DNA of 63,998 nt, filler included, from an uncultured bacterium (lineage in GTDB: Bacteria; DAOPZR01): assembly GCA_964637655.1 (NCBI GenBank). It is 15 parts of 15 records of this genome, joined end to end, with 100 filler letters (N's around TTAATTAATTAA, not from the genome) between each part and the next. Parts side by side here need not be neighbours in the genome. Positions count along the whole stretch, not along the records: positions 27,067 to 31,388 come from CAZWUZ010000304.1; 14 more parts are not named here. One strand, given 5' to 3'. A program made the position numbers and the translations under genes. Position 1 is the first letter of the stretch. Each line of letters opens with the position of its first letter. A model generated the notes under the pieces. That model was given only the letters and a program-made list of their open reading frames with translations, had not been told where the DNA came from and did not search any database. Shown one piece after another: positions 1 through 63,998 of the stretch.

Positions 1-482
1 AACTCTTCTACGCCGGCGTGCGCCCCGCGGTCAACATCGGGCTCTCCGTCTCGCGCGTCGGCTCCTCGGCGCAGATCAAGGCGATGAAGCAGGTGGCCGG
101 CAAGCTCAAGCTCGAGCTCGCCCGCTACCGCGAACTCGCCGCCTTCGCCCAGTTCGCCTCCGACCTCGACAAGACGACGCAGGCGCAGCTGGCGCGCGGC
201 GAGCGCATGGTCGAGGTGCTCAAGCAGCCGCAGTACCAGCCGCGCGACGTCGTCGACCAGGTGCTCATCATCTTCGCCACGACCAACGGCTATCTCGACG
301 ACATGCCGCTGAGCGACCTCAAGGCCTTCGAGGCGATGCTCTGCCCGTTCGTCGCCGAGCGCTACCCCGAAGCGCGCCAGGCCGTGGCGAAGGAAAAGAC
401 CATCAGCAAGGACACCGAGGCGAAGCTGCACGCGGCGATGAAGGAAGCGCGCGCGCAGTTCGCGGCGGGCAAACAGGCGTAG
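1..482 (+). CDS. atpA: F0F1 ATP synthase subunit alpha, C-terminal part
   Basis: [27 protein letters not shown] and [13 protein letters not shown] motifs; 5' end lies outside the window. Confidence 0.97.
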
Positions 483-491
483 GGAACGCTC

Positions 492-1361
492 ATGGGCAAT
501 CTGCGCGGCATCCGCAACAAGATCCGCTCGATCCGCAACATCCAGCAGATCACCAAGGCCATGAAGATGGCCGCCGCCGCCCGCCTGCGCCGCAGCCAGG
601 GGCGCATGGAGGCCGCGCGCCCCTACGCCGACACGCTCTTCACCCTGATGGGGACGCTCGCCCCCGCCATGGCCGATGCCGATCACCCGCTGCTCACCCC
701 CCGCCCGGAAAAATGCGTCGGGCTCGTGCTCGTCACCGGCGACAAGGGCCTCTGCGGCGGCTACAACAGCAACCTGATTCGCGCCGCGCAGCAGTTCCTG
801 CGCACCGCCGCGCTCCCGGTCAAACTCGTCACCGTCGGCAACAAGGGGGCGCAGTTCTTCTCCCGCCGCGGCACGAAGCCGGTGCGGGCCTTCGGCTCGC
901 TGCCGCTCAGGGACGGGGCCGACTACGCCGCGGACGTCGCCCGCTACCTCACCGGCCTGTATGTCAGCGGCGAGGTCGACCGCATCGTCGTCATCTATTC
1001 CCGCTTCGTCTCCAAGCTGACCCAGCGCCCCGAGCAGCTGCAGCTGCTCCCCGTCGCCCCGCCGGCGGACGCGGCGGGCGCCCTGTCGAGCGACATGCTC
1101 TTCGAACCGGACCGCGCGGCGATGCTGCAGCGGCTGCTGCCGCTCTACCTTGAAACCGTGGTCTTCAACAAGCTGCTCGAGTCGCTGACCAGCGAGTTCG
1201 CCTCGCGCATGACGGCGATGACCGCGGCCACCGACAACGCGGGCGAGATCATCGACCGCCTGACCATGACGTACAACCGCGCCCGGCAGGCGGCCATCAC
1301 CACCGAGATCATCGAGGTGACAACCGGGGCCGAGGCGCTGCGCGCCGGCAACGACGCATAG
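492..1361 (+). CDS. atpG: F0F1 ATP synthase subunit gamma
   Basis: ITKAMKMAAAA, DKGLCGGYN, RQAAITTEIIE; lies between atpA and atpD. Confidence 0.97.
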   Translation: MGNLRGIRNKIRSIRNIQQITKAMKMAAAARLRRSQGRMEAARPYADTLFTLMGTLAPAMADADHPLLTPRPEKCVGLVLVTGDKGLCGGYNSNLIRAAQQFLRTAALPVKLVTVGNKGAQFFSRRGTKPVRAFGSLPLRDGADYAADVARYLTGLYVSGEVDRIVVIYSRFVSKLTQRPEQLQLLPVAPPADAAGALSSDMLFEPDRAAMLQRLLPLYLETVVFNKLLESLTSEFASRMTAMTAATDNAGEIIDRLTMTYNRARQAAITTEIIEVTTGAEALRAGNDA

Positions 1362-2834
<1,473 letters not shown>

Positions 2835-3095
2835 ATGGCCGCGCCCGCCTTCGCCCTGCGCATCGTCACCCCGGAAGAGACCGTGTTTGCCGGCGACGCC
2901 GTCGAGCTCAGCGCTCCGGGGAGCGAGGGCTCCTTCGGCATCCTCGCCCACCATGCCCCGCTGCTCGCCGCCCTGAAGGCCGGCGACCTCTCGGTCATCG
3001 ATACGGCGGGGGCGAAGCAGACCTGGCGCGTGCGCGACGGGTTCCTCCACGCCGCCGACAACACCGTCACCGTCCTCGCCGCCCTCGCCGGCTGA
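2835..3095 (+). CDS. atpC: ATP synthase subunit epsilon, short form (beta-sandwich only)
   Basis: IVTPE...G.FGILAHHAPLL motif; directly follows atpD; 86 aa. Confidence 0.92.
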   Translation: MAAPAFALRIVTPEETVFAGDAVELSAPGSEGSFGILAHHAPLLAALKAGDLSVIDTAGAKQTWRVRDGFLHAADNTVTVLAALAG

Positions 3096-3165
3096 CGCCG
3101 CCGGATGCTGCCCGTTCTGCCACCCGTGTCCCCTGTCTGACCACGCCACACCCCCGAGGCCCACC

Positions 3166-4520
3166 ATGGAAAAGATGCTCTTCAGCGAACTCAACCTGTC
3201 ACGCGAAATGATGAAAGCCGTCGCCGACATGGGCTTTGAGGAGACCACCCCCATCCAGGCCGCCGCCATCCCGCCGCTGCTGGCCGGGCGCGACATCATC
3301 GGGCAGGCGCAGACGGGGACGGGCAAAACCGCCGCCTTCGGCATTCCCCTGCTCGAGCGGCTCGACCCGAAGGGGCGCGCCCTGCAGGCGGTCGTCCTCT
3401 GTCCCACCCGCGAACTGGCGGTGCAGGTGGCCGAGGAACTGCAGCAGCTGGCGAAATACCTGCGCGGGGTGACCATCGTCCCGGTCTACGGCGGGCAGCC
3501 CATCGACCGCCAGCTGCGCGCGCTGCGCGCCGGGGTGCAGATCATCATCGGCACCCCGGGCCGCCTGCTCGACCACCTGCAGCGCGGCACCGTGCGTCTC
3601 GACACGGTGCGCACGCTGGTGCTCGACGAGGCGGACGAGATGCTCGACATGGGTTTCCGCGACGAGCTCGAGGCCATTCTCGCGCAGCTTCCCGCCACGC
3701 GGCAGACGGTCTGTTTCTCCGCGACCATGGCGCGGCCCGTCCTCGCCCTGACCCGCAAGTACCAGCGCGACCCGGAGCATATCCGCACCGCACACAAGAC
3801 CATGACCGTCCCGGAGATCGAGCAGGTCTACTTCGAGGTCAAACCCCACACCCGGACCGACATCCTCTGCCGTCTGCTCGACGCCAACACCTTCAAGCTG
3901 ACCCTGGTCTTCTGCAACACCAAGCGCCGCGTCGATGAGCTCCTCGCGGCGCTGCAGGCGCGCGGGTATCTCGCCGACGGCCTGCACGGCGACATGAACC
4001 AGGTCCAGCGCGACCGCGTGATGCAGAAGTTCCGCTCCGGCCGGGTGGAGATCCTCATCGCCACCGACGTCGCCGCCCGCGGTCTCGACATCGACGATAT
4101 CGACGCGGTCTGCAATTTCGAGATCCCGCAGGACGAGGAGAGCTACGTGCACCGCATCGGGCGCACCGCCCGTGCCGGACGCGCGGGCAAGGCCTTCACC
4201 TTCGTCATCGGGCGCGAAGTGCACAAGCTCGCCGCCATCCAGCGGTTCGCGCGGACGAAGATCCACTTCCGCCGCCCGCCGACCCCGGGCGATGTCGCCG
4301 AGCTGAAATACACGCAGGTGCTCGATCAGGTGCGCGCCACCCTCGCCGCCGGCGGGCTGGGGCCGCAGCTCAGCCGCATCGAACGCCTGCTGGCCGACGA
4401 TTTCACGGCGCTCGACATCGCCGCCGCCCTGCTCAAGCTGCAGCTGGGCCCGGAGACCGTCGCGCCGGCCGCGACGCCGGCCGCCACCGGGTCGCTGGTC
4501 CGCCTGTTCATCGACAGCGG
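3166..4520 (+). CDS. DEAD-box RNA helicase (DeaD/CsdA-like), 3'-truncated by contig end
   Basis: Q motif, AQTGTGKT, PTRELA, DEAD, SAT, HRIGRTARAG; start of a DbpA-like domain (RLFID) at the cut. Confidence 0.95.
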
Positions 4521-4620
4521 NNNNNNNNNNNNNNNNNNNNNNNNNNNNNNNNNNNNNNNNNNNNTTAATTAATTAANNNNNNNNNNNNNNNNNNNNNNNN
4601 NNNNNNNNNNNNNNNNNNNN
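4521..4620. other. Artificial contig linker N-TTAATTAATTAA-N. Also at 9060-9159, 13578-13677, 18068-18167, 22527-22626, 26967-27066, 31389-31488, 35803-35902, 40209-40308, 44522-44621, 48795-48894, 53066-53165, 57327-57426 and 61582-61681
   Basis: Identical 100-nt spacers with six-frame stops; genes are cut at each one; piece lengths fall steadily. Confidence 0.99.
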
Positions 4621-7600
4621 GGCGCGCGGCGAGCACCCGGCAGGCGGCGACCGCGCTGTCGGCATCGCCCGCCTGCACCAGCACGAGCAGCGCCGGCGAC
4701 GGCCACTGCGCCAGCGGGTGGCGCTCCGCGCGCAACTGCGGCCAGACCGCCGCCGCTTCGCCCCGCCGCGCGCGCAACGCCGCCGCCGCGAGACGCACCT
4801 GCGGCAGCGGATGCTGTGTTCCGCGCGCCAGCAGCGGCTGCGCACCCGCCTCGTCGCCGCGCAGCAGCGCGACCGCAGCCAGCAGTTCCGTCGCGTCGGC
4901 CCCGAGCCGCTGCGCCGCCTGCCCCAGCGCGGCCGCCTGTTCCGTCGCGCCCGCCTGCAGGCGCCGGTCAGCCAGCGCCAGCAGCGCCGCCCCGGCCGGT
5001 GGCGCGCTTCCCGTCACGGTGGTGCTCCACTGCAGGGCGGTGCTGTCATCGCCGAGCATCGCCGCCGCGGCCACCGCTCCGGCCGCCAGCGCCGGCGTGA
5101 CGCAATTGCGCGCGCGGGCCGCCTGCGCGACGCTCAGTTCCTCGCGCGCCGCTCCGGCCCGCCGCCAGTACGCCGCATGCGCCGCATACACCGCGGGGGA
5201 ATCGGGCGCCAGACGCTGCGCCTGCGCATAATGGGTCATCGCTTCCGCAGCGGGGGAGAGTTCCGCCAATGCCAGCGCGACCGCCGCGCTCTGCTCCCCG
5301 CGCGCCCACGCCTCGCGCAAATCCGCCGCCGCCGCGGTGCTGTCACCCGCCTGCCGGGCCAGCGCGGCCCGCCACGCATACTGCGCGGCAGTCAGGCGCG
5401 GCAGCTGGCGCAACCGGGCCAGCGCCGGCGCCGGCGCTTCGTGACGCGCGAGTGCCAGCAGCAGCGGCGCATCATCATCATCGGGCCGCAGCGTGCAGCC
5501 GGCTTCCCACAGCGTGCGGGCAGCCGCCTCGTCACCGCGCGCCAGCGCTAGCTGCCCGCGGCGCAGCGCCCCCGCTGCCGACGGCTGCAGCACTTCCGCG
5601 CGCGCCAGCAGCGTCTCCGCCGCTGCCAGCCGCCCGCCGCCCGCCGCGATATTTCCCGCACCGCGCAGCGCCCGAACCTCTTCTGCTGCCGGCACCAGTG
5701 CGCCCGCGGCGCGCGCCTTGGCGAACGCCGCCACCGCCTCGGGATAATGTTTCTGCGCCAGTTCCGCCTGTGCCAGCAGCAACGCCGCCCGCGCCCGCTC
5801 CGCGTCAGGCACCATCCCGCCGCGCAGCGTTGCCGCCACACTGCGCCAGTGGCCGCGGGCCGCATTCGCCTCCGCCAGCAGCAGGCGGGCCACGGCATCC
5901 CGCGGCGACAGCACCAGCGCCGCGTACGCGAGTCGTGCCGTTTCCTCTGCGCGCCCCTGCCGCAGCGCTGCGGCGGCGAGCGCGCGCCGTACCGCCGGCG
6001 AACCGTCACCATGCGCCGCGAGGCGCTGCGCCACCGCTTCCGTCCGTGTCGCGTCACCCGCCAGTTCGTACGCACGCAACGAGGTGCGCAGTACCGGCAG
6101 CGGCGGCGACAACTGTCGTGTCGCACGTTCCAGTACCGCCGCCGCCCGCTGCGGTTCGTGTACCTCCAGCCCGAGCGCGGCCAGCGGCACCAGCAACTCC
6201 GGCTGCGAGTCGCGCAGCCGCGCCGCAAGGTATGCCGCCGCGGTGCGCGCGTCGCCCACCTGCCGCAGCAGCGTCGCCCAGCCAAGCAGCGCCCGCGCCT
6301 CACTGCCGCCCGCCGCAAAATGCGCGCGCAACGCGCGCACGTAAGCCGGGGTATCACCCGCCGCCAGCGCGATATCCGCCAGCAGCAGGGACGCGCGCCC
6401 GTCGCCAGCCGCCTGCATCAGTACCCGTCTGGCCGCCGGGGTATCCCCCAGCCGCAGCAGCGTCTCCCCAAGCGCACGTTGCACCGTTGAGTCAGTCACC
6501 CCCAGTCGTACCGCTTCTTCCAGGCGTGTCCGTGCCTCGCGCGGGCGTCCCTGCTGCTGCAGGTCGCGTCCCTGTGCCGCCCGCCAGTGTCCCAGCACCC
6601 GCGTGCCGCGGGCATCGTTGCGGTCATGCAGGCGCTGCGCCAGCGTTTCAGCGTCCGTCCCGCGCCCCGTTGCCAGATAGTGTTCCGCCAGCAACGCTGC
6701 CGCATCCGCATCCCAGACGAGGGCGAGCAGCCGCGCGCGCGCCGTCATCGCCCCTGCGGTATCCTGCGCCGCGTCAGCCGCACGCGCCGCGAGACGCCAG
6801 TTGTCCGCCTCGCCGGGTGCCCGCGCTGTCGCGGCGAATGCCCATGCCCGCGCCCGGGCATGCTCGCCCGCCGCCAGCGCCGTTGCCGCCGCCTGCCGCA
6901 GCCGCGCCGGGGTCGGCGCCCGGCGCAGCAGTTCCGCATGGCAGGAGAGAGCGCGCGGCATATCCCCGGCGCGCTCCGCCGCCGTTGCTGCCGTTACCAG
7001 CGCCTGAATGTCGCCGGACACCTGCCACCACTGCAGCGCGGCGTCGAGCGCCCCGGCAGCATCATTCTGTCCCATGAGCAGTCCGGTCAGTTCCTTCGCC
7101 ACCGGCGCCGGCATCCCCGGCACGGCACGCAACACCGGTACCGCCTCCGCCGCACGCCCGGCGGCACGGTACGCTGCGGTCAGACGCAGCGCATAGTCCG
7201 CGGTGCGTGCATGCGCCCACAGTTTCTCCGCCGGCAGGTATGACTCCGCCGGCGCGTGCTGTGTGAGGTAGTCGTACGCCGTGCGGTACTCGGCCTCCGT
7301 CCAGCGATCGCACAGCGACAGTGCCGCGCGCAGGTGGGGCAGCGCCGCCGCCGGATTGTCGGTGTCGAGACGGAAGAGGAACCAGCGCGCACGGGCCGCC
7401 GTTTCGCCGGTCGCACCGGCAGCGAGCGCCGCCTGCAGTTCCTGCCGCGCCCGCACCGGCTGCTGCTGGGTGAGATAGAGGTAGGCAATGCCCAGATGCA
7501 CCTGCGGGTCGTCCGGTCTCAGCACCAGTGCCTGCAGGTACTCGTTGAGCGCGTCATCCCAGCGGCGCGCTTCCTGCAGGCAGCGGGCGCGCAGCAGGCG

Positions 7601-7873
7601 TGCCGGTGCGCTCTGTGGGTCACGCTGCAGCACGCGGTCGATGAACGGCAACGCGGCCAGCGGCTGCCCCGCCTGCAACAACGCCTGCGCCGTCTTCAGC
7701 AGCAGTCGCGGGTCATCCGGCGCACTGTCCAGCAGCGCGCGATACGCCACTGCCGCTTCGCGCGCGCGACCCGCCTGCAGCAGCGCCTCCGCCGCCGGTT
7801 CACCCGCCGGCGCCGCGGCCGCGAGCAGCGCGGCAATGAGCACCACCGCCAGCGCGGCGGGCAGCCGGCTCAC
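4621..7873 (-). CDS. Large secreted tetratricopeptide-repeat protein, 3'-truncated
   Basis: Signal-peptide-like N-terminus; repeated TPR helices such as ALVLRPDDPQVHLGIAYLY; GTGA overlap with the upstream ORF. Confidence 0.75.
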
Positions 7874-8304
7874 GGGCGCAGGGGGGCGAGGTCGCCCGGC
7901 AGCATGATGCCGTTCTCGCCGTCGATATAATCGCCGTCACGCAGGCGTTCGCCTTCGCTGCCGCCGCCGGTCAGCACGAGCACCCGGCGGTTATCGTCAG
8001 TGAGGCGGATGACCGCGCTGACCGGCTGGTACAGTTCGGGCACACCGTCAAGGCGGCAGGTGATGGTAACGCGGTCCCCGGTCAGCGTCAGCGCTGCCAC
8101 CGCGCCGAGCGGATACTCGCCAAGCCGCACCTGGTCGCCAGCCGTCAGGCCGGCGGCATCGGGACAGCGAACATGGAGCGTGGCGGCGGAGCGGAACGGT
8201 CGACGGGGGAGCGACGGGCGGAACAGCACGACGGCCAGCAGGCCGCACAGGGCGAGGCCCAGCAGCACGACCAGCAGGCGCCGCCGGCGGTACCACGGAG
8301 CCAT
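7870..8304 (-). CDS. MlaD/MCE-domain membrane-anchored protein
   Basis: N-terminal TM helix, then DAAGLTAGDQVRLGEYPLGAV matching the MCE A.GL..G..V...G..VG.V pattern. Confidence 0.8.
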   Translation of the reverse strand: MAPWYRRRRLLVVLLGLALCGLLAVVLFRPSLPRRPFRSAATLHVRCPDAAGLTAGDQVRLGEYPLGAVAALTLTGDRVTITCRLDGVPELYQPVSAVIRLTDDNRRVLVLTGGGSEGERLRDGDYIDGENGIMLPGDLAPLRP

Positions 8305-8387
8305 TGTCACACCTGCACCGTGCCCCGGCGCCACCCCGCGCACCGCGTTTCACCGTCGGACATCGTCCCCTCCCGCATCCGCACGGC

Positions 8388-8416
8388 AGTGTAGCATTCC
8401 CGTCGCTGCCGGTCAA
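8388..8416 (-). promoter_or_regulatory. sigma70-type promoter for the MCE-TPR operon
   Basis: TTGACC-17 nt-TACACT with extended -10 TG. Confidence 0.6.
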
Positions 8417-9059
8417 TTTTCCCTGCGGGGGCTGAGGGTATAGCGCCCCTGCACCCCGGTCTGCCAGGCGGTGATGCCGCGCGCGCGCAGCGCCCGCACC
8501 GTGGCCGGATGGGGAAACCCGAAACGGTTTTTCGCGGCGGCGGTGATCACCGCCACCTCCGGTTGCACCGCGTCGAGCAGTACCCCGAGGCGTTCGTTCT
8601 CCGCTCCGTGATGCGGCAGTTTGAGTACTGCCGCCCGCAGGTCCGCGCCCGTCGCCAGCAGCGCCGCGGTTCCCGCCTCCTCGAGGTCGCCGGTCAGCAG
8701 CAGCGTCTGCCCGCGCCAGACCACATGGCTGACGAGTGAACGGTCATTGGCTTCGCCGTCAGCGGGAGCACGCACTGCCAGCGTGCCGCCATCCCAGGCC
8801 AGCGTGCGCGGCGCGTGCACCTGCCGCAGCCGCACACCCGACGCGGCCAGCAGCGCCGCACACGCCGCCGCGCCGCTGTCACCATCCCAGTCGCGATACC
8901 AGAGTTCGTCAACGGGCAGTTCCGCCAGCAGCAGCGGCAGGCCGCCGTAATGGTCGGCATGCGGATGGGTGATGATCACCGTGGCGAGACGATTGACCCC
9001 GCGCGCGCGCAGTTGCGCGAGCAGGTCGCGCGCCGCCTCCGGCGGTCCCGCATCAATCC
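8413..9059 (-). CDS. ComEC/Rec2-type metallo-beta-lactamase domain, 5'-truncated
   Basis: IDAG, THPHADH, LLTGD, LKLPHHG, NRFGFPHP. Confidence 0.88.
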
Positions 9060-9160
9060 NNNNNNNNNNNNNNNNNNNNNNNNNNNNNNNNNNNNNNNNN
9101 NNNTTAATTAATTAANNNNNNNNNNNNNNNNNNNNNNNNNNNNNNNNNNNNNNNNNNNNT

Positions 9161-9370
9161 TTTGTTGATGAGTTAGAACATCTAGATTTCGATGCAATGA
9201 AAACAAAGTATAATTTGGGCGTTACGTGGCTCGGTATTCTGTTGAGAATCGTTGCACATTGTGGTGTGTTAAACAATAGTGGAATGCATACGCTGGCACT
9301 AAAATATGGAGCTAATACAAGTTGGCGACATGCGTCATTGGCTCTTATTGGTAATTCGGAGAATGCATAA
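9161..9370 (+). CDS. 3' end of an AT-rich hypothetical gene coupled to mod
   Basis: Open frame FVDELEHLDFDAMKTKYNLG...GNSENA*; its TAA overlaps the mod ATG (TAATG). Confidence 0.6.
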   Translation, partial: FVDELEHLDFDAMKTKYNLGVTWLGILLRIVAHCGVLNNSGMHTLALKYGANTSWRHASLALIGNSENA

Positions 9371-10980
9371 TGCCAACGCTGGAATGGATCGGGAAACGGG
9401 CGGTAGTGAACCATCACCGTGAGGTGCCGTTTCGTTTGCTGAAAGAGGAAGCAAAACTGTCGGTGGGCGAGGCGGGGAGCGGGAACCTGCTGGTCGAGGG
9501 TGACAACCTGCTCGCGCTCAAGGCGCTGCTGCCGTACTATGCCGGGCAGGTGAAGTGCATCTACATCGACCCGCCCTACAACACGGGCAACGAGGGCTGG
9601 ATCTACAACGACAATGTGAACAGCGCGGAGATGCGCGAATGGCTGGGCAAGGTGGTGGGCAAGGAGATGGACGACCTCTGCCGCCACGACAAATGGCTAT
9701 GCATGATGTACCCACGCCTGGCACTGCTGCGCGAAATGCTCCGCGACGACGGCGCGATATGCATTTCTATTGATGACAGCGAGTGCCAGCATCTTAGAAA
9801 CTTACTCGATGAGATATTCGGTATTACAAATTTCGTCGCCACTTTTGTGTGGCAGAAAAGACGTTCGCCTGACAACGACGAAAAACTTGCCACAAATACA
9901 CACGACTACATAGTTTGTTACGCGCGAAATATACATAAATGTGTATTTCGACGTTTGGCTCGAACGGATGAAGCCGACGCGCGCTACTTAAATCCAGACA
10001 ATGACCCTCGCGGAGTATGGACATCCAGCGATTTGACGCGAAGAGAATACCGGGAACACGACTACTATGAAATATCACTGCCAAGTGGCAGAAAGGTAAA
10101 ACCCGCTGCTGGGCGAAGTTGGAGTGTCCCAAAGACAAGTTATCAGGAACTCCTGAAAGATAATCGTCTGTGGTTTGGTCCAAACGGCGATTCTATGCCT
10201 CGAAGAAAGCGTTTTTTGTCCGAGGTATCTGACGGATTAGTACCTACTACATGGTGGGATTCTGAGAGTGTTGGAGATAATCAAGCGTCTAAACGCGAAG
10301 TTCGTATTTTATTTCCTGATGAGGCGGATATATTTCAAACACCTAAACCAACATCATTGCTATCACGGATACTTGAAATATGCATGTGTGCTGACTCAAT
10401 CGTTCTCGATTCCTTTGCCGGGTCGGGAACGACGGGGCATGCGGTGATGGCGCTGAATAAGGCCGACGGCGGCAATCGCCGCTACATTCTCGTCGAGATG
10501 GACCAGAACATCGCGCGCAACGTCACGGCGGAGCGCCTCAAGCGCGTGGCCAATGGCTACACCAACGCCAAGGGGCAGAAGATCGAAGGACTGGGCGGCG
10601 GGTTCAGTTTTGCCACGCTGGGCGAACCGCTGTTCGACGAACGCGGCAATATTCGCACCACCGTCAAATTCGCGGAATTGGCGCGGCATGTGCATTTCAT
10701 CGAGACTGGCGAGCCGATGGCGAAGCAGGCGAAAGCCAACAGCCCGCTTATCGGCACCTACAAGCGCACGGCGATTTACCTGCTCTATAACGGCATACTC
10801 AAGGACAAGTCGCCCGACGGCGGCAATGTGCTCACCACCAGCATCCTCGCGCATCTGCCCAAGCACGACGGCCCGAAAGTGATTTACGGCACCGCCTGCC
10901 GGTTGGGCGCGGAACGCCTGCGACGCGAGCAGATAATATTCAAGCAGTTGCCCTATCGTTTGCGGGTGGGCGCGCGATGA
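9370..10980 (+). CDS. mod: Type III restriction-modification methyltransferase (Mod, beta-class amino-MTase)
   Basis: EGDNL, IYIDPPYNTG, then TPKP and LDSFAGSGTT (catalytic motif precedes the SAM motif); adjacent to Res. Confidence 0.93.
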   Translation: MPTLEWIGKRAVVNHHREVPFRLLKEEAKLSVGEAGSGNLLVEGDNLLALKALLPYYAGQVKCIYIDPPYNTGNEGWIYNDNVNSAEMREWLGKVVGKEMDDLCRHDKWLCMMYPRLALLREMLRDDGAICISIDDSECQHLRNLLDEIFGITNFVATFVWQKRRSPDNDEKLATNTHDYIVCYARNIHKCVFRRLARTDEADARYLNPDNDPRGVWTSSDLTRREYREHDYYEISLPSGRKVKPAAGRSWSVPKTSYQELLKDNRLWFGPNGDSMPRRKRFLSEVSDGLVPTTWWDSESVGDNQASKREVRILFPDEADIFQTPKPTSLLSRILEICMCADSIVLDSFAGSGTTGHAVMALNKADGGNRRYILVEMDQNIARNVTAERLKRVANGYTNAKGQKIEGLGGGFSFATLGEPLFDERGNIRTTVKFAELARHVHFIETGEPMAKQAKANSPLIGTYKRTAIYLLYNGILKDKSPDGGNVLTTSILAHLPKHDGPKVIYGTACRLGAERLRREQIIFKQLPYRLRVGAR

Positions 10981-11029
10981 ACATACCCTTCGCCCCTTCT
11001 CTCTCCCAGCGCGAGATAGAGAACATGTA

Positions 11030-11056
11030 CTGGATTCCCGCTTTCGCGGGAATGAC
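11030..11056. repeat. REP-like palindrome of the ATTCCC-N-GGGAAT (dRS3-like) class
   Basis: CTGGATTCCCGCTTTCGCGGGAATGAC; stem ATTCCCGC/GCGGGAAT with a TTTC loop. Confidence 0.8.
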
Positions 11057-11089
11057 CGTAAGGGATTTAGGCAAGACAGGAACGATACT

Positions 11090-13577
11090 ATGCTGCTGAA
11101 ACATTACCAGAGCGAGGCGCTCGACTGGCTGGAAAAGTTTTTCAAGCGCTGCGCGGAGCACAAGGACCCGCGCCCGGCCTACGCGGAGACGACCACGGAA
11201 TGGCGCGGCGTGTCGCTGCGCTATCATCCGCTGCCGACCATGCCCGACGTGCCGTATGTCTGCCTGCGCATCCCGACAGGCGGCGGTAAAACGCTGATCG
11301 GCGGCATGGCTATCGAGCGCGCCAATCGCGCCCTGCGCTATGCGGAGCACAGCGTGACGCTCTGGCTGGTGCCGTCAGAAGCAATCCGTGAGCAGACGCT
11401 CAGAGCGATGCGCGGCACGGACCACATCCTGCACCAGGCAATGACCTCGGCGCTGGGCGAAGTGCGGGTGCTTGATATTGACGAGGCGTTGCGCGTCAAG
11501 CCAAATACGCTGGCCGGCGCCAATGTCGTCATTGTGGCAACGATGCAGGCCTTCAAGCGGGCGGAAAAGGACACCCTCAACGTCTACAAGCAGAACAGCG
11601 AAATGATGCCGCATTTTGCCGGGCTCGACCGCAATGCAGTCGGTGACCATTCGCTGGTTGACGTGCTGCGGCTGCATCGCCCGCTGCTCGTCGTAGATGA
11701 GGCGCACAATCAGGGAACCGATATCGCCTTCGATACGCTGGTGCGCTTCGCCCCCTGTGCTGTGCTTGAACTGACCGCCACCCCCGACCGCACCAGGCAG
11801 CCGAGTAATGTGCTCTTCAGCGTCGGCGCCTCCACGCTGCAGGCGGCGGATATGATCAAGATGCCGCTGACCTTAGTGCGGCGCGGCAACTGGCTGGAGG
11901 TGCTGCGTGATGCTGTCGCCTGCCTGGATAAACTGCAGGCACTGGCGCAGGCGGAAACCACTGCCACCGGCGACTACCTCCGCCCTATCATGCTCCTGCA
12001 GGCGGAGCGCAGCGACAGCGGACACGAAACCATCATTCCGGAGACGGTCAAACGGGCGCTGATGGATGATTGCGGTGTGGCAGAGAGCGAAATCGCCATC
12101 GCCACCGGCAAGGTTGACGATCTCGGTGATGAGGATGTGCTGTCGGCCGATTCACGCAAGCGTTTCATCATTACCATCGACAAATTGCGCGAGGGCTGGG
12201 ATTGCCCCTTTGCCTATGTGCTCTGTTCGTTCCGCAACACCAGTTCAGGCACGGCAGCAGAACAGATACTTGGTCGCATCATGCGTATGCCCTATGCCCG
12301 GCGCAAACAATGCGACGAACTCAATGAGGCCTATGCCTTCATCACCTCGCCCAATATGCAGGCGGCAGTCGAAAGCATACGCGATGGGCTGGTGCGCAAC
12401 GGCTTCGAGCGACAGGATGCTCGCGACCTGATTCACGCGGTCGAAGAAGAAGCGACTGGCGACAATTTGTTTTCCATAGCCGAAGAAGTGACCTTCAGTG
12501 CGCCGGAAATCCCGGAAATGGCCGCGCTGCCGCCGGCGCTGCAGGGCAAAGTCGAAATCACCCCTGAAAACGGCACTATCACAATAAAGAAACGACTTAG
12601 CCACAAGGAGACGGAGACGCTTGCCGCGGTGTTCCAGACAGCGGAGGGGAAGAAGTGCATCGCCATAGCCACACAAAAGATGACGGAGAAGCCGGTGGTG
12701 TTCGCGAAAACACCAGCGGAAATCGGCGAAAAACTGATTGTCCCGGTGCTGGCGGTCAGGCAGGGCGACCTGTGGGAACCATTCGAAGAGACGCACATCC
12801 TGCAAGGCACCTGGCGACTGATTGATTATTCCAGCGAATTGACAGAAAGCGAGTTTACCAAGCCCGACCCGGGAGCGCAGGGCGGAAAATTCAGCATTGG
12901 CGACAAGGTGAAATTCGAATACCTTGATGATATCGGCTCCCAACTGGCACTGGCCGAGCATGCGGCGGAATGGGATCAGGTGCGGCTGGTCGACTGGCTG
13001 GTGCGCAATATCCCTGACGATTGCACCACCCCTGATGATAAAGCCGCATTTCTCAATCGCGCCGTGACCTGGCTACGAGAACATCGCCGATTATCGCTGG
13101 GTGAACTGAATTATGCCAAGGCGCGCCTGCGCGCGGCCCTGGAGGCGAAAATTGCCGCAGCCCGGCGTCAGGCGATGCAGCAGACGCATCAGCAACTGCT
13201 CGGCCAGCCCGAACTGTTCCGCGCCGACAGCAGCGATACCGTGGCCTTTGACAAGCGGTACTATGCCTACGATTACGTCTATGGCGGATTCACGACACTG
13301 CCGAAACACTTCTTCCAGAACATCGGCAATCTGCAAGGCAAAGGAGAAGAATTCGACTGCGCGCTCTTCATCGCCACGCAACTCCCCGGGGTGAAATACT
13401 GGCTGCGTAATGTCGAGCGCAAACCGACTTCTTTTTCGCTACAGACCGGCACCGACCGTTTCTATCCCGATTTTATCGTCCAGTTGGAAGATGGCCGGAT
13501 TCTGGTGTTCGAATACAAAAGCGCCTTGCGGGGGGAGACGCCGGACAGCGCAGAGACGCGGCGCCTCGGAGACCTAT
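11090..13577 (+). CDS. res: Type III restriction enzyme Res subunit, 3'-truncated
   Basis: IPTGGGKT, VVDEAHN, LTATP, LREGWD, EQILGRIMR; C-terminal YPDF...FEYK PD-(D/E)xK nuclease. Confidence 0.92.
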
Positions 13578-13677
13578 NNNNNNNNNNNNNNNNNNNNNNN
13601 NNNNNNNNNNNNNNNNNNNNNTTAATTAATTAANNNNNNNNNNNNNNNNNNNNNNNNNNNNNNNNNNNNNNNNNNNN

Positions 13678-13952
13678 GGCGCGCTCGCCTCCGTCGCGGT
13701 CGCGTCGGGATTGTGCAGCGGCGCGGCGGCCGACGGGGTAACCCGGCCCATCGTCACCTGCGGCGACGGGGTAAGCCCGACGATGACCAGTTCGAGCGGC
13801 GAGGGGGAACTGAGCGACGGGCGGTTGGCGAGCAGGCCGAGCAGCGCCAGCAGCAGCACGTGCAGCGCCAGCGCGTAGGCGAACGACAGCGTCATCGTCG
13901 GCGGTTCCGGCCGCGCGGCGCGGCGCGGCAGCACCGGCACGGCGCTGGTCAT
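13678..13952 (-). CDS. TonB/TolA-like energy transducer, N-terminal part
   Basis: TM helix ALALHVLL carrying the TonB His, then a Pro-rich segment; follows exbD. Confidence 0.6.
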
Positions 13953-14398
13953 CGCGCGCGCTCCGGCCCCGGCAGCGACGACACCTGCACCGGCGCGGTG
14001 GCAATGGCGAGGCGGGTCAGTCCCGCCTGCCGCGTGATATCCATCACCTCGACAACGCGCCCGTGATTGACGTTCTCGTCGGCGCGCACGATAACCACCT
14101 GGTCCGGCCCGCTCGCCGCAGCGAGCAGTTTATCACGCAGTTCCGCGGGCACCACCGGCGTGCGGTTGAGAAACAGCCCGCCCTCCTGCGTCAGCGTCAG
14201 CACGATGTCGCCGGTGTTCTCACGGTCGGGTGTCGCGGCGTTGGGGAGCGTCAGCTTGAGCCCCGGGGTCATGACAAAGGTGGTCGAGACCATGAAGAAG
14301 ATGATGAGCAGGAAGACGATGTCAAGCATCGGCGTCATGTCGATCTCCGCGTGGTCACGGTTCGTCCCCGTGAACGAGCGGCTGCGGAAGCGCATCAT
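13949..14398 (-). CDS. exbD: ExbD/TolR biopolymer transporter
   Basis: IDMTPMLDIVFLLIIFFMV, IVRAD, VVEVMD. Confidence 0.92.
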   Translation of the reverse strand: MMRFRSRSFTGTNRDHAEIDMTPMLDIVFLLIIFFMVSTTFVMTPGLKLTLPNAATPDRENTGDIVLTLTQEGGLFLNRTPVVPAELRDKLLAAASGPDQVVIVRADENVNHGRVVEVMDITRQAGLTRLAIATAPVQVSSLPGPERAR

Positions 14399-14408
14399 GG
14401 CCGGCCCC

Positions 14409-15053
14409 CTAACAGTTCCCGCGCCCGCGCGTGAGCAGCGCGACGAGTTCCATGCCGACGCGCTCCATCTCGTAGATCATCCGCTGCGCGCGCCCGAGGA
14501 AGTAGTGGTAGAAGATGACGGTGGGAATGGCGACCGACAGGCCGCCGGCGGTGGTGATCAGCGCGGTGGCGATGCCGCGCGCCACCCCCGGCGAGTCGCC
14601 CGCCAGTCCCTGCGTGGCGATGATGTTGAACGACTGGATCATGCCGAGCACCGTGCCGTACAGCCCGAGCAGCGTCGCCACCTTGGCGATCACCCCGAGC
14701 ACGATCAGGAAGCGCTCGACTTTCGGCGTCTCGATGAAGCCCGCCTCCTCGATGGCTTCCTCGATGCCGAGCCGGTCGCGGTCGCGCGCCTCGAGCGCGG
14801 CGAGCACGACCGCCGCCACCGGCGTATCGGCGGCGCGGCAGAAACCCACCGCCTCGTCGGGTTTCCCCGCGTCGAGCGCGCGGCGCACCCGCGTCATCAG
14901 TTCGCCCGGGTTGGTGCGGATCTTCGCGAACCAGAACAGCCGCTCGAAGATCACCGTCAGGGCGATGAGCGAGCAGAGCAGCAGCGGGTACATGACCCAC
15001 CCTCCCTGCGTGAAGACGTCCCAGCCTGACTGAAACATGCCTGTCGATTCCAT
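14409..15053 (-). CDS. exbB: MotA/TolQ/ExbB proton channel
   Basis: GGWVMYPL, LLGLYGTVLGMI, GIATALITTAGGL.VAIP. Confidence 0.92.
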   Translation of the reverse strand: MESTGMFQSGWDVFTQGGWVMYPLLLCSLIALTVIFERLFWFAKIRTNPGELMTRVRRALDAGKPDEAVGFCRAADTPVAAVVLAALEARDRDRLGIEEAIEEAGFIETPKVERFLIVLGVIAKVATLLGLYGTVLGMIQSFNIIATQGLAGDSPGVARGIATALITTAGGLSVAIPTVIFYHYFLGRAQRMIYEMERVGMELVALLTRGRGNC

Positions 15054-15068
15054 CGGTATCTTCTCCTC

Positions 15069-15485
15069 CTATTGGCTCAGCAAGAGCAGCATCAGGAAAT
15101 TGCGCAGCGTATTGCGCTCGGGGGCAACACGCAGCAGCAGTTTGCCCCCGCTCAGTTCGTCGTAGGGGAACGGGCGTACCGCCAGGTCGCGCCCTCCCCG
15201 CTCATGTTCCGCCAGCGGGCGCAGCAGCCGCGGGTCGACCGTGCGCAGCAGCCGCGTCGCCCCGTCCGGCAGGCTGACTTCATCCCAGTCCGTCAGCGTC
15301 TCGACACTGCTGTCGGTACCGACAATGTCGACCGAGTCGATACGCAGCAGCGCATCGTCCGTTCTGCCGCGCGAAGTTTCTGCAGCTTCTGCCATAACCG
15401 GTGCAACAACAATAAGTAGCGCCACCACAAAATGTGAAAATGTGAAAGAGTGGCACCATGCGTGCACCCATGCGGTTCGCGTCAT
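15069..15485 (-). CDS. Secreted hypothetical protein
   Basis: ATGA-coupled to the upstream TPR gene; hydrophobic signal-like segment ending AEA; start uncertain. Confidence 0.55.
   Translation of the reverse strand: MTRTAWVHAWCHSFTFSHFVVALLIVVAPVMAEAAETSRGRTDDALLRIDSVDIVGTDSSVETLTDWDEVSLPDGATRLLRTVDPRLLRPLAEHERGGRDLAVRPFPYDELSGGKLLLRVAPERNTLRNFLMLLLLSQ
15431..15457 (-). repeat. Dispersed 27-bp repeat, degenerate third copy
   Basis: AATGTGAAAATGTGAAAGAGTGGCACC; 24/27 identical to 58781-58807. Confidence 0.85.
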
Positions 15486-18067
15486 GGCAGCTGCTCCTGC
15501 AGGGTGCTCGCTTCGGCGGCGCGGTCACCGTCGGCGTAGTCGCGCAGCAGTTCGGCGACCTGCTTCTGGGCGCTGGCGCGGTCGTTGAGCCCGAGGTCGC
15601 AACGGGCCATGCCGAGCAGCGCGTCGTCGTGGTACTCGCGGTTGCTGTAGGTGAGCAGCACCTTGGCAAAGGTGAGTCGCGCCTCGCCGAAACGCTGCCG
15701 CGCGAGCAGGTTGTCGGCGATGGCGAGGTAGGCCTCGATGGCGAGCACGTCCTCGTTCAGGTCGGCCACCTGCTCCCACTGCGCGATGGCCTCGTCGTGG
15801 CGTCCGAGTTTCGCCAGCGCGCGCCCGAGCATGAACCGCGCTTCCGCGGCGTACGGCTGGCGCGCCCCGGCCCCCTGCAGGGCGCGGGTGAGGCGGTCGG
15901 CGCCCGGCTGCCACTGCTGCTGCGCGACGGCGGCCCGGCCGCGCATGAACTCGACGCTGCCGCCCGCGTCGAGACGCTGCACCGCCGCGGCGTCGAGTTT
16001 CTGCAGCCAGCGGTCGGCCTCGGCATAGTCGCGGCGCGCGAAATGCGTTACCCCGAGGCGGTACCAGACCGCGGCGGGATCGTCGGTGCCGCGGGTCAGC
16101 GCCTCCTGCAGCAGCGGCAGCGCCGCCCCGTACTGCTCCTGCGCCATGAGCACGGCGGCACGCAGCAGCGCCTGCTGCCCGCGCAGCGCGTCACCCGGCA
16201 GGCGCTGCGCCGCGTCGAGATGGCGCAGCGCGTCGGGATACTGCCGCGCGTGGAAGCAGGCCTGGGCGAGCGCGGTCAGCACCCGCGCGCGCAGTTCGTC
16301 GCTGCTGTCAAGCGCGAGCAGTTCGTCCAGCGTGCGCGCAGCCGCGGCATGCTCGCCCGCGCGGTCGAGCGCCACCCCGAGCAGGTAGCCCGCCTCGGCC
16401 CGGTACTTTCCCGCCGGGTAGCGCCGCGCATACTCCGCTGCCGCCTCGCGCAGGCCGGCAAGGTCGTCGAGACGGAACGAGGTGAGCACGATGAGGTAGC
16501 AGCGTTCCCCGTCGGCAGCGGCTCCCGCCACCCCCGCGGCGAGGCGCGCATGCTCACGCGCCTCCGCGAAAGCGCCGTTGCGGTACTCCTGCTGCGCGAG
16601 GTGGAGCATCGCCGCCGCGCGCGCCGCCGGGTCACCCGCCTGCTGTGCCGCGCGCTGCCAGAGCGCGACGCTGCGCGCGGGGTCGCCACTGCGCGCCTGC
16701 GCCTGCGCGAGGAGCGCGAGCACCTCGACCCCGGCCTCCCCCGTGGCGCGCGTGCTCAGCCACGCGTCCTGGCGCAGCAGGTCGGCATCGCGCTGCAGCG
16801 CGTAGAGCGCGCGCACGTAGACCGCCAGCCCGAGTTCGCTCCACTGCCCGTCATAGCCGTGCACGAGGCGGTCGCTGACCCCGGCCGCCTCCGCGTGATT
16901 GCCTTCGTCCGCCCAGCTCAGCGCGGTGAAATAGAGCGCCTGCGGCTTGAGCGCCGGCATGGTTGCCAGTTCGTCATCACCCGCGGCGAGCACCGGCTTG
17001 AGCGTCTCGCGCGCCGCGGGATACCGCTGCTGCCGGTAGAGCGCCATGGCCAGCCCGACGCGCGCGGAGAGCGCCTGCAGCGGGTCAGCCGCCGCCAGCG
17101 CCGCGGTGTAGCCGCGTTCCGCCAGGGCATAGTTTTTGTCCGCCAGCGCCGCCTCGCCGAGGAAGTAGCCCGCCTCGCCGCCGAGCGGCGACTGCGGATA
17201 ACTGTCGAGCACTTCCTGCAGCAGCAGTGCCGCCGCGGCCGGCTGCTGCGCCTGCAGCGCGAGCCGCCCGCGGTAATAGACAATGCGGTCACGCAGCGGG
17301 TGCTGCGGGTAGAGTTCCTGCAGGCGGGCGAAGCGGTCGCGCGCCGCGCCAAAATCGCCTGTCTCGAAGAAGCGCTGCGCCATGTTGAAGCGCGCCTGCT
17401 GCGCGAGCTGTTCGTTGCCGCTCTCGCCCACCCGCTCCCACTCCTGCATCGCGCGGTCGTAATCGCTCAGGCGCTCGCTCGCCTCACCGATGGCGTAGCG
17501 CGCATGCGGCGCGAGCGGGTCGTCCGGGTACTGCGCGGCGAGCGCGTCATAGGCGAGCACCGCCTCGCTGTAGCGGCGCAGGTTGAAATACGCGTCACCG
17601 CGCATGTACAGCGCCGCGGGCCGCTGCGGGGTCTGCTCCGCCGGCAGCGCGAGGTACTGTTCCGTGGCGGCCAGCACGCCGGCGAAATCGTCGCGACGGA
17701 AGCGCACATCGGCGAGCCAGAACCACGCCTCGGCCACCGCGTCCGCCGGGAGCAGCGTCGTCGCCGCGAGCAGCGCGGCATCCGCCTCGGCATAGCGCGT
17801 CAGCTTGTACTGGCACTTGCCGAGCAGCAGCCGCGCCCGGCCCGCCACCTCGCCCGCGGCGCCGCTCCCCAGCGCCGCGTGCAGCGCCTCGACCGCCTCG
17901 GCATAGCGGCGCAGGTTGTGCAGGCACTGTCCGCGCTTGGTCAGTGCCTGCGCGCGCAGCGACCCGCCCCCCGCCTGCGCCCGCGCGAGATCGTCGAGCG
18001 CTTCCGCGTACTCGCCCTGCGCCATGCGGATGATGCCATGCAGGTAGTGCGCCTCAGGGATGAAATC
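15482..18067 (-). CDS. Large TPR protein (BamD/CpoB-like repeats), 5'-truncated
   Basis: Repeated YP.SPL...A.Y.LG units; C-terminal DDALLGMARC...LLRDYAD resembling CpoB/YbgF. Confidence 0.85.
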   Translation of the reverse strand, partial: DFIPEAHYLHGIIRMAQGEYAEALDDLARAQAGGGSLRAQALTKRGQCLHNLRRYAEAVEALHAALGSGAAGEVAGRARLLLGKCQYKLTRYAEADAALLAATTLLPADAVAEAWFWLADVRFRRDDFAGVLAATEQYLALPAEQTPQRPAALYMRGDAYFNLRRYSEAVLAYDALAAQYPDDPLAPHARYAIGEASERLSDYDRAMQEWERVGESGNEQLAQQARFNMAQRFFETGDFGAARDRFARLQELYPQHPLRDRIVYYRGRLALQAQQPAAAALLLQEVLDSYPQSPLGGEAGYFLGEAALADKNYALAERGYTAALAAADPLQALSARVGLAMALYRQQRYPAARETLKPVLAAGDDELATMPALKPQALYFTALSWADEGNHAEAAGVSDRLVHGYDGQWSELGLAVYVRALYALQRDADLLRQDAWLSTRATGEAGVEVLALLAQAQARSGDPARSVALWQRAAQQAGDPAARAAAMLHLAQQEYRNGAFAEAREHARLAAGVAGAAADGERCYLIVLTSFRLDDLAGLREAAAEYARRYPAGKYRAEAGYLLGVALDRAGEHAAAARTLDELLALDSSDELRARVLTALAQACFHARQYPDALRHLDAAQRLPGDALRGQQALLRAAVLMAQEQYGAALPLLQEALTRGTDDPAAVWYRLGVTHFARRDYAEADRWLQKLDAAAVQRLDAGGSVEFMRGRAAVAQQQWQPGADRLTRALQGAGARQPYAAEARFMLGRALAKLGRHDEAIAQWEQVADLNEDVLAIEAYLAIADNLLARQRFGEARLTFAKVLLTYSNREYHDDALLGMARCDLGLNDRASAQKQVAELLRDYADGDRAAEASTLQEQLP

Positions 18068-18167
18068 NNNNNNNNNNNNNNNNNNNNNNNNNNNNNNNNN
18101 NNNNNNNNNNNTTAATTAATTAANNNNNNNNNNNNNNNNNNNNNNNNNNNNNNNNNNNNNNNNNNNN

Positions 18168-19400
18168 CTGGCGCTGGGTGCGAAGCAGGCGGCACGGGCG
18201 CTGGCGAAACTGACGCGACAGCAGAAGGACGCGTGCCTCGCGGCGCGGGCGGTCGGACTGCTGGCGCGGCAGGCGGAGATCATCGCGGCCAACGTGCAGG
18301 ACCTGGCGGCCGGGCGCGCCGCGGGCCTCTCCGCGGCGATGCTCGACCGGCTCACGCTCGATGCCAAACGCCTCACGGCGCTGGCGGGCGCGGTGCGCGA
18401 GGTCATCGCGCTCCCCGATCCGGTCGGCGAGGTGGTCGGCCGGCAGCTGCGCCCCAGCGGCATCGAAGTCGCGCGGCTGCGCGTCCCGCTCGGCGTCATC
18501 CTCATCATCTTCGAGTCGCGTCCCAATGTCACCGTCGACGCGGCAGTGCTTTGCTTCAAGGCGGGCAACGCCTGCATCCTGCGCGGCGGCAAGGAGGCAA
18601 TCCGCACCAACACGGTGCTCGGGCAGGTGATGCAGGAAGTGCTGCGCGCGCAGGGGCTCCCCGCGGCGGCCATCACGGTGGTCGAAACGACGGACCGCGA
18701 CGCGATGCGCGAACTGCTCGGGCTGACTGACTGCATCGACCTCGCCATCCCGCGCGGCGGCGAGAATCTCATCCGCTTCGTCTATGAGCACGCGCGTGTC
18801 CCCGTAGTGGCGCACCTCAAGGGGGTCTGCCACACCTACGTCGACGCGGCGGCCGACCTGAAAATGGCACAGGAGATCTGTTTCAACGCCAAGGTGCAGC
18901 GGCCCGGCGTGTGCAACGCGATGGAGACGCTGCTGGTGCACCGTGACGTGGCGGCGCAGTTCCTGCCGCCGATGTGCAAGCGGTTCGCGGAGGCGGGCGT
19001 GGAATTGCGCGGCTGTCCCGAGACGGTGCGGCTGGCGGGCGTGCCGGTCACGCCGGCCACGGATGACGACTGGCCGGCGGAATATATCGACCTCATTCTC
19101 GCGGTGAAGGTGGTCGGCTCGCTCGACGAGGCCATCGACCATATCGCGCGCTACGGCTCGCGGCACTCGGACGCCATCGTCACCGGCGACGCGGCAGCGG
19201 CGGAGCGCTTCCTGCGCGAGGTCGATTCGGCGGCGGTCTTCGTCAATGCCTCGACGCGGTTCAGCGACGGCGGTGAGTTCGGGCTGGGCGCGGAGATCGG
19301 CATCTCGACGCAGAAACTGCACAGCCGCGGCCCGATGGGTCTCACCGACCTGACCTCGCTCAAGTTCATTGTGCATGGCACCGGGCAGGTACGCGGGTGA
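18168..19400 (+). CDS. proA: Gamma-glutamyl phosphate reductase, 5'-truncated
   Basis: VPLGVILIIFESRPNVT, CNAMETLL, NASTRFSDGGEFGLGAEIGISTQKLHSRGPMG. Confidence 0.97.
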   Translation: MALGAKQAARALAKLTRQQKDACLAARAVGLLARQAEIIAANVQDLAAGRAAGLSAAMLDRLTLDAKRLTALAGAVREVIALPDPVGEVVGRQLRPSGIEVARLRVPLGVILIIFESRPNVTVDAAVLCFKAGNACILRGGKEAIRTNTVLGQVMQEVLRAQGLPAAAITVVETTDRDAMRELLGLTDCIDLAIPRGGENLIRFVYEHARVPVVAHLKGVCHTYVDAAADLKMAQEICFNAKVQRPGVCNAMETLLVHRDVAAQFLPPMCKRFAEAGVELRGCPETVRLAGVPVTPATDDDWPAEYIDLILAVKVVGSLDEAIDHIARYGSRHSDAIVTGDAAAAERFLREVDSAAVFVNASTRFSDGGEFGLGAEIGISTQKLHSRGPMGLTDLTSLKFIVHGTGQVRG

Positions 19401-19981
19401 GCGAGCGCATCGGACTGCTTGGCGGCACGTTCAACCCGCCGCACCTCGGACACCTGCTGCTCGGGGAGTGGGCGCGTGATGCCATGCGCCTCGACGCCGT
19501 CTGGTTCGTGCCCAACGCCGACCTGCCGCACCGCTACCCCAAGGAAACGCCCGTGCCGGCGCCGCAGCGTCTGGCCATGCTGCAGGCGGCGCTCGACGGC
19601 GTCGACGGACTGGCCCCCTGCGACCTCGAACTGCGGCGCGGCGGGCAGTCGTATACTGTCGAGACGCTGCGCGCGCTGGGCGAGCGCTTCCCGGAGACGG
19701 AATGGGTGTTCATTCTCGGCATGGACGCGGCGCGCGAACTGCCCGGCTGGGAGGCGTTCGACGAGCTCTGCACCCGCTGCACCTTTGCCGTGGCGCGGCG
19801 CCCGGGCGAGGCGGACGACCTCCCGGCGGCGGTGCGTCCGCATGCGCAGGTTATCGATTTCCCGCAGGTGGACATCTCCTCGACGCTGATCCGCGCGCGG
19901 GTGCGGGCGGGGCAGAGCATCAGGTTCCTCGTGCCGCCGGCCACGGCGGACTACATCGCGCGGCAGGGACTCTACCGGTGA
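19397..19981 (+). CDS. nadD: Nicotinate-nucleotide adenylyltransferase
   Basis: GGTFNPPHLGH, SYTVETL, ISSTLIR. Confidence 0.95.
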   Translation: MSERIGLLGGTFNPPHLGHLLLGEWARDAMRLDAVWFVPNADLPHRYPKETPVPAPQRLAMLQAALDGVDGLAPCDLELRRGGQSYTVETLRALGERFPETEWVFILGMDAARELPGWEAFDELCTRCTFAVARRPGEADDLPAAVRPHAQVIDFPQVDISSTLIRARVRAGQSIRFLVPPATADYIARQGLYR

Positions 19982-20511
19982 CGCCGCTGCAGGTCATCCG
20001 CGCGGCGGTGCGGGCACAGGTGTCGCCCGCGCGCTGGCGGCATAGCCGCGGCACGGCGCGGCTCGCGCGGCGTCTGGCGCGTCAGCACGGACTCTGCATC
20101 CGCCGCGCGGTGCGCGCCGCGTACCTGCACGATGCGCAGCGCGAGTGCGACGACGCGCAGCTGCGCACGCTTTCCTATGACGGCTGGCTGCAGGACGTCG
20201 CGGCGGCTTATGCCGGTATCGACGGCGCGGTCATGCATGCGCCCGCGGCAGCGTGGTGGGCGCAGCAGCAGGGTCTGTGTACCGACCCGGAAATTCTCTA
20301 CGCGGTGGCGTGGCACCCGACGGGCGCACCTGAGTGGACGCCGCTGCTGCAGCTGCTTTACGTGGCAGATTACGCGGAGCCCGGGCGCCGGCATGATGAC
20401 GCCGCCGCGGTGCGCGCATTGCTGCCGTCGCTGACACTGGCGCAGGCGGCGGCGCGGGTGGCAGAGGCGAAACGGGCATGGCTGCGCACCTGCAGCCGGG
20501 CGGTGGCCTGA
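19978..20511 (+). CDS. yqeK: YqeK-like HD-domain Ap4A hydrolase
   Basis: RWRHS...AYLHD...H...HPTG...LYVADYAEPGR; GTGA-coupled to nadD. Confidence 0.82.
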   Translation: MTPLQVIRAAVRAQVSPARWRHSRGTARLARRLARQHGLCIRRAVRAAYLHDAQRECDDAQLRTLSYDGWLQDVAAAYAGIDGAVMHAPAAAWWAQQQGLCTDPEILYAVAWHPTGAPEWTPLLQLLYVADYAEPGRRHDDAAAVRALLPSLTLAQAAARVAEAKRAWLRTCSRAVA

Positions 20512-21746
20512 TGACCGAACCCGTGCTCCCCCCTGACGGCACGCCGGCACCCCGGCAGTTCACGCGCCGGCAGGTGTACGGCCTGCTCATCGCGCTGGGG
20601 GCGGTGCTGCTGGTCAGCGGTACGGCGCTGCTCTTCGGTCAGGGCTGGCGTTTCTGGCGTGACGGGCCTGACGATCTTATCGCGGCGGGCAAACCGGTGA
20701 CGGTGCTGCTCAACGGCCTCGATGCGGACCGCGAACTGGCGGGGAGCATTGTGGCCGTCTACGAGGCGACCACCCCGCGCCTGCTGCTGCTCGGCATCCC
20801 GGCAAACACGCGCCTGACCGCGGAGGCGGGGAGCGAAATGCTGCTCTCGGCGGCGTACGCCGAGGGGGGGAACGGGCAGCGCCAGGCGCTGAGCGCGTTC
20901 CTCAAGACAGAGGTGCCCTTCCACGTCGATATCACCATGGAGGAGTTCTACCGCCTGATTGACCTGCTGCGCGGGGTCGAGGTGCGTCTCGACCGCGCGC
21001 TGGCGGCGACGGTGCGCGGCGAGGCAGTGACGGTGCCGCTCGAACGCTACCGCTTCACCAGCGACAAGGCACGCGAGATCATCGCCTATGCCGGGGCCGC
21101 CGCGCCGGGGGAACAGCAGGAACTGCTGCAGCGCCTGGCGCAGGGGTTTGTCGCGCAGGTCCGCCTGCAGCGCGCGCTGCTTGAACATCCCGATGCGTGG
21201 GGACTGATCAGCGACTGGCTGCGCGGCAACCTCACGCCGCAGGAGGCGCGCCTGCTGCTGCTGCAGGCCGCTGCCTGCCCGGCGGAGAACGTGCTTTGGC
21301 AGTCGCTGCCCGGGAGTACGGAGATCCGCGACGGCGCGGCGGTCTTCCTCCCGCAACCGCTCGACCTGGCGACGCTGGTACCGCCTCCCGCGCCGCCGGC
21401 AGCGGACGTGGTGGAACCGCCGGTTGAGGAGGGGCTGGCGGCCCCGCCCGCGCTGCCGCGGCTCAAGGTGGCGTTGCTCAACGGCTGCGGCATCAGCGGC
21501 ATCGCGCATGGCCTGCGTGACCTGCTCGGCACGCACGCGGATGTCGACGTGGTCGAGGTCGGCAATGCCGACAACTTCGCCTACCAGCGGACGAAGGTGA
21601 TCGCGCGCACCGGCGGTCTCGCCGCCGCGCAGCGGGTGCAGGGGTATCTCGGGTTCGGCGACGCCTCGGCGGCGCCTGACGCGCAGGCGCTGGTGGATGT
21701 GACGATCATTATCGGGCGCGATTACGCGGCCCGGGCGGGACGGTAG
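20511..21746 (+). CDS. LCP-family protein with LytR C-terminal domain
   Basis: TM helix; IPANT and LIDLLRGVEV (LCP, degenerate); VALLNGCGISGIA, VGNADNF, DVTIIIGRDY (LytR_C). Confidence 0.8.
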   Translation: MTEPVLPPDGTPAPRQFTRRQVYGLLIALGAVLLVSGTALLFGQGWRFWRDGPDDLIAAGKPVTVLLNGLDADRELAGSIVAVYEATTPRLLLLGIPANTRLTAEAGSEMLLSAAYAEGGNGQRQALSAFLKTEVPFHVDITMEEFYRLIDLLRGVEVRLDRALAATVRGEAVTVPLERYRFTSDKAREIIAYAGAAAPGEQQELLQRLAQGFVAQVRLQRALLEHPDAWGLISDWLRGNLTPQEARLLLLQAAACPAENVLWQSLPGSTEIRDGAAVFLPQPLDLATLVPPPAPPAADVVEPPVEEGLAAPPALPRLKVALLNGCGISGIAHGLRDLLGTHADVDVVEVGNADNFAYQRTKVIARTGGLAAAQRVQGYLGFGDASAAPDAQALVDVTIIIGRDYAARAGR

Positions 21747-21774
21747 GCGCGCCACGGCGCGCGGGAGGAAGACG

Positions 21775-22143
21775 ATGGCGGGAACGAAAAAGCGGGTACT
21801 CAAGCCGGAGACGGTGGCGAAGCGGATTGTCACGGCACTCGACGAACTGAAGGGGATCAGGCCGGTGGTGCTCGACGTTGCGGCCCGCACGGCGCTCGCC
21901 GACCGCTTCGTCATTGTCAGCGGGCGCTCGCACACGCATGTGCAGGCGCTGTTTGCCGGGCTCTACCGCGCGATGAAGAAGGCGGGAATACGCCTTTACC
22001 ACAGCGAGGGGGAGAGTGCCGGGCAGTGGATCCTTGCTGATTACGGGGCGGTGGTGGTGCATATCTTCGAACACGAGGCGCGCGACCGGTACGCGCTCGA
22101 AGAATTATGGGCGGCTGCAGAAACGCCGCCGGACAGCCGATAG
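21775..22143 (+). CDS. rsfS: Ribosome silencing factor
   Basis: DRFVIVSG.S..HV, WILADYGAVVVHIF, RDRYALEELW. Confidence 0.95.
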   Translation: MAGTKKRVLKPETVAKRIVTALDELKGIRPVVLDVAARTALADRFVIVSGRSHTHVQALFAGLYRAMKKAGIRLYHSEGESAGQWILADYGAVVVHIFEHEARDRYALEELWAAAETPPDSR

Positions 22144-22218
22144 TAACCGGATAGGCCCGTCCGCTGTCCAACTGTCGGGCAGGACGGAAATAAGGCAACG
22201 AAAACCCCGGCGCGGCGG

Positions 22219-22246
22219 TTGACAGCATCGGGGATATCCGCTACAC
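22219..22246 (+). promoter_or_regulatory. sigma70-type promoter
   Basis: TTGACA-16 nt-TACACT upstream of a GGAGGGGAG RBS. Confidence 0.55.
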
Positions 22247-22272
22247 TCGCTCTGGGAGCGGAGGGGAGACGG

Positions 22273-22526
22273 ATGGCGCAGCCACTGGTGCGCTACACCA
22301 GCGAACAGGTGTTTGACCGGCATCGCGGCGGGAAGATCGAGGTGGTCTCCCGTGTGCCCTGCGCCTCCGCGCTCGACCTGACCCTCGCCTATACGCCGGG
22401 GGTGGCTGAGGTCTGTCGCGCCATCGCTGCTGAGCCCGCCCGCGCCCTTGACTGCACCACCGTCGGCAACATGGTCGCGGTAATCAGCAACGGCACCGCC
22501 ATCCTCGGGCTGGGCGATATCGGGCC
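22273..22526 (+). CDS. NAD(P)-dependent malic enzyme, N-terminal part
   Basis: GKIEV, DLTLAYTPGVAEVC, VAVISNGTAILGLGDIG. Confidence 0.92.
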
Positions 22527-22649
22527 NNNNNNNNNNNNNNNNNNNNNNNNNNNNNNNNNNNNNNNNNNNNTTAATTAATTAANNNNNNNNNNNNNNNNNN
22601 NNNNNNNNNNNNNNNNNNNNNNNNNNAGGTGTGCGCCGGCAGCTGAACG

Positions 22650-23840
22650 ATGTCCGCGCCTGAGCGACTGGTCGCGCTGCTGGCAGAGCGCTACGGGTTT
22701 GCCGACACGGTACTCACGGAGAGTGCGCTGACGCGGGCGCTGGCGGCGGTGCCGGGTGATGCGGCGGCGGTGCTGGCCGACCCGGCCCTGGCTGACGCGG
22801 TGGCGGCGCACCTTTGCGTATCGGAAACATGGTTCTGCCGCGACCGCGGCGCTTTTGTGGCGGCGGCAGCGCAGGCACAGGCGTGCCGGCAGCGCCGGCC
22901 GGCGACTCCGGTGCGCGTTCTCTGCGCCGGCTGCGCGACGGGCGAAGAGGCCTACAGCGCCGTCTTTACCCTGCACGAGGCGGGACTGCCGCTCGCGGCC
23001 ATCAGCATCGAGGCGTTCGATCTCAGTGCGCCGGCGCTGACGAAAGCGGCGACCGCGACCTACACGGACTACTCGTTCCGCCAATGCCCGGACGGATTCA
23101 GGACACGCTGGTTCACGGATACCGCGGAGGGCTGGACCGTCAGGCCGGAGTACCGTCAGCGTGTGCGTTTCCGTGCCGGCAACCTGCTCGCGCCGCCCGT
23201 CGCGGCAGGCACCTTTGACCTGGTCTTCTGCCGCAATGTCTTTCTCTATTTGCATGCGCAGGCGCGGGCGCAGGCGCGGCAGACATTGAGCGCGCTGCTC
23301 GCGCCGGACGGCATTCTGCTCGCCGGTGCCGCGGAAACGGGGATGGTCTGGGCACCGGACCTGGTTCCGGCCGGCACACCGGAGCAGTTCTCATTCCGCC
23401 GTGCGGTTGCGGCACCGGCAGCCGCGGCACCGGTGACACCGGCTGCGGCGCGACCGGCAGCGGCGCCGCGCCCGGCGGCGCTGCCGCCGCTGGCCGGGCC
23501 GGTAACCGTGACCGCCGTGCCGGACACCGGCGTTGCGCCGACCCTTGACGCGGCGCAGGCCTGTGCCGACCGCGGCGACCTGCAGCGGGCCGCCGCGCTC
23601 TGTGATGCCCTGCTGCAGCAGGAGGCGACGCCCGGCGTGCTCTACCTGCGCGGGATGCTCCACCAGGCGCAGCGCGAGGATGACGCGGCCCAGCGTTGTT
23701 TCGCGCAGGCGGTGTACCTCGACCCGCGCCATGCGGCAGCGCTGCAGGCGCTGGCGCTGCAGCGCGCGGCGGCAGGGGCGCATGCCAGTGCCGCCCGGCT
23801 GCGGGCGCAGGCAGCGCGCACGGCGGGAGAAGCACGATGA
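22650..23840 (+). CDS. cheR: CheR methyltransferase with C-terminal TPR (WspC-like)
   Basis: ETWFCRD, GCATGEEAYS, FDLVFCRNV; TPR with AVYLDPRH. Confidence 0.9.
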   Translation: MSAPERLVALLAERYGFADTVLTESALTRALAAVPGDAAAVLADPALADAVAAHLCVSETWFCRDRGAFVAAAAQAQACRQRRPATPVRVLCAGCATGEEAYSAVFTLHEAGLPLAAISIEAFDLSAPALTKAATATYTDYSFRQCPDGFRTRWFTDTAEGWTVRPEYRQRVRFRAGNLLAPPVAAGTFDLVFCRNVFLYLHAQARAQARQTLSALLAPDGILLAGAAETGMVWAPDLVPAGTPEQFSFRRAVAAPAAAAPVTPAAARPAAAPRPAALPPLAGPVTVTAVPDTGVAPTLDAAQACADRGDLQRAAALCDALLQQEATPGVLYLRGMLHQAQREDDAAQRCFAQAVYLDPRHAAALQALALQRAAAGAHASAARLRAQAARTAGEAR

Positions 23841-24484
23841 GCGACGCGCCGCGCGACGCCTGCTGGAACCGCATCGGTGTCTGGGGCGACGGCACGGAAC
23901 GCTGCCCGCGCCTCGACGAGACCATCACCTGTGTCAATTGCGACGTCTACGCCGCGGCAGGACGCGCGTTCTTCGCGCGTCCCGCGCCTGACGCCTACCT
24001 CGCCGAGTGGACGACGCTGCTCACCGCCGCCAAGCAGGAAGTGCCAGCCGGGCGGGTCGCGGTCATGGTCTTCCGTCTCGGGGAGGAGCACTACGCGGTG
24101 CCGGTGGTCGCGGTGCGCGAGGTGCTCAATAACCGCCGCTGCCACAGCATCCCGCATCGCAGCAGCCCGCTGCTCATCGGCCTCGCGTTCGTGCATGGCG
24201 AGATGGTGCTCTGCGGCGGACTGCCGGCGCTGCTCGGGTGCGACTGCACCGCCACGCCGCAGCGTGCGCTGCTGCTCGAGGCCGACGGGGAACGCTGGTT
24301 CTGCCCGGTGGCCGCCGTCGAGGCGGTGACGCATATCGACCTGCAGGTACTGGAAAAACCGCCGGTGTCGGTCAGCAAATCGGCGGCGCCCTTCCTGCAG
24401 GGGATATTCCGCCGCAATGATGAACCGGTCGGGCTGCTGGTCGCCCCCGCGGTGCTGCAGGCGCTGCGCCGGAGCGTGGCATGA
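23837..24484 (+). CDS. cheW: CheW-domain protein (WspD-like)
   Basis: CWNRIGVWGD...CP.L...C.NC.VY N-terminus, then CheW domain (HSIPHR, GLAFVHGE); ATGA-coupled. Confidence 0.88.
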   Translation: MSDAPRDACWNRIGVWGDGTERCPRLDETITCVNCDVYAAAGRAFFARPAPDAYLAEWTTLLTAAKQEVPAGRVAVMVFRLGEEHYAVPVVAVREVLNNRRCHSIPHRSSPLLIGLAFVHGEMVLCGGLPALLGCDCTATPQRALLLEADGERWFCPVAAVEAVTHIDLQVLEKPPVSVSKSAAPFLQGIFRRNDEPVGLLVAPAVLQALRRSVA

Positions 24485-26966
24485 GCGGGCTGGGCGACCT
24501 GTCGCTCTACGAACTCTTTCGCGCGGAGGTCGAGACGCAGGCCGCCGTGCTCAACGAGGGTCTGCTCGCGCTCGAACGCGCCCCGCAGGAGACCGCGCGC
24601 ATCGAGCCGCTGATGCGCGCGGCGCACAGCATCAAGGGGGCGGCCCGCATCGTGCAGCTCGACGCCGCGGTGACGGTCGCCCATGCGATGGAGGACCGGC
24701 TGGTCGCCGCGCAGCGCGGGACGAAACCGCTCGACGCGTCGGTCATTGACGCGCTGCTGCGCGGCACCGATATGCTGCAGACGCTGTCGCGCTGTGCCCC
24801 GGGCGAGGTGGCGGCTGCGAGCGCGGCCAGCGCGGCGGAGCGCGAGGCGCTCAGCGCCGCGCTGGCCGGCACCGCCCCGCTGCCGCCGCCTGCTGCCGCG
24901 CCTGCTCCGGTTGCGGCTGCCCCGACTGTCGTGCCCCCGGTCGCTACGCCCGTTGCCGCGCCGCCTGCGACCGCGCCGCCGGCGGTACGGTCTCCGGCCG
25001 CGCCCGCGCCGCCGCTGGCAGACCTGTCGATGTGGGAACTCTTCCGCAGCGAAGTCGAGACGCAGGCGCAGGTGCTCACTGACGGACTGCTGCTGGTGGA
25101 ACGCGAGCAGCAGCCGGACGCGCTGGCGACGCTGATGCGTGCGGCGCACAGTATCAAGGGGGCGGCGCGCATGGTGCGCTGCGACCCGGCAGTGCGCCTC
25201 GCGCATGTGATGGAGGACCGGCTCGTCGCGGCGCAGCGGGGAACGCTGCTCACGGCTGACACGATTGACGCGCTGTTGCGCGGCACCGACCTGCTGCGCG
25301 CGGCCGCGCAGAGCGATCCCGGCGCGATCGCGGAGTGGGCAGCCGCGCAGGAAGCGGAGCTCGCGCAGGTTGCCGCGGTCTGCAGCGGGACCGCACCGGC
25401 ACCGCCGGCTGCTCCGGTTGCGCCGCCGCCCGCAGCGCCGCCGGCGGCACCGGTGGCCGCGGCCGTACCGGCGCCGGCACAACCGGCACCGGCAGCACCG
25501 GCACGCCCGGTGCAGCGCGACCTGCGCCTCAGCGCGGAACGTCTCGACCGGCTGCTCGGGCTGGCAGGCGAGGTACTGGTCGAGGCGCGCCGCCTGCATG
25601 AGGTGGCCGCCATGCTGCAGGCGGGCAAGCGCGACCTGGGCGACCTGAACAAGCTGCTCGACCGCGCGCGGGAAACGGGGAGCGCGGAACATCTCGAACG
25701 CGCCCTGCGCAGCGGCGAGCAGGCGCGCGCCACGGTGACGGGCAACATCGCCACCTTCGAGCAGATGCTGCGCCGCTCCGAGGCGATTGCCGACCGCCTT
25801 TACCGCGAAGTGGTGGCCAGCCGCATGCGTCCCTTTGCCGACGGGGTCGAGGGGTTCCCGCGCATGTTGCGCGACCTCGCGCGGCAGCTGGGCAAGCAGG
25901 TGCGCCTGAATATCGCCGGGCAGGATACCGGGGTCGACCGCGACATCCTCGAACGCCTCGAGGCGCCCCTTACCCACCTGCTGCGCAATGCGCTCGACCA
26001 TGGTATCGAACTCCCCGCGGAGCGCACCGCGGCGGGCAAGCCGGCCGAGGGAACCATCACGCTCAGCGCGGCGCACCGCGCGGGGATGCTGCTCATCACG
26101 CTGCAGGATGACGGGCGCGGGGTCGACTACGACAAACTGCGCGCGCGCATCCGCGAACGCAACCTCGCCCCGGCCGAGGTGCTCGACAAGGTCAGTCGCG
26201 AGGAACTGCTCGAATTCCTCTACCTGCCGGGCTTTTCCACCGCCGCGCAGGTGAGTGAAATCTCCGGGCGCGGGGTCGGCATGGATGTCGTGCTGACGAC
26301 CATGCAGGAGGTGGGCGGGACCATCCGCACCGTGTCGGAGACGGGACAGGGGATGTGCGTGACGCTGCACCTGCCGCTGACCCTGTCGGTCATCCGCGCG
26401 CTGCTCGTCGAACTGGCGGGGGAAATCTACGCTTTCCCGCTGGCCCGGCTTGACCGCGCGCTGCTTGCTGACCAGGACGCGGTGCGCAGCATCGAGGGAC
26501 GTCAGTATCTCACGGTCGACGACGACAATATCGGGCTGATCAGCGCGCGGCAGGTGCTTGGGCTGCCGGAGACCCCGCCCGCCGAAGCGGTGCCGGTGGC
26601 GGTGGTCAGCGACCGCATGCACCGCTACGGGCTGGCGGTCGACCGGTTTATCGGCGAGGTCGACCTCGTGGTCAAGCGCCTTGACCGCCGGCTGGGCAAG
26701 GTACCCGACATCAGCGCCGCGGCGCAATGCGCCGACGGGACGCCCGTGCTCATCTTCGATGTCGACGACCTCGTGCGCTCGGTGGACAACCTGCTGCATG
26801 GCAGCCGCCCGCGCCGCGTCGCCGGGCTCGCCGAGCGCGGCCGCCGCACGCGCGTGCTGGTCGTCGACGATTCGCTCACCGTGCGCGAGGTCGAACGCAA
26901 GCTGCTCGAAAACCACGGCTACGAGGTGACCGTGGCGGTGGACGGGATGGACGGCTGGCACGCGGT
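24481..26966 (+). CDS. cheA: Hybrid CheA-REC kinase (WspE-like) with two Hpt domains, 3'-truncated
   Basis: Two MRAAHSIKGAAR Hpt motifs, HLLRNALDHG, DDGRG, SGRGVGMD, CheW domain, start of REC (VLVVDDSLTVR). Confidence 0.93.
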
Positions 26967-27066
26967 NNNNNNNNNNNNNNNNNNNNNNNNNNNNNNNNNN
27001 NNNNNNNNNNTTAATTAATTAANNNNNNNNNNNNNNNNNNNNNNNNNNNNNNNNNNNNNNNNNNNN

Positions 27067-27160
27067 CGAACACCGCCGCCGCCAGCAGCAGCATGAGAAT
27101 AGCGGCGCTGAGCGCCAGCAGCAGCAGGTCCTGCACCAGCAGGTGGGCCACTCCCGTCAC
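27067..27160 (-). CDS. N-terminal TM segment of a truncated membrane protein
   Basis: GTG...LLLLALSAAILMLLAAAVF directly after the response regulator stop. Confidence 0.4.
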
Positions 27161-27164
27161 GGGG

Positions 27165-28592
27165 TCAGCGCCGCAGCAGGCGGCGCACGCGCGCCGCCAG
27201 TTCAGTCGGGGAAAAGGGCTTGGTCAGGTAGTCGCTCGCCCCCAGCGCGAGGCCGCGCGCGATATCACGGTCGGCACTCAGCCCGGTCAGCAGCATCACC
27301 GGCAGCGCGGCATGCTGCGGCTGCGCGCGTACCGCCTGCAGCACCTGCAGCCCGTCGAGCACCGGCATCTGCACGTCAAGCAGCAGCAGGTCACAGCCGC
27401 GGGCCGCCAGCGCGTCGAGTGCCGCCTGCCCGTCCGCCGCGCACTCGACCGTCAGCCCCTCGCGGGTCAGCCGGTGGCGGACCAGCGCGGCAAAGAGGTC
27501 GTCATCCTCCGCCAGCAGCACGCGGTGGGGCGACCCGACGCTGCAGGTCGCCGGGGTCACCGTGCGGTCACGCCCGTGCGCCTTGGCCTCCTCGAGGCAG
27601 CGCAGGGCTTCATCCAGCGCCTCGTCAGCAGCACCCGTCCCTGCCGGCGCCACCCCCGCGGAAAAGGTGCCCCCACCCGCGGTACGAAACGCCTGCCGCG
27701 CCGCCTCCACCGCAGCGGTCGCTGCCGGCAGGTCACTGCCGGTAATAAGCACCGCCAGCGTCCCGCCCGCCCAGCGCGCCACGCAGGCCGGGGCCGGGGA
27801 CGTCGCCTGCAGCGCCGCCACGGCCTGACGCAACAGGGCATTGCCCGCTGCCTCCCCGCGGGCGGCATTGTATGCCGTCAGTCCGTCGAGGTCGACCGCC
27901 GTAAGCAGCGCCGGCGTGCCTGCCGGCAGTGCGGCCAGCGCCTGTACCAGTGCGGCGCGGCTGCCGGCCCCGGTCACCGGGTCGAGCAGTGGCGAAGCCG
28001 GCGCCGCGGCCAGCCGGGCGATAACTGTCGCAGTGAGCAACGCGACATCGAACGGTTTTTCGAAATACCCGGCAGCGCCGAGGGCGAGGCATTCCGCTTT
28101 GACCACCGCTCCCGGATGCCCGGAGAGCACGATAACCGGAATGGCTGCCGTTGCCGGTGTCTCCTTGAAAGCGACCAGCAGGTTGCGTCCGTCCGCGTCG
28201 CCCAGCGTCAGGTCGAGCAGGATCAGGTCAATGGCGTGCGTGGCGAGCAGCTGCCGCGTCGCGGGCACATCGGTGGCGAGCACCACCTGCTGCCCCGCCC
28301 GCGTCAGCACCGCCCGCAGCAAGGCGCCAATGGCCGGGTCATCATCGATGACCAGCACGGTCCGGGCCGCCTGTCCGGGGAGTGCCGCCAGCAGTTCCGC
28401 CCCCGCCGCGCGGCAGGCGGCATCATCCGCCGCCGCGCGCAGGCGTGCCGCCGCGGCGTGCACTGCCGTCGGCGCCGCGACCGGCAGCACGGACGCCAGG
28501 CGGCGCAGGGTCGCCGCCGCCGGTGCTGATTCCGCCAGGGCGAGTCGCAACGCTTCACGCATGCCGGCCAGCGCCGACACCGGTTCCGTCAC
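27165..28592 (-). CDS. REC-GGDEF(degenerate)-REC response regulator
   Basis: Two REC domains (VLVIDDD, LLAEDDD, KPF); central DPVTG...DLDG..YN...G...GN..L with RWAGGTL in place of GGDEF. Confidence 0.85.
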   Translation of the reverse strand: MTEPVSALAGMREALRLALAESAPAAATLRRLASVLPVAAPTAVHAAAARLRAAADDAACRAAGAELLAALPGQAARTVLVIDDDPAIGALLRAVLTRAGQQVVLATDVPATRQLLATHAIDLILLDLTLGDADGRNLLVAFKETPATAAIPVIVLSGHPGAVVKAECLALGAAGYFEKPFDVALLTATVIARLAAAPASPLLDPVTGAGSRAALVQALAALPAGTPALLTAVDLDGLTAYNAARGEAAGNALLRQAVAALQATSPAPACVARWAGGTLAVLITGSDLPAATAAVEAARQAFRTAGGGTFSAGVAPAGTGAADEALDEALRCLEEAKAHGRDRTVTPATCSVGSPHRVLLAEDDDLFAALVRHRLTREGLTVECAADGQAALDALAARGCDLLLLDVQMPVLDGLQVLQAVRAQPQHAALPVMLLTGLSADRDIARGLALGASDYLTKPFSPTELAARVRRLLRR

Positions 28593-28617
28593 GTCGGTAT
28601 CCTTCCGTCTGTCCGGT

Positions 28618-29361
28618 TCAGAGGAACTTCGAGGTGCTCTTCTTCTTTTCCATGCCGAGGAAATACTTCACCGCATGGTACGGGATGATAAACTGGTGAT
28701 GCGTCGAATCGGAGAGGACGATTTCCGGCTGGTTGAGTTCGTTCTGGCGCACCGCACGCAGTTTGCCGAGCATCTCCCCCCCCTCGGGGAAGACCACCTT
28801 GATCTCGGTGCCCTCCTCGATGAGCCGCTGCAGCGTCATCAGTTCCGGGCCGCCTCCGGTCGTCTCGCTGCCGCCCGCCTCGCCGGCCGCATCAGCCCCG
28901 GTGCCGCCGCCCCACTGCACGGCGTTGACGATGCGGTCGCTGGCCCCGCGCAGGCGTCCGGCCAGCAGTTGCGCCGTCGCGGTCATCACCTTGACCGCCA
29001 GCGCGGGATGCGTCGCCGCCAGCGTGTCGTACTGCGCGTGGTCCATTTCGAGCACCACGGAGGTCTGCAACGCGCGCGCCGTGGCGCTGCGCGGGCTGAC
29101 ATCGAGAAACGCCAGTTCGCCGAAGACGTCGCCGGGCCGCATCAGCCCGAGGATCTTCTCGCTGCCGTCCGTCCCCTTCTTGACGATCTTGACCCCGCCC
29201 TCGCGCACGATGAAGAGCGCCGTGCCGCTGTCCCCCTGGTTGAATACCGGGGCCTGCGCCTCGACCGTGCGCTCGCGCAGCGCGCCCGCCAGCGCGACGA
29301 CCTCCTCGTCGTTCAGATCCTTGCACAGCGAGGTGACTTTCAGAAAATCGGCAGCGCTCAT
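28618..29361 (-). CDS. Cyclic-nucleotide-binding protein with C-terminal Hfq/Sm-like domain
   Basis: VFNQGD, FGELAFLDVSPRSATARA; Gly-rich linker; C-terminus IKVVFPEGGEMLGKL...QFIIPYHAVKYF; no Crp HTH. Confidence 0.8.
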   Translation of the reverse strand: MSAADFLKVTSLCKDLNDEEVVALAGALRERTVEAQAPVFNQGDSGTALFIVREGGVKIVKKGTDGSEKILGLMRPGDVFGELAFLDVSPRSATARALQTSVVLEMDHAQYDTLAATHPALAVKVMTATAQLLAGRLRGASDRIVNAVQWGGGTGADAAGEAGGSETTGGGPELMTLQRLIEEGTEIKVVFPEGGEMLGKLRAVRQNELNQPEIVLSDSTHHQFIIPYHAVKYFLGMEKKKSTSKFL

Positions 29362-29394
29362 GGTCCGGCCTCCCTGCGGTTTGCCCGCCAGTGG

Positions 29395-29423
29395 ATTGTA
29401 GCCATCCTGCCGCCCCCCGTCAA
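29395..29423 (-). promoter_or_regulatory. sigma70-type promoter for the cNMP gene
   Basis: TTGACG-17 nt-TACAAT; AGGGAGG RBS downstream. Confidence 0.65.
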
Positions 29424-30472
29424 GGCGCGTCCTCCCCCCCGGCCGGCAGCAGCGGGAGCGACAGCTTGACCCGTGTCCCCTGCCCGGGCGCCGACTCGAT
29501 GAGGATGGCCCCGCGATGCGCGCGGATGATCTCGCTGGTGATCGACAGGCCCAGCCCGAACCCGCGCGCCGGGCGCGGCGGCTTGGCCGACGCCTTGTAG
29601 AACTTGCGCAGCACCAGGGTGCGCTCCTCCTCGGGGATGCCGCACCCGGTGTCGGCGACAGTCAGCAGCACATGCTGCCCGAGTTGCTCCGCCTGCAGGG
29701 AGATACTCCCCCCCGCCGGGGTGAACTTCACGGCATTGTCGACGAGGTTGATCAGCACCTGTTCGAGCCGGTCGCGGTCGGCAACCAGGGCGAACCCGTC
29801 GGGGATGGCCGTCGACCAGTGCAGGTCGTGCTCGCGCAGCAGCGGGGCGAAGAGCGCCGCCACCGAGGCGGCAAGGTCAGCGAGCCGCAGCGGCATAAAG
29901 CGGAACTGCACCATGCCGCGTTCGAGCTTGAGCAGGTCGATCTGCGCGTTGACCAGCTTGACCAGGCGCTGCGTGTGGTCGCCGATGATGGCGAGAAAGC
30001 GCCGCGCATTCTCCGGTTCGTCAATCGCCCCGTCACGCAGCGTCTCGATGAACCCGAGCATCGAGGTGAGCGGGGTGCGCAGCTCGTGGCTGACATTCTC
30101 GATGAAGGTCTTCTGCACGCGCTCGGTGCGCCGCGCCTCGCTGACATCGTGCAGCAGCAGCAGCAGGCGGTGGTCGTCACCGTCCGCGTAGGGGACGAAC
30201 GTCACCCGGTACTCGCTGCGCTCCTCCCCGAGCTGCGCTTCGACGCTGTCCGCGCGCAGCGTGGCCACGGCATTGTAGCCGCGGTTGAGCAGGTCGAGGT
30301 CGGGGAGAAAATCGCCGAGGTGACGCCCGGCGGCGGTCGCCGGCGCCGTGCGCAGCAGCGCCGCCAGCGGCTGGTTGAGGTAGAGCAGCGTGCCGCTGCC
30401 GTCGAGCAGCGCCACCCCGTCGTCGAGATGCTCCGCCAGCAGGCGCAGCGCCTCGGGCACCGCCGCGCTCAT
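29420..30472 (-). CDS. Soluble PAS histidine kinase (PhoR-like)
   Basis: NVSHELRTPLTS H-box, NLVDNAVKFT, DTGCGI, GFGLGL; no TM helix. Confidence 0.9.
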   Translation of the reverse strand: MSAAVPEALRLLAEHLDDGVALLDGSGTLLYLNQPLAALLRTAPATAAGRHLGDFLPDLDLLNRGYNAVATLRADSVEAQLGEERSEYRVTFVPYADGDDHRLLLLLHDVSEARRTERVQKTFIENVSHELRTPLTSMLGFIETLRDGAIDEPENARRFLAIIGDHTQRLVKLVNAQIDLLKLERGMVQFRFMPLRLADLAASVAALFAPLLREHDLHWSTAIPDGFALVADRDRLEQVLINLVDNAVKFTPAGGSISLQAEQLGQHVLLTVADTGCGIPEEERTLVLRKFYKASAKPPRPARGFGLGLSITSEIIRAHRGAILIESAPGQGTRVKLSLPLLPAGGEDAP

Positions 30473-31161
30473 TCCGCCAGGGTGTAGCCGACGCCGCGGA
30501 TGGTCTTCAGCGGCGGCTGCATGCCGTCAAGCTTGCTGCGCAGGCGGCGGATATGCACGTCGATGGTGCGCTGGTCGCCGTAGTAGTCGCGGCCCCAGAC
30601 CTCGTCGAGGATATCGTTGCGGGTGAGCACCCGTCCGCGCTCGCGCACGAAGAGCAGCAGCAGGGCGAACTCCTTCTGCGTCAGTTCCACCCGCTGCCCC
30701 GCCACCTCGACCAGCCGGCGCGACTCGTCGATGCGCAGGTTGCCGGTGGCAACCGGTTCCGGGTCGGCCGCCGCCTGCGTCCGCCGCAGCAGCGCCTTCA
30801 GCCGGGCGAGCAGTTCCGCCATTTCGAACGGCTTGCCGAGGTAGTCATCGGCGCCGAGGTTGAGCCCGGTGACGCGGTCGTTGACCTCGGCCCGCGCGGT
30901 GAGCATGAGCACCGGCCAGCGCCGCGTCTTCTTCTCCTCGCGCAGCTGCCGGCAGATATCGAGCCCGTCCATGTCGGGGAGCATCAGGTCGAGCACCACC
31001 GCGCTGAACTCGCCGCTGAACGCCAGCCGCAGCGCCGTGCTGCCGTCCGCCGCGCGCGCCACCTCGTAGTTCTGCTTGCGCAGGTTGTATTCCAGCAGCT
31101 CCCCGATATCCTGCTCATCCTCGACCACGAGGATGCGCGGGCGGCGCAGGGGCGCGCTCAT
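30469..31161 (-). CDS. OmpR/PhoB-family response regulator
   Basis: ILVVEDE, LDLMLP, GADDYLGKPF, RTIDVHIRRLR, TIRGVGY. Confidence 0.93.
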   Translation of the reverse strand: MSAPLRRPRILVVEDEQDIGELLEYNLRKQNYEVARAADGSTALRLAFSGEFSAVVLDLMLPDMDGLDICRQLREEKKTRRWPVLMLTARAEVNDRVTGLNLGADDYLGKPFEMAELLARLKALLRRTQAAADPEPVATGNLRIDESRRLVEVAGQRVELTQKEFALLLLFVRERGRVLTRNDILDEVWGRDYYGDQRTIDVHIRRLRSKLDGMQPPLKTIRGVGYTLAE

Positions 31162-31388
31162 CGCCCCGCCGCCCGCTGCAGCCGCACGACATGTTCGTAC
31201 GGCAATTTGATAGTCCCGAGATAGATGCGGTCCTTGGCGGCACCGTGACAATCCGAGCCGCCAGTCACGCAGAGATTGGCGCGGCGCGCCACCGCGAGGA
31301 ATCGTTCTGTGTCCGCCGGCGAATGGTCGGGGTAGTAGACCTCGATGCCGCCGATGCCCAGCTCGATCAGCCGGTCGAGATCGCCCGG
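31158..31388 (-). CDS. PHP-domain phosphoesterase (TrpH/YciV-like), C-terminal part
   Basis: Manual translation GIEVYYPDH...VTGGSDCHG; ATGA-coupled to the regulator. Confidence 0.85.
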   Translation of the reverse strand, partial: PGDLDRLIELGIGGIEVYYPDHSPADTERFLAVARRANLCVTGGSDCHGAAKDRIYLGTIKLPYEHVVRLQRAAGR

Positions 31389-31488
31389 NNNNNNNNNNNN
31401 NNNNNNNNNNNNNNNNNNNNNNNNNNNNNNNNTTAATTAATTAANNNNNNNNNNNNNNNNNNNNNNNNNNNNNNNNNNNNNNNNNNNN

Positions 31489-31697
31489 CGCGCTCGGCCA
31501 CGGTCAAAACGCGCAGCGACAGTTCCTTTCTCGTCTTCCACAAGGAAAAGTTCGGGCAGCTGGTGCAGGAGGCGCCCTACACCGCCTTCAAGATCATCAT
31601 GCAACTCGCCAAGATCCTCTCCAACCGCCTCCGCGATACCAACGACCAGGTGGTCGATCTCGTCAACTTCCACCTGGCGATGAAACAGCAGCCATGA
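31489..31697 (+). CDS. cNMP-binding protein, C-terminal part
   Basis: Manual translation RSATVKT...AKILSNRLRDTNDQVV; ATGA-coupled to argD. Confidence 0.7.
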
Positions 31698-32890
31698 ACC
31701 TCGCGGAAGCGCAGGCGCTGGCACAGCGCTGCCTGCTGAGCAACAACGGGCCGCGCGGCCTGCTCCTTGTGCGCGGTGCGGGGTGCCGCGTGTGGGACAG
31801 CGCGGGGCGTGACTACCTCGACTGCCTTGGCGGCATTGCCGTCAACTGCCTCGGCCATGCCCACCCGGAACTGGCGCAGGCTGTCGCGCAGCAGGCCGCC
31901 ACCCTCATCCACGTTTCCAACCTCTACCTCATGGAGCCGCAGCTGCGCCTCGCGGAAAAACTGGCGGCACTGACCGGCATGCCTGCCCGCTCCTTCTTCT
32001 GCAACAGCGGCGCCGAAGCCAACGAGACCGCGTTCAAACTCGCGCGCAAGTTCGGCAAAACGCAGTCCGGAGCACCGTACGAGATCCTCTCCGCCACGGG
32101 GAGTTTCCACGGGCGCACGCTCGCCACCGTCGCGGCCACCGCGCAGGAAAAGTACCAGCAGCCGTTCCTGCCGATGCCCGCGGGCTTCCGCCATGTTCCC
32201 TACCGGGACATCGACGCGCTGCGCGCCGCGCTCACCCCGGCCACCGTGGCGGTGCTCCTCGAACCCCTGCAGGGGGAGGGGGGCGTGACGCCCGCCGGGA
32301 CCGACTACCTGTGCGCCGTGCGCGCGCTCTGCGATGAGCGCGGCCTGCTGCTCATCTTCGACGAGATTCAGACCGGGGTCGGACGTCTCGGCGAGTGGTT
32401 CGCCTGGCAGGCGGCCGGCGTGCGCCCCGATATCTTCACCCTCGCCAAGGGACTGGGTGGCGGCGTGCCCGTCGCCGCCACGGTGGTGCTCAATCCCGCC
32501 GTTGATTTCGCCCCGGGCGACCACAACTCGACGTTCGGCGGCAATCCGCTCGCCTGCACCGCGGCGCTCACCACTCTCGGTCTCATCGAACGCGGCAACC
32601 TGCTCGCCATTGTGCGCGAACGCGGCGCCCAGCTGCACGCCGGGCTCGCCGCGCTCGCCGCGAAGTACCCGGCGAAAGCGGAACTGGCGCGCGGACAGGG
32701 GCTGCTGCAGGGGCTCGTGCTGCGCGCCCCCGGCGCGGCGCTCGTCGCGGCCATGCAGGAGCGCGGTTTCCTTATCAACTGCACGGCGGGCAATGTCCTG
32801 CGTTTCGCCCCGCCGTATATCATTACCGCTGACGAGATCGCGCAGCTGCTGGCCGCTCTCGACGGCGCGCTGGCTGACTGGCAGCCATAA
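31694..32890 (+). CDS. argD: Acetylornithine aminotransferase
   Basis: NSGAEANE, SFHGRT, EPLQGEGG, DEIQTG, AKGLGGG; arg operon context. Confidence 0.93.
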   Translation: MNLAEAQALAQRCLLSNNGPRGLLLVRGAGCRVWDSAGRDYLDCLGGIAVNCLGHAHPELAQAVAQQAATLIHVSNLYLMEPQLRLAEKLAALTGMPARSFFCNSGAEANETAFKLARKFGKTQSGAPYEILSATGSFHGRTLATVAATAQEKYQQPFLPMPAGFRHVPYRDIDALRAALTPATVAVLLEPLQGEGGVTPAGTDYLCAVRALCDERGLLLIFDEIQTGVGRLGEWFAWQAAGVRPDIFTLAKGLGGGVPVAATVVLNPAVDFAPGDHNSTFGGNPLACTAALTTLGLIERGNLLAIVRERGAQLHAGLAALAAKYPAKAELARGQGLLQGLVLRAPGAALVAAMQERGFLINCTAGNVLRFAPPYIITADEIAQLLAALDGALADWQP

Positions 32891-32905
32891 CTCAGGGAGA
32901 CAGAC

Positions 32906-34120
32906 ATGGATAAGAGCATCAGGCGGGTGGCACTGGCGTATTCGGGCGGGCTCGACACCACGGTGATGGTGTACTGGCTGCGCGAGAAGTACGGCTGCGA
33001 GGTGGTCGCGTACTGTGCCGACCTCGGGCAGGAGGAGGAACTCGGCTCCGTCCGCAAGCGCGCGCAGCAGATCGGGGTCAAAAAGGTCATCATCGAGGAC
33101 TTGCGCGACGAATTTATCCGTGACTATATCTGGCCGTCGCTGGCCGCCAATGCCATGTACGAGGGGCAGTACCCGATGGCCACCGCGCTCGGGCGCCCGC
33201 TCATCGCCAAACGCCTCATCGACGTCGCCAAAAAATACCAGTGCGATGCCGTGGCGCACGGTTCCACCGGCAAGGGGAACGACCAGGTGCGCTTCGAGGT
33301 CTCGTTCCGCGCCCTCGCCCCCGAGATCAAGGTGCTCGCCCCCGTGCGCACGTGGGAATTCAAAACCCGCGACGAGGAGATCGAGTACGCCGAGAAGATG
33401 CGCATCCCCGTCACCGTGTCGAAAAAGAAGCCCTACTCGCTCGACCGCAACCTGTGGGGGATTTCCTGCGAGTGCGGCGTACTCGAGGACCCGAACACCG
33501 AGCCCCCCGAGGACATCCACAAGCTGACCGTTGACCCGCTGAAGGCGCCGGCGAAACCGCAGTATATCACCCTGTCGTTCAAACAGGGCATTCCGTACGC
33601 GCTGAACGGCAAAACCATGCCCGCCTACAAGCTGATCACCGCCGTCGAGAAAATCGCCGGGAAACACGGCGTCGGGCGCATCGACATGGTCGAAAACCGC
33701 CTCGTCGGCATCAAGTCGCGCGAAACCTACGAAGCCCCCGCCGCGGTGGTTTTTCACCTCGCGCACCGCGCCCTCGAGGCAATGTGCCTCGACCGCGAAA
33801 CCGCGCACTTCAAGGAGATCCTCTCGCTGCGCTACGCCGAGCTGGTCTATTACGGGCACTGGTTCTCCCCGCTGCGCTGCGCCATCGATGCGTTCAACGC
33901 GCATACCCAGCGGTTCGTCACCGGCGACATCCGCATCAAGTTGTACCGCGGCAGCGCCACCGTCGTCGGGCGCACCTCGCCGACTTCGCTCTATTCCTTC
34001 AAGCTCGCCACCTACGACAAGGGTGACAAGTTCGACCAGACCCTCGCCGAGGGGTTCAACCGCCTCTGGGGTCTGCCGCTCGAGGTTTCCGGCATCCGCG
34101 AGCGCAAGGGACGCGTGTAG
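32906..34120 (+). CDS. argG: Argininosuccinate synthase
   Basis: LAYSGGLDT, HGSTGKGNDQVRF, ENRLVGIKSRE. Confidence 0.97.
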   Translation: MDKSIRRVALAYSGGLDTTVMVYWLREKYGCEVVAYCADLGQEEELGSVRKRAQQIGVKKVIIEDLRDEFIRDYIWPSLAANAMYEGQYPMATALGRPLIAKRLIDVAKKYQCDAVAHGSTGKGNDQVRFEVSFRALAPEIKVLAPVRTWEFKTRDEEIEYAEKMRIPVTVSKKKPYSLDRNLWGISCECGVLEDPNTEPPEDIHKLTVDPLKAPAKPQYITLSFKQGIPYALNGKTMPAYKLITAVEKIAGKHGVGRIDMVENRLVGIKSRETYEAPAAVVFHLAHRALEAMCLDRETAHFKEILSLRYAELVYYGHWFSPLRCAIDAFNAHTQRFVTGDIRIKLYRGSATVVGRTSPTSLYSFKLATYDKGDKFDQTLAEGFNRLWGLPLEVSGIRERKGRV

Positions 34121-34126
34121 GACGTC

Positions 34127-35470
34127 ATGGCCAAAGCGCGGCGCGCCGGCGGGCAGAAGTTGTGGCAGGGACGGCTCGCGGGGAGCACGGATTTCCATTT
34201 TGAGCGGATGTCCTTCTCCACGCATTACGACCACGTGTTCGTCCAGGACGACATCGCAGTCGGACAGGCGCACGTGCGCATGCTGCACCGCATCGGCCTG
34301 CTCACGAAAACTGAGGCCGGCCGCATCGACCGCACCCTCGGGAAGATAGCGGCCGAACTGCGCACCGGGAAACTGCAGCCGGACCTGTCGCTCGAGGACA
34401 TCCACACCTGGGTCGAGCAGGAACTGACCCGCCGCCTCGGGAAACTCGGCGGCAAACTCCACACCGGGCGCAGCCGCAACGACCTCGTGGTCACCGACCT
34501 GCGCATGTACCTGCGCACCACGGTCACCTGTCTCGACCAGCTGCTGCGCGCGCTCTGTGCTGCGCTCGTGAAACAGGCGGCGGCCCACACGGAGACCGTT
34601 ATGGCGGGCTACACCCATGGTCAGCCGGCGCAGCCCGTCACCGTGGCGCATTACCTGCTCGCCTTTGCCGAGATGTTCGACCGCGACCGTCAGCGCCTCC
34701 GCGATCTTATGCCGCGGCTCAACCGCTGCCCGCTCGGCAGCGGGGCGCTCGCCGGCAGCACCCTGCCGCTCGACCGCGCCTTCACCGCGCGGGCGCTCGG
34801 TTTCGACGGCCCGACCGACAATTCCATGGATGCGGTAAGCGACCGCGACTTTGTCCTCGACTTTCTCCATGCCGGCGCACTCATCGGGCTGCACCTGTCG
34901 CGCTGGGCGGCGGAATGGGTCGAGTGGCACCGCCCCGAGCTGAATTTCGTCCACATTCCGGACGCCTACTGCACGGGCTCGTCGCTCATGCCGCAGAAAC
35001 GCAATCCCGACGCGCTCGAACTCATCCGCGGCAAGGCCGGGCGCCTGCTGGGCAACTATCAGGCGGTCGCCGTCGTCCTCAAAGGGCTGCCGCTGACCTA
35101 CTACCGTGACCTGCAGGAGGATAAGGAGCCGCTCTTCGACAGTATTGAACAACTGGTCTACATGCTCAATGTCGCCGCGCGCCTCATTGCCGGCACGCAG
35201 TTCAATACCGCCGCGCTGGCGCAGGCGTCAGCCAATACGTTTCTGCTCGCCACCGACGTGGTCGAACAGCAGGTGCGCCGCGGCGTGCCGTTCCGCACCG
35301 CCTACCGCGCCATGGGCGAGGAGGTCGCGCGCGCCGTCGCCGCCGGGCAGCCGCTGGCGGTGCCGCATGACGCGGCCGCGTCGGTCAACCTGCGGCGCAC
35401 CCACGGCGGCCCGTCCGCGCGCGAAGTGAAAAAGCAGCTGGCTGCCTGGCGTAAACGTCTCGCCCGCTGA
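34127..35470 (+). CDS. argH: Argininosuccinate lyase
   Basis: HTGRSRND, GSSLMPQKRNPD, DLQEDKE. Confidence 0.96.
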   Translation: MAKARRAGGQKLWQGRLAGSTDFHFERMSFSTHYDHVFVQDDIAVGQAHVRMLHRIGLLTKTEAGRIDRTLGKIAAELRTGKLQPDLSLEDIHTWVEQELTRRLGKLGGKLHTGRSRNDLVVTDLRMYLRTTVTCLDQLLRALCAALVKQAAAHTETVMAGYTHGQPAQPVTVAHYLLAFAEMFDRDRQRLRDLMPRLNRCPLGSGALAGSTLPLDRAFTARALGFDGPTDNSMDAVSDRDFVLDFLHAGALIGLHLSRWAAEWVEWHRPELNFVHIPDAYCTGSSLMPQKRNPDALELIRGKAGRLLGNYQAVAVVLKGLPLTYYRDLQEDKEPLFDSIEQLVYMLNVAARLIAGTQFNTAALAQASANTFLLATDVVEQQVRRGVPFRTAYRAMGEEVARAVAAGQPLAVPHDAAASVNLRRTHGGPSAREVKKQLAAWRKRLAR

Positions 35471-35494
35471 CCGCAACCGTTCAAGGAGCACCGC

Positions 35495-35802
35495 ATGGAC
35501 CACTTTGTCTACCGCCGCAACGAACTGCACTGCGAAGACGTCCCCGTCACCGACCTGGTGGCGGCCTACGGCACCCCGCTCTATATCTACAGTAAACGCA
35601 CGCTGCTCGACCATTACCGCAAGCTCGACCAGGCGCTGCGCGGGCTTGACCATCTCGTCTGCTACTCGGTCAAGACCAACGGCACCCTCGCCGTGCTGCG
35701 CACGCTGCACGAGGCCGGCAGCGGCTTTGACATCGTCTCGGGGGGCGAACTCTTCCGCGTGCAGCGCGCCGGGGGCGACCCGGCAAAGGTCGTCTATGCC
35801 GG
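35495..35802 (+). CDS. lysA: Diaminopimelate decarboxylase, N-terminal part
   Basis: YGTPLYIYS, CYSVKTN, FDIVSGGEL. Confidence 0.93.
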
Positions 35803-35902
35803 NNNNNNNNNNNNNNNNNNNNNNNNNNNNNNNNNNNNNNNNNNNNTTAATTAATTAANNNNNNNNNNNNNNNNNNNNNNNNNNNNNNNNNNNNNNNNNN
35901 NN

Positions 35903-36520
35903 CTGCAGGTCATGCTGCGCAATATCGACCGGTTGTCAGGCCTGTTCGACAATCTGCTCAATTTTGCGCGCGCCCCGGACCAGGCGGGGCGCCTGGCCTG
36001 CACGGAATTTCCCCTGAGCGGACTGCTGCAGGAGATTGGCGATACCCTGCAGCCATGCGCCGCACAGCGGGAACTGACGTTGCACCTGCTGCCGGTGGCA
36101 CGCGGACTGTCACTGTATGCCGATCAGCAGCAATTGCGGCAGGCGCTGCTCAATATCGTCGATAACAGTTTGAAATTCACGCCGCCCGGCGGCCGCGTGA
36201 CGCTCGGCGCGCGGGCCGACGCTGATGCGCTGTGCATAACGATTGCTGATACCGGCATCGGCATCAGCGCGGAAAACCAGCAGCGCATTTTCGCGCGGTT
36301 CTACCAGGTGGACGGGTCTTCCACCCGTCACTATGGCGGGGTCGGACTGGGGCTGACCATCGCCCGCGAAATAGTCGCCCGCCACAACGGCACCATCACC
36401 GTGCAGAGCCGGCCCGGCCAGGGGACGGAGTTTACCGTCTGCCTGCCGCAGCATGACGTCCGGCGAGGCACTGATGCAGACATGACGTACGGGATACCGG
36501 CCGGTCGGCCGGCGCAGTGA
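35903..36520 (+). CDS. Histidine kinase, C-terminal HATPase part
   Basis: NIVDNSLKFT, DTGIGI, FYQVD, GVGLGL. Confidence 0.9.
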   Translation: MQVMLRNIDRLSGLFDNLLNFARAPDQAGRLACTEFPLSGLLQEIGDTLQPCAAQRELTLHLLPVARGLSLYADQQQLRQALLNIVDNSLKFTPPGGRVTLGARADADALCITIADTGIGISAENQQRIFARFYQVDGSSTRHYGGVGLGLTIAREIVARHNGTITVQSRPGQGTEFTVCLPQHDVRRGTDADMTYGIPAGRPAQ

Positions 36521-36791
36521 TGACAGGCAACACGGGGAGAACGCAGTGCAGAAAGCAGCAGCCGTCCGCAACCTGTGCAGGAGCACAGCAGAGAACGCGG
36601 CGTCGCCACCAGCGTCGCCAGAGAAAGGATCCGATCGTGCCGGTCAGGAACTGACTGGTGGCGCGCGGCGCGCGCTGCGTTTGGCCGGCGTCCCGGCCGT
36701 CCCTGGCGACGCCGGCACGCATCTTCCAGAGCGCGTCGCTCGACTCGCCTCCCCGCAGGCGTGTCCTACGGACGCGGCATGCCTCCTGCAT

Positions 36792-36820
36792 TTGACGGAG
36801 CAGGGGAACAGTGCTACCAT
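36792..36820 (+). promoter_or_regulatory. sigma70-type promoter
   Basis: TTGACG-17 nt-TACCAT with extended -10 TG. Confidence 0.5.
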
Positions 36821-36830
36821 GCTGGACACG

Positions 36831-37626
36831 GTGAAGAAGAAGACGCCTGCTGAGCCGGTGCCCGCGCGTGACGCGCAGCCGCACGAAGCGACCGCACTGA
36901 CCCTGCGGGGGGCGGATTCTCATCGTTGATGATGATGCGGCCTTCCGCAGTGAATTCAAGGATTTATTCGACGATTTCGACATTATCGAGGCGGCCAGCG
37001 GCGAGGCGGCGCTGGCGCTGCTGCGCCGTCCGCACGAGGTGGAACTGATCATCATCGACGTGCGCATGTCGGGCATGAGCGGGCTGGAAACCCTGCCGCT
37101 GCTCAGAAAAATCGCGCCCACCGTGCGCATCATCGTGCTTACCGGCTACAGTTCGACGTCGGTGGCGGTCGAGGCGCTGCGCGGGCAGGCCGACGATTTC
37201 CTGGAAAAGCCGCTCGACCCCGACCACACGCGCACCCTGTTCAAAAAATACCTGGGCAACTGCCGCGACCAGGCGGCGGTTGACTCGCTCGGGGCCGGCG
37301 ACAAGATCGAGCGGGTCAGGGAATACCTGCGGCGCAATGCGTGCAAGAAAGTGACGCTGGCGGATGCCGCCAAAATCATCAACGTCTGTCCCAAGCACCT
37401 GAGCCGGCTGTTCCGGCAGCAGACGGGCGAGGGGTTCAGCGATTACAAACTGGCCGCCAAGATCGCCGAGGCCAAGCGGCTGCTGGCCGGTTCCGGCTAC
37501 ACGGTGGCGCAGATCGCGCTCATGCTGGGCTACGAAAATCCGGAGTCGCTGATCCGGCAATTCAAGCAGATGGCGCACCAGACGCCGACGGAATACCGCC
37601 GCCGGCAGCAGTCGGTGCAGCCGTGA
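36831..37626 (+). CDS. REC-AraC response regulator (YesN-like) with an apparent frameshift at the G-run 36907-36912
   Basis: RILIVDDD REC start at 36913 is in frame with the AraC HTH (HLSRLFRQQTG, LGYENPESL..FKQ..TPTEYR), but has an in-frame TGA at 36898 and no start codon; start uncertain. Confidence 0.75.
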
Positions 37627-37630
37627 ACTG

Positions 37631-39778
37631 ATGGCGAACGAATCAGCTCCCGGCATGCCGCCGGTGACCGGTGCGGCCACGGCCGCCACCCCGGTGGCCG
37701 GGCGGCATGTCCAACTCACCAGTTTCCCGGAAACGAATCCCAATCCGGTGGCGGAACTGGATGCGGCTGACCTCCCCGTCTACCTCAACCCGGCGGCACA
37801 GGCCTTGTTCACGGGCGCGGGCGGAACCGCCCGGCAGCAGATATTTTTTGCCGACATTGCCACGCTGCGGGTCCAACTGCAGGCGCCCGGCGCGTCAGCT
37901 GTCGAACGTGAACTCTGCCTCGGGGCGTCATGGTTCCGCCAGCAATGGTATTGCGGTCAGGCCCCGGGCCATATCCGGGTCTATGCCACCGACATTACCG
38001 CCCTGAAGGATGCCTGCGCGGCGCTGCAGCAGGCCTATACCGGCCTGGAAATGAAGGTGGCCGAACGGACAGCGCAGCTGCTGGACAGCAACCTGCGGTT
38101 GAAACTGGAGATCATCAAGCGGCAGACCAAGGAGCGGCAGAGCCAGATCAGCAACGATATCCTGAAACTGGCCACGCGCACCATCTCCCGGCAGCATTAT
38201 CTGGAGCAGGTCAGCGGTCTGCTGGCCGAACTGGCCGGTTGCCGCTGCGTGGGCCTGCGCCTGTTCACCGTCAACCGGGATATCCACGCCGAGGCCTACT
38301 GCGGCTTCGACCGCGACTTTGCCACGCAAAATAACTGCCGGCAGCAGCAGCAGGATTGCGGCGCCTGCATCCGGCTCTTTGCCGAGGCCACGGCTTCGTC
38401 CGGGTCGGCCCAGCTGACCGGATACGGCTCGTTCGTGTGCAACGACACCACGGTCATGGTTGCCGGGTTCCCGTCGCAGCTGCAGGCGGAGTATCGCCGC
38501 TGCTGTCTGGCCGAAAACTTCCTCACCGTCGCGCTCGTGCCCGTTATCTTCCACGAGCGGGGGATCGGCATGCTCTACCTGGCGGATGAGCGGCCGCAGC
38601 GGCTGCCGGTGGAATCGCTGCAACTGATCGAGTCACTGATGAACCTGCTGGGCGAGGTGGTCAACCGCTTTACCCTGATCGAAATCATGCGGGAAAACAG
38701 CGAGCGGCTGGAAAAACTGTTTGCCAACACGCTCTTTGCGGTGGTCTATCTGGACCGGCAGTTCAATTACCTCAGGGTCAACCGGGCCTACGCGGCAATC
38801 GATCAGCAGTCCCCGGCGTACTATGTCGGGAAGAACCATTTCGTGCTCTATCCGCACGCGGAAGAGCAGGCGCTTTTCCAGCGGGTGCTGGACACCGGCG
38901 AGCCGGCAACCATCTTGGCCAAACCGCTGACCCACCCGCGGCATCCCCCGACGGTTACCTACTGGGACTGGGGCATCCACCCGATCAAGGATGCCGCCGG
39001 GCAGGTTGAAGGCCTGACCTTCTGCATGGTGGACGTTACCAAGCGGAAAGTTGCGGAATACGCCCTGCAGAAAACGCAGGCGGAACTGCTAGCCCAGCTG
39101 CGCCTGTCCGACATCGGGACGCTGGCGGCCACTGTCGCCCACGAATTGCGCAATCCGCTGGCGGCAATCAAGATGGCGACCGCCAACATCAAGCGGAAGG
39201 CAGCGGACCCCAAACTGGAGCGGCACCTGGCCAATATCGACAAGAAACTGACGGAAAGCGAAAGCATCATCGACAACCTGCTCTACTACGCGCGCATCAA
39301 GCAGCCGCGCCTGGCGGCGGTGAACCCGCACGCGCTGCTCGGGGAATGTCTCGCCGCCATCCGGGAACGCCTGCCCGCGGCGGCGGTTGAACTGCGGGCG
39401 GCAATCGAGCCGTTGCGTGACTGCATCATCTTCGCTGACGAATTGCAGTTGCGGGAACTGTTCACCAACCTGCTCAACAACGCGCATGATGCGCTCATCG
39501 ACGGGCGGGGCGTGATCGAACTCAGCGCTGAGCGCGGACCGCAGACCATCACCATTCGCGTCAGGGACACCGGCACCGGCATCGATCCGGCCGACCTGCC
39601 GCGGGTCTTCGACGCCTTCTACACCACCAAGGCCAAGGGAACGGGACTGGGTTTGACCGTCTGCCATCAGGTGGCGATCAACCATCAGGGCACCATCACC
39701 ATCAGCGGCGAACCCCATCAGGGAACGACCGTCACGGTGGTGCTGCCCCGGGCGGTGACAGAACCATGCGCATCCTGA
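37631..39778 (+). CDS. PAS-GAF-PAS sensor histidine kinase
   Basis: FPETNPNPV PAS, Cys-rich GAF, VAHELRNPL H-box, NLLNNA, GTGLGL. Confidence 0.9.
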   Translation: MANESAPGMPPVTGAATAATPVAGRHVQLTSFPETNPNPVAELDAADLPVYLNPAAQALFTGAGGTARQQIFFADIATLRVQLQAPGASAVERELCLGASWFRQQWYCGQAPGHIRVYATDITALKDACAALQQAYTGLEMKVAERTAQLLDSNLRLKLEIIKRQTKERQSQISNDILKLATRTISRQHYLEQVSGLLAELAGCRCVGLRLFTVNRDIHAEAYCGFDRDFATQNNCRQQQQDCGACIRLFAEATASSGSAQLTGYGSFVCNDTTVMVAGFPSQLQAEYRRCCLAENFLTVALVPVIFHERGIGMLYLADERPQRLPVESLQLIESLMNLLGEVVNRFTLIEIMRENSERLEKLFANTLFAVVYLDRQFNYLRVNRAYAAIDQQSPAYYVGKNHFVLYPHAEEQALFQRVLDTGEPATILAKPLTHPRHPPTVTYWDWGIHPIKDAAGQVEGLTFCMVDVTKRKVAEYALQKTQAELLAQLRLSDIGTLAATVAHELRNPLAAIKMATANIKRKAADPKLERHLANIDKKLTESESIIDNLLYYARIKQPRLAAVNPHALLGECLAAIRERLPAAAVELRAAIEPLRDCIIFADELQLRELFTNLLNNAHDALIDGRGVIELSAERGPQTITIRVRDTGTGIDPADLPRVFDAFYTTKAKGTGLGLTVCHQVAINHQGTITISGEPHQGTTVTVVLPRAVTEPCAS

Positions 39779-40122
39779 TCATCGACGACGACCGCGAATT
39801 CGGCGAGGAACTGGCCGAGATCATCCACGACGAAGGTTATGCCGTCGACCTCAGCCGCGACAGCGCCGACGCGGTCCGGCTCATCGAACTGGGCGCCTAC
39901 GACTGCTGCCTGCTCGATTACAAGATGCCCGGGCTCAACGGCATCGAATTGCTGAAGCGCATCCGGGCGCGCGTGCCGGGCGCGGCGGTCTTCATCATCA
40001 GCGGTATGCCGTTTATCGAGGACCTGCTGCGGGCGGAGTCGGTGGTTGGGCTGGTGACCGGCATCGTCAGGAAACCGTTTGCCAGCGAGACCATCCTCGC
40101 GGCCATCCGGGATTGCGCCTGA
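39766..40122 (+). CDS. Single-domain response regulator
   Basis: ILIIDDD, LDYKMP, KPF. Confidence 0.9.
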   Translation: MRILIIDDDREFGEELAEIIHDEGYAVDLSRDSADAVRLIELGAYDCCLLDYKMPGLNGIELLKRIRARVPGAAVFIISGMPFIEDLLRAESVVGLVTGIVRKPFASETILAAIRDCA

Positions 40123-40421
40123 CATGAACAGTATTGGTGATTTCAAGCATCTGCTGGTCCCCGCTCCCTCCGGGAGAGGAAGCCGCGCAGCGGCAGGTGC
40201 GGGCAGACNNNNNNNNNNNNNNNNNNNNNNNNNNNNNNNNNNNNNNNNNNNNTTAATTAATTAANNNNNNNNNNNNNNNNNNNNNNNNNNNNNNNNNNNN
40301 NNNNNNNNCAGGCGGTGCTGGCGCAGGTGCTGCAGGCGACCCCCAACCTTCCGGCCGCCCGTGCCCTGCAGGCGGATCTGGCGCGGCCGGATGCGGAACT
40401 GGCACGACGCTGGGCGGGGCT

Positions 40422-40450
40422 TTGACCGCGCCGGCGATTGCTGCTACAAT
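40422..40450 (+). promoter_or_regulatory. sigma70-type promoter for the panD operon
   Basis: TTGACC-17 nt-TACAAT with extended -10 TG; AAGGAG RBS downstream. Confidence 0.65.
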
Positions 40451-40480
40451 CCATCGGCATCACACTGAAGGAGAAGAGGC

Positions 40481-40828
40481 ATGCGCTGGGTGTTGCGTTC
40501 CAAGATACACAAGGCGACCGTGACGGAAGCGGACGTCAACTACATCGGCAGTATCACCATCGATGAGGATCTCATCGACCGGGTCGGGCTGCTGCTGGGC
40601 GAGAAGGTGCTGGTGGTGAGCAATACCAGCGGCGCGCGGCTCGAAACCTACGTCATTCCCGGCGCGCGCGGGTCGGGGGTTATCGGCATGAACGGCGCCG
40701 CCGCGCATCTCATCCGCACCGGCGAGGAAGTCATCATCATGGGGTTCGAACTGACGGACCGGCCGCTGACGCCGCGCAATGTCCTGGTCGACCGGCAGAA
40801 CCGCGTGGTTCGCGACCTGACCACCTGA
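40481..40828 (+). CDS. panD: Aspartate 1-decarboxylase proenzyme
   Basis: [17 protein letters not shown] autocleavage site, RLETYVI, NGAAAH. Confidence 0.95.
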
Positions 40829-40829
40829 G

Positions 40830-42401
40830 ATGTCCCGCGCCGCCGCACCGGCGGTCAGGCGCGAGGTCGGCGAACTCGAACTGCTGTTCGCCGTCAGCCG
40901 CCTGCTCGACCGCTCCCTGGAACTTGACGACGTTGCTGCACCGCTGCTGGCGCTGCTTGCCCGTCATCTCGGGTTGCGCTGCGCAGCGCTGACGCTGCGC
41001 GATGCCGCCACCGGGGAAAGCCGCATCGAGGCGGCGTTCGGCCTGTCGGCGGCACAGCGCCGCCGCGGGCGTTACCGCCCGGGGGAGGGGGTGACCGGCG
41101 AGGTTATCGCCGCCGGCCGTCCCGCTGTCGTTCCGCATCTTGCCGCCGATCCGCGTTTTCTCAACCGCACGGGGGCCCGCGCTGCCGGTACGGACGGTTC
41201 GTTCGTCTGCGTGCCGATCCGCGACGGGCGCGAAACCGTCGGGGCGCTGAGTCTCGAACGCGAGGTGGCGGATACCGCGGTGCTGGAGAACGATGCCCGG
41301 CTGCTGGCGGTGGTCGCCTCGCTGATTGCGCAGGCGGTGCGCCTGCGGCGCACGGCGCGGGCGGCGGCGCAGGAGTTGCGGGCGGAGAACGAGCGGCTGC
41401 AGGCGCAGCTGCGCGAGCGCTGGCGTCCGGACAACCTGATCGGCATGTCGACCGCGATGCAGGCGGTGTACGACCAGATCGCGCAGGTGGCGGAGAGCGA
41501 GGCCACCGTCCTGCTGCGCGGGGAGAGCGGCACGGGCAAGGAACTGGTGGCGCAGGCCATCCACGCCCGCAGTCCGCGCGCCCGCGGACCGCTGGTCATG
41601 GTCAACTGCGCGGCGCTGCCGGAAACGCTGATCGAGAGCGAACTGTTCGGGCACGAGGCGGGGGCGTTCACCGGTGCGCTGGCCGCGCGGCGCGGGCGTT
41701 GCGAACTGGCGGCCGGCGGCACGCTGGTCCTCGATGAGATCGGCGATCTGCCCGCGGCGCTGCAGGCGAAACTGCTGCGCGTGCTGCAGGAGCGCACCTT
41801 CGAGCGGGTGGGGGGGACGCGCACGCTGACCGCGGATGTGCGCGTGCTGGCCGCCACCAACCGCGACCTCGAGACGATGGTCGCCGACGGCGCCTTCCGT
41901 GCCGACCTCTACTACCGCCTCAACGTCTTCCCGATGTTCGTGCCGCCGCTGCGCCAGCGGGTCGATGACATCCTGCCGCTGGCCGACCACTTCGTCGAGC
42001 GCTACGGGCGGCGGGCGGGACACCGCGTGCGGCGTATCAGCACGTCGGCCATCGACATGCTCATGGCCTACCACTGGCCGGGCAATGTGCGCGAACTGGA
42101 AAACTGCATCCAGCGCGCCGTGCTGCTCAGCACCGACGGGGTCATCCACGGGCACCACCTGCCGCCGACGCTGCAGACGGCGGAGGCGAGCGGGACGCTG
42201 CCGCGCGGCACGTTGCGCGCCGCGGTGGCGGCGCTCGAACGGGAACTGATCCAGGATGCGCTGAAATCGTCAGGCGGCAACTGCACGGCGGCGGCGCGCG
42301 CGCTTGGCCTCACCGCGCGTGAAATCGGGGTGCGGGTGCACAAGTACGGCATCGACCCGCGGCGGTTCCGCCGCGTCCGCCGGGGCGACAGCGGGCGATG
42401 A
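40830..42401 (+). CDS. GAF-AAA+-HTH sigma54-dependent activator (NifA-like architecture)
   Basis: [38 protein letters not shown], Fis HTH. Confidence 0.92.
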
Positions 42402-43402
42402 CCGCGTTCTGGCTGGCGCACCTCTGCACCATCTACGTTGCGCTGCTGCTCAACCTGCTGCTGGGGAACCCGCCGCACCCGCTGCACCCGGAACGCCTCG
42501 CGGGGGCGCTGGCCCGCCTGCGGGCGCGGCCGCTGGCAGGTGCTGACCGGGTGCGGCGCGGACAGCGCAGGCGCCTGCGGCTGGCCGGCGCGGTAGCGAC
42601 GCTGCTGGTGCTGCTCGCCACCGCCGCCCTTGCGTACGGACTGCTCGAATGGTGCGCGACCTTCGGTTTCTGGCCGCGCTTCACCGCGGGCACGCTGCTG
42701 CTGGCGCTCTGCCTCTACCGCCGCGAACTGCGCCGTGACGCGCTGCGCGTGCATGCCTGCCTGCAGGCGGGTGACCTGCCGCAGGCGCGGCAGCGCCTGT
42801 CGCTGCTCCTCGGGCGCAGCGTGAACGAACTCAACGAGCGGCAGACCATTCGCGCGACGGTCGAGAGTACCGCGGTGAGCGCGGGGGATGCGGTGTTCGG
42901 GCCGCTCTTGTTCTGCCTGCTCGGCGGCCCGGCGCTGGCGGTGGTCTACCGCATGCTGCTGGCGCTGCACCAGCAGTGGTCGCAACTCTCCGGGCGGATT
43001 GCCGAGTTCGGCTGGTTCGCCGCCCAGTGCGAGGAGTATGCCAATTATTTCCCCGCGCGTTTCGGGGGCGTGTTCCTGGCGCTCGGGACCCTGCTGCGGC
43101 GGCGCGGCACCGCGTTCTTTTCCCCGCGGCGGGCGCTCGACGTGATCGCCCGCGACGCGGTTTTCCATCCGCTTCCCAATGCCGGCTGGCTGACCGCAGC
43201 GGTGGCCGGGGCGCTGGGGGTGCAGTTGGGCGGCACCCACTACTTCGGGCCCGACCTTCCGGCGATCCCAAGCATCGGTGACGCCATGCGCGCGCTGCAC
43301 CGTGATGATATCGTGCGGGTCAACTACCTGGTCAGCACCGCCACCTTCCTGCTGGCGCTGCTGCTGCTCGGTTCGCTCTGGGTGATGCGCCGCTATTCGT
43401 AG
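42398..43402 (+). CDS. CobD/CbiB-family membrane protein (divergent)
   Basis: [33 protein letters not shown], multiple TM helices. Confidence 0.8.
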
Positions 43403-44521
43403 CGCAGCGCTTCGACCGGGTCGAGTTTCGCCGCCACCCGCGCGGGCCAGACCCCGAAGATGACGCCGATGGCGATCGAGGTGACCGTCGAGATTTCGAT
43501 GGCGTAGAGCGGGACGATGGTGGTCCAGCCGGCGAATTGCGACACCCCGTAGGCGAGCGCGTAGCCGAAGCCGATGCCGAGCCCGCCGCCGGCGACCGAG
43601 ACGACCACCGCCTCGACGAGGAATTGCACGAGGATGTCGCCCTGCCGGGCGCCGACCGCCTTGCGGATGCCGATTTCCCGCGTGCGCTCGCGTACCGAGA
43701 CCAGCATGATGTTCATGATGCCGATGCCGCCGACCAGCAGCGACACCGCCGCCACGCCGCCGAGCAGCGCGGTGAACGCGCCGGTCACCTGGTTCATCGT
43801 TTCCAGCATCTCGGCCTGCGTGCGGATGTTGAAATCGGAGTCCATCCCCTCGCTCAGGCGGTGACGCGCCCGCAGCAGCCGCTCGATGTCCGCCTGCAGC
43901 ACGTCGCTGGCATACCCGTCCTGCGCCTGCACGGTGATGGTCGACAGGTAGTCACGCCCGGAAATCGCGCTCTGATGGGTGGTGTAGGGGATGACCAGCT
44001 GCTCGTCCGGATTGGCCCACCCCGCGTCCCCCTTGCTCTCCAGCACGCCAACGACGGTGAACGACAGCCCCTTGATCTGGAGGCGCTCACCCACCGGGTC
44101 GAGCCCGCCGAACAGCGTGGTGGCCACCTCGCTGCCGAGCACGGCCACCCGCCGCCGGGCGGCGACGTCGGCTTCGGTGAACAGCGTCCCGTTGGCCAGT
44201 TTGAAGTTGCGCGCGACGAAGTAGGCGGGCGAACTGCCGATGATGCTGGTGCTGGTGTTGGCGGCGAAGTACTTGACCTGCGCAGTGCCGGAGACCTCGG
44301 GGGCCACCGCGACCACGCCGGGGAGCAGCGCCAGCGCGGTGGCGTCATCGTTGCGCAGGGTGTCCCGCGCCCCGCCGTGCACCGGGCCGCGCACATTCGC
44401 CCCGGGACGGATGGTCAGCAGGTTGGTGCCCATCGCCTTGATCTGCGTTTCGACGCTCGCCCGCGCCCCTTCACCGAGCGAAATCATCGTTACCACCGCG
44501 CCCACTCCGATGATCATGCCC
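43393..44521 (-). CDS. MacB-family ABC transporter permease, 5'-truncated
   Basis: [50 protein letters not shown]. Confidence 0.95.
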
Positions 44522-44621
44522 NNNNNNNNNNNNNNNNNNNNNNNNNNNNNNNNNNNNNNNNNNNNTTAATTAATTAANNNNNNNNNNNNNNNNNNNNNNN
44601 NNNNNNNNNNNNNNNNNNNNN

Positions 44622-45023
44622 GACGACCAGCGCCTGGCGGACGGGCATATCGACGGCATTGGCGCCGCCGAGCAGCAGCGCGACGAGCAGGATATGCAGC
44701 GGGGTCACCGCACCGCTGAGCGTCAGGCAGCCGAGCACCAGCGCGGTGAGGGCGGAGACGAACTGCGTGAGCATGACCAGGCGGCGGCGGTCGTAGCGGT
44801 CGGCGAGCACGCCGACCGCGGGGGCGAAGAGAAAGGCGGGGAGCGTCTGCGCCACGGCGAGCAGGCCGAGCAGCGCACCCGAGCCCGTCAGGCGCCAGAC
44901 CAGCCACGCCTGCGCCACCTGCTGCAGCCAGGTGCCGATGAGCGAGATGGCCTGCCCCGAGAAGAAGAGGCGGTAATTGCGGTGGCGGAAGGCCCGCCAG
45001 AGGGTGCGGAAATAGGCGCGCAT
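44622..45023 (-). CDS. MFS transporter, N-terminal part
   Basis: RNYRLFFSGQAISLIGTW, GVLADRYDRRR (motif A). Confidence 0.92.
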
Positions 45024-45043
45024 GGCTGTCGTCCGGAAGCGCG

Positions 45044-45105
45044 AGCATACACCACCGCGCCGGCCGCGTCAAAAGGCGGCGGTGCCGTGCGCTTTCTGCT
45101 ATGAT
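45044..45105. promoter_or_regulatory. Divergent promoters
   Basis: Minus strand TTGACG-17-TATGCT (45044-45072); plus strand extended -10 TGCTATGAT (45097-45105), 6 nt before an ATG. Confidence 0.5.
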
Positions 45106-45111
45106 ACGCCC

Positions 45112-46563
45112 ATGCACAGGACGCGTCTGGACCTGCTTTGCGGACATCTGGCGTGGCTGGTGGTGGCGGGGGGCATTGCCCTGCGGCTGCGGCAGTACGC
45201 GGCCAACCTGTCGCTCTGGCTCGACGAGGCGATGCTGGTCAACAACGTGCTCGGGCGCGACTGGCAGACGCTGCTCACCGTGCCGCTGGCCGATGAGCAG
45301 GCGGCGCCGCTCGGGTTTCTCGCGGTGCTCAAACTGCTGGTGACGCTGCTGGGGGAGAGCGAACAGGTGCTGCGCCTCTGGCCGCTGACCGCGGCCTGCC
45401 TGGCGCTGCTGCTGCTGCCGCTGCTGCTGCGCCGCCTGCTGCCGCCGCTCCCCGCGCTCGCGGCGCTGACCATCATCACCTTTACCGGGACGAACGTGTT
45501 CTACGCGACGGCGGTCAAGCAGTACGCCGGCGACCTGCTCTGGACGGTGCTGCTGCTGCTGCCGGCGGTGTACGGACACCGTCGCGTGCTGCTGGCGGCG
45601 GCGCTGCTGGCGCCATGGTGCGCGCATCCCGCGCCGTTCATCGCCGGCGGCGTGGTGGCATGCCTGGCGCTGACCGTAGCGCGCCGCACGGCGCTGCTGA
45701 CCGGCGGACTGCTGCTGGCCAATGCCGCGCTCGCACTGCTGGCGCATCGCGCGCTGATGGCGCACAGCATGATCAGCGAAACCTGGGCGGCATACTACCT
45801 GGCAGTGCCGCGTGACGCTGCCGGGCTGCAGGCCTGCTGGCTGCTGCTGACGGAACTGCTGCAGCGGCTGACACCGTCGTGGCTGACGCTGCCGCTGCTG
45901 ACACTCGGCATGCTTGACCGCTGGCGGAAAGAGCGGGAACAGTTCATGCTGCTGGCGCTCCCGCTGCTGCTGCTGCTGGTTGCCTCGGCGCTGCATGTCT
46001 ATCCGCTCTATGGCCGGCTGGTGCTCTTTGTTTTTGTCCCGGCGGTGGTGCTCATGGCGCGCGGCGCGACGGTGTGTGCCGGGTGGCTGCCGGTGCGCCT
46101 GCGGACGGCAGCACTGTGCGGCCTGCTGCTGGCCGCGGGGTATGCCGGGGTGACACAGGGCATCAGCCGCAACCTCGAGCCGCGGTACATCGCCGAGCTG
46201 CGCCCGGTCATGGAAGAGTTGCGCCACCATGTGCGGGAAGGTGACGTTATTTGGGTGGCCAGTGAGACGCGCCAGGTCTACGAGTACTACGCCCGCCGGC
46301 TGGCATGGTATCCACCGGCGGTGAGCGGCCGGCAGGGGTACGCGCGCGCGGACTTCTATCCGGCTGCGCTGGCAGAGGTGCTGCCTGACCATCCGCGGGT
46401 CTGGATGGTCTTTGCCCAGGAGGCGGAGGAACTCGGGATGCAGCGCTTTCTGCATGACATACTGCCTGCCTGTAATACGGTGGGTCCGCAATGCGACCTG
46501 ATCACTGCGCACAACGCGCTGGCGGTATGTTTCTGCAACCCGGCATGGCCGGTGGCGCGGTGA
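45112..46563 (+). CDS. Multi-TM GT-C/ArnT-like glycosyltransferase
   Basis: SLWLDEA, QAAPLGF, VKQYA motifs; many TM helices. Confidence 0.7.
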   Translation: MHRTRLDLLCGHLAWLVVAGGIALRLRQYAANLSLWLDEAMLVNNVLGRDWQTLLTVPLADEQAAPLGFLAVLKLLVTLLGESEQVLRLWPLTAACLALLLLPLLLRRLLPPLPALAALTIITFTGTNVFYATAVKQYAGDLLWTVLLLLPAVYGHRRVLLAAALLAPWCAHPAPFIAGGVVACLALTVARRTALLTGGLLLANAALALLAHRALMAHSMISETWAAYYLAVPRDAAGLQACWLLLTELLQRLTPSWLTLPLLTLGMLDRWRKEREQFMLLALPLLLLLVASALHVYPLYGRLVLFVFVPAVVLMARGATVCAGWLPVRLRTAALCGLLLAAGYAGVTQGISRNLEPRYIAELRPVMEELRHHVREGDVIWVASETRQVYEYYARRLAWYPPAVSGRQGYARADFYPAALAEVLPDHPRVWMVFAQEAEELGMQRFLHDILPACNTVGPQCDLITAHNALAVCFCNPAWPVAR

Positions 46564-46618
46564 ACGTGCATCAGGGGTCCGGCCCGGTGCGTATAAAGAG
46601 ACAGCGGGGGCAGGCAGG

Positions 46619-46647
46619 TTGCGCCGCCGGGGCCGGTCAAGTAGAAT
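46619..46647 (+). promoter_or_regulatory. sigma70-type promoter for xseAB
   Basis: TTGCGC-17 nt-TAGAAT. Confidence 0.5.
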
Positions 46648-46665
46648 TGCGGGCAGGATAGACGG

Positions 46666-48258
46666 ATGCCAACGTATCTGAATGTACCTTTTCCCGAGAA
46701 GGACGAGGCCAAGCGCCTTGGCGCGCGCTGGGATGGCGCGCGGAAGCGATGGTTTGTCCCCGACGGGACCGACCTCGACCCGTTTGCCCGCTGGCTGCCG
46801 GTTGCCGAGGCGGGTGCGGCCCCGCTCTCCGAACCCGACAAGATCGTCGACCTCGGGCTCTTTCGCCAGCATGTCGAGGAGCAGCAGCAGGAGGAACGCG
46901 GGGTCGGGCTGCAGGCCTACCTCGCGGGTGTGGCGGAGGTGGTGCGCGAGTATGCGGGGCGTCCGCAGTGGATCCGCGCGGAGATCAGTTTCCTCTCGCA
47001 CAAAAAGCACCTGTACCTCGATCTCGTCGAGCATGATGCGAATCGTACGCAGGTTGCCTATGCCAAGGGTTGCATCTGGGCGTCGGACGTGGCGAAGTTG
47101 CAGAAAAAATTCCGCGACGGGACGGGGGGCGACCTTGCCGCCAATATCAAGGTGCTGGTGCTCGCGCGCGGGGAATTCCACCCGCGCTTCGGCTTTGCGC
47201 TGATCATCAGCGATATCGACCCGTCGTTCACCCTCGGCGACCTCGAGGCGAAACTGCGCGATATCCGCAACGCGCTGCACCAGGAAGGCATCTACGGCAA
47301 CAACCGCCTGCTGGCGGTACCCGAGGAGTTCACGCGTGTCGCGGTGATTGCCCCCGAGCAGGCGGCGGGACTGGGCGATTTCCGGCGTGAGGCGGACGCG
47401 CTGCAGCAGTACGGCCTGTGCGACTTCACCTACTTCTACGCGTGGTTCCAGGGTGAGGGGGCGGTGGCAAGCATCGCGCAGCAGTTCGAACTGGTGGTGG
47501 CCGCGCATAAAAAACAGCCGTTTGATGCGCTTATTGTCATCCGCGGCGGCGGGGCGAAAACCGACCTGGCGTGGCTCAACGACCTGACGCTGGCCCGGCA
47601 TATCTGCACCGCGCCGCTCCCGGTCTTCACCGGCATCGGGCATGAGCGCGACAACACCATTCTCGACGAGGTCTGCTGTCGCCGCTTCGACACGCCGTCC
47701 AAGACGGTGGCGTTTGTCGAGCAGGTGATTGTTACCAGCGCGCAGCAGGGGCTGGCGGACTGGAAATTCATCCGCAGCACCGCGCGCAATATCGTCAGCG
47801 AGACGCAGCGGCAGACGGAGAAGGCGGCGCGGACGGTGGCGGACGCGGCGCGCACCGCGCTCGAGCGCGCGCGGCAGGGGAGCGAACGCGCGGCGGCGAC
47901 CGTGCGCCGGCAGGCGCAGGTGCTGACCGAGCGCGCGGCGGGGATTATCGCGCGGCGGCGCGGCGAGGTGCTGGCGCAGGTGCGCCGGCGGCTTGACGCG
48001 GCGACGGAGCGGCTGGCGCGCTGGCGGCAGGATGTGGCGCGCGGCGCGGCGCGGCAGGTGGAGGCGGCGCAGCGCGAGGTGGACGCGCGCTGGCGGCTGG
48101 TTGAGGCGGTGCGCCCGGAACGCACGCTGCGGCGCGGCTTTGCCATCGTGCGCGCGGGAAAAAGTATTGTGGGGTCGCGTGACGCGGCGGCAAAACTGCC
48201 GCGATTTGACATCGAATTCCGCGACGGTCAGCTGACCGTGCGACCGGAGCAGGATTGA
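46666..48258 (+). CDS. xseA: Exodeoxyribonuclease VII large subunit with N-terminal DUF5710-like domain
   Basis: YLNVPFPEKDEAKRLGARWD...WFVP; OB fold; IRGGG..DL..ND, TGIGHERD, FDTPS, LRRGFAIV. Confidence 0.92.
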   Translation: MPTYLNVPFPEKDEAKRLGARWDGARKRWFVPDGTDLDPFARWLPVAEAGAAPLSEPDKIVDLGLFRQHVEEQQQEERGVGLQAYLAGVAEVVREYAGRPQWIRAEISFLSHKKHLYLDLVEHDANRTQVAYAKGCIWASDVAKLQKKFRDGTGGDLAANIKVLVLARGEFHPRFGFALIISDIDPSFTLGDLEAKLRDIRNALHQEGIYGNNRLLAVPEEFTRVAVIAPEQAAGLGDFRREADALQQYGLCDFTYFYAWFQGEGAVASIAQQFELVVAAHKKQPFDALIVIRGGGAKTDLAWLNDLTLARHICTAPLPVFTGIGHERDNTILDEVCCRRFDTPSKTVAFVEQVIVTSAQQGLADWKFIRSTARNIVSETQRQTEKAARTVADAARTALERARQGSERAAATVRRQAQVLTERAAGIIARRRGEVLAQVRRRLDAATERLARWRQDVARGAARQVEAAQREVDARWRLVEAVRPERTLRRGFAIVRAGKSIVGSRDAAAKLPRFDIEFRDGQLTVRPEQD

Positions 48259-48269
48259 GGAGGCTAATC

Positions 48270-48485
48270 ATGGTGAAACAGAACGCGGCGGAGAGCTTTT
48301 CCGCCAACTATCAGAAACTGCAGGCGGTGGCCGAGCAGCTGAGCGGGCAGGAGGACATCGACATCGATGCCCTCGTCCCCAAGGTGGATGAGGCGATGGC
48401 CGCCTACAAGGTCTGCAAGGAGCGCATCGAGAAGGTCAACCAGATGCTGCGCGAGCGCCTGCAGGACGAGGGGGAGGAAAAGTAA
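48270..48485 (+). CDS. xseB: Exodeoxyribonuclease VII small subunit
   Basis: SFSANYQKLQ...IDIDAL...CKERIEKV; GAGGAGG RBS; follows xseA. Confidence 0.88.
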   Translation: MVKQNAAESFSANYQKLQAVAEQLSGQEDIDIDALVPKVDEAMAAYKVCKERIEKVNQMLRERLQDEGEEK

Positions 48486-48739
48486 TGCCGATCTTCGAAT
48501 ACCAGTGCACCGCGTGCAGCGCGGTGACGGAAATCCTGCAGCTGGCGGGCGATGACACGAAGCCGAAGTGCGGCAAGTGCGGGAGCGGCAAACTGACGAA
48601 GATGTTTTCGCGTGCGGCCCAGCGCACGGGGAGCCTGCGCGACGGCTGTGCCTCGGCCGACAGCTGCGGCATGGGCAACAGTTGCGCCATGCAGGGCGGC
48701 GGCAGCAGCCCCTGTTGCGGCGGCGCCTGCAACCATTAA
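48485..48739 (+). CDS. FmdB-family zinc-ribbon protein
   Basis: MPIFEYQCTAC...CGKCGS and a Cys/Gly-rich tail. Confidence 0.9.
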   Translation: MPIFEYQCTACSAVTEILQLAGDDTKPKCGKCGSGKLTKMFSRAAQRTGSLRDGCASADSCGMGNSCAMQGGGSSPCCGGACNH

Positions 48740-48794
48740 CAGGTTGTTGAAAAACCCTCTTTGTGGCATGTGAATCGCATATATATGAGCAAAG
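48740..48794 (+). mobile_element. Probable insertion sequence end (IS1182/IS5-like) at contig end
   Basis: CAGGTTGTTGAAAAAC right after a stop codon, abrupt GC drop, ATGAGCAAA (MSK) and an assembly break. Confidence 0.5.
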
Positions 48795-48947
48795 NNNNNN
48801 NNNNNNNNNNNNNNNNNNNNNNNNNNNNNNNNNNNNNNTTAATTAATTAANNNNNNNNNNNNNNNNNNNNNNNNNNNNNNNNNNNNNNNNNNNNTCAAAG
48901 CTGAAAACCGGGAAGGCTAAAAAGTGACCGAGAACTCGGCACTCTCA

Positions 48948-48968
48948 AGACCCTGATTGTTACTAACT
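48948..48968 (+). repeat. 21-bp inverted repeat, downstream copy, overlapping the RAYT stop codon
   Basis: AGACCCTGATTGTTACTAACT is the exact reverse complement of 49841-49861. Confidence 0.92.
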
Positions 48969-49821
48969 ATTGTCCATGCCGGCTTGCCGCAAGTGTCACT
49001 GCCGCAGAGGTGCGGTTGAATATCCGTGCTATTGCGCCTGGTGAATACTTTTCCCGGTACAGTTTCGCCATGATACGCTGGCGCGCCTGCGCAATTTCCG
49101 CTTGTCTGGTTTTACCCTGCAATTCTGCCAGAGTTGCGCCTGACTCGCGCACCAGTTCCGCCACACGCTGCTCCAGTGTCTTACCTTTTCTCCGTTCGTT
49201 CGCCACCGGAACCGCTCTGCTGCGCCGTTCTACGCCCGCCAGGTCTGCCGGAGTGCCCACATACCTCTGAAAATATGGCGGCTCCGGAAAATCATCCATC
49301 GCCATGCGCCTCAGGTAGCGCCGTGTTCCTTCAGCCCCCTCGTAACCGGGCGCAACGTGGAACAATCCCGGCAGCATCAGTTCCCCGGAACGGTACGCTG
49401 CATCCGTTGACCATGCATATGCATCGGCCGAGGGGCATATTCCCGCACGGACAGGATTATTATGGATGTAGCCAACCAGTGTATCGAGATACTCCTGTTT
49501 CAGGACAAGCAATGACTTGAACCGGTTTTGAAAAACGTAGCCGGTCCGGTCGTATTTCTGGTTGAAGTAGATCCCGTAGCGGCAATGTACCGACCGGAAC
49601 ATTTCGCCAAGACGTTTCTGCCGGCGATTGACCAGCAGATGGACGTGATTCGGCATCAGGCAGTACCCGCCGATTACCGCCTGCCCTTTCAACACCTCAA
49701 CGAGGTGTTTCAGGTATACACGATAATCCTGAGCATCATAGAATATCATTCTGCGGTTATGACCGCGAGCGACAAGGTGATACCAGATATCTGGCAGGTC
49801 AATGCGTGCGTTCCTCGGCAA
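48967..49821 (-). mobile_element. REP-associated tyrosine (HUH Y1) transposase, RAYT-type, with C-terminal DnaA_C-like HTH
   Basis: MPR.ARI, YHLVARG.NR..IF, YCLMPNHVHLL, FQNRFKS, YIHNNPVRAG, WS; TTG start after an AGGAGG RBS. Confidence 0.9.
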
Positions 49822-49839
49822 AACCTTCCTCCTGTCCAG

Positions 49840-49886
49840 AAGTTAGTAACAATCAGGGTCTCCGTCCCTGTTTTTGTTACTAACTT
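49840..49886. repeat. Imperfect hairpin containing the upstream 21-bp repeat copy
   Basis: AAGTTAGTAACAATCAGGG-TCTCCGT-CCCTGTTTTTGTTACTAACTT, between the xfp stop and the RAYT RBS. Confidence 0.88.
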
Positions 49887-49887
49887 T

Positions 49888-52308
49888 TCAGTAGGGCCAG
49901 CGCCAGTTACGGATGGCGGGCATATCGATGCCGTGCTCGCGGATATACTGCTTATGCTCGAGGAGCTTATCATGAAGCAGGGTCTTGACGCGCGCTCCCT
50001 TCTGCTGCAGGGCAGGAACGCGATCGATAACGTCATCGGCGAGATTGAAACGGTCGAGTTCGTTCATCACCACCATATCGAACGGCGTGCTCGTCGTCCC
50101 CTCCTCCTTGTAGCCGCGCACGTGCATATTGGCGTGGTTTTTCCTCCGGTAGGTAAGGCGGTGAATCAGCCACGGGTAGCCGTGGAAAGCAAACACGATC
50201 GGCTTGTCGGTGGTAAAGAGCGCATCAAAATCAGCGTCGCTGATGCCATGGGAATGTTCGCCCGGCTGCTGCAGGGTCATCAGATCGACGACATTGATGA
50301 CGCGGATCTTCAGTTCCGGGAAGTGCTGCCGCAGGATATCGACCGCAGCGAGCGTCTCCATCGTCGGAACTTCACCCGCACAGGCCATAACCACGTCCGG
50401 GTCGCCGTCGTGTTCCGTCCCCGCCCAGTCCCAGATACCGATTCCCTTGGTGCAGTGCCTGATGGCCTCGTCCATGGTCAGATATTGCAGCGCCGGCTGT
50501 TTCCCCGCGACGATAACATTGACGTAATGCTTGCTGCGCAGGCAGTGGTCGGTAACCGAGAGCAGGGTATTGGCGTCGGGCGGCAGGTAGATGCGCACCA
50601 CTTCCGCCTTCTTGTTGGCGACATGGTCGATAAAGCCCGGATCCTGATGCGAAAACCCGTTATGGTCCTGCCGCCAGACATGCGAGGTGAGCAGATAGTT
50701 GAGCGACGCGATGGGACGCCGCCACGGGATATGGCGGGTCGTCTTCAGCCACTTGGCATGCTGGTTGAACATCGAGTCAATCAGATGGATGAACGCCTCG
50801 TAGCATGAGAAAAACCCGTGCCGTCCCGTCAGCAGGTACCCCTCGAGCCACCCCTGACAGGTATGCTCCGAGAGGATTTCCATGACGCGCCCGTCGGGCG
50901 ACAGGTGGTCATCCTCGGGGAGGCGCTGCGCCATCCACGTGCGGTCGGTCACCTTGAACAGTTCGCCGAGACGGTTCGATTCCGTTTCGTCGGGCCCCAC
51001 CACGCGGAAGTTGCGCTGCTTCGCATTGAGTTTCATCACGTCGCGCAGCAAGGCCCCCATGATGCGGGTTGCTTCCGCCTCGGTCGTTCCCGGTTTTGCC
51101 ACCTTGACCGCGTAATCGCGGAAGTCGGGCATGACCAGATCGCGCAGCAGCAGGCCGCCGTTGGCGTGCGGATTGGCGCTCATCCGGCGCGTCCCGGCCG
51201 GCGCCATCGCCGCGATCTCCGGCCTGAGCGCCCCGCTGCCGTCAAACAGTTCCTCCGGCTTATAGCTTTTCATCCACTGCTCGAGGAGGCGGATGTGGTC
51301 GGGCTTGGCCGCAAGTTCCGCCAGCGGCACCTGATGCGAGCGCCAGTAGTCCTCGGTTTTCTTCCCGTCGACTTCCTTCGGTCCCGTCCACCCCTTCGGC
51401 GTCTTGAAGATGATCAGCGGCCAGCGCGGGCGCACCGCCTTCTTTATCGCGCGCGCCTTCTTCTGGATGGCGCGGATCTCCTGCACCGCTTTTTCCAGCA
51501 CCGCCGCGCATTCCTGATGCAGTTTCTTCGGGTCGCGTCCCTCGACGTAATAGGGCTTGTAGCCATAGCCCTCGAAGAGTTTCGTCAGTTCGTCCCGACT
51601 GATCCGCGCCAGCAGCGTCGGATTGGCGATCTTGTAGCCGTTGAGGTGCAGGATGGGGAGCACCGCGCCGTCCGTGACGGGATTGAGGAACTTGTTGCTG
51701 TGCCACGATGCCGCCAGCGGCCCCGTTTCCGCCTCGCCGTCACCGACCACGCAGGCAACGATCAGGCCGGGATTGTCGAACGCCGCGCCGTAGGCATGGC
51801 TCACCGCGTAGCCGAGTTCGCCCCCTTCGTGGATGGAGCCGGGGGTCTCAGGCGCCACATGACTGGGGATGCCGCCCGGGAACGAAAACTGCTTGAACAG
51901 CCGCTGCAGCCCCTGCTCGCTCTGCCCGATCTGCGGATAGACCTCGCTGTAAGTCCCCTCGAGGTAGGCGGCGGCGACGAGCGACGGTCCGCCATGCCCC
52001 GGCCCGGTGATGTAGATCATGTTCAGGTCGAGTTTTTTGATCAGGCGGTTGAGATGCGCGTAGAGGAAGTTGAGGCCGGGCGAAGTCCCCCAGTGCCCGA
52101 GCAGGCGCGGCTTGATATGCTCGAGTTTCAGCGGCTCCTTGAGCAGGGGGTTGTCGAGCAGGTAGATCTGCCCGACGGAAAGGTAGTTGGCCGCGCGCCA
52201 CCACGCATCGATGAGACGCTGTTCCTCCGCCGACAGCGGCCCGCGCACCGCCTTCGTCGCCTTCCGTGCCACCGCCTTCTTCGCAACCCGCTTCGTACGC
52301 TGCGCCAT
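49888..52308 (-). CDS. xfp: Xylulose-5-P/fructose-6-P phosphoketolase
   Basis: [49 protein letters not shown]. Confidence 0.97.
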
Positions 52309-52340
52309 AGCCGGCCTCCCCGGATATCAGTTGTCAGGCA

Positions 52341-52369
52341 AGTGTAGCATTACCCGCCCGCGCGGGCAA
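52341..52369 (-). promoter_or_regulatory. sigma70-type promoter for xfp
   Basis: TTGCCC-17 nt-TACACT with extended -10 TG; GGGAGG RBS. Confidence 0.55.
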
Positions 52370-52431
52370 TCAGACTTATTTGCTTGATACGCATCTGTTA
52401 TGCGTGATTCTGTGGCCAGTAAAACTTCATA

Positions 52432-52866
52432 CTATTTATTACTTCTACGAATTCGCGTTATGTTTTCTAGTGCATTTGTGTCACCGTTGGCTGCCGCCTT
52501 TTCGTACCAATACAATGCTTCAGAAATGTCCTTGGGGACGCCCGCACCAGTTTCATACCTCACACCGAGATTATTTTGACTGCCCGCATGTCCTTGATTC
52601 GCCGCCGCTCTACACCAACGGATTGCTTCAGCGTCATCTATCGATACTCCTTCGCCATTCTCGTACATAAGCGACAGGTTGTGCTGTGCTCTTGCATTTC
52701 CAGCCACAGCGGCTATGCGATACCATGCCGCCGCTTCAACAAAACTTTGTTCTACTCCATCTCCGTCATAGGTCATTTGCCCAAAACTACATATAGTTTC
52801 TGGATCTTTGAGGAGTTTCAGGTCTTTTTTTTTCTGTGCAAGTTCCGCTATATGATTTTGTGCCAT
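52432..52866 (-). CDS. Sel1-repeat protein (AT-rich)
   Basis: Three SLR units, e.g. AQHNLSLMYENGEGV...EAIRW and SQNNLGVRYETG.GV.KD..EALYWYEKAA; AGAGGA RBS. Confidence 0.92.
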   Translation of the reverse strand: MAQNHIAELAQKKKDLKLLKDPETICSFGQMTYDGDGVEQSFVEAAAWYRIAAVAGNARAQHNLSLMYENGEGVSIDDAEAIRWCRAAANQGHAGSQNNLGVRYETGAGVPKDISEALYWYEKAAANGDTNALENITRIRRSNK

Positions 52867-52886
52867 AATAAATTCCTCTTTAAAAG

Positions 52887-53060
52887 CTATACATTGCTCC
52901 TGCTTTTGATAAAATTCTTGAGGTCGTCCGGCTTAACCAGCCACTGTCCGATCTTGGTCGCGCGGATCTGTTTTTCACGGATAAGTTGCCGAATTCTATA
53001 TTCAGTAAGTCCCAGCTCTTTGGCAACTTGACGTACGGTCAAATAACCCTTGAGAAGCAT
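52887..53060 (-). CDS. Excisionase-like helix-turn-helix protein (57 aa)
   Basis: Manual translation MLLKGYLTVRQVAKELGLTEYRIRQLIREKQIRATKIGQWLVKPDDLKNFI. Confidence 0.85.
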   Translation of the reverse strand: MLLKGYLTVRQVAKELGLTEYRIRQLIREKQIRATKIGQWLVKPDDLKNFIKSRSNV

Positions 53061-53165
53061 AAAAANNNNNNNNNNNNNNNNNNNNNNNNNNNNNNNNNNN
53101 NNNNNNNNNTTAATTAATTAANNNNNNNNNNNNNNNNNNNNNNNNNNNNNNNNNNNNNNNNNNNN

Positions 53166-54545
53166 CTGCCCGGCCCAGATAAGCGGGAACACCCGGGCAT
53201 TGCGGTTCTCCCCGTCATGCTGGCGGAACGGCGGGCAGAAAACCGGCTGCCCGCTGCAAAGCGGCGGCAGTGAAAACCCCCGTTGCCACAGCGGCCGGTT
53301 CACCAGCATCAGGTCCGTGCCCAGTGCCAGAACGGCACATGCCGCCAACCATTGTCCCCACGGCCGGCAGGAAAGGCGCGTCAGCGTCAGGGCCGTCCCC
53401 AGTCCGCAGCCGAGACAAAGCAGAAAGACGATGCGGAATGAGCCCCGCAGGCTCGAAAACGGCGGGAACCAGTTCAGGATTCGCCAACCGATCCCCAGCA
53501 GCGTGTGGCTGCTGCCGAGAAAGACCAGCAGTCCGGCCGCGGCCAGGGTCAGGCACAACCAGCGGCGACGGGCCCGCAGCAGGGCTGGCAGCGTCAGGAG
53601 CAGGGGCGCAACGCCCATGTACAGGTACATCTCGAGATGTTCGTCGAACAGCGGCTGCATCCAGAGGAATGTTTCCGTGGAGCGATAGCAGAGCCAGCGC
53701 TGCAGCAGCAGAGCGAGCGGAAACTGGTTGGAAACGGCCGCAGCCGCGCGCGGGTAATACTGCAGAAAATGGAGAATCGGCACAAGGCGCGGCGCGGCGA
53801 ACCCGAGCGCAAAGAGGGCAAACCAGAGGTAGCCGGTCTGCAGATACCAGCCGTCGTGGCGACGGCGCAGCAGTGAACCTGCCATCAGCAGCGTCAGTGC
53901 CAGGCTCACGAACGCATACAGGTACGGGGCGCCCTCATAGAGCAGCAGTGCGTGGCAGAAGCCGGCGAGGGCGGTCCGATAATTGCAGCCGCGGCGCGGC
54001 ATCGCCAGGAAGAAGAGAAACACATACGGCACCCACCCCATCGCCAGCTGGTCGTAGCTGGCGCGAGCCAGGGGCTCGGCATAGGCGCCGGAAAGCATGT
54101 AGACCAGCGCGGCGGCAATCGCCGGTATGCGGGCCGCCCCCAACCGCCGGGCCAGCAGGAACGTCCCGACCAGCCCGAGATAGCAGTACGCGGCGATCTT
54201 CAGTTTGTAGCCGCGTACCGGACCGAACAGCAGGTCGGCAATGACCCCGGGCGAAAGAATCGTCGCGTACGGGTGGCCGAATTCATAGTACCCGCCACAC
54301 ACAAACGGAGACCAAAGCGGAAACTGGGCAAACTGTGTCGTAGTGAGCCAGGGGCTGATCTGCTGCGGGGTGCGGAAATCCCAGTCGGCTGCCGGGCTCC
54401 AGCGATCCGCAAGCCCGACCAGCGGCATGGTGTAAAATACGGTCAGCAGCGGAAACAGGCAGCCGATGATCAGGAATCCTGCTCCGCCCCGTCGTCGCAA
54501 CATGGTGGGTCCTGCCATTCCGGCCGTGCTGGGCTTGTTTTCCAC
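53166..54545 (-). CDS. Multi-TM YfhO/GT-C-like membrane protein, 3'-truncated
   Basis: DWD, FPLWSPFVCGGY..FGHP, AALVYMLSG, YLYMG, FSSLR; start uncertain. Confidence 0.7.
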
Positions 54546-54574
54546 GGGACAACGCGTTCCTGCGGACGGGGGGC

Positions 54575-54657
54575 ATTATACCCGCCGGGAACGATCGTTG
54601 TCAACGCCGCCCGCCGGCAGACAACGCGTTGACGCTTGCGGACAGCGGTGTTATAGT
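54575..54657. promoter_or_regulatory. Divergent sigma70-type promoters
   Basis: Minus strand TTGACA-18-TATAAT (54575-54604); plus strand TTGACG-17-TATAGT (54629-54657). Confidence 0.7.
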
Positions 54658-54748
54658 CACGAGTTGGGGGACACTTTCCCGCAGCGGCATGCGGTCCGCA
54701 CGCGGACTGGATTCCTCAGCACTTCCACGGACAGCGGACGGATGCCAT

Positions 54749-55738
54749 ATGTCAGTGATACGCTTGGGAATGATCGGTGCCGGACTGACTGCCCGCTGGC
54801 ACCTGCGCGCCTACCGCCGCATTGCTGGCGTGCGGGTTGTTGCCATCGCCAATCCCCGTTCGCCGCGCGGGGCAGGCCTCGCGCGCTCATTCGGCATCCC
54901 GGAACACTATGCCTCGGGTGCGGAACTCATCGCCCGCGCCCCGATAGACGCCGTCGACATCTGTGCCCCAACCGGTGAACATGCCCCGCTGCTCAGGGCC
55001 GCGCTCGACCGCGGCCTGCACGTGTACGTTGAGAAACCGCTCTGCGCCACCGCGGCGGACGCAGCCGAGGTCATCAGCCGCAACCGCCAGGCACAACGCG
55101 TAATCTTCAACGGGTTCAATTACCGCTATCTGCCGGAATTTATTCGCCTGCAGCGGCTGCTCGCCGGCGGACGTTTGGGAGAGATCCGCTACGTACGCCT
55201 GTTCCGCACGACGATGGAGCCACCCGGATCCGGACTGCTGACCGATCCCGCCCTCGACCTGTTCCGGGAATTCCACTGTCACTTCATCGACCTGCTCTTC
55301 TCCTTCGGCCTGGGCGAACCGGCGGCCGTGGCCGCCGACGGCGTGTGCGTGCATGACTGGCTCCCATCCCCTGACACCGCGACTGTCACGCTCCGTTATC
55401 CGTCCGGCGCACTGGCAGAGCTGACCGTATCGGTAGCCGCGCCGGGGCTGACCCCTGAACTCACTGTCATCGGCACGAAGGGAACCGCGACCCTGCGTTA
55501 CGGCCGGGTCCGTGTCGTGCCGCACCGGCGCGAATGGTCGCTGCTGCGCCGTCTCCGGCTGCTGGCAGACGAGGCCTTCACCCTGCCTTGGCGGGTTTTG
55601 CGCAACCCGTTTCTCCCCGCCTGCCGTCACTTCTGCTCCTGCGTGGCCGCGGGGCGGCCGTCACCATGCGACGAACATGCTGCCTGGCGCGTCCTGCGCA
55701 TTGCCGAGACAGCAGCCGCGGGCAGGCGGATCTCATGA
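54749..55738 (+). CDS. Gfo/Idh/MocA-family oxidoreductase
   Basis: LGMIGAG, DAVDICAP...H, HVYVEKP, GFNYRY, HFID. Confidence 0.9.
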   Translation: MSVIRLGMIGAGLTARWHLRAYRRIAGVRVVAIANPRSPRGAGLARSFGIPEHYASGAELIARAPIDAVDICAPTGEHAPLLRAALDRGLHVYVEKPLCATAADAAEVISRNRQAQRVIFNGFNYRYLPEFIRLQRLLAGGRLGEIRYVRLFRTTMEPPGSGLLTDPALDLFREFHCHFIDLLFSFGLGEPAAVAADGVCVHDWLPSPDTATVTLRYPSGALAELTVSVAAPGLTPELTVIGTKGTATLRYGRVRVVPHRREWSLLRRLRLLADEAFTLPWRVLRNPFLPACRHFCSCVAAGRPSPCDEHAAWRVLRIAETAAAGRRIS

Positions 55739-57326
55739 ACGTCCTGCTGGTCAATTCGTTCCCCACCACCTTCGATGCAGGGGTCTGCGTCGATCCCGTG
55801 CTGCCCCGGCACAGCGGCCAGCTGAACAAGAGCGGTGTTTTCTTTCCGCTCGGGCTCTGTTCCCTGGCCGCCTATCTCCGCCAACAAGGACACGGGGTCA
55901 CGGTCATCGATCCGCAACCGGAACGGCGTACGCCGGCCGCAATTCACCGGGCCGCACAGGCAGCCGACTGCCTGGTGCTCCCCTGGGGAGCGGCAGCCAG
56001 CGCGGCCACGACCGATTTCCTTGCCGCCTTCCCCGGCAAACTGCGCATCCTGTTCGGCAATCTTGCCGTGTATCAGGCCGAACACCTGTTGCGGCAGCGG
56101 CTGGCTGAGGCAATCGTCGGCGGCGAGCCGGAAATCCCGGTAGCGGAGACGATTGCCCGTTTCCCGTCGCTGGACGGGGTGCCAGGGATCATCTGGCTGA
56201 ACGGCCGCACGCTGCAGCACAATCCGCCGCCACCGCTCATCGCCAATCTCGACGCACTCCCGTTTCCCGCCCGCGACCTGGTCGATCAGCACCGCTACTA
56301 CGACATCGTCTTTGCCGGACGCGCGACCGCCTCGCTTATCTCCAGCCGCGGCTGCCCGTGGCAGTGCGCGTTCTGCGCCAAGCACCTTGCAACCGGCCGC
56401 ACCATCCGCTACCGCAGTGCCGGCAGCGTCGCTGACGAGATTGAAGCGATTATCCGCAGCGGCATCCGTTCCCTGGTCTTCTGGGATGACAATTTCAACA
56501 GCCGCGAGGAGCACGCCCAGGCCGTCTGTGAAGAAATCATCCGCCGGCGCCTCCGGATTGAATGGTCCGTTTCCATGCGGGTCGACCGGGTTTCCGCCCC
56601 CCTTCTGGCGCTGATGAAAGCCGCCGGTTGCGTCGAGATCCGCTACGGAATTGAAACCTACAACAACGACCTGCTCCAGCGCCTGCAGAAAGACCTCACG
56701 GTTGCCGCGATCGATCGCGGCCTGGCACTCACCCGTGCGGCCGCCATTCCCTATTCGCTCTTTGTCATCTTCGGTATCCCCGGCGAGACCTGCGCAACCA
56801 TCGCCACCACGGAACGTTTCCTGCGGCGGGCCCACCCCCTTTTCATCTCCTGCAGTTTTGTCACGCCGATGCCCGGTTCGCCGCTGTTCGACGAATTCCG
56901 TGACCGGGTCGCCCCGGAAGCACTGCAGTCCTTCGACCTCTCCCACACCAGCGTTTCCCTCTGTGACATCCCCCTCGATGAATTGCGGGTGATCGTCGCC
57001 GGCATTTTCCGTGCCCATTATTTCAGCCCGGCGTTCTGGCGGCAGATCGCCGCCTGGCTGTGCCGGCGTCCAGGCAACCTCTGGTCACTGGCCTGCCGGT
57101 TCGGCCACGACTTGCTTGACGGCCGCGGCGGCATCTTCGGGCGGCATTCGACCGTCATCTCTTACCTGTCCGGCTGGCGCAACACCCCCGACGTCCCTCC
57201 CCCCCCCGTACCGTCGGTGTTGGGGTTCAATCCGCCCGGCCGGACCGGGGTGCGGGGCGAATTGCGCTGCGAGCGGGCGGGCGGGGGCGCGGAGATGCCC
57301 GGGGCCGGCTCCCTACCGCACCGGAT
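55735..57326 (+). CDS. B12-binding radical SAM protein; frame runs into the contig end
   Basis: PLGLCSLAAYL, GEPE, SRGCPWQCAFC (CxxxCxxC), WDDNF, GIET, FGIPGET; ATGA-coupled. Confidence 0.9.
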
Positions 57327-57426
57327 NNNNNNNNNNNNNNNNNNNNNNNNNNNNNNNNNNNNNNNNNNNNTTAATTAATTAANNNNNNNNNNNNNNNNNN
57401 NNNNNNNNNNNNNNNNNNNNNNNNNN

Positions 57427-57839
57427 CGCAGCAGTTTGTCGAGGGGACGCTGGAGGACAGCGGCACGCTGGTCTGGCTGTACGATGAGTTCGGGGTGGTC
57501 GACAGTACCTACATCGGCACAGCCGACGGCAGGTTCGCGTTTACCGGGGTACTCACCGGCACCTACTACCTGTTCATCGAGGGCCCTGACCGGACCCTGG
57601 ACATACGCGTCGACGGGGTCAGTGTCGGCAGCAGCAATGTCGAACTCGGCACGCTGACGGCAGTGCCGGCCGGCGACGTTGTTATCGACGGGCGCATCAA
57701 CATCCTCGACGCGTCGTACGTCCGCTCCCGCCTCGGCAGTAACGATCCTCGCGCCGACCTCAACCACGACGGCATCGTCAATGCCGCCGACCTCGTCTAC
57801 CTCTACAGTAATTTCGGCCGCCGCCACGCCACCCCGTAG
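57427..57839 (+). CDS. C-terminus of a secreted protein: beta-sandwich plus dockerin-type domain
   Basis: DGRFAFTGV..GTY.L, then GDVVIDGRINILD...ADLNHDGIVNAADL..NFG. Confidence 0.75.
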
Positions 57840-57866
57840 GGTGCCATTCTTTCACAGTTTCACAGT
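57840..57866 (+). repeat. 27-bp inverted repeat, left copy
   Basis: GGTGCCATTCTTTCACAGTTTCACAGT, starting at the base after the dockerin gene stop. Confidence 0.93.
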
Positions 57867-57890
57867 TGGGGAAGATTGAATCGATTCAGG

Positions 57891-58760
57891 CTATAAACCC
57901 CGCAGAAACCAGGGACGCAGTCGCTGTCTGCCGCTGAGTGCTGCATCCAGTTGCGCAAGCAGTGTGTTTTTGTCCGTGGGAAGCCGCCCTGCCAGTGACA
58001 GAAAATTCGAGGCATGATCACAGCGGAAGACCGTGCGCCGCAGTTCCAGCCCGGCAAGAATTTCGCGCGCCTCGCGCAGCATCCCCATGGCATCGAGTTC
58101 GCGGAAGGTGCTGCGCGCGGCCTCCTCTGCCAGCGGGGTATCCGGGATGAGCATCAGCGAGAGGAAGGAAAGGTAATGCGGCTGCATGGCGTTAAGCGCG
58201 GTGATGGTTTCGCGCACGTGTTCCGCTGAATGTTCCTGCCCGCCCAGGCCGAGGAGCACGATAACCGACGACCTGATGCCCGCTGCCGCGGCGCGCTGCA
58301 CGGCCTCGACCATCTGCGCAACAGTAGCGCGCTTGCGCCGTGCGTCAAGCAGCGCCTGCGATCCGCTCTCCAGTCCGATGTAGACGAGCGTCAGCTTTCG
58401 CGCGGCGAGCGCCTGCAGTTCGCCGTCGCAGCGTGCGGTTATGGTGTCGCCGTTGGCGTAGGAGGCGATGCGCGACAGGCGCGGGAACGCCGCCTGCAGT
58501 TCGTCGAGCACGGGGATGAGCTTGTCGTTGCCGAGCACCAGGGCATCGCCATCCAGCAGAAAAACGCGCCGCGCCGCGGGCCATGCTGCCGCCGCCTCGC
58601 GGATATCCTGCCGGATGACTGCAAAGGGCAGGATGCGGAAGGGCTTGTCCGTGTAGGCGCCGCAGAAGGTGCAGGTGTTGGCGGAGCAGCCGGTAGTGAC
58701 CTGCAGCAGCAGGCTGTCGGCTTCCGCGGGAGGTCTGATAATCGGTTCGATCAGCGGCAT
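57891..58760 (-). CDS. Radical SAM protein (stand-alone, Cx4Cx2C type)
   Basis: IIRPPAEADSLLLQVTTGCSANTCTFC, FLLDGDAL, YIGLESG, FRCDHASN. Confidence 0.92.
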   Translation of the reverse strand: MPLIEPIIRPPAEADSLLLQVTTGCSANTCTFCGAYTDKPFRILPFAVIRQDIREAAAAWPAARRVFLLDGDALVLGNDKLIPVLDELQAAFPRLSRIASYANGDTITARCDGELQALAARKLTLVYIGLESGSQALLDARRKRATVAQMVEAVQRAAAAGIRSSVIVLLGLGGQEHSAEHVRETITALNAMQPHYLSFLSLMLIPDTPLAEEAARSTFRELDAMGMLREAREILAGLELRRTVFRCDHASNFLSLAGRLPTDKNTLLAQLDAALSGRQRLRPWFLRGL

Positions 58761-58780
58761 AATTCACCCGAAGTTCGCAT

Positions 58781-58807
58781 ACTGTGAAACTGTGAAAGAA
58801 TGGCACC
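58781..58807 (-). repeat. 27-bp inverted repeat, right copy
   Basis: ACTGTGAAACTGTGAAAGAATGGCACC is the exact reverse complement of 57840-57866. Confidence 0.93.
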
Positions 58808-58882
58808 TTCTGTATCATAGCATATTGACGGCGACGGCGGGGAGGTGGTAGGATGCGCCATCATCAGGCAAGGAGAAGAGCC

Positions 58883-59349
58883 ATGTCGTGCCCGTGCGGA
58901 AGCCAGAAGGAGTTTACAGCCTGCTGCGAGCCCTACATCGAGGGGCGGGAAAACGCGCCCACCCCGGAAGCGCTGATGCGCTCGCGCTACACCGCGTTTG
59001 CCACCGCGCGCATTCCCTACCTCAAGGCGACGATGGCGCCGGAGAAGCAGAAAGAGTTCGACGAGCACAATGCGCGGCAGTGGGCGACCGGCTCCGCCTG
59101 GCTCGGCCTGCACATCATCGCGGCGAAGGAGAANNNNNNNNNNNNNNNNNNCATCACGAGCGCGCCAAGTTCCGCAAAGAGGATGGCAAGTGGTATTTCG
59201 TCGACGGCTACAATCCCGACAAGCAGAAAGAGCAGAAGGAAACCCCGAAGGTGAAGACCTTCGTGCGCACGGAGCAGAAGGTCGGGCGCAACGAACCCTG
59301 CCCGTGCAACAGCGGCAAGAAATTCAAACACTGCTGCGCGAACAAATGA
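58883..59349 (+). CDS. YchJ-family SEC-C protein, with internal scaffold gap at 59134-59151
   Basis: CPCGS...[25 protein letters not shown]...[24 protein letters not shown]. Confidence 0.92.
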
Positions 59350-59834
59350 GTTTTGCCTCTGTGCTGCTCGTCTGCGCCGCGCTCGCGGCGCCGGACAGCG
59401 GGGCAGTTGCGGCGGAGACCGCGGTGGTGACGGCGGCCGCGGAAACGTCAGTTCTTACCGAAACGGACATGCGCCGGGCGCTCGGCGAAGAATGCCTGCA
59501 GCGCGGCATCGCTGCGGTCAACGCGCAGCGTTATGTTGCCGCTATCCTCGCCTTCCGTGAAGCCGCCATGCACCTGCCGGACAATCCGCAGGTGCTTTTC
59601 AATCTCGCCACCGCCTACTATCTGAACAATGATCTTGCCAATGCCGAGGCGCAGTACCTCGCGGTGACCCGCCTGCGCCCGGAGGATGCCGAGGCGCTGA
59701 CGTATCTGGGTATCACGCGCGCCCTGCAGGGAAAACGTCGCGCCGCTCTTGCCGACTGGCGCCGCGCGCTGGAACTTGATCCGCACAACGAACTGGCACA
59801 GCAGCAGTTGTCGGCATACGACCGCAGACGTTGA
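59346..59834 (+). CDS. Secreted TPR protein
   Basis: Signal-like N-terminus; three TPRs such as [11 protein letters not shown] and ALELDP; ATGA-coupled. Confidence 0.85.
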
Positions 59835-59937
59835 ACAGCGTGCACAACATTGTGAAAGTTGACAAAGCCGACCATAATAACTTATGGTGGCGGCGGGAAA
59901 AGACAAGACCATCCTGACCGGATGGCGGGGGGGAAAC

Positions 59938-60912
59938 ATGCAGCGTACACTTTGTGTTCTGGCCGGATTGTCGGTGGTGTTGATGCTGGTGCAGGGGTGC
60001 GCCTGCCAGCGCGAAACGGTCTATGTGCAGTCGCCGCCGGTGGAGACCGTGCGCGAAACCGTCGTGGAGCGCCCGGTCTACATCTGTGAACGCGATTACA
60101 GTATTCCCATCAATGCCGAAATGCTGCAGAAGACCGCGCTGGAGGCGGCGCAGCTGGTGGCGGCTTCGCCGGCGCTGGCCCAGGCGAATAATGTTGCGGT
60201 TGCCTCGCTCGAACGCATCGACATTCGCGATGTTCCCGTGCAGGCAAAGGTCGAAGACGCGCTGCTCGAGGCGCTCGACATTGCCGGCATCCGCACGCTC
60301 GAACGCGATCCTGACGTGATGCTGCGCCTGGTCTTCCAGGAAGGAACGCCGACGATCGAGCGCCTGCTGCTGCCGCACGAGACGGTTTCCCACGATGCGA
60401 TCAGGGATTACTTCTGGCTCGAGGGGATCGACAGCCCGGCGGTCGTGCGTCGTCGCGACGGGACGGTCGAAACCGAGCGCGTGCCGCGCCCGGGGCATGA
60501 GCTGCTCGACGCGCACACCTTCGATTACGACCAGCCGCTGCATGTTCTCGATCCGCGCACCGAAGGCGTGCTCAAGGCGCGCCTGGCGACGGCGGATTAT
60601 CTCGTCGGCTACCGCGTGCTCGAGCACGGGCTGCAGTACCGCGACACGAACAAGACGGTGGGCAGTGAGCGGGTGGTCAAGCGCCATGCTCTGACCCGCC
60701 TGCATGTGCGCATTGTCAATGCCAAGACCGGGGCCGTGGTCTGGGCGCGCACGGTTGAGGGTGTGGAAAACGACGAAATTCCGGTTTCGATGCGCGGTTT
60801 TGTCGAGAGCCCCGGCCGTCGCGATTACGCGCCCAGCTATCCGATGCAGGGGAGTTTCGGACAGCAGGCGACGACTGCCGCGCCGGCGGTGCGGGGGCTG
60901 GTCGGCCGGTAG
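59938..60912 (+). CDS. Putative lipoprotein with CsgG/LpoB-like motifs
   Basis: Lipobox-like VQGC; LERD, ADYLVGY and VRIVNAKTGAVVWA. Confidence 0.65.
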   Translation: MQRTLCVLAGLSVVLMLVQGCACQRETVYVQSPPVETVRETVVERPVYICERDYSIPINAEMLQKTALEAAQLVAASPALAQANNVAVASLERIDIRDVPVQAKVEDALLEALDIAGIRTLERDPDVMLRLVFQEGTPTIERLLLPHETVSHDAIRDYFWLEGIDSPAVVRRRDGTVETERVPRPGHELLDAHTFDYDQPLHVLDPRTEGVLKARLATADYLVGYRVLEHGLQYRDTNKTVGSERVVKRHALTRLHVRIVNAKTGAVVWARTVEGVENDEIPVSMRGFVESPGRRDYAPSYPMQGSFGQQATTAAPAVRGLVGR

Positions 60913-60933
60913 CCCGCGTCCGCCGCGCCTGTC

Positions 60934-61581
60934 ATGCGTACGCTGCTGCTGCTTGTGCTGCTGGTTGCGGCTCCGGCAGCGGGGGCGGAACTGACCGGGC
61001 GCGACCTGCTGCTGGCGCTCGCGGCTGCGCGCAGCGGCCGCACCGTCGAGGCGCGGCAGGCGCTCGAAGAAATCGCCACCGCCGCCGCTGAGCCGGAAAT
61101 TGCCGCGGCGGCACTGATCAATCTCGCGCTGCTCTGCGAGCGCGCCGGCGACACCGCCGGGCGCGATGCGTACTGCCGTTCCTTCCTGCAGCGTTTTCCT
61201 GAATCTCTCATGGCGGCCGATGCCGTGCAGCTGCTGGGGCGTCCGCTCCCCCTGCCTGACACGGTGCCGGCCGCGCCTCCGGCTGCGGAACTGCCGCCGC
61301 AAGTGCCTGCCGATACAGTGCCCGAAGCGCCGGTGACGGATATTACCCCGCCGCTGCCGCCCGCGCCGGCGCTACCTGCTGTCGCGGCGGTGCTGCCGCC
61401 CGCTGACATCGTGAGCACGACTGCTGATACGCTTCCGGCCACGGTCATTACGGTGGTGGAACAGGCGCCGCGCTGGGAGGACGATACCGCCGCCTTGCAG
61501 ATGTTTGCCGAGATGGCGATGCGCGACCGTAACTTTTCCCTCGCCGTCAACCGCTATCATCGCCTGCTCGACGTCACCCCA
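60934..61581 (+). CDS. Secreted TPR/Pro-rich protein, 3'-truncated
   Basis: Signal peptide, TPR-like helices (FLQRFPES), Pro-Ala linker. Confidence 0.6.
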
Positions 61582-61681
61582 NNNNNNNNNNNNNNNNNNN
61601 NNNNNNNNNNNNNNNNNNNNNNNNNTTAATTAATTAANNNNNNNNNNNNNNNNNNNNNNNNNNNNNNNNNNNNNNNNNNNN

Positions 61682-63382
61682 GGCTGTCGCGGGCTTGAAT
61701 GCGAGGAGCGTCGGCACATCATCGTCATCGGCGGGCGCACCGCAGGGCCCAAGGCGGCGGCCAAGGCGCTGCGCCTCGATCCCGACGCGGAGATCACCGT
61801 CATCGAGCGCGAGCGCACCCTCTCCTACGCCGGGTGCGGGCTCCCTTACTACCTCTCGGGGCTGGTCACCGACCCGCGCGAACTGTCGACCACGCCCGAC
61901 GGCGACACGCGCGACCCCGACTTCTTCCGCCGCGTCAAGGGGATTGCCGTCTACAACCGCACCGAATGCACCGCCATCGACCGCGCCAGGAAAGAGGTCG
62001 GGGTCAGGTTCCTCAAGTCGGGCGAGACGAAGACGCTGCCGTACGACCGGCTCATCCTCGCCACCGGCGGGCGCCCGCTCCTCCCCCCCATCGAGGGGCT
62101 GACACTGAAGGGCGTCTATACGCTCAACCGCATCGAGGATGCGCGCGGCCTGCGCGACGCGCTCAAGCGCCTCCCCGCGCGCGACGCGGTCATCGTCGGG
62201 GGCGGGCTGCTCGGCATGGAGTGCGCCGAAGCGGTGGTCGCCTGCGGGGTGCGCGTCACCATCGTCGAGGCGCGCGACCACGTGCTGACCATGCTTGACC
62301 CGGAACTGTCGCTGCTCGTCGCGCAGGAGTACGCGCGGCACGGGGTGCGCATGGTCACCGGCGAGCGGGTCATCCGTCTCACCGGGCAGGACGGGCAGGT
62401 CACCGGGGTGATGACCACCGACCGCACCCTCCCCGCCGACCTCGTTATCTTCGGCACCGGGGTGATGCCCGAAACCACGCTGGCCCGCGCCGCGGGGCTC
62501 GCCATCGGGACCACCGGCGGCATCACGGTCAACGAGTGGCTGCAGACGAGCGACCCGGACATCTTCGCCACCGGCGACTGCGTCGAGAACACCGACATCA
62601 TCAGCGGGCGCCAGGTGCTGCTGCCGCTCGGTTCCGTCGCCAGCCGGCACGGGCGCGTCGCGGGGACCAACGCGGTCAAGCTGGCGGAGTCCTTCCCCGG
62701 CGTCGTCGGCACCATGGTGCTCAAGGGATTTGATTTCAATATCGGCTGTGCCGGGCTCAACGAGCACGAGGCGCGCACCGCGGGCTTTGCCCCGCTCACC
62801 GTCATCGTCGCCGGCTACGACCGCGAGCATTACTACCCGACCGCGCGGCAGCTGGTGCTCAAACTCGTCGCCGACGAGCCGACGGGGCGCCTGCTCGGCG
62901 TGCAGGCGGTGGGGGAGGGTGATATCAGCAAGCGCATCGATGTCGCCGCCACGCTGCTCGCCGCGAAAGGGGACGTGGACGCGCTGGCCAAGCTCGACCT
63001 CGGCTATGCACCCCCGTACTCGACGGCGATGGACATCCTCTGCACCGCGGCCAACGTTTTCAAGAACAAGCATTTCGGGCGCTTCCACGGTCTCTCGCCG
63101 CTGGCGCTGCAGGAACGCCTGCAGCAGCGCGAGGACCTGCTCATCGTCGACGTGCGCCACCCGGACGATTATGCCGCCGGGGCGATTCCGGGCGCCCTCT
63201 CGGTGCCGTTGCGCGCGCTGCGCGGACGCCTGCACGAGCTGCCACGCGACCGCGCCATTGTCCTCGTCTGCGCCACCGGGCTCAACAGCTACGAGGCGTC
63301 ACGCGTGCTCGATTCGCAGGGGTTCACCCGGGTGCAGGTGCTCGAGGGGGGGATGGCCGCCTGGCCGTTCGCCCGCGCCTGA
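61682..63382 (+). CDS. CoA-disulfide reductase/NADH oxidase family flavoprotein with C-terminal rhodanese, 5'-truncated
   Basis: IIVIGG.TAG, SYAGCGLPY (redox Cys), LILATG, VGGGLLG.E, ATGDC, YAPPYS; rhodanese DVR...CATGLNS. Confidence 0.93.
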   Translation, partial: GCRGLECEERRHIIVIGGRTAGPKAAAKALRLDPDAEITVIERERTLSYAGCGLPYYLSGLVTDPRELSTTPDGDTRDPDFFRRVKGIAVYNRTECTAIDRARKEVGVRFLKSGETKTLPYDRLILATGGRPLLPPIEGLTLKGVYTLNRIEDARGLRDALKRLPARDAVIVGGGLLGMECAEAVVACGVRVTIVEARDHVLTMLDPELSLLVAQEYARHGVRMVTGERVIRLTGQDGQVTGVMTTDRTLPADLVIFGTGVMPETTLARAAGLAIGTTGGITVNEWLQTSDPDIFATGDCVENTDIISGRQVLLPLGSVASRHGRVAGTNAVKLAESFPGVVGTMVLKGFDFNIGCAGLNEHEARTAGFAPLTVIVAGYDREHYYPTARQLVLKLVADEPTGRLLGVQAVGEGDISKRIDVAATLLAAKGDVDALAKLDLGYAPPYSTAMDILCTAANVFKNKHFGRFHGLSPLALQERLQQREDLLIVDVRHPDDYAAGAIPGALSVPLRALRGRLHELPRDRAIVLVCATGLNSYEASRVLDSQGFTRVQVLEGGMAAWPFARA

Positions 63383-63383
63383 G

Positions 63384-63698
63384 ATGCGTCCCCCGCGCTA
63401 CAGCCGCAACCGTTTGCCGCTCTACCTCCGTATCCACAATTTCCAGCTGTGGCTGAATGAGCAGTCCTATATCCGCACGAAGAAACTGCGCAAGGCCTGG
63501 CACAAACTGCCGTTCATCCGCAGCCGCCTGCGCAGCACCCCGGGCATGGTCCCGCGCTTCCTCTACAACCAGATTGTCCTGCTCATCCTGCTGCTCTTCT
63601 TCATCCTGCTCCTCACCTTCGGCGAGGGCTGGCTCAACCGCAACGAGATTGCCAAGATGATGACCGGCGGCGCTGTGCCGCTCCCCGCCGACCCCTGA
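63384..63698 (+). CDS. Small basic membrane protein, hypothetical
   Basis: ATG 1 nt after the preceding stop; high-GC3 codons; one TM helix (IVLLILLLFFILLLTF). Confidence 0.6.
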   Translation: MRPPRYSRNRLPLYLRIHNFQLWLNEQSYIRTKKLRKAWHKLPFIRSRLRSTPGMVPRFLYNQIVLLILLLFFILLLTFGEGWLNRNEIAKMMTGGAVPLPADP

Positions 63699-63699
63699 G

Positions 63700-63998
63700 C
63701 TATTCCCGGATCAATTCGCTGATGGTGCGGCGGAAGGCCGCGAGTTCGTCGTCGCTGACCGCGTTGTCCGCCAGCAGCGCCGACCACGCGTCGAATAATT
63801 GCGTGCGTTCCGCCGGCGCGAGTTTCCCCGCCGCATCGGCCGCCGCTGCCTGCGCGAAGAGTTCCGCGCATTCGCGGCGCTGCGTCGCGGTCAGTTGCGG
63901 CCACTCGCCCGCCGTCGCGGCGCTGCGCTGCAGCGCCTCGCCGTCCGGCGCGGCCGCCGCTACCGGGTCCCCCGCCGGCCGCTCGGGGAGCGCGGGGA
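63700..63998 (-). CDS. Hypothetical protein, C-terminal part
   Basis: Open frame ending ...DNAVSDDELAAFRRTISELIRE*. Confidence 0.5.
   Translation of the reverse strand, partial: PALPERPAGDPVAAAAPDGEALQRSAATAGEWPQLTATQRRECAELFAQAAAADAAGKLAPAERTQLFDAWSALLADNAVSDDELAAFRRTISELIRE

Follow-up and report, generated by a model that had tools for sequence, protein, structure and literature searches.

A predicted cyclic nucleotide receptor with a divergent Hfq-like output domain in an uncultured bacterium

Bacterial cyclic nucleotide receptors drive transcription factors, channels, enzymes and a few other outputs. Nearly all Hfq proteins known to us are rings that stand alone, in which a basic rim patch, a Tyr on the distal face and, on the proximal face, Gln, Phe, Lys and His residues make the contacts to RNA. 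The LSm domains of the eukaryotic proteins Edc3 and Scd6/Lsm14 serve as protein-binding platforms and not as RNA-binding rings. The only other bacterial polypeptides known to us to pair an Sm-like beta domain with a cNMP-binding domain are the bCNG channels of the MscS family. A role of the Hfq rim in RNA handling is described in PMC3753642, and in Synechocystis the hfq mutant and a mutant of the cAMP receptor Sycrp1 have top deregulated transcripts in common, according to PMC4390875.

The protein considered here, P0001, is encoded within the window (the whole stretch of DNA that was analysed, 63,998 nucleotides with filler included) from an uncultured bacterium. Its sequence and structural models predict a soluble cyclic nucleotide receptor with a divergent Hfq (Sm-fold) output domain. 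A preliminary description of this DNA had proposed a second-messenger-gated RNA chaperone and named no characterised example; in agreement with the latter point, no description of a fusion between a cNMP sensor and an Hfq-like domain was found in the literature searched, most subscription journals lying outside it.

Gene, family and cyclic nucleotide sensor

The ORF at positions 28618..29361 (minus strand, as are all features below) is intact, encodes 247 aa plus a stop and, judged by its sequence, is a real gene with relatives of the same architecture, which are 63-66% identical over the full length and 21-55% identical over the tail. From the N to the C terminus, P0001 comprises a cNMP-binding domain, a C-helix, a Trp-Gly pair, a Gly-rich linker, an Hfq-like domain and a basic C-terminal tip. 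All of the peptides quoted previously, namely FGELAF...PRSATARA, the Gly-rich stretch of residues 151-171 and the tail TLQRLIEEGTEIKVVFPEGGEMLGKLRAV...IVLSD...QFIIPYHAVKYF, were located. The protein is small, and no membrane part was predicted in it. A homologue survey through billions of sequences returned about 14 family members, the sensor domain being present in every member with enough N-terminal sequence. The family is tiny and restricted to uncultured lineages, and the combination of cNMP and Hfq domains is very rare. One sequence, P0006, is an apparent stand-alone tail of 68 aa that could be whole or a fragment at a contig end.

The gene had been credited with its own promoter and ribosome binding site, of which the second is the better preserved. 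A Shine-Dalgarno-like GGGAGG (29369..29374) lies 7 nt 5' of the ATG and is kept in the related loci L004 and L007. A sigma-70-like promoter match, TTGACG-17-TACAAT (29395..29423; 10/12 matches), overlaps the end of the upstream kinase gene and is one of two such sites in 4.4 kb, compared with a shuffle mean of 0.2, but its hexamers are not kept in the aligned loci L004 and L007 (n=2). The upstream neighbour encodes a PAS-HisKA-HATPase histidine kinase (29420..30472), upstream of which lies an OmpR-type response regulator gene (30469..31251), and the downstream neighbour, 25 nt from the P0001 gene, encodes a REC-GGDEF-REC protein (27165..28592). The neighbourhood survey gave a divided answer: the order of kinase followed by P0001-type gene recurs in L004 and L007 and is limited to the close group, but a conserved partner gene for the family was not found across the five neighbourhoods compared (the window, L004, L005, L006 and L009). 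The REC-GGDEF-REC gene is missing at the matching position in the related genome, where locus L004 has dapB instead.

The intact cNMP cassette without a Crp helix-turn-helix (HTH) that had been noted in P0001 was confirmed. The beta-barrel domain (PF00027; residues 31-117, 29011..29271) matched the Pfam cNMP_binding model with an E value of 1.3e-23 and 83.2 bits (cut-off 27.5), covering profile positions 2-88 of 89, and Pfam revealed no HTH domain at E values up to 10. In line with this, the CRP model aligned with residues 26-146 only, i.e., with the sensor part (48.9 bits; cut-off 266). Within the phosphate-binding cassette G81-E82...R91-S92-A93...A95 (GELAFLDVSPRSATA; 29077..29121), G81 and E82 are invariant in all ten full-length members aligned, and R91, S92 and A95 are retained in nine of them. 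An R-S-A cassette would, by analogy only, favour cAMP over cGMP. Eight matches to class III cyclase domains and 15 to cNMP domains were counted in the source genome, which makes the production of a cyclic nucleotide there plausible. From these sequence features, P0001 is likely to bind a cyclic nucleotide.

The sensor is followed by a C-helix region (residues 119-149, 28915..29007) with an invariant R136; residues 119-139 of this aligned region are helical in a low-confidence model. Directly past it, W150-G151 (28909..28914) is invariant in the ten full-length members and is also present in the family fragments P0005, P0014 and P0015. This pair is a signature of the family and a candidate lid or coupling element. 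The linker that comes next (residues 152-171, 28849..28908), delimited from the family alignment, is rich in Gly, Ala, Thr and Glu, has pLDDT values below 50 and is long in the close group only, distant members having 0-6 residues there. The AlphaFold2 model of full-length P0001, run on four sequences, had a pLDDT of 42.5 and was unusable for the packing of sensor against tail.

Predicted fold and self-association of the Hfq-like tail

Profiles and a predicted model place an Hfq-like (Sm-fold) domain of one helix and five strands at residues 172-237 (28651..28848). Its landmarks are G199, corresponding to the Sm1 Gly, and an Sm2-like motif, I226-P227-Y228-H229-A230-V231, and the loop between strands 2 and 3 carries an insertion of 5-6 residues. 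AlphaFold2 run on 14 family tails gave a pLDDT of 82.6, with 44 of the 80 residues scoring at least 90 and the elements H5-13, E19-23, E29-39, E45-50, E56-60 and E66-70; the non-Sm fold that had been named in advance as contrary to the Sm assignment did not arise. When the model was compared with the PDB using Foldseek, as had been proposed, the top match was Synechocystis Hfq (3hfo_A; E 9.6e-4, TM 0.74 by target length), and many Hfq chains came next. In VIA-align, an all-against-all structure search over 48,161 chains, Hfq supplied seven of the ten best rows (57-66 residues) with Z of 8.0-8.6, a level of about 8 being rated middling by VIA-align itself.

Profile comparison points in the same direction. 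Aligned by hhalign to one true Hfq, the family profile gave a P value of 0.0013. Against nine Hfq cores, which were annotated or defined by tblastn, it reached a probability of 88.2% (E 2.9e-6) over 53 columns with Sm1 and Sm2 in register, and 90.6% (E 1.3e-6) in a rerun, whereas the controls stayed low, at no more than 2.9% for reversed profiles and 6.9% (E 0.0052) for the highest-scoring of 30 column shuffles. In this register G199 takes the place of the Sm1 Gly and H229-A230-V231 that of the H-A-V/I of Hfq. Single-sequence and curated-model searches were less responsive. P0001 fell below the cut-offs of PF21979 (13.6 bits vs 27) and NF047718 (Hfq_rel_Cyano; 13.1 vs 52), PF17209 matched neither P0001 nor the family tails, and a PDB search with a single tail sequence returned no matches. 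Weak matches to Pfam Hfq_1 were obtained for six of eight individual family tails. Two PDB profile searches with the tail gave sub-threshold matches only (E at least 0.08), Hfq and Sm chains appearing there side by side with eS4, HtrA1 and flagellin, and a protein atlas comparison gave low scores of 0.79-0.81, some to Hfq_1 clusters, that serve as a lead only.

A different interpretation of the tail is that it forms a monomeric small beta-barrel of the SH3, PRC or Tudor type and that its likeness to Hfq stems from shared topology and a thin alignment. There were sub-threshold matches to PRC (E 0.0023, in one of eight tails), RimM PRC and RimP SH3, and barrels of the Tudor, BirA C-terminal and RimP types come close to Hfq in score. 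Furthermore, SH3-like barrels lie just under the Hfq rows at Z 7-8, values that are common for models lacking true relatives. However, these barrels begin at residue 15 and cover 48-49 residues without the helix, whereas the Hfq matches extend from the helix at the N terminus through the five strands (65/65, 62/63 and 57/57 residues). Because the Hfq profile match is in register at 88-91% compared with no more than 7% for controls, six of eight tails weakly match Hfq_1, and the modelled interface described below is of the Sm type, the small-barrel interpretation is highly improbable. The tail is very probably a divergent Sm fold homologous to Hfq, as far as modelling and profile comparison can establish, and the Sm assignment of the preliminary description is upheld.

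In a model of four tail copies, strand 4 of one copy pairs with strand 5 of the next, as in Sm rings, with residues 55-60 of one copy facing residues 64-68 and 7-11 of its neighbour. The ipSAE of this assembly was 0.43 (runs of 0.48, 0.43 and 0.42) compared with 0.00 for the best control, at least 92% of contacts were common to the runs, and the partner pLDDT was at least 71. The mark used for ipSAE was calibrated with two copies and reached by 20 of 30 solved homo-pairs and one of 23 single chains; assembly was modelled with four copies only, and the high ipSAE may stem from solved Hfq/Sm rings that the model has memorised. Oligomerization of P0001 through the Sm interface is moderately probable on the strength of this modelling. 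The earlier suggestion of a possibly ring-forming module is in line with the modelled interface between strands 4 and 5, and closure of a ring would extend beyond the four copies modelled.

Possible ligands of the Hfq-like domain

The residues through which Hfq contacts RNA are largely replaced in the P0001 family. The column of Hfq R14-K15-K16-K17 reads I-E-E-G, so that the basic rim (R/K-K/R-x-K/R) is replaced, the distal Y23 has become Val or other aliphatic residues, the proximal K55 has become Tyr, the proximal Q6 falls in a variable column, and the loop of the stacking Phe has given way to a Gly/Asn-rich insertion. Of the Hfq features, the family has kept no more than the Sm1 Gly and the Sm2 His-Ala, and of nine columns invariant in an alignment of nine Hfq proteins, the Sm1 Gly alone is invariant in the family. 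The core has a net charge of -1 to -5 in 13 of the 14 members and of 0 in one, compared with +6 for the true Hfq of the genome G003. The family instead has surface features of its own: an acidic helix end (I-[DE]-[DE]), a D-S/T-T-G-H loop, an acidic start of strand 3 and a pore-side I-P-Y-H-A. These replacements and the acidic core weaken the RNA chaperone assignment of the preliminary description, and a protein-binding module is at least as likely as RNA binding for the tail.

RNA binding has arguments on its side nonetheless. A ring that binds RNA, with the cyclic nucleotide switching binding on or off, would exert direct posttranscriptional control, for example by taking an RNA 3' end into the pore via Tyr228 and His229 with the Lys-rich tip assisting. 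Hfq, to which the tail is homologous, is known for binding RNA; the Sm2 His and Ala are each retained in 12 of 14 members, in a pore-side loop; and a basic C-terminal tip, EKKKSTSKFL (28621..28650, net +3), recognized in the family alignment, is near-identical in six of 14 tails, one of them reading EKKKSTSRFL, with GKKKAFF in a seventh. Canonical Hfq was found in none of the genomes G000, G001 (each about 90% complete) and G002, so that this protein could be the only Hfq-type protein of its lineage. A PF17209 match in the source genome (E 0.033) was rejected as canonical Hfq, as it belongs to an SH3-domain protein. Against RNA binding stand the acidic core, the loss of rim, distal and proximal residues, the single family-invariant column among the nine of Hfq, and the genome G003, where a family member occurs alongside a true Hfq (E 3.5e-28), so that one does not simply stand in for the other. 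A gated RNA binder is, on balance, somewhat unlikely.

The same tip bears on the possibility that the Hfq-like domain is an assembly module only, which would hold the sensors in a ring and have nucleotide buffering as its output, or an exposed basic tip that contacts a partner or the membrane. This would accord with the predicted self-association interface, with the five neighbourhoods lacking a conserved partner gene, with the loss of the canonical Hfq ligand sites, and with the near-identity of the tip in six members whose tails are only 52-70% identical overall. In the source genome KKKSTSKFL has its sole match in the P0001 gene. However, the tip is missing in seven of 14 members, and the most conserved tail positions (D218, I226-P227-Y228-H229, E213 and Y233) include loop and pore-side residues that assembly would not need. 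A purely structural role is decidedly unlikely.

The reading that we prefer is a cNMP-switched ring of Hfq fold whose ligand is probably non-canonical, and its chances as a whole are put at about even. P0001 would build an Hfq-like ring in which the sensor domains hang from the N-terminal helices and hence would be positioned over the proximal face, and binding of cAMP or cGMP would shift the C-helix and the invariant Trp-Gly after it, which in turn may alter access to the ring or its assembly. Because the Sm-like domain sits behind an intact cNMP cassette, the earlier phrase of an Sm module controlled by a cyclic nucleotide can reasonably be kept. The acidic core, together with the replacement of the basic rim, the distal Tyr and most residues of the proximal pocket, makes a general sRNA-mRNA chaperone an improbable role for the ring. 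It may be equally expected that the main ligand is RNA or something else. A basic protein or peptide is more likely than bulk RNA, the Lys-rich tip of the protein itself could fill this place in about half of the family, and a specialised RNA end or a nucleotide is possible. There is a precedent for action other than on RNA, since Synechocystis Hfq, the best structural match to the tail, exerts its effect through contact with the PilB1 C-terminal domain, as reviewed in PMC4390875.

Several observations run counter to this preferred reading. All structural support is predicted, from an alignment of 14 rows; the flexible linker of 20 residues in P0001 speaks against tight mechanical coupling of sensor and ring; no conserved neighbour gene points to a protein partner; and the Sm2 His (12/14), the Lys-rich tip (7/14) and the failure to detect a canonical Hfq in either of the two genomes of the phylum fit RNA binding equally. 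A more specific proposal, that six sensors are placed above the proximal side of a divergent Hfq hexamer and that the cyclic nucleotide opens or closes its pore, is unlikely to hold in full; in a variant, the protein would be a charge-inverted, self-inhibited Hfq whose basic tip plugs the acidic rim until the nucleotide frees it.

Should the preferred reading be correct, P0001 would be the first Hfq-type ring under direct second-messenger control. In the hexamer proposal, opening or closing of the pore would tie the fate of RNA to a second messenger with no transcription factor in between, within a candidate phylum whose two genomes yielded no canonical Hfq. Even if RNA binding has been lost, the family would illustrate how the Hfq fold can be recruited for regulated assembly or docking.

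Relation to known systems

Cyanobacterial Hfq (Synechocystis Ssr3341; PDB 3hfo; PF21979 Hfq_1) is the best structural match to the tail by both aligners (Foldseek E 9.6e-4; VIA-align Z 8.6, 65/65 residues), and PF21979 and the NCBIfam cyanobacterial Hfq model provide the best profile lead, with the whole profile covered. However, Synechocystis Hfq is a stand-alone protein of 70 aa without a sensor domain, whereas the tail of P0001 is fused behind one, scores 13.6 bits against a cut-off of 27, has the insertion between strands 2 and 3, and carries motifs of its own, DSTGH and IPYHA. Fusions of this type hint that Hfq-type proteins may be functionally connected with cAMP signalling in other bacteria too, for example through hfq and sycrp1 of Synechocystis (PMC4390875). 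Canonical Hfq of E. coli, S. aureus and Bacillus (PF17209) agrees with the tail in fold, in the Sm1 Gly, in the Sm2 x-H-A-[IV] and in the modelled interface of strand 4 with strand 5'. It differs in having a basic core and the rim, distal and proximal residues, which are replaced in the acidic P0001 family, and the C-terminal tip is basic in P0001 but acidic in E. coli Hfq, as described in PMC5606850.

Edc3 and Scd6/Lsm14 resemble P0001 in carrying an Sm fold within a longer protein (Z 8.0, 7.7 and 6.8). They are eukaryotic, have an N-terminal LSm domain and lack a cyclic nucleotide sensor, whereas the Hfq-like domain of the P0001 family is C-terminal, and no sequence relation was detectable between the Edc3/Scd6 LSm domains and the tail. 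MscS beta domains are among the structural matches to the tail model (Z 6.8-7.5). The bCNG channels are membrane proteins with an internal Sm-like layer and a C-terminal cNMP domain, unlike the small P0001, for which no membrane part is predicted. Finally, P0001 shares with receptors of the CRP/FNR type the beta-barrel, the G-E...R-S-A cassette and the long C-helix, CRP residues 21-138 being alignable with it; where those receptors place a helix-turn-helix output, P0001 has the invariant Trp-Gly and a domain resembling Hfq.

The sensor half and its family

The gene is an intact open reading frame of 247 codons plus a stop (window 28618..29361, minus strand), in which every peptide quoted in the preliminary description is present. 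Pfam assigned its product, P0001, to a single family, cNMP_binding (residues 31-117, E 1.3e-23, 83.2 bits against a cut-off of 27.5), and found no helix-turn-helix at E values up to 10, while the NCBIfam CRP model matched residues 26-146 only, far under its cut-off. The earlier claim of an intact cNMP cassette without the Crp helix-turn-helix therefore holds: by profile and cassette P0001 belongs to the cNMP-binding-domain superfamily, with an intact cyclic-nucleotide sensor in silico, and the identity of a Crp/Fnr regulator was ruled out because the helix-turn-helix is missing.

Relatives of this protein are few. A word-index search with the tail (residues 168-247) gave four proteins at E <= 0.001, query included, among 10 candidates, and exhaustive phmmer of 1.84 billion representatives gave five at the same threshold, again with the query. 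Profile searches returned eight longer proteins at E <= 0.01 of 7,998 scored, all with PF00027, and four shorter ones at E <= 0.1 among 399 candidates; scans of 185,579 species genomes and of JGI metagenomes added three loci out of 32 pattern matches and three out of 247, respectively. All searches combined yielded 14 distinct tails (alignment A4), comprising 10 full-length members, each with the cNMP domain and the tail (A5), three short proteins that start within the sensor C-helix and are fragments (P0005, P0014, P0015), and one 68-aa entry (P0006). On these sequences the family is real and very rare, and always joins sensor to tail. Databases name its members 'cyclic nucleotide-binding domain-containing protein' and nothing more; one host is named Candidatus Hydrogenedentota (locus L006) and two more just 'bacterium'.

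Among the full-length members G81-E82 is invariant and R91-S92-A95 is kept in nine of 10, the exception to R91-S92 being the protein at locus L005, which is without Arg-Ser. In this member, from genome G002 (L005 5527-6204, plus strand), ICNMT replaces PRSAT while the WG pair and the Hfq-like domain are retained, and it may no longer bind cyclic nucleotide. W150-G151, directly after the C-helix, is invariant in all 10 and also present in the three fragments. The spacer from this pair to the Hfq-like helix is rich in Gly/Ala and 20-26 residues long in the close group (P0001 has 20), but spans approximately 0-6 residues in distant members. In cNMP-binding domains the bound base is often capped by an aromatic residue that follows the hinge helix; by analogy, Trp150 may act as such a lid and thereby tug on the front end of the Hfq-like domain.

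Genomic setting

The source is a metagenome-assembled genome (485 contigs, 3.99 Mb, 90.55% complete, 65.5% G+C) from a phylum that GTDB represents by just two species genomes, both of which carry the gene. Its contig, C304 (window ~27019-31390), is bounded by N runs at ~26970-27018 and ~31392-31436 that appear as X in ORF translations and part different contigs of one genome; a double-Hpt CheA gene (24481-27018) was ruled out as a neighbour, since it belongs to another contig. C304 carries, on the minus strand throughout and in this order, an OmpR-type response regulator (30469-31251), a PAS histidine kinase (29420-30472), the cNMP-Hfq-like gene and a REC-GGDEF-REC protein (27165-28592). In the last, a translation read by eye has R-W-A-G-G-T-L-A at the expected place of GG[DE]EF; the active-site motif appears degenerate, and the protein may thus serve as a receptor or scaffold and not as an active diguanylate cyclase. 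Eight matches to class III cyclase domains and 15 to cNMP domains in this genome imply that a cyclic-nucleotide signal is plausibly made in the cell; the set is unusually rich for a 4-Mb genome.

The gene had been credited with its own promoter and RBS. A sigma-70-like pattern, TTGACG-17-TACAAT (29423..29395, minus strand, 10/12 matches), and a GGGAGG 7 nt 5' of the ATG do exist; the 4.4-kb contig holds two promoter-like sites versus 0.2 in shuffles, the second (TCGACC-17-TACAAT, window 27867-27895, minus strand, 9/12) lying inside the REC-GGDEF-REC gene. Because two related loci aligned with the window gene keep the RBS but not the promoter hexamers, an own promoter is plausible here, though not as a family feature.

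Neighbourhoods elsewhere differ: regulator, kinase, family gene and dapB at L004; HU, family gene, a 65-aa four-Cys ORF and glgA at L005; rho, an M23 peptidase, family gene and an ATP-grasp/FMN-dehydrogenase protein at L006; and the family gene followed by unannotated ORFs at L009. The sole recurring order is kinase then family gene, in the window, L004 and L007. The 65-aa ORF (L005 6226-6423, plus strand), directly 3' of the G002 member, has two CxxC pairs as well as an acidic tail; the parallel with the four-Cys PilB1 domain bound by Synechocystis Hfq is a coincidence at one locus, no more than a lead.

Fold and homology of the tail

Single-profile matches to the P0001 tail were weak (Pfam Hfq_1, E 0.077, profile positions 2-58 of 61; NCBIfam Hfq_rel_Cyano, E 0.085). 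Hfq_1 nevertheless matched six of eight tails scanned at E < 10 (best 0.023), versus one or two tails each for PRC, LSM and SH3-type barrels. AlphaFold2 with the 14-row alignment (pLDDT 82.6, pTM 0.66) predicts the Sm topology, a helix (5-13 in tail numbering) followed by strands at 19-23, 29-39, 45-50, 56-60 and 66-70. The Foldseek comparison called for in the preliminary description gave Synechocystis Hfq (3hfo_A, E 9.6e-4, TM 0.74 on target) as the best PDB match and the sole one at E <= 0.001; Hfq of S. aureus, Listeria, B. subtilis, E. coli, Aquifex, Caulobacter and Pseudomonas came next, intermixed with Tudor, YaeO and MscS domains. In an independent VIA-align search of 48,161 representative chains, Hfq took seven of the top 10 rows (Z 8.0-8.6, 57-66 residues aligned), covering nearly the whole Hfq core, helix included, whereas SH3-like barrels, the BirA C-terminus among them, start at residue 15 and align over 48-49 residues.

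As a Z near 8 is middling by the tool's own warning, sequence-level evidence was sought. With hhalign, the family profile matched the true Hfq of genome G003 at P 0.0013. Eight more Hfq cores came from records of a plasmid collection, where five carry the annotation 'RNA chaperone Hfq'. Against the nine-Hfq profile (A7) the family scored a probability of 88.2% (E 2.9e-6, 53 columns; 90.6% and E 1.3e-6 on rerun), compared with at most 2.9% when either profile was reversed and at best 6.9% (E 0.0052) when the columns of A7 were shuffled 30 times. The two profiles align in register, with G199 at the Sm1 Gly and I-P-Y-H-A-V at I-Y-K-H-A-V, and has one insertion of 5-6 residues in the strand 2-3 loop of the family tails. 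By modelled fold and profile homology, then, the tail belongs to the Hfq/Sm superfamily, as had been proposed.

Surface residues, assembly and ligand

In Hfq, an Arg/Lys patch forms the rim, a Tyr serves the distal site, a Gln the proximal site, and a Phe stacks. An alignment of the 14 tails with the G003 Hfq (whose numbers are used here; E. coli numbers are +2 before the strand 3-4 loop and +1 after, from L020) shows that the family has replaced most of these residues. Rim R14-K15-K16-K17, a patch with a role in annealing (PMC3753642), becomes I-E-E-G, with tail position 16 acidic in 13 of 14; distal Y23 becomes Val, Thr, Leu and similar; proximal Q6 falls in a variable column; stacking F40 falls in a Gly/Asn-rich inserted loop; and K55 is Tyr in 13 and Phe in one. 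H56-A57 is kept (His in 12 of 14), and, of nine columns invariant across the nine Hfqs, the family shares invariance at just one, the Sm1 Gly. The core carries a net charge of -1 to -5 in 13 members and of 0 in one (pI 4.4-6.9), versus +6 for the G003 core. The family has instead fixed its own set: G199, an acidic residue (E/D213) that opens strand 3, D218 and the adjoining S/T219-T220 of the strand 3-4 loop, F224, I226-P227-Y228-H229 and Y233. The RNA chaperone put forward earlier thus finds little footing; with the basic rim and distal site gone and the core acidic, a general sRNA-mRNA chaperone is unlikely. Since the tail scores below the curated Hfq cut-offs and lacks most RNA-chaperone residues, it is not filed as 'an Hfq'.

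Six tails end in EKKKSTSKFL (net +3; EKKKSTSRFL in one of the six) and one other in GKKKAFF. The tip is near-identical among the six, the remainder of which is just 52-70% identical, and in the window's genome it occurs once (window 28621-28650, minus strand). A basic tip behind a core with an acidic helix end reverses the acidic-tip/basic-rim arrangement described in PMC5606850.

An RNA-centred role of any kind would draw on this Lys-rich tip, on the retained Sm2 His and on the genomes, as canonical Hfq was detected in neither the window's genome nor its phylum relative G001 (each ~90% complete), nor in G002; however, G003 holds a true Hfq (E 3.5e-28) alongside its family member, and together with the altered surface this leaves such a role rather doubtful. 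The sole weak Hfq-model match in the window's genome (PF17209, E 0.033; L010 1438-2223, plus strand, contig C94), also seen in the sister genome, is a 261-aa bacterial SH3-domain protein, not Hfq.

ESMFold2 models of four tail copies gave ipSAE values of 0.48, 0.43 and 0.42 (median 0.43) versus 0.00 in all three controls, judged by a mark that was calibrated with two copies, where 20 of 30 solved homo-pairs and one of 23 single chains attained it. The four-copy runs had at least 92% of contacts in common and a partner pLDDT of at least 71, and the confident contacts join residues 55-60 (strand 4) to 64-68 (strand 5) and 7-11 (helix) of the next copy; with four copies, ring closure and stoichiometry are beyond the reach of the model. 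Adjacent subunits of Sm and Hfq rings join by strand 4/strand 5-type contacts. In silico the tail has a predicted Sm-type self-interface, though the four-copy pass may be a memory of solved rings. That the domain serves purely for assembly seems improbable.

The protein would, we infer, assemble into an Hfq-like ring. As the Hfq N-terminal helix sits on the proximal face, the sensors would be placed above that face, and nucleotide binding would shift the C-helix and Trp-Gly and so alter how the ring assembles or how accessible its pore and rim are. For the ligand we favour, at roughly even chances, a specialised molecule such as a basic protein or peptide. A precedent is the best structural match itself: Synechocystis Hfq is reported to depend on an interaction with the four-Cys domain at the C-terminus of PilB1, and the top deregulated transcripts of its hfq mutant to be in common with those of the cAMP-receptor mutant sycrp1 (PMC4390875).

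In agreement with the preliminary description, which knew of no characterised example, a search of literature that covered few of the subscription journals found no description of a cNMP-Hfq fusion. The architecture is surprising and testable, in a tiny family from uncultured hosts. P0001 shares its cNMP domain with Crp/Fnr regulators and differs from them in the absence of the helix-turn-helix; the best structural match of its tail is Synechocystis Hfq.
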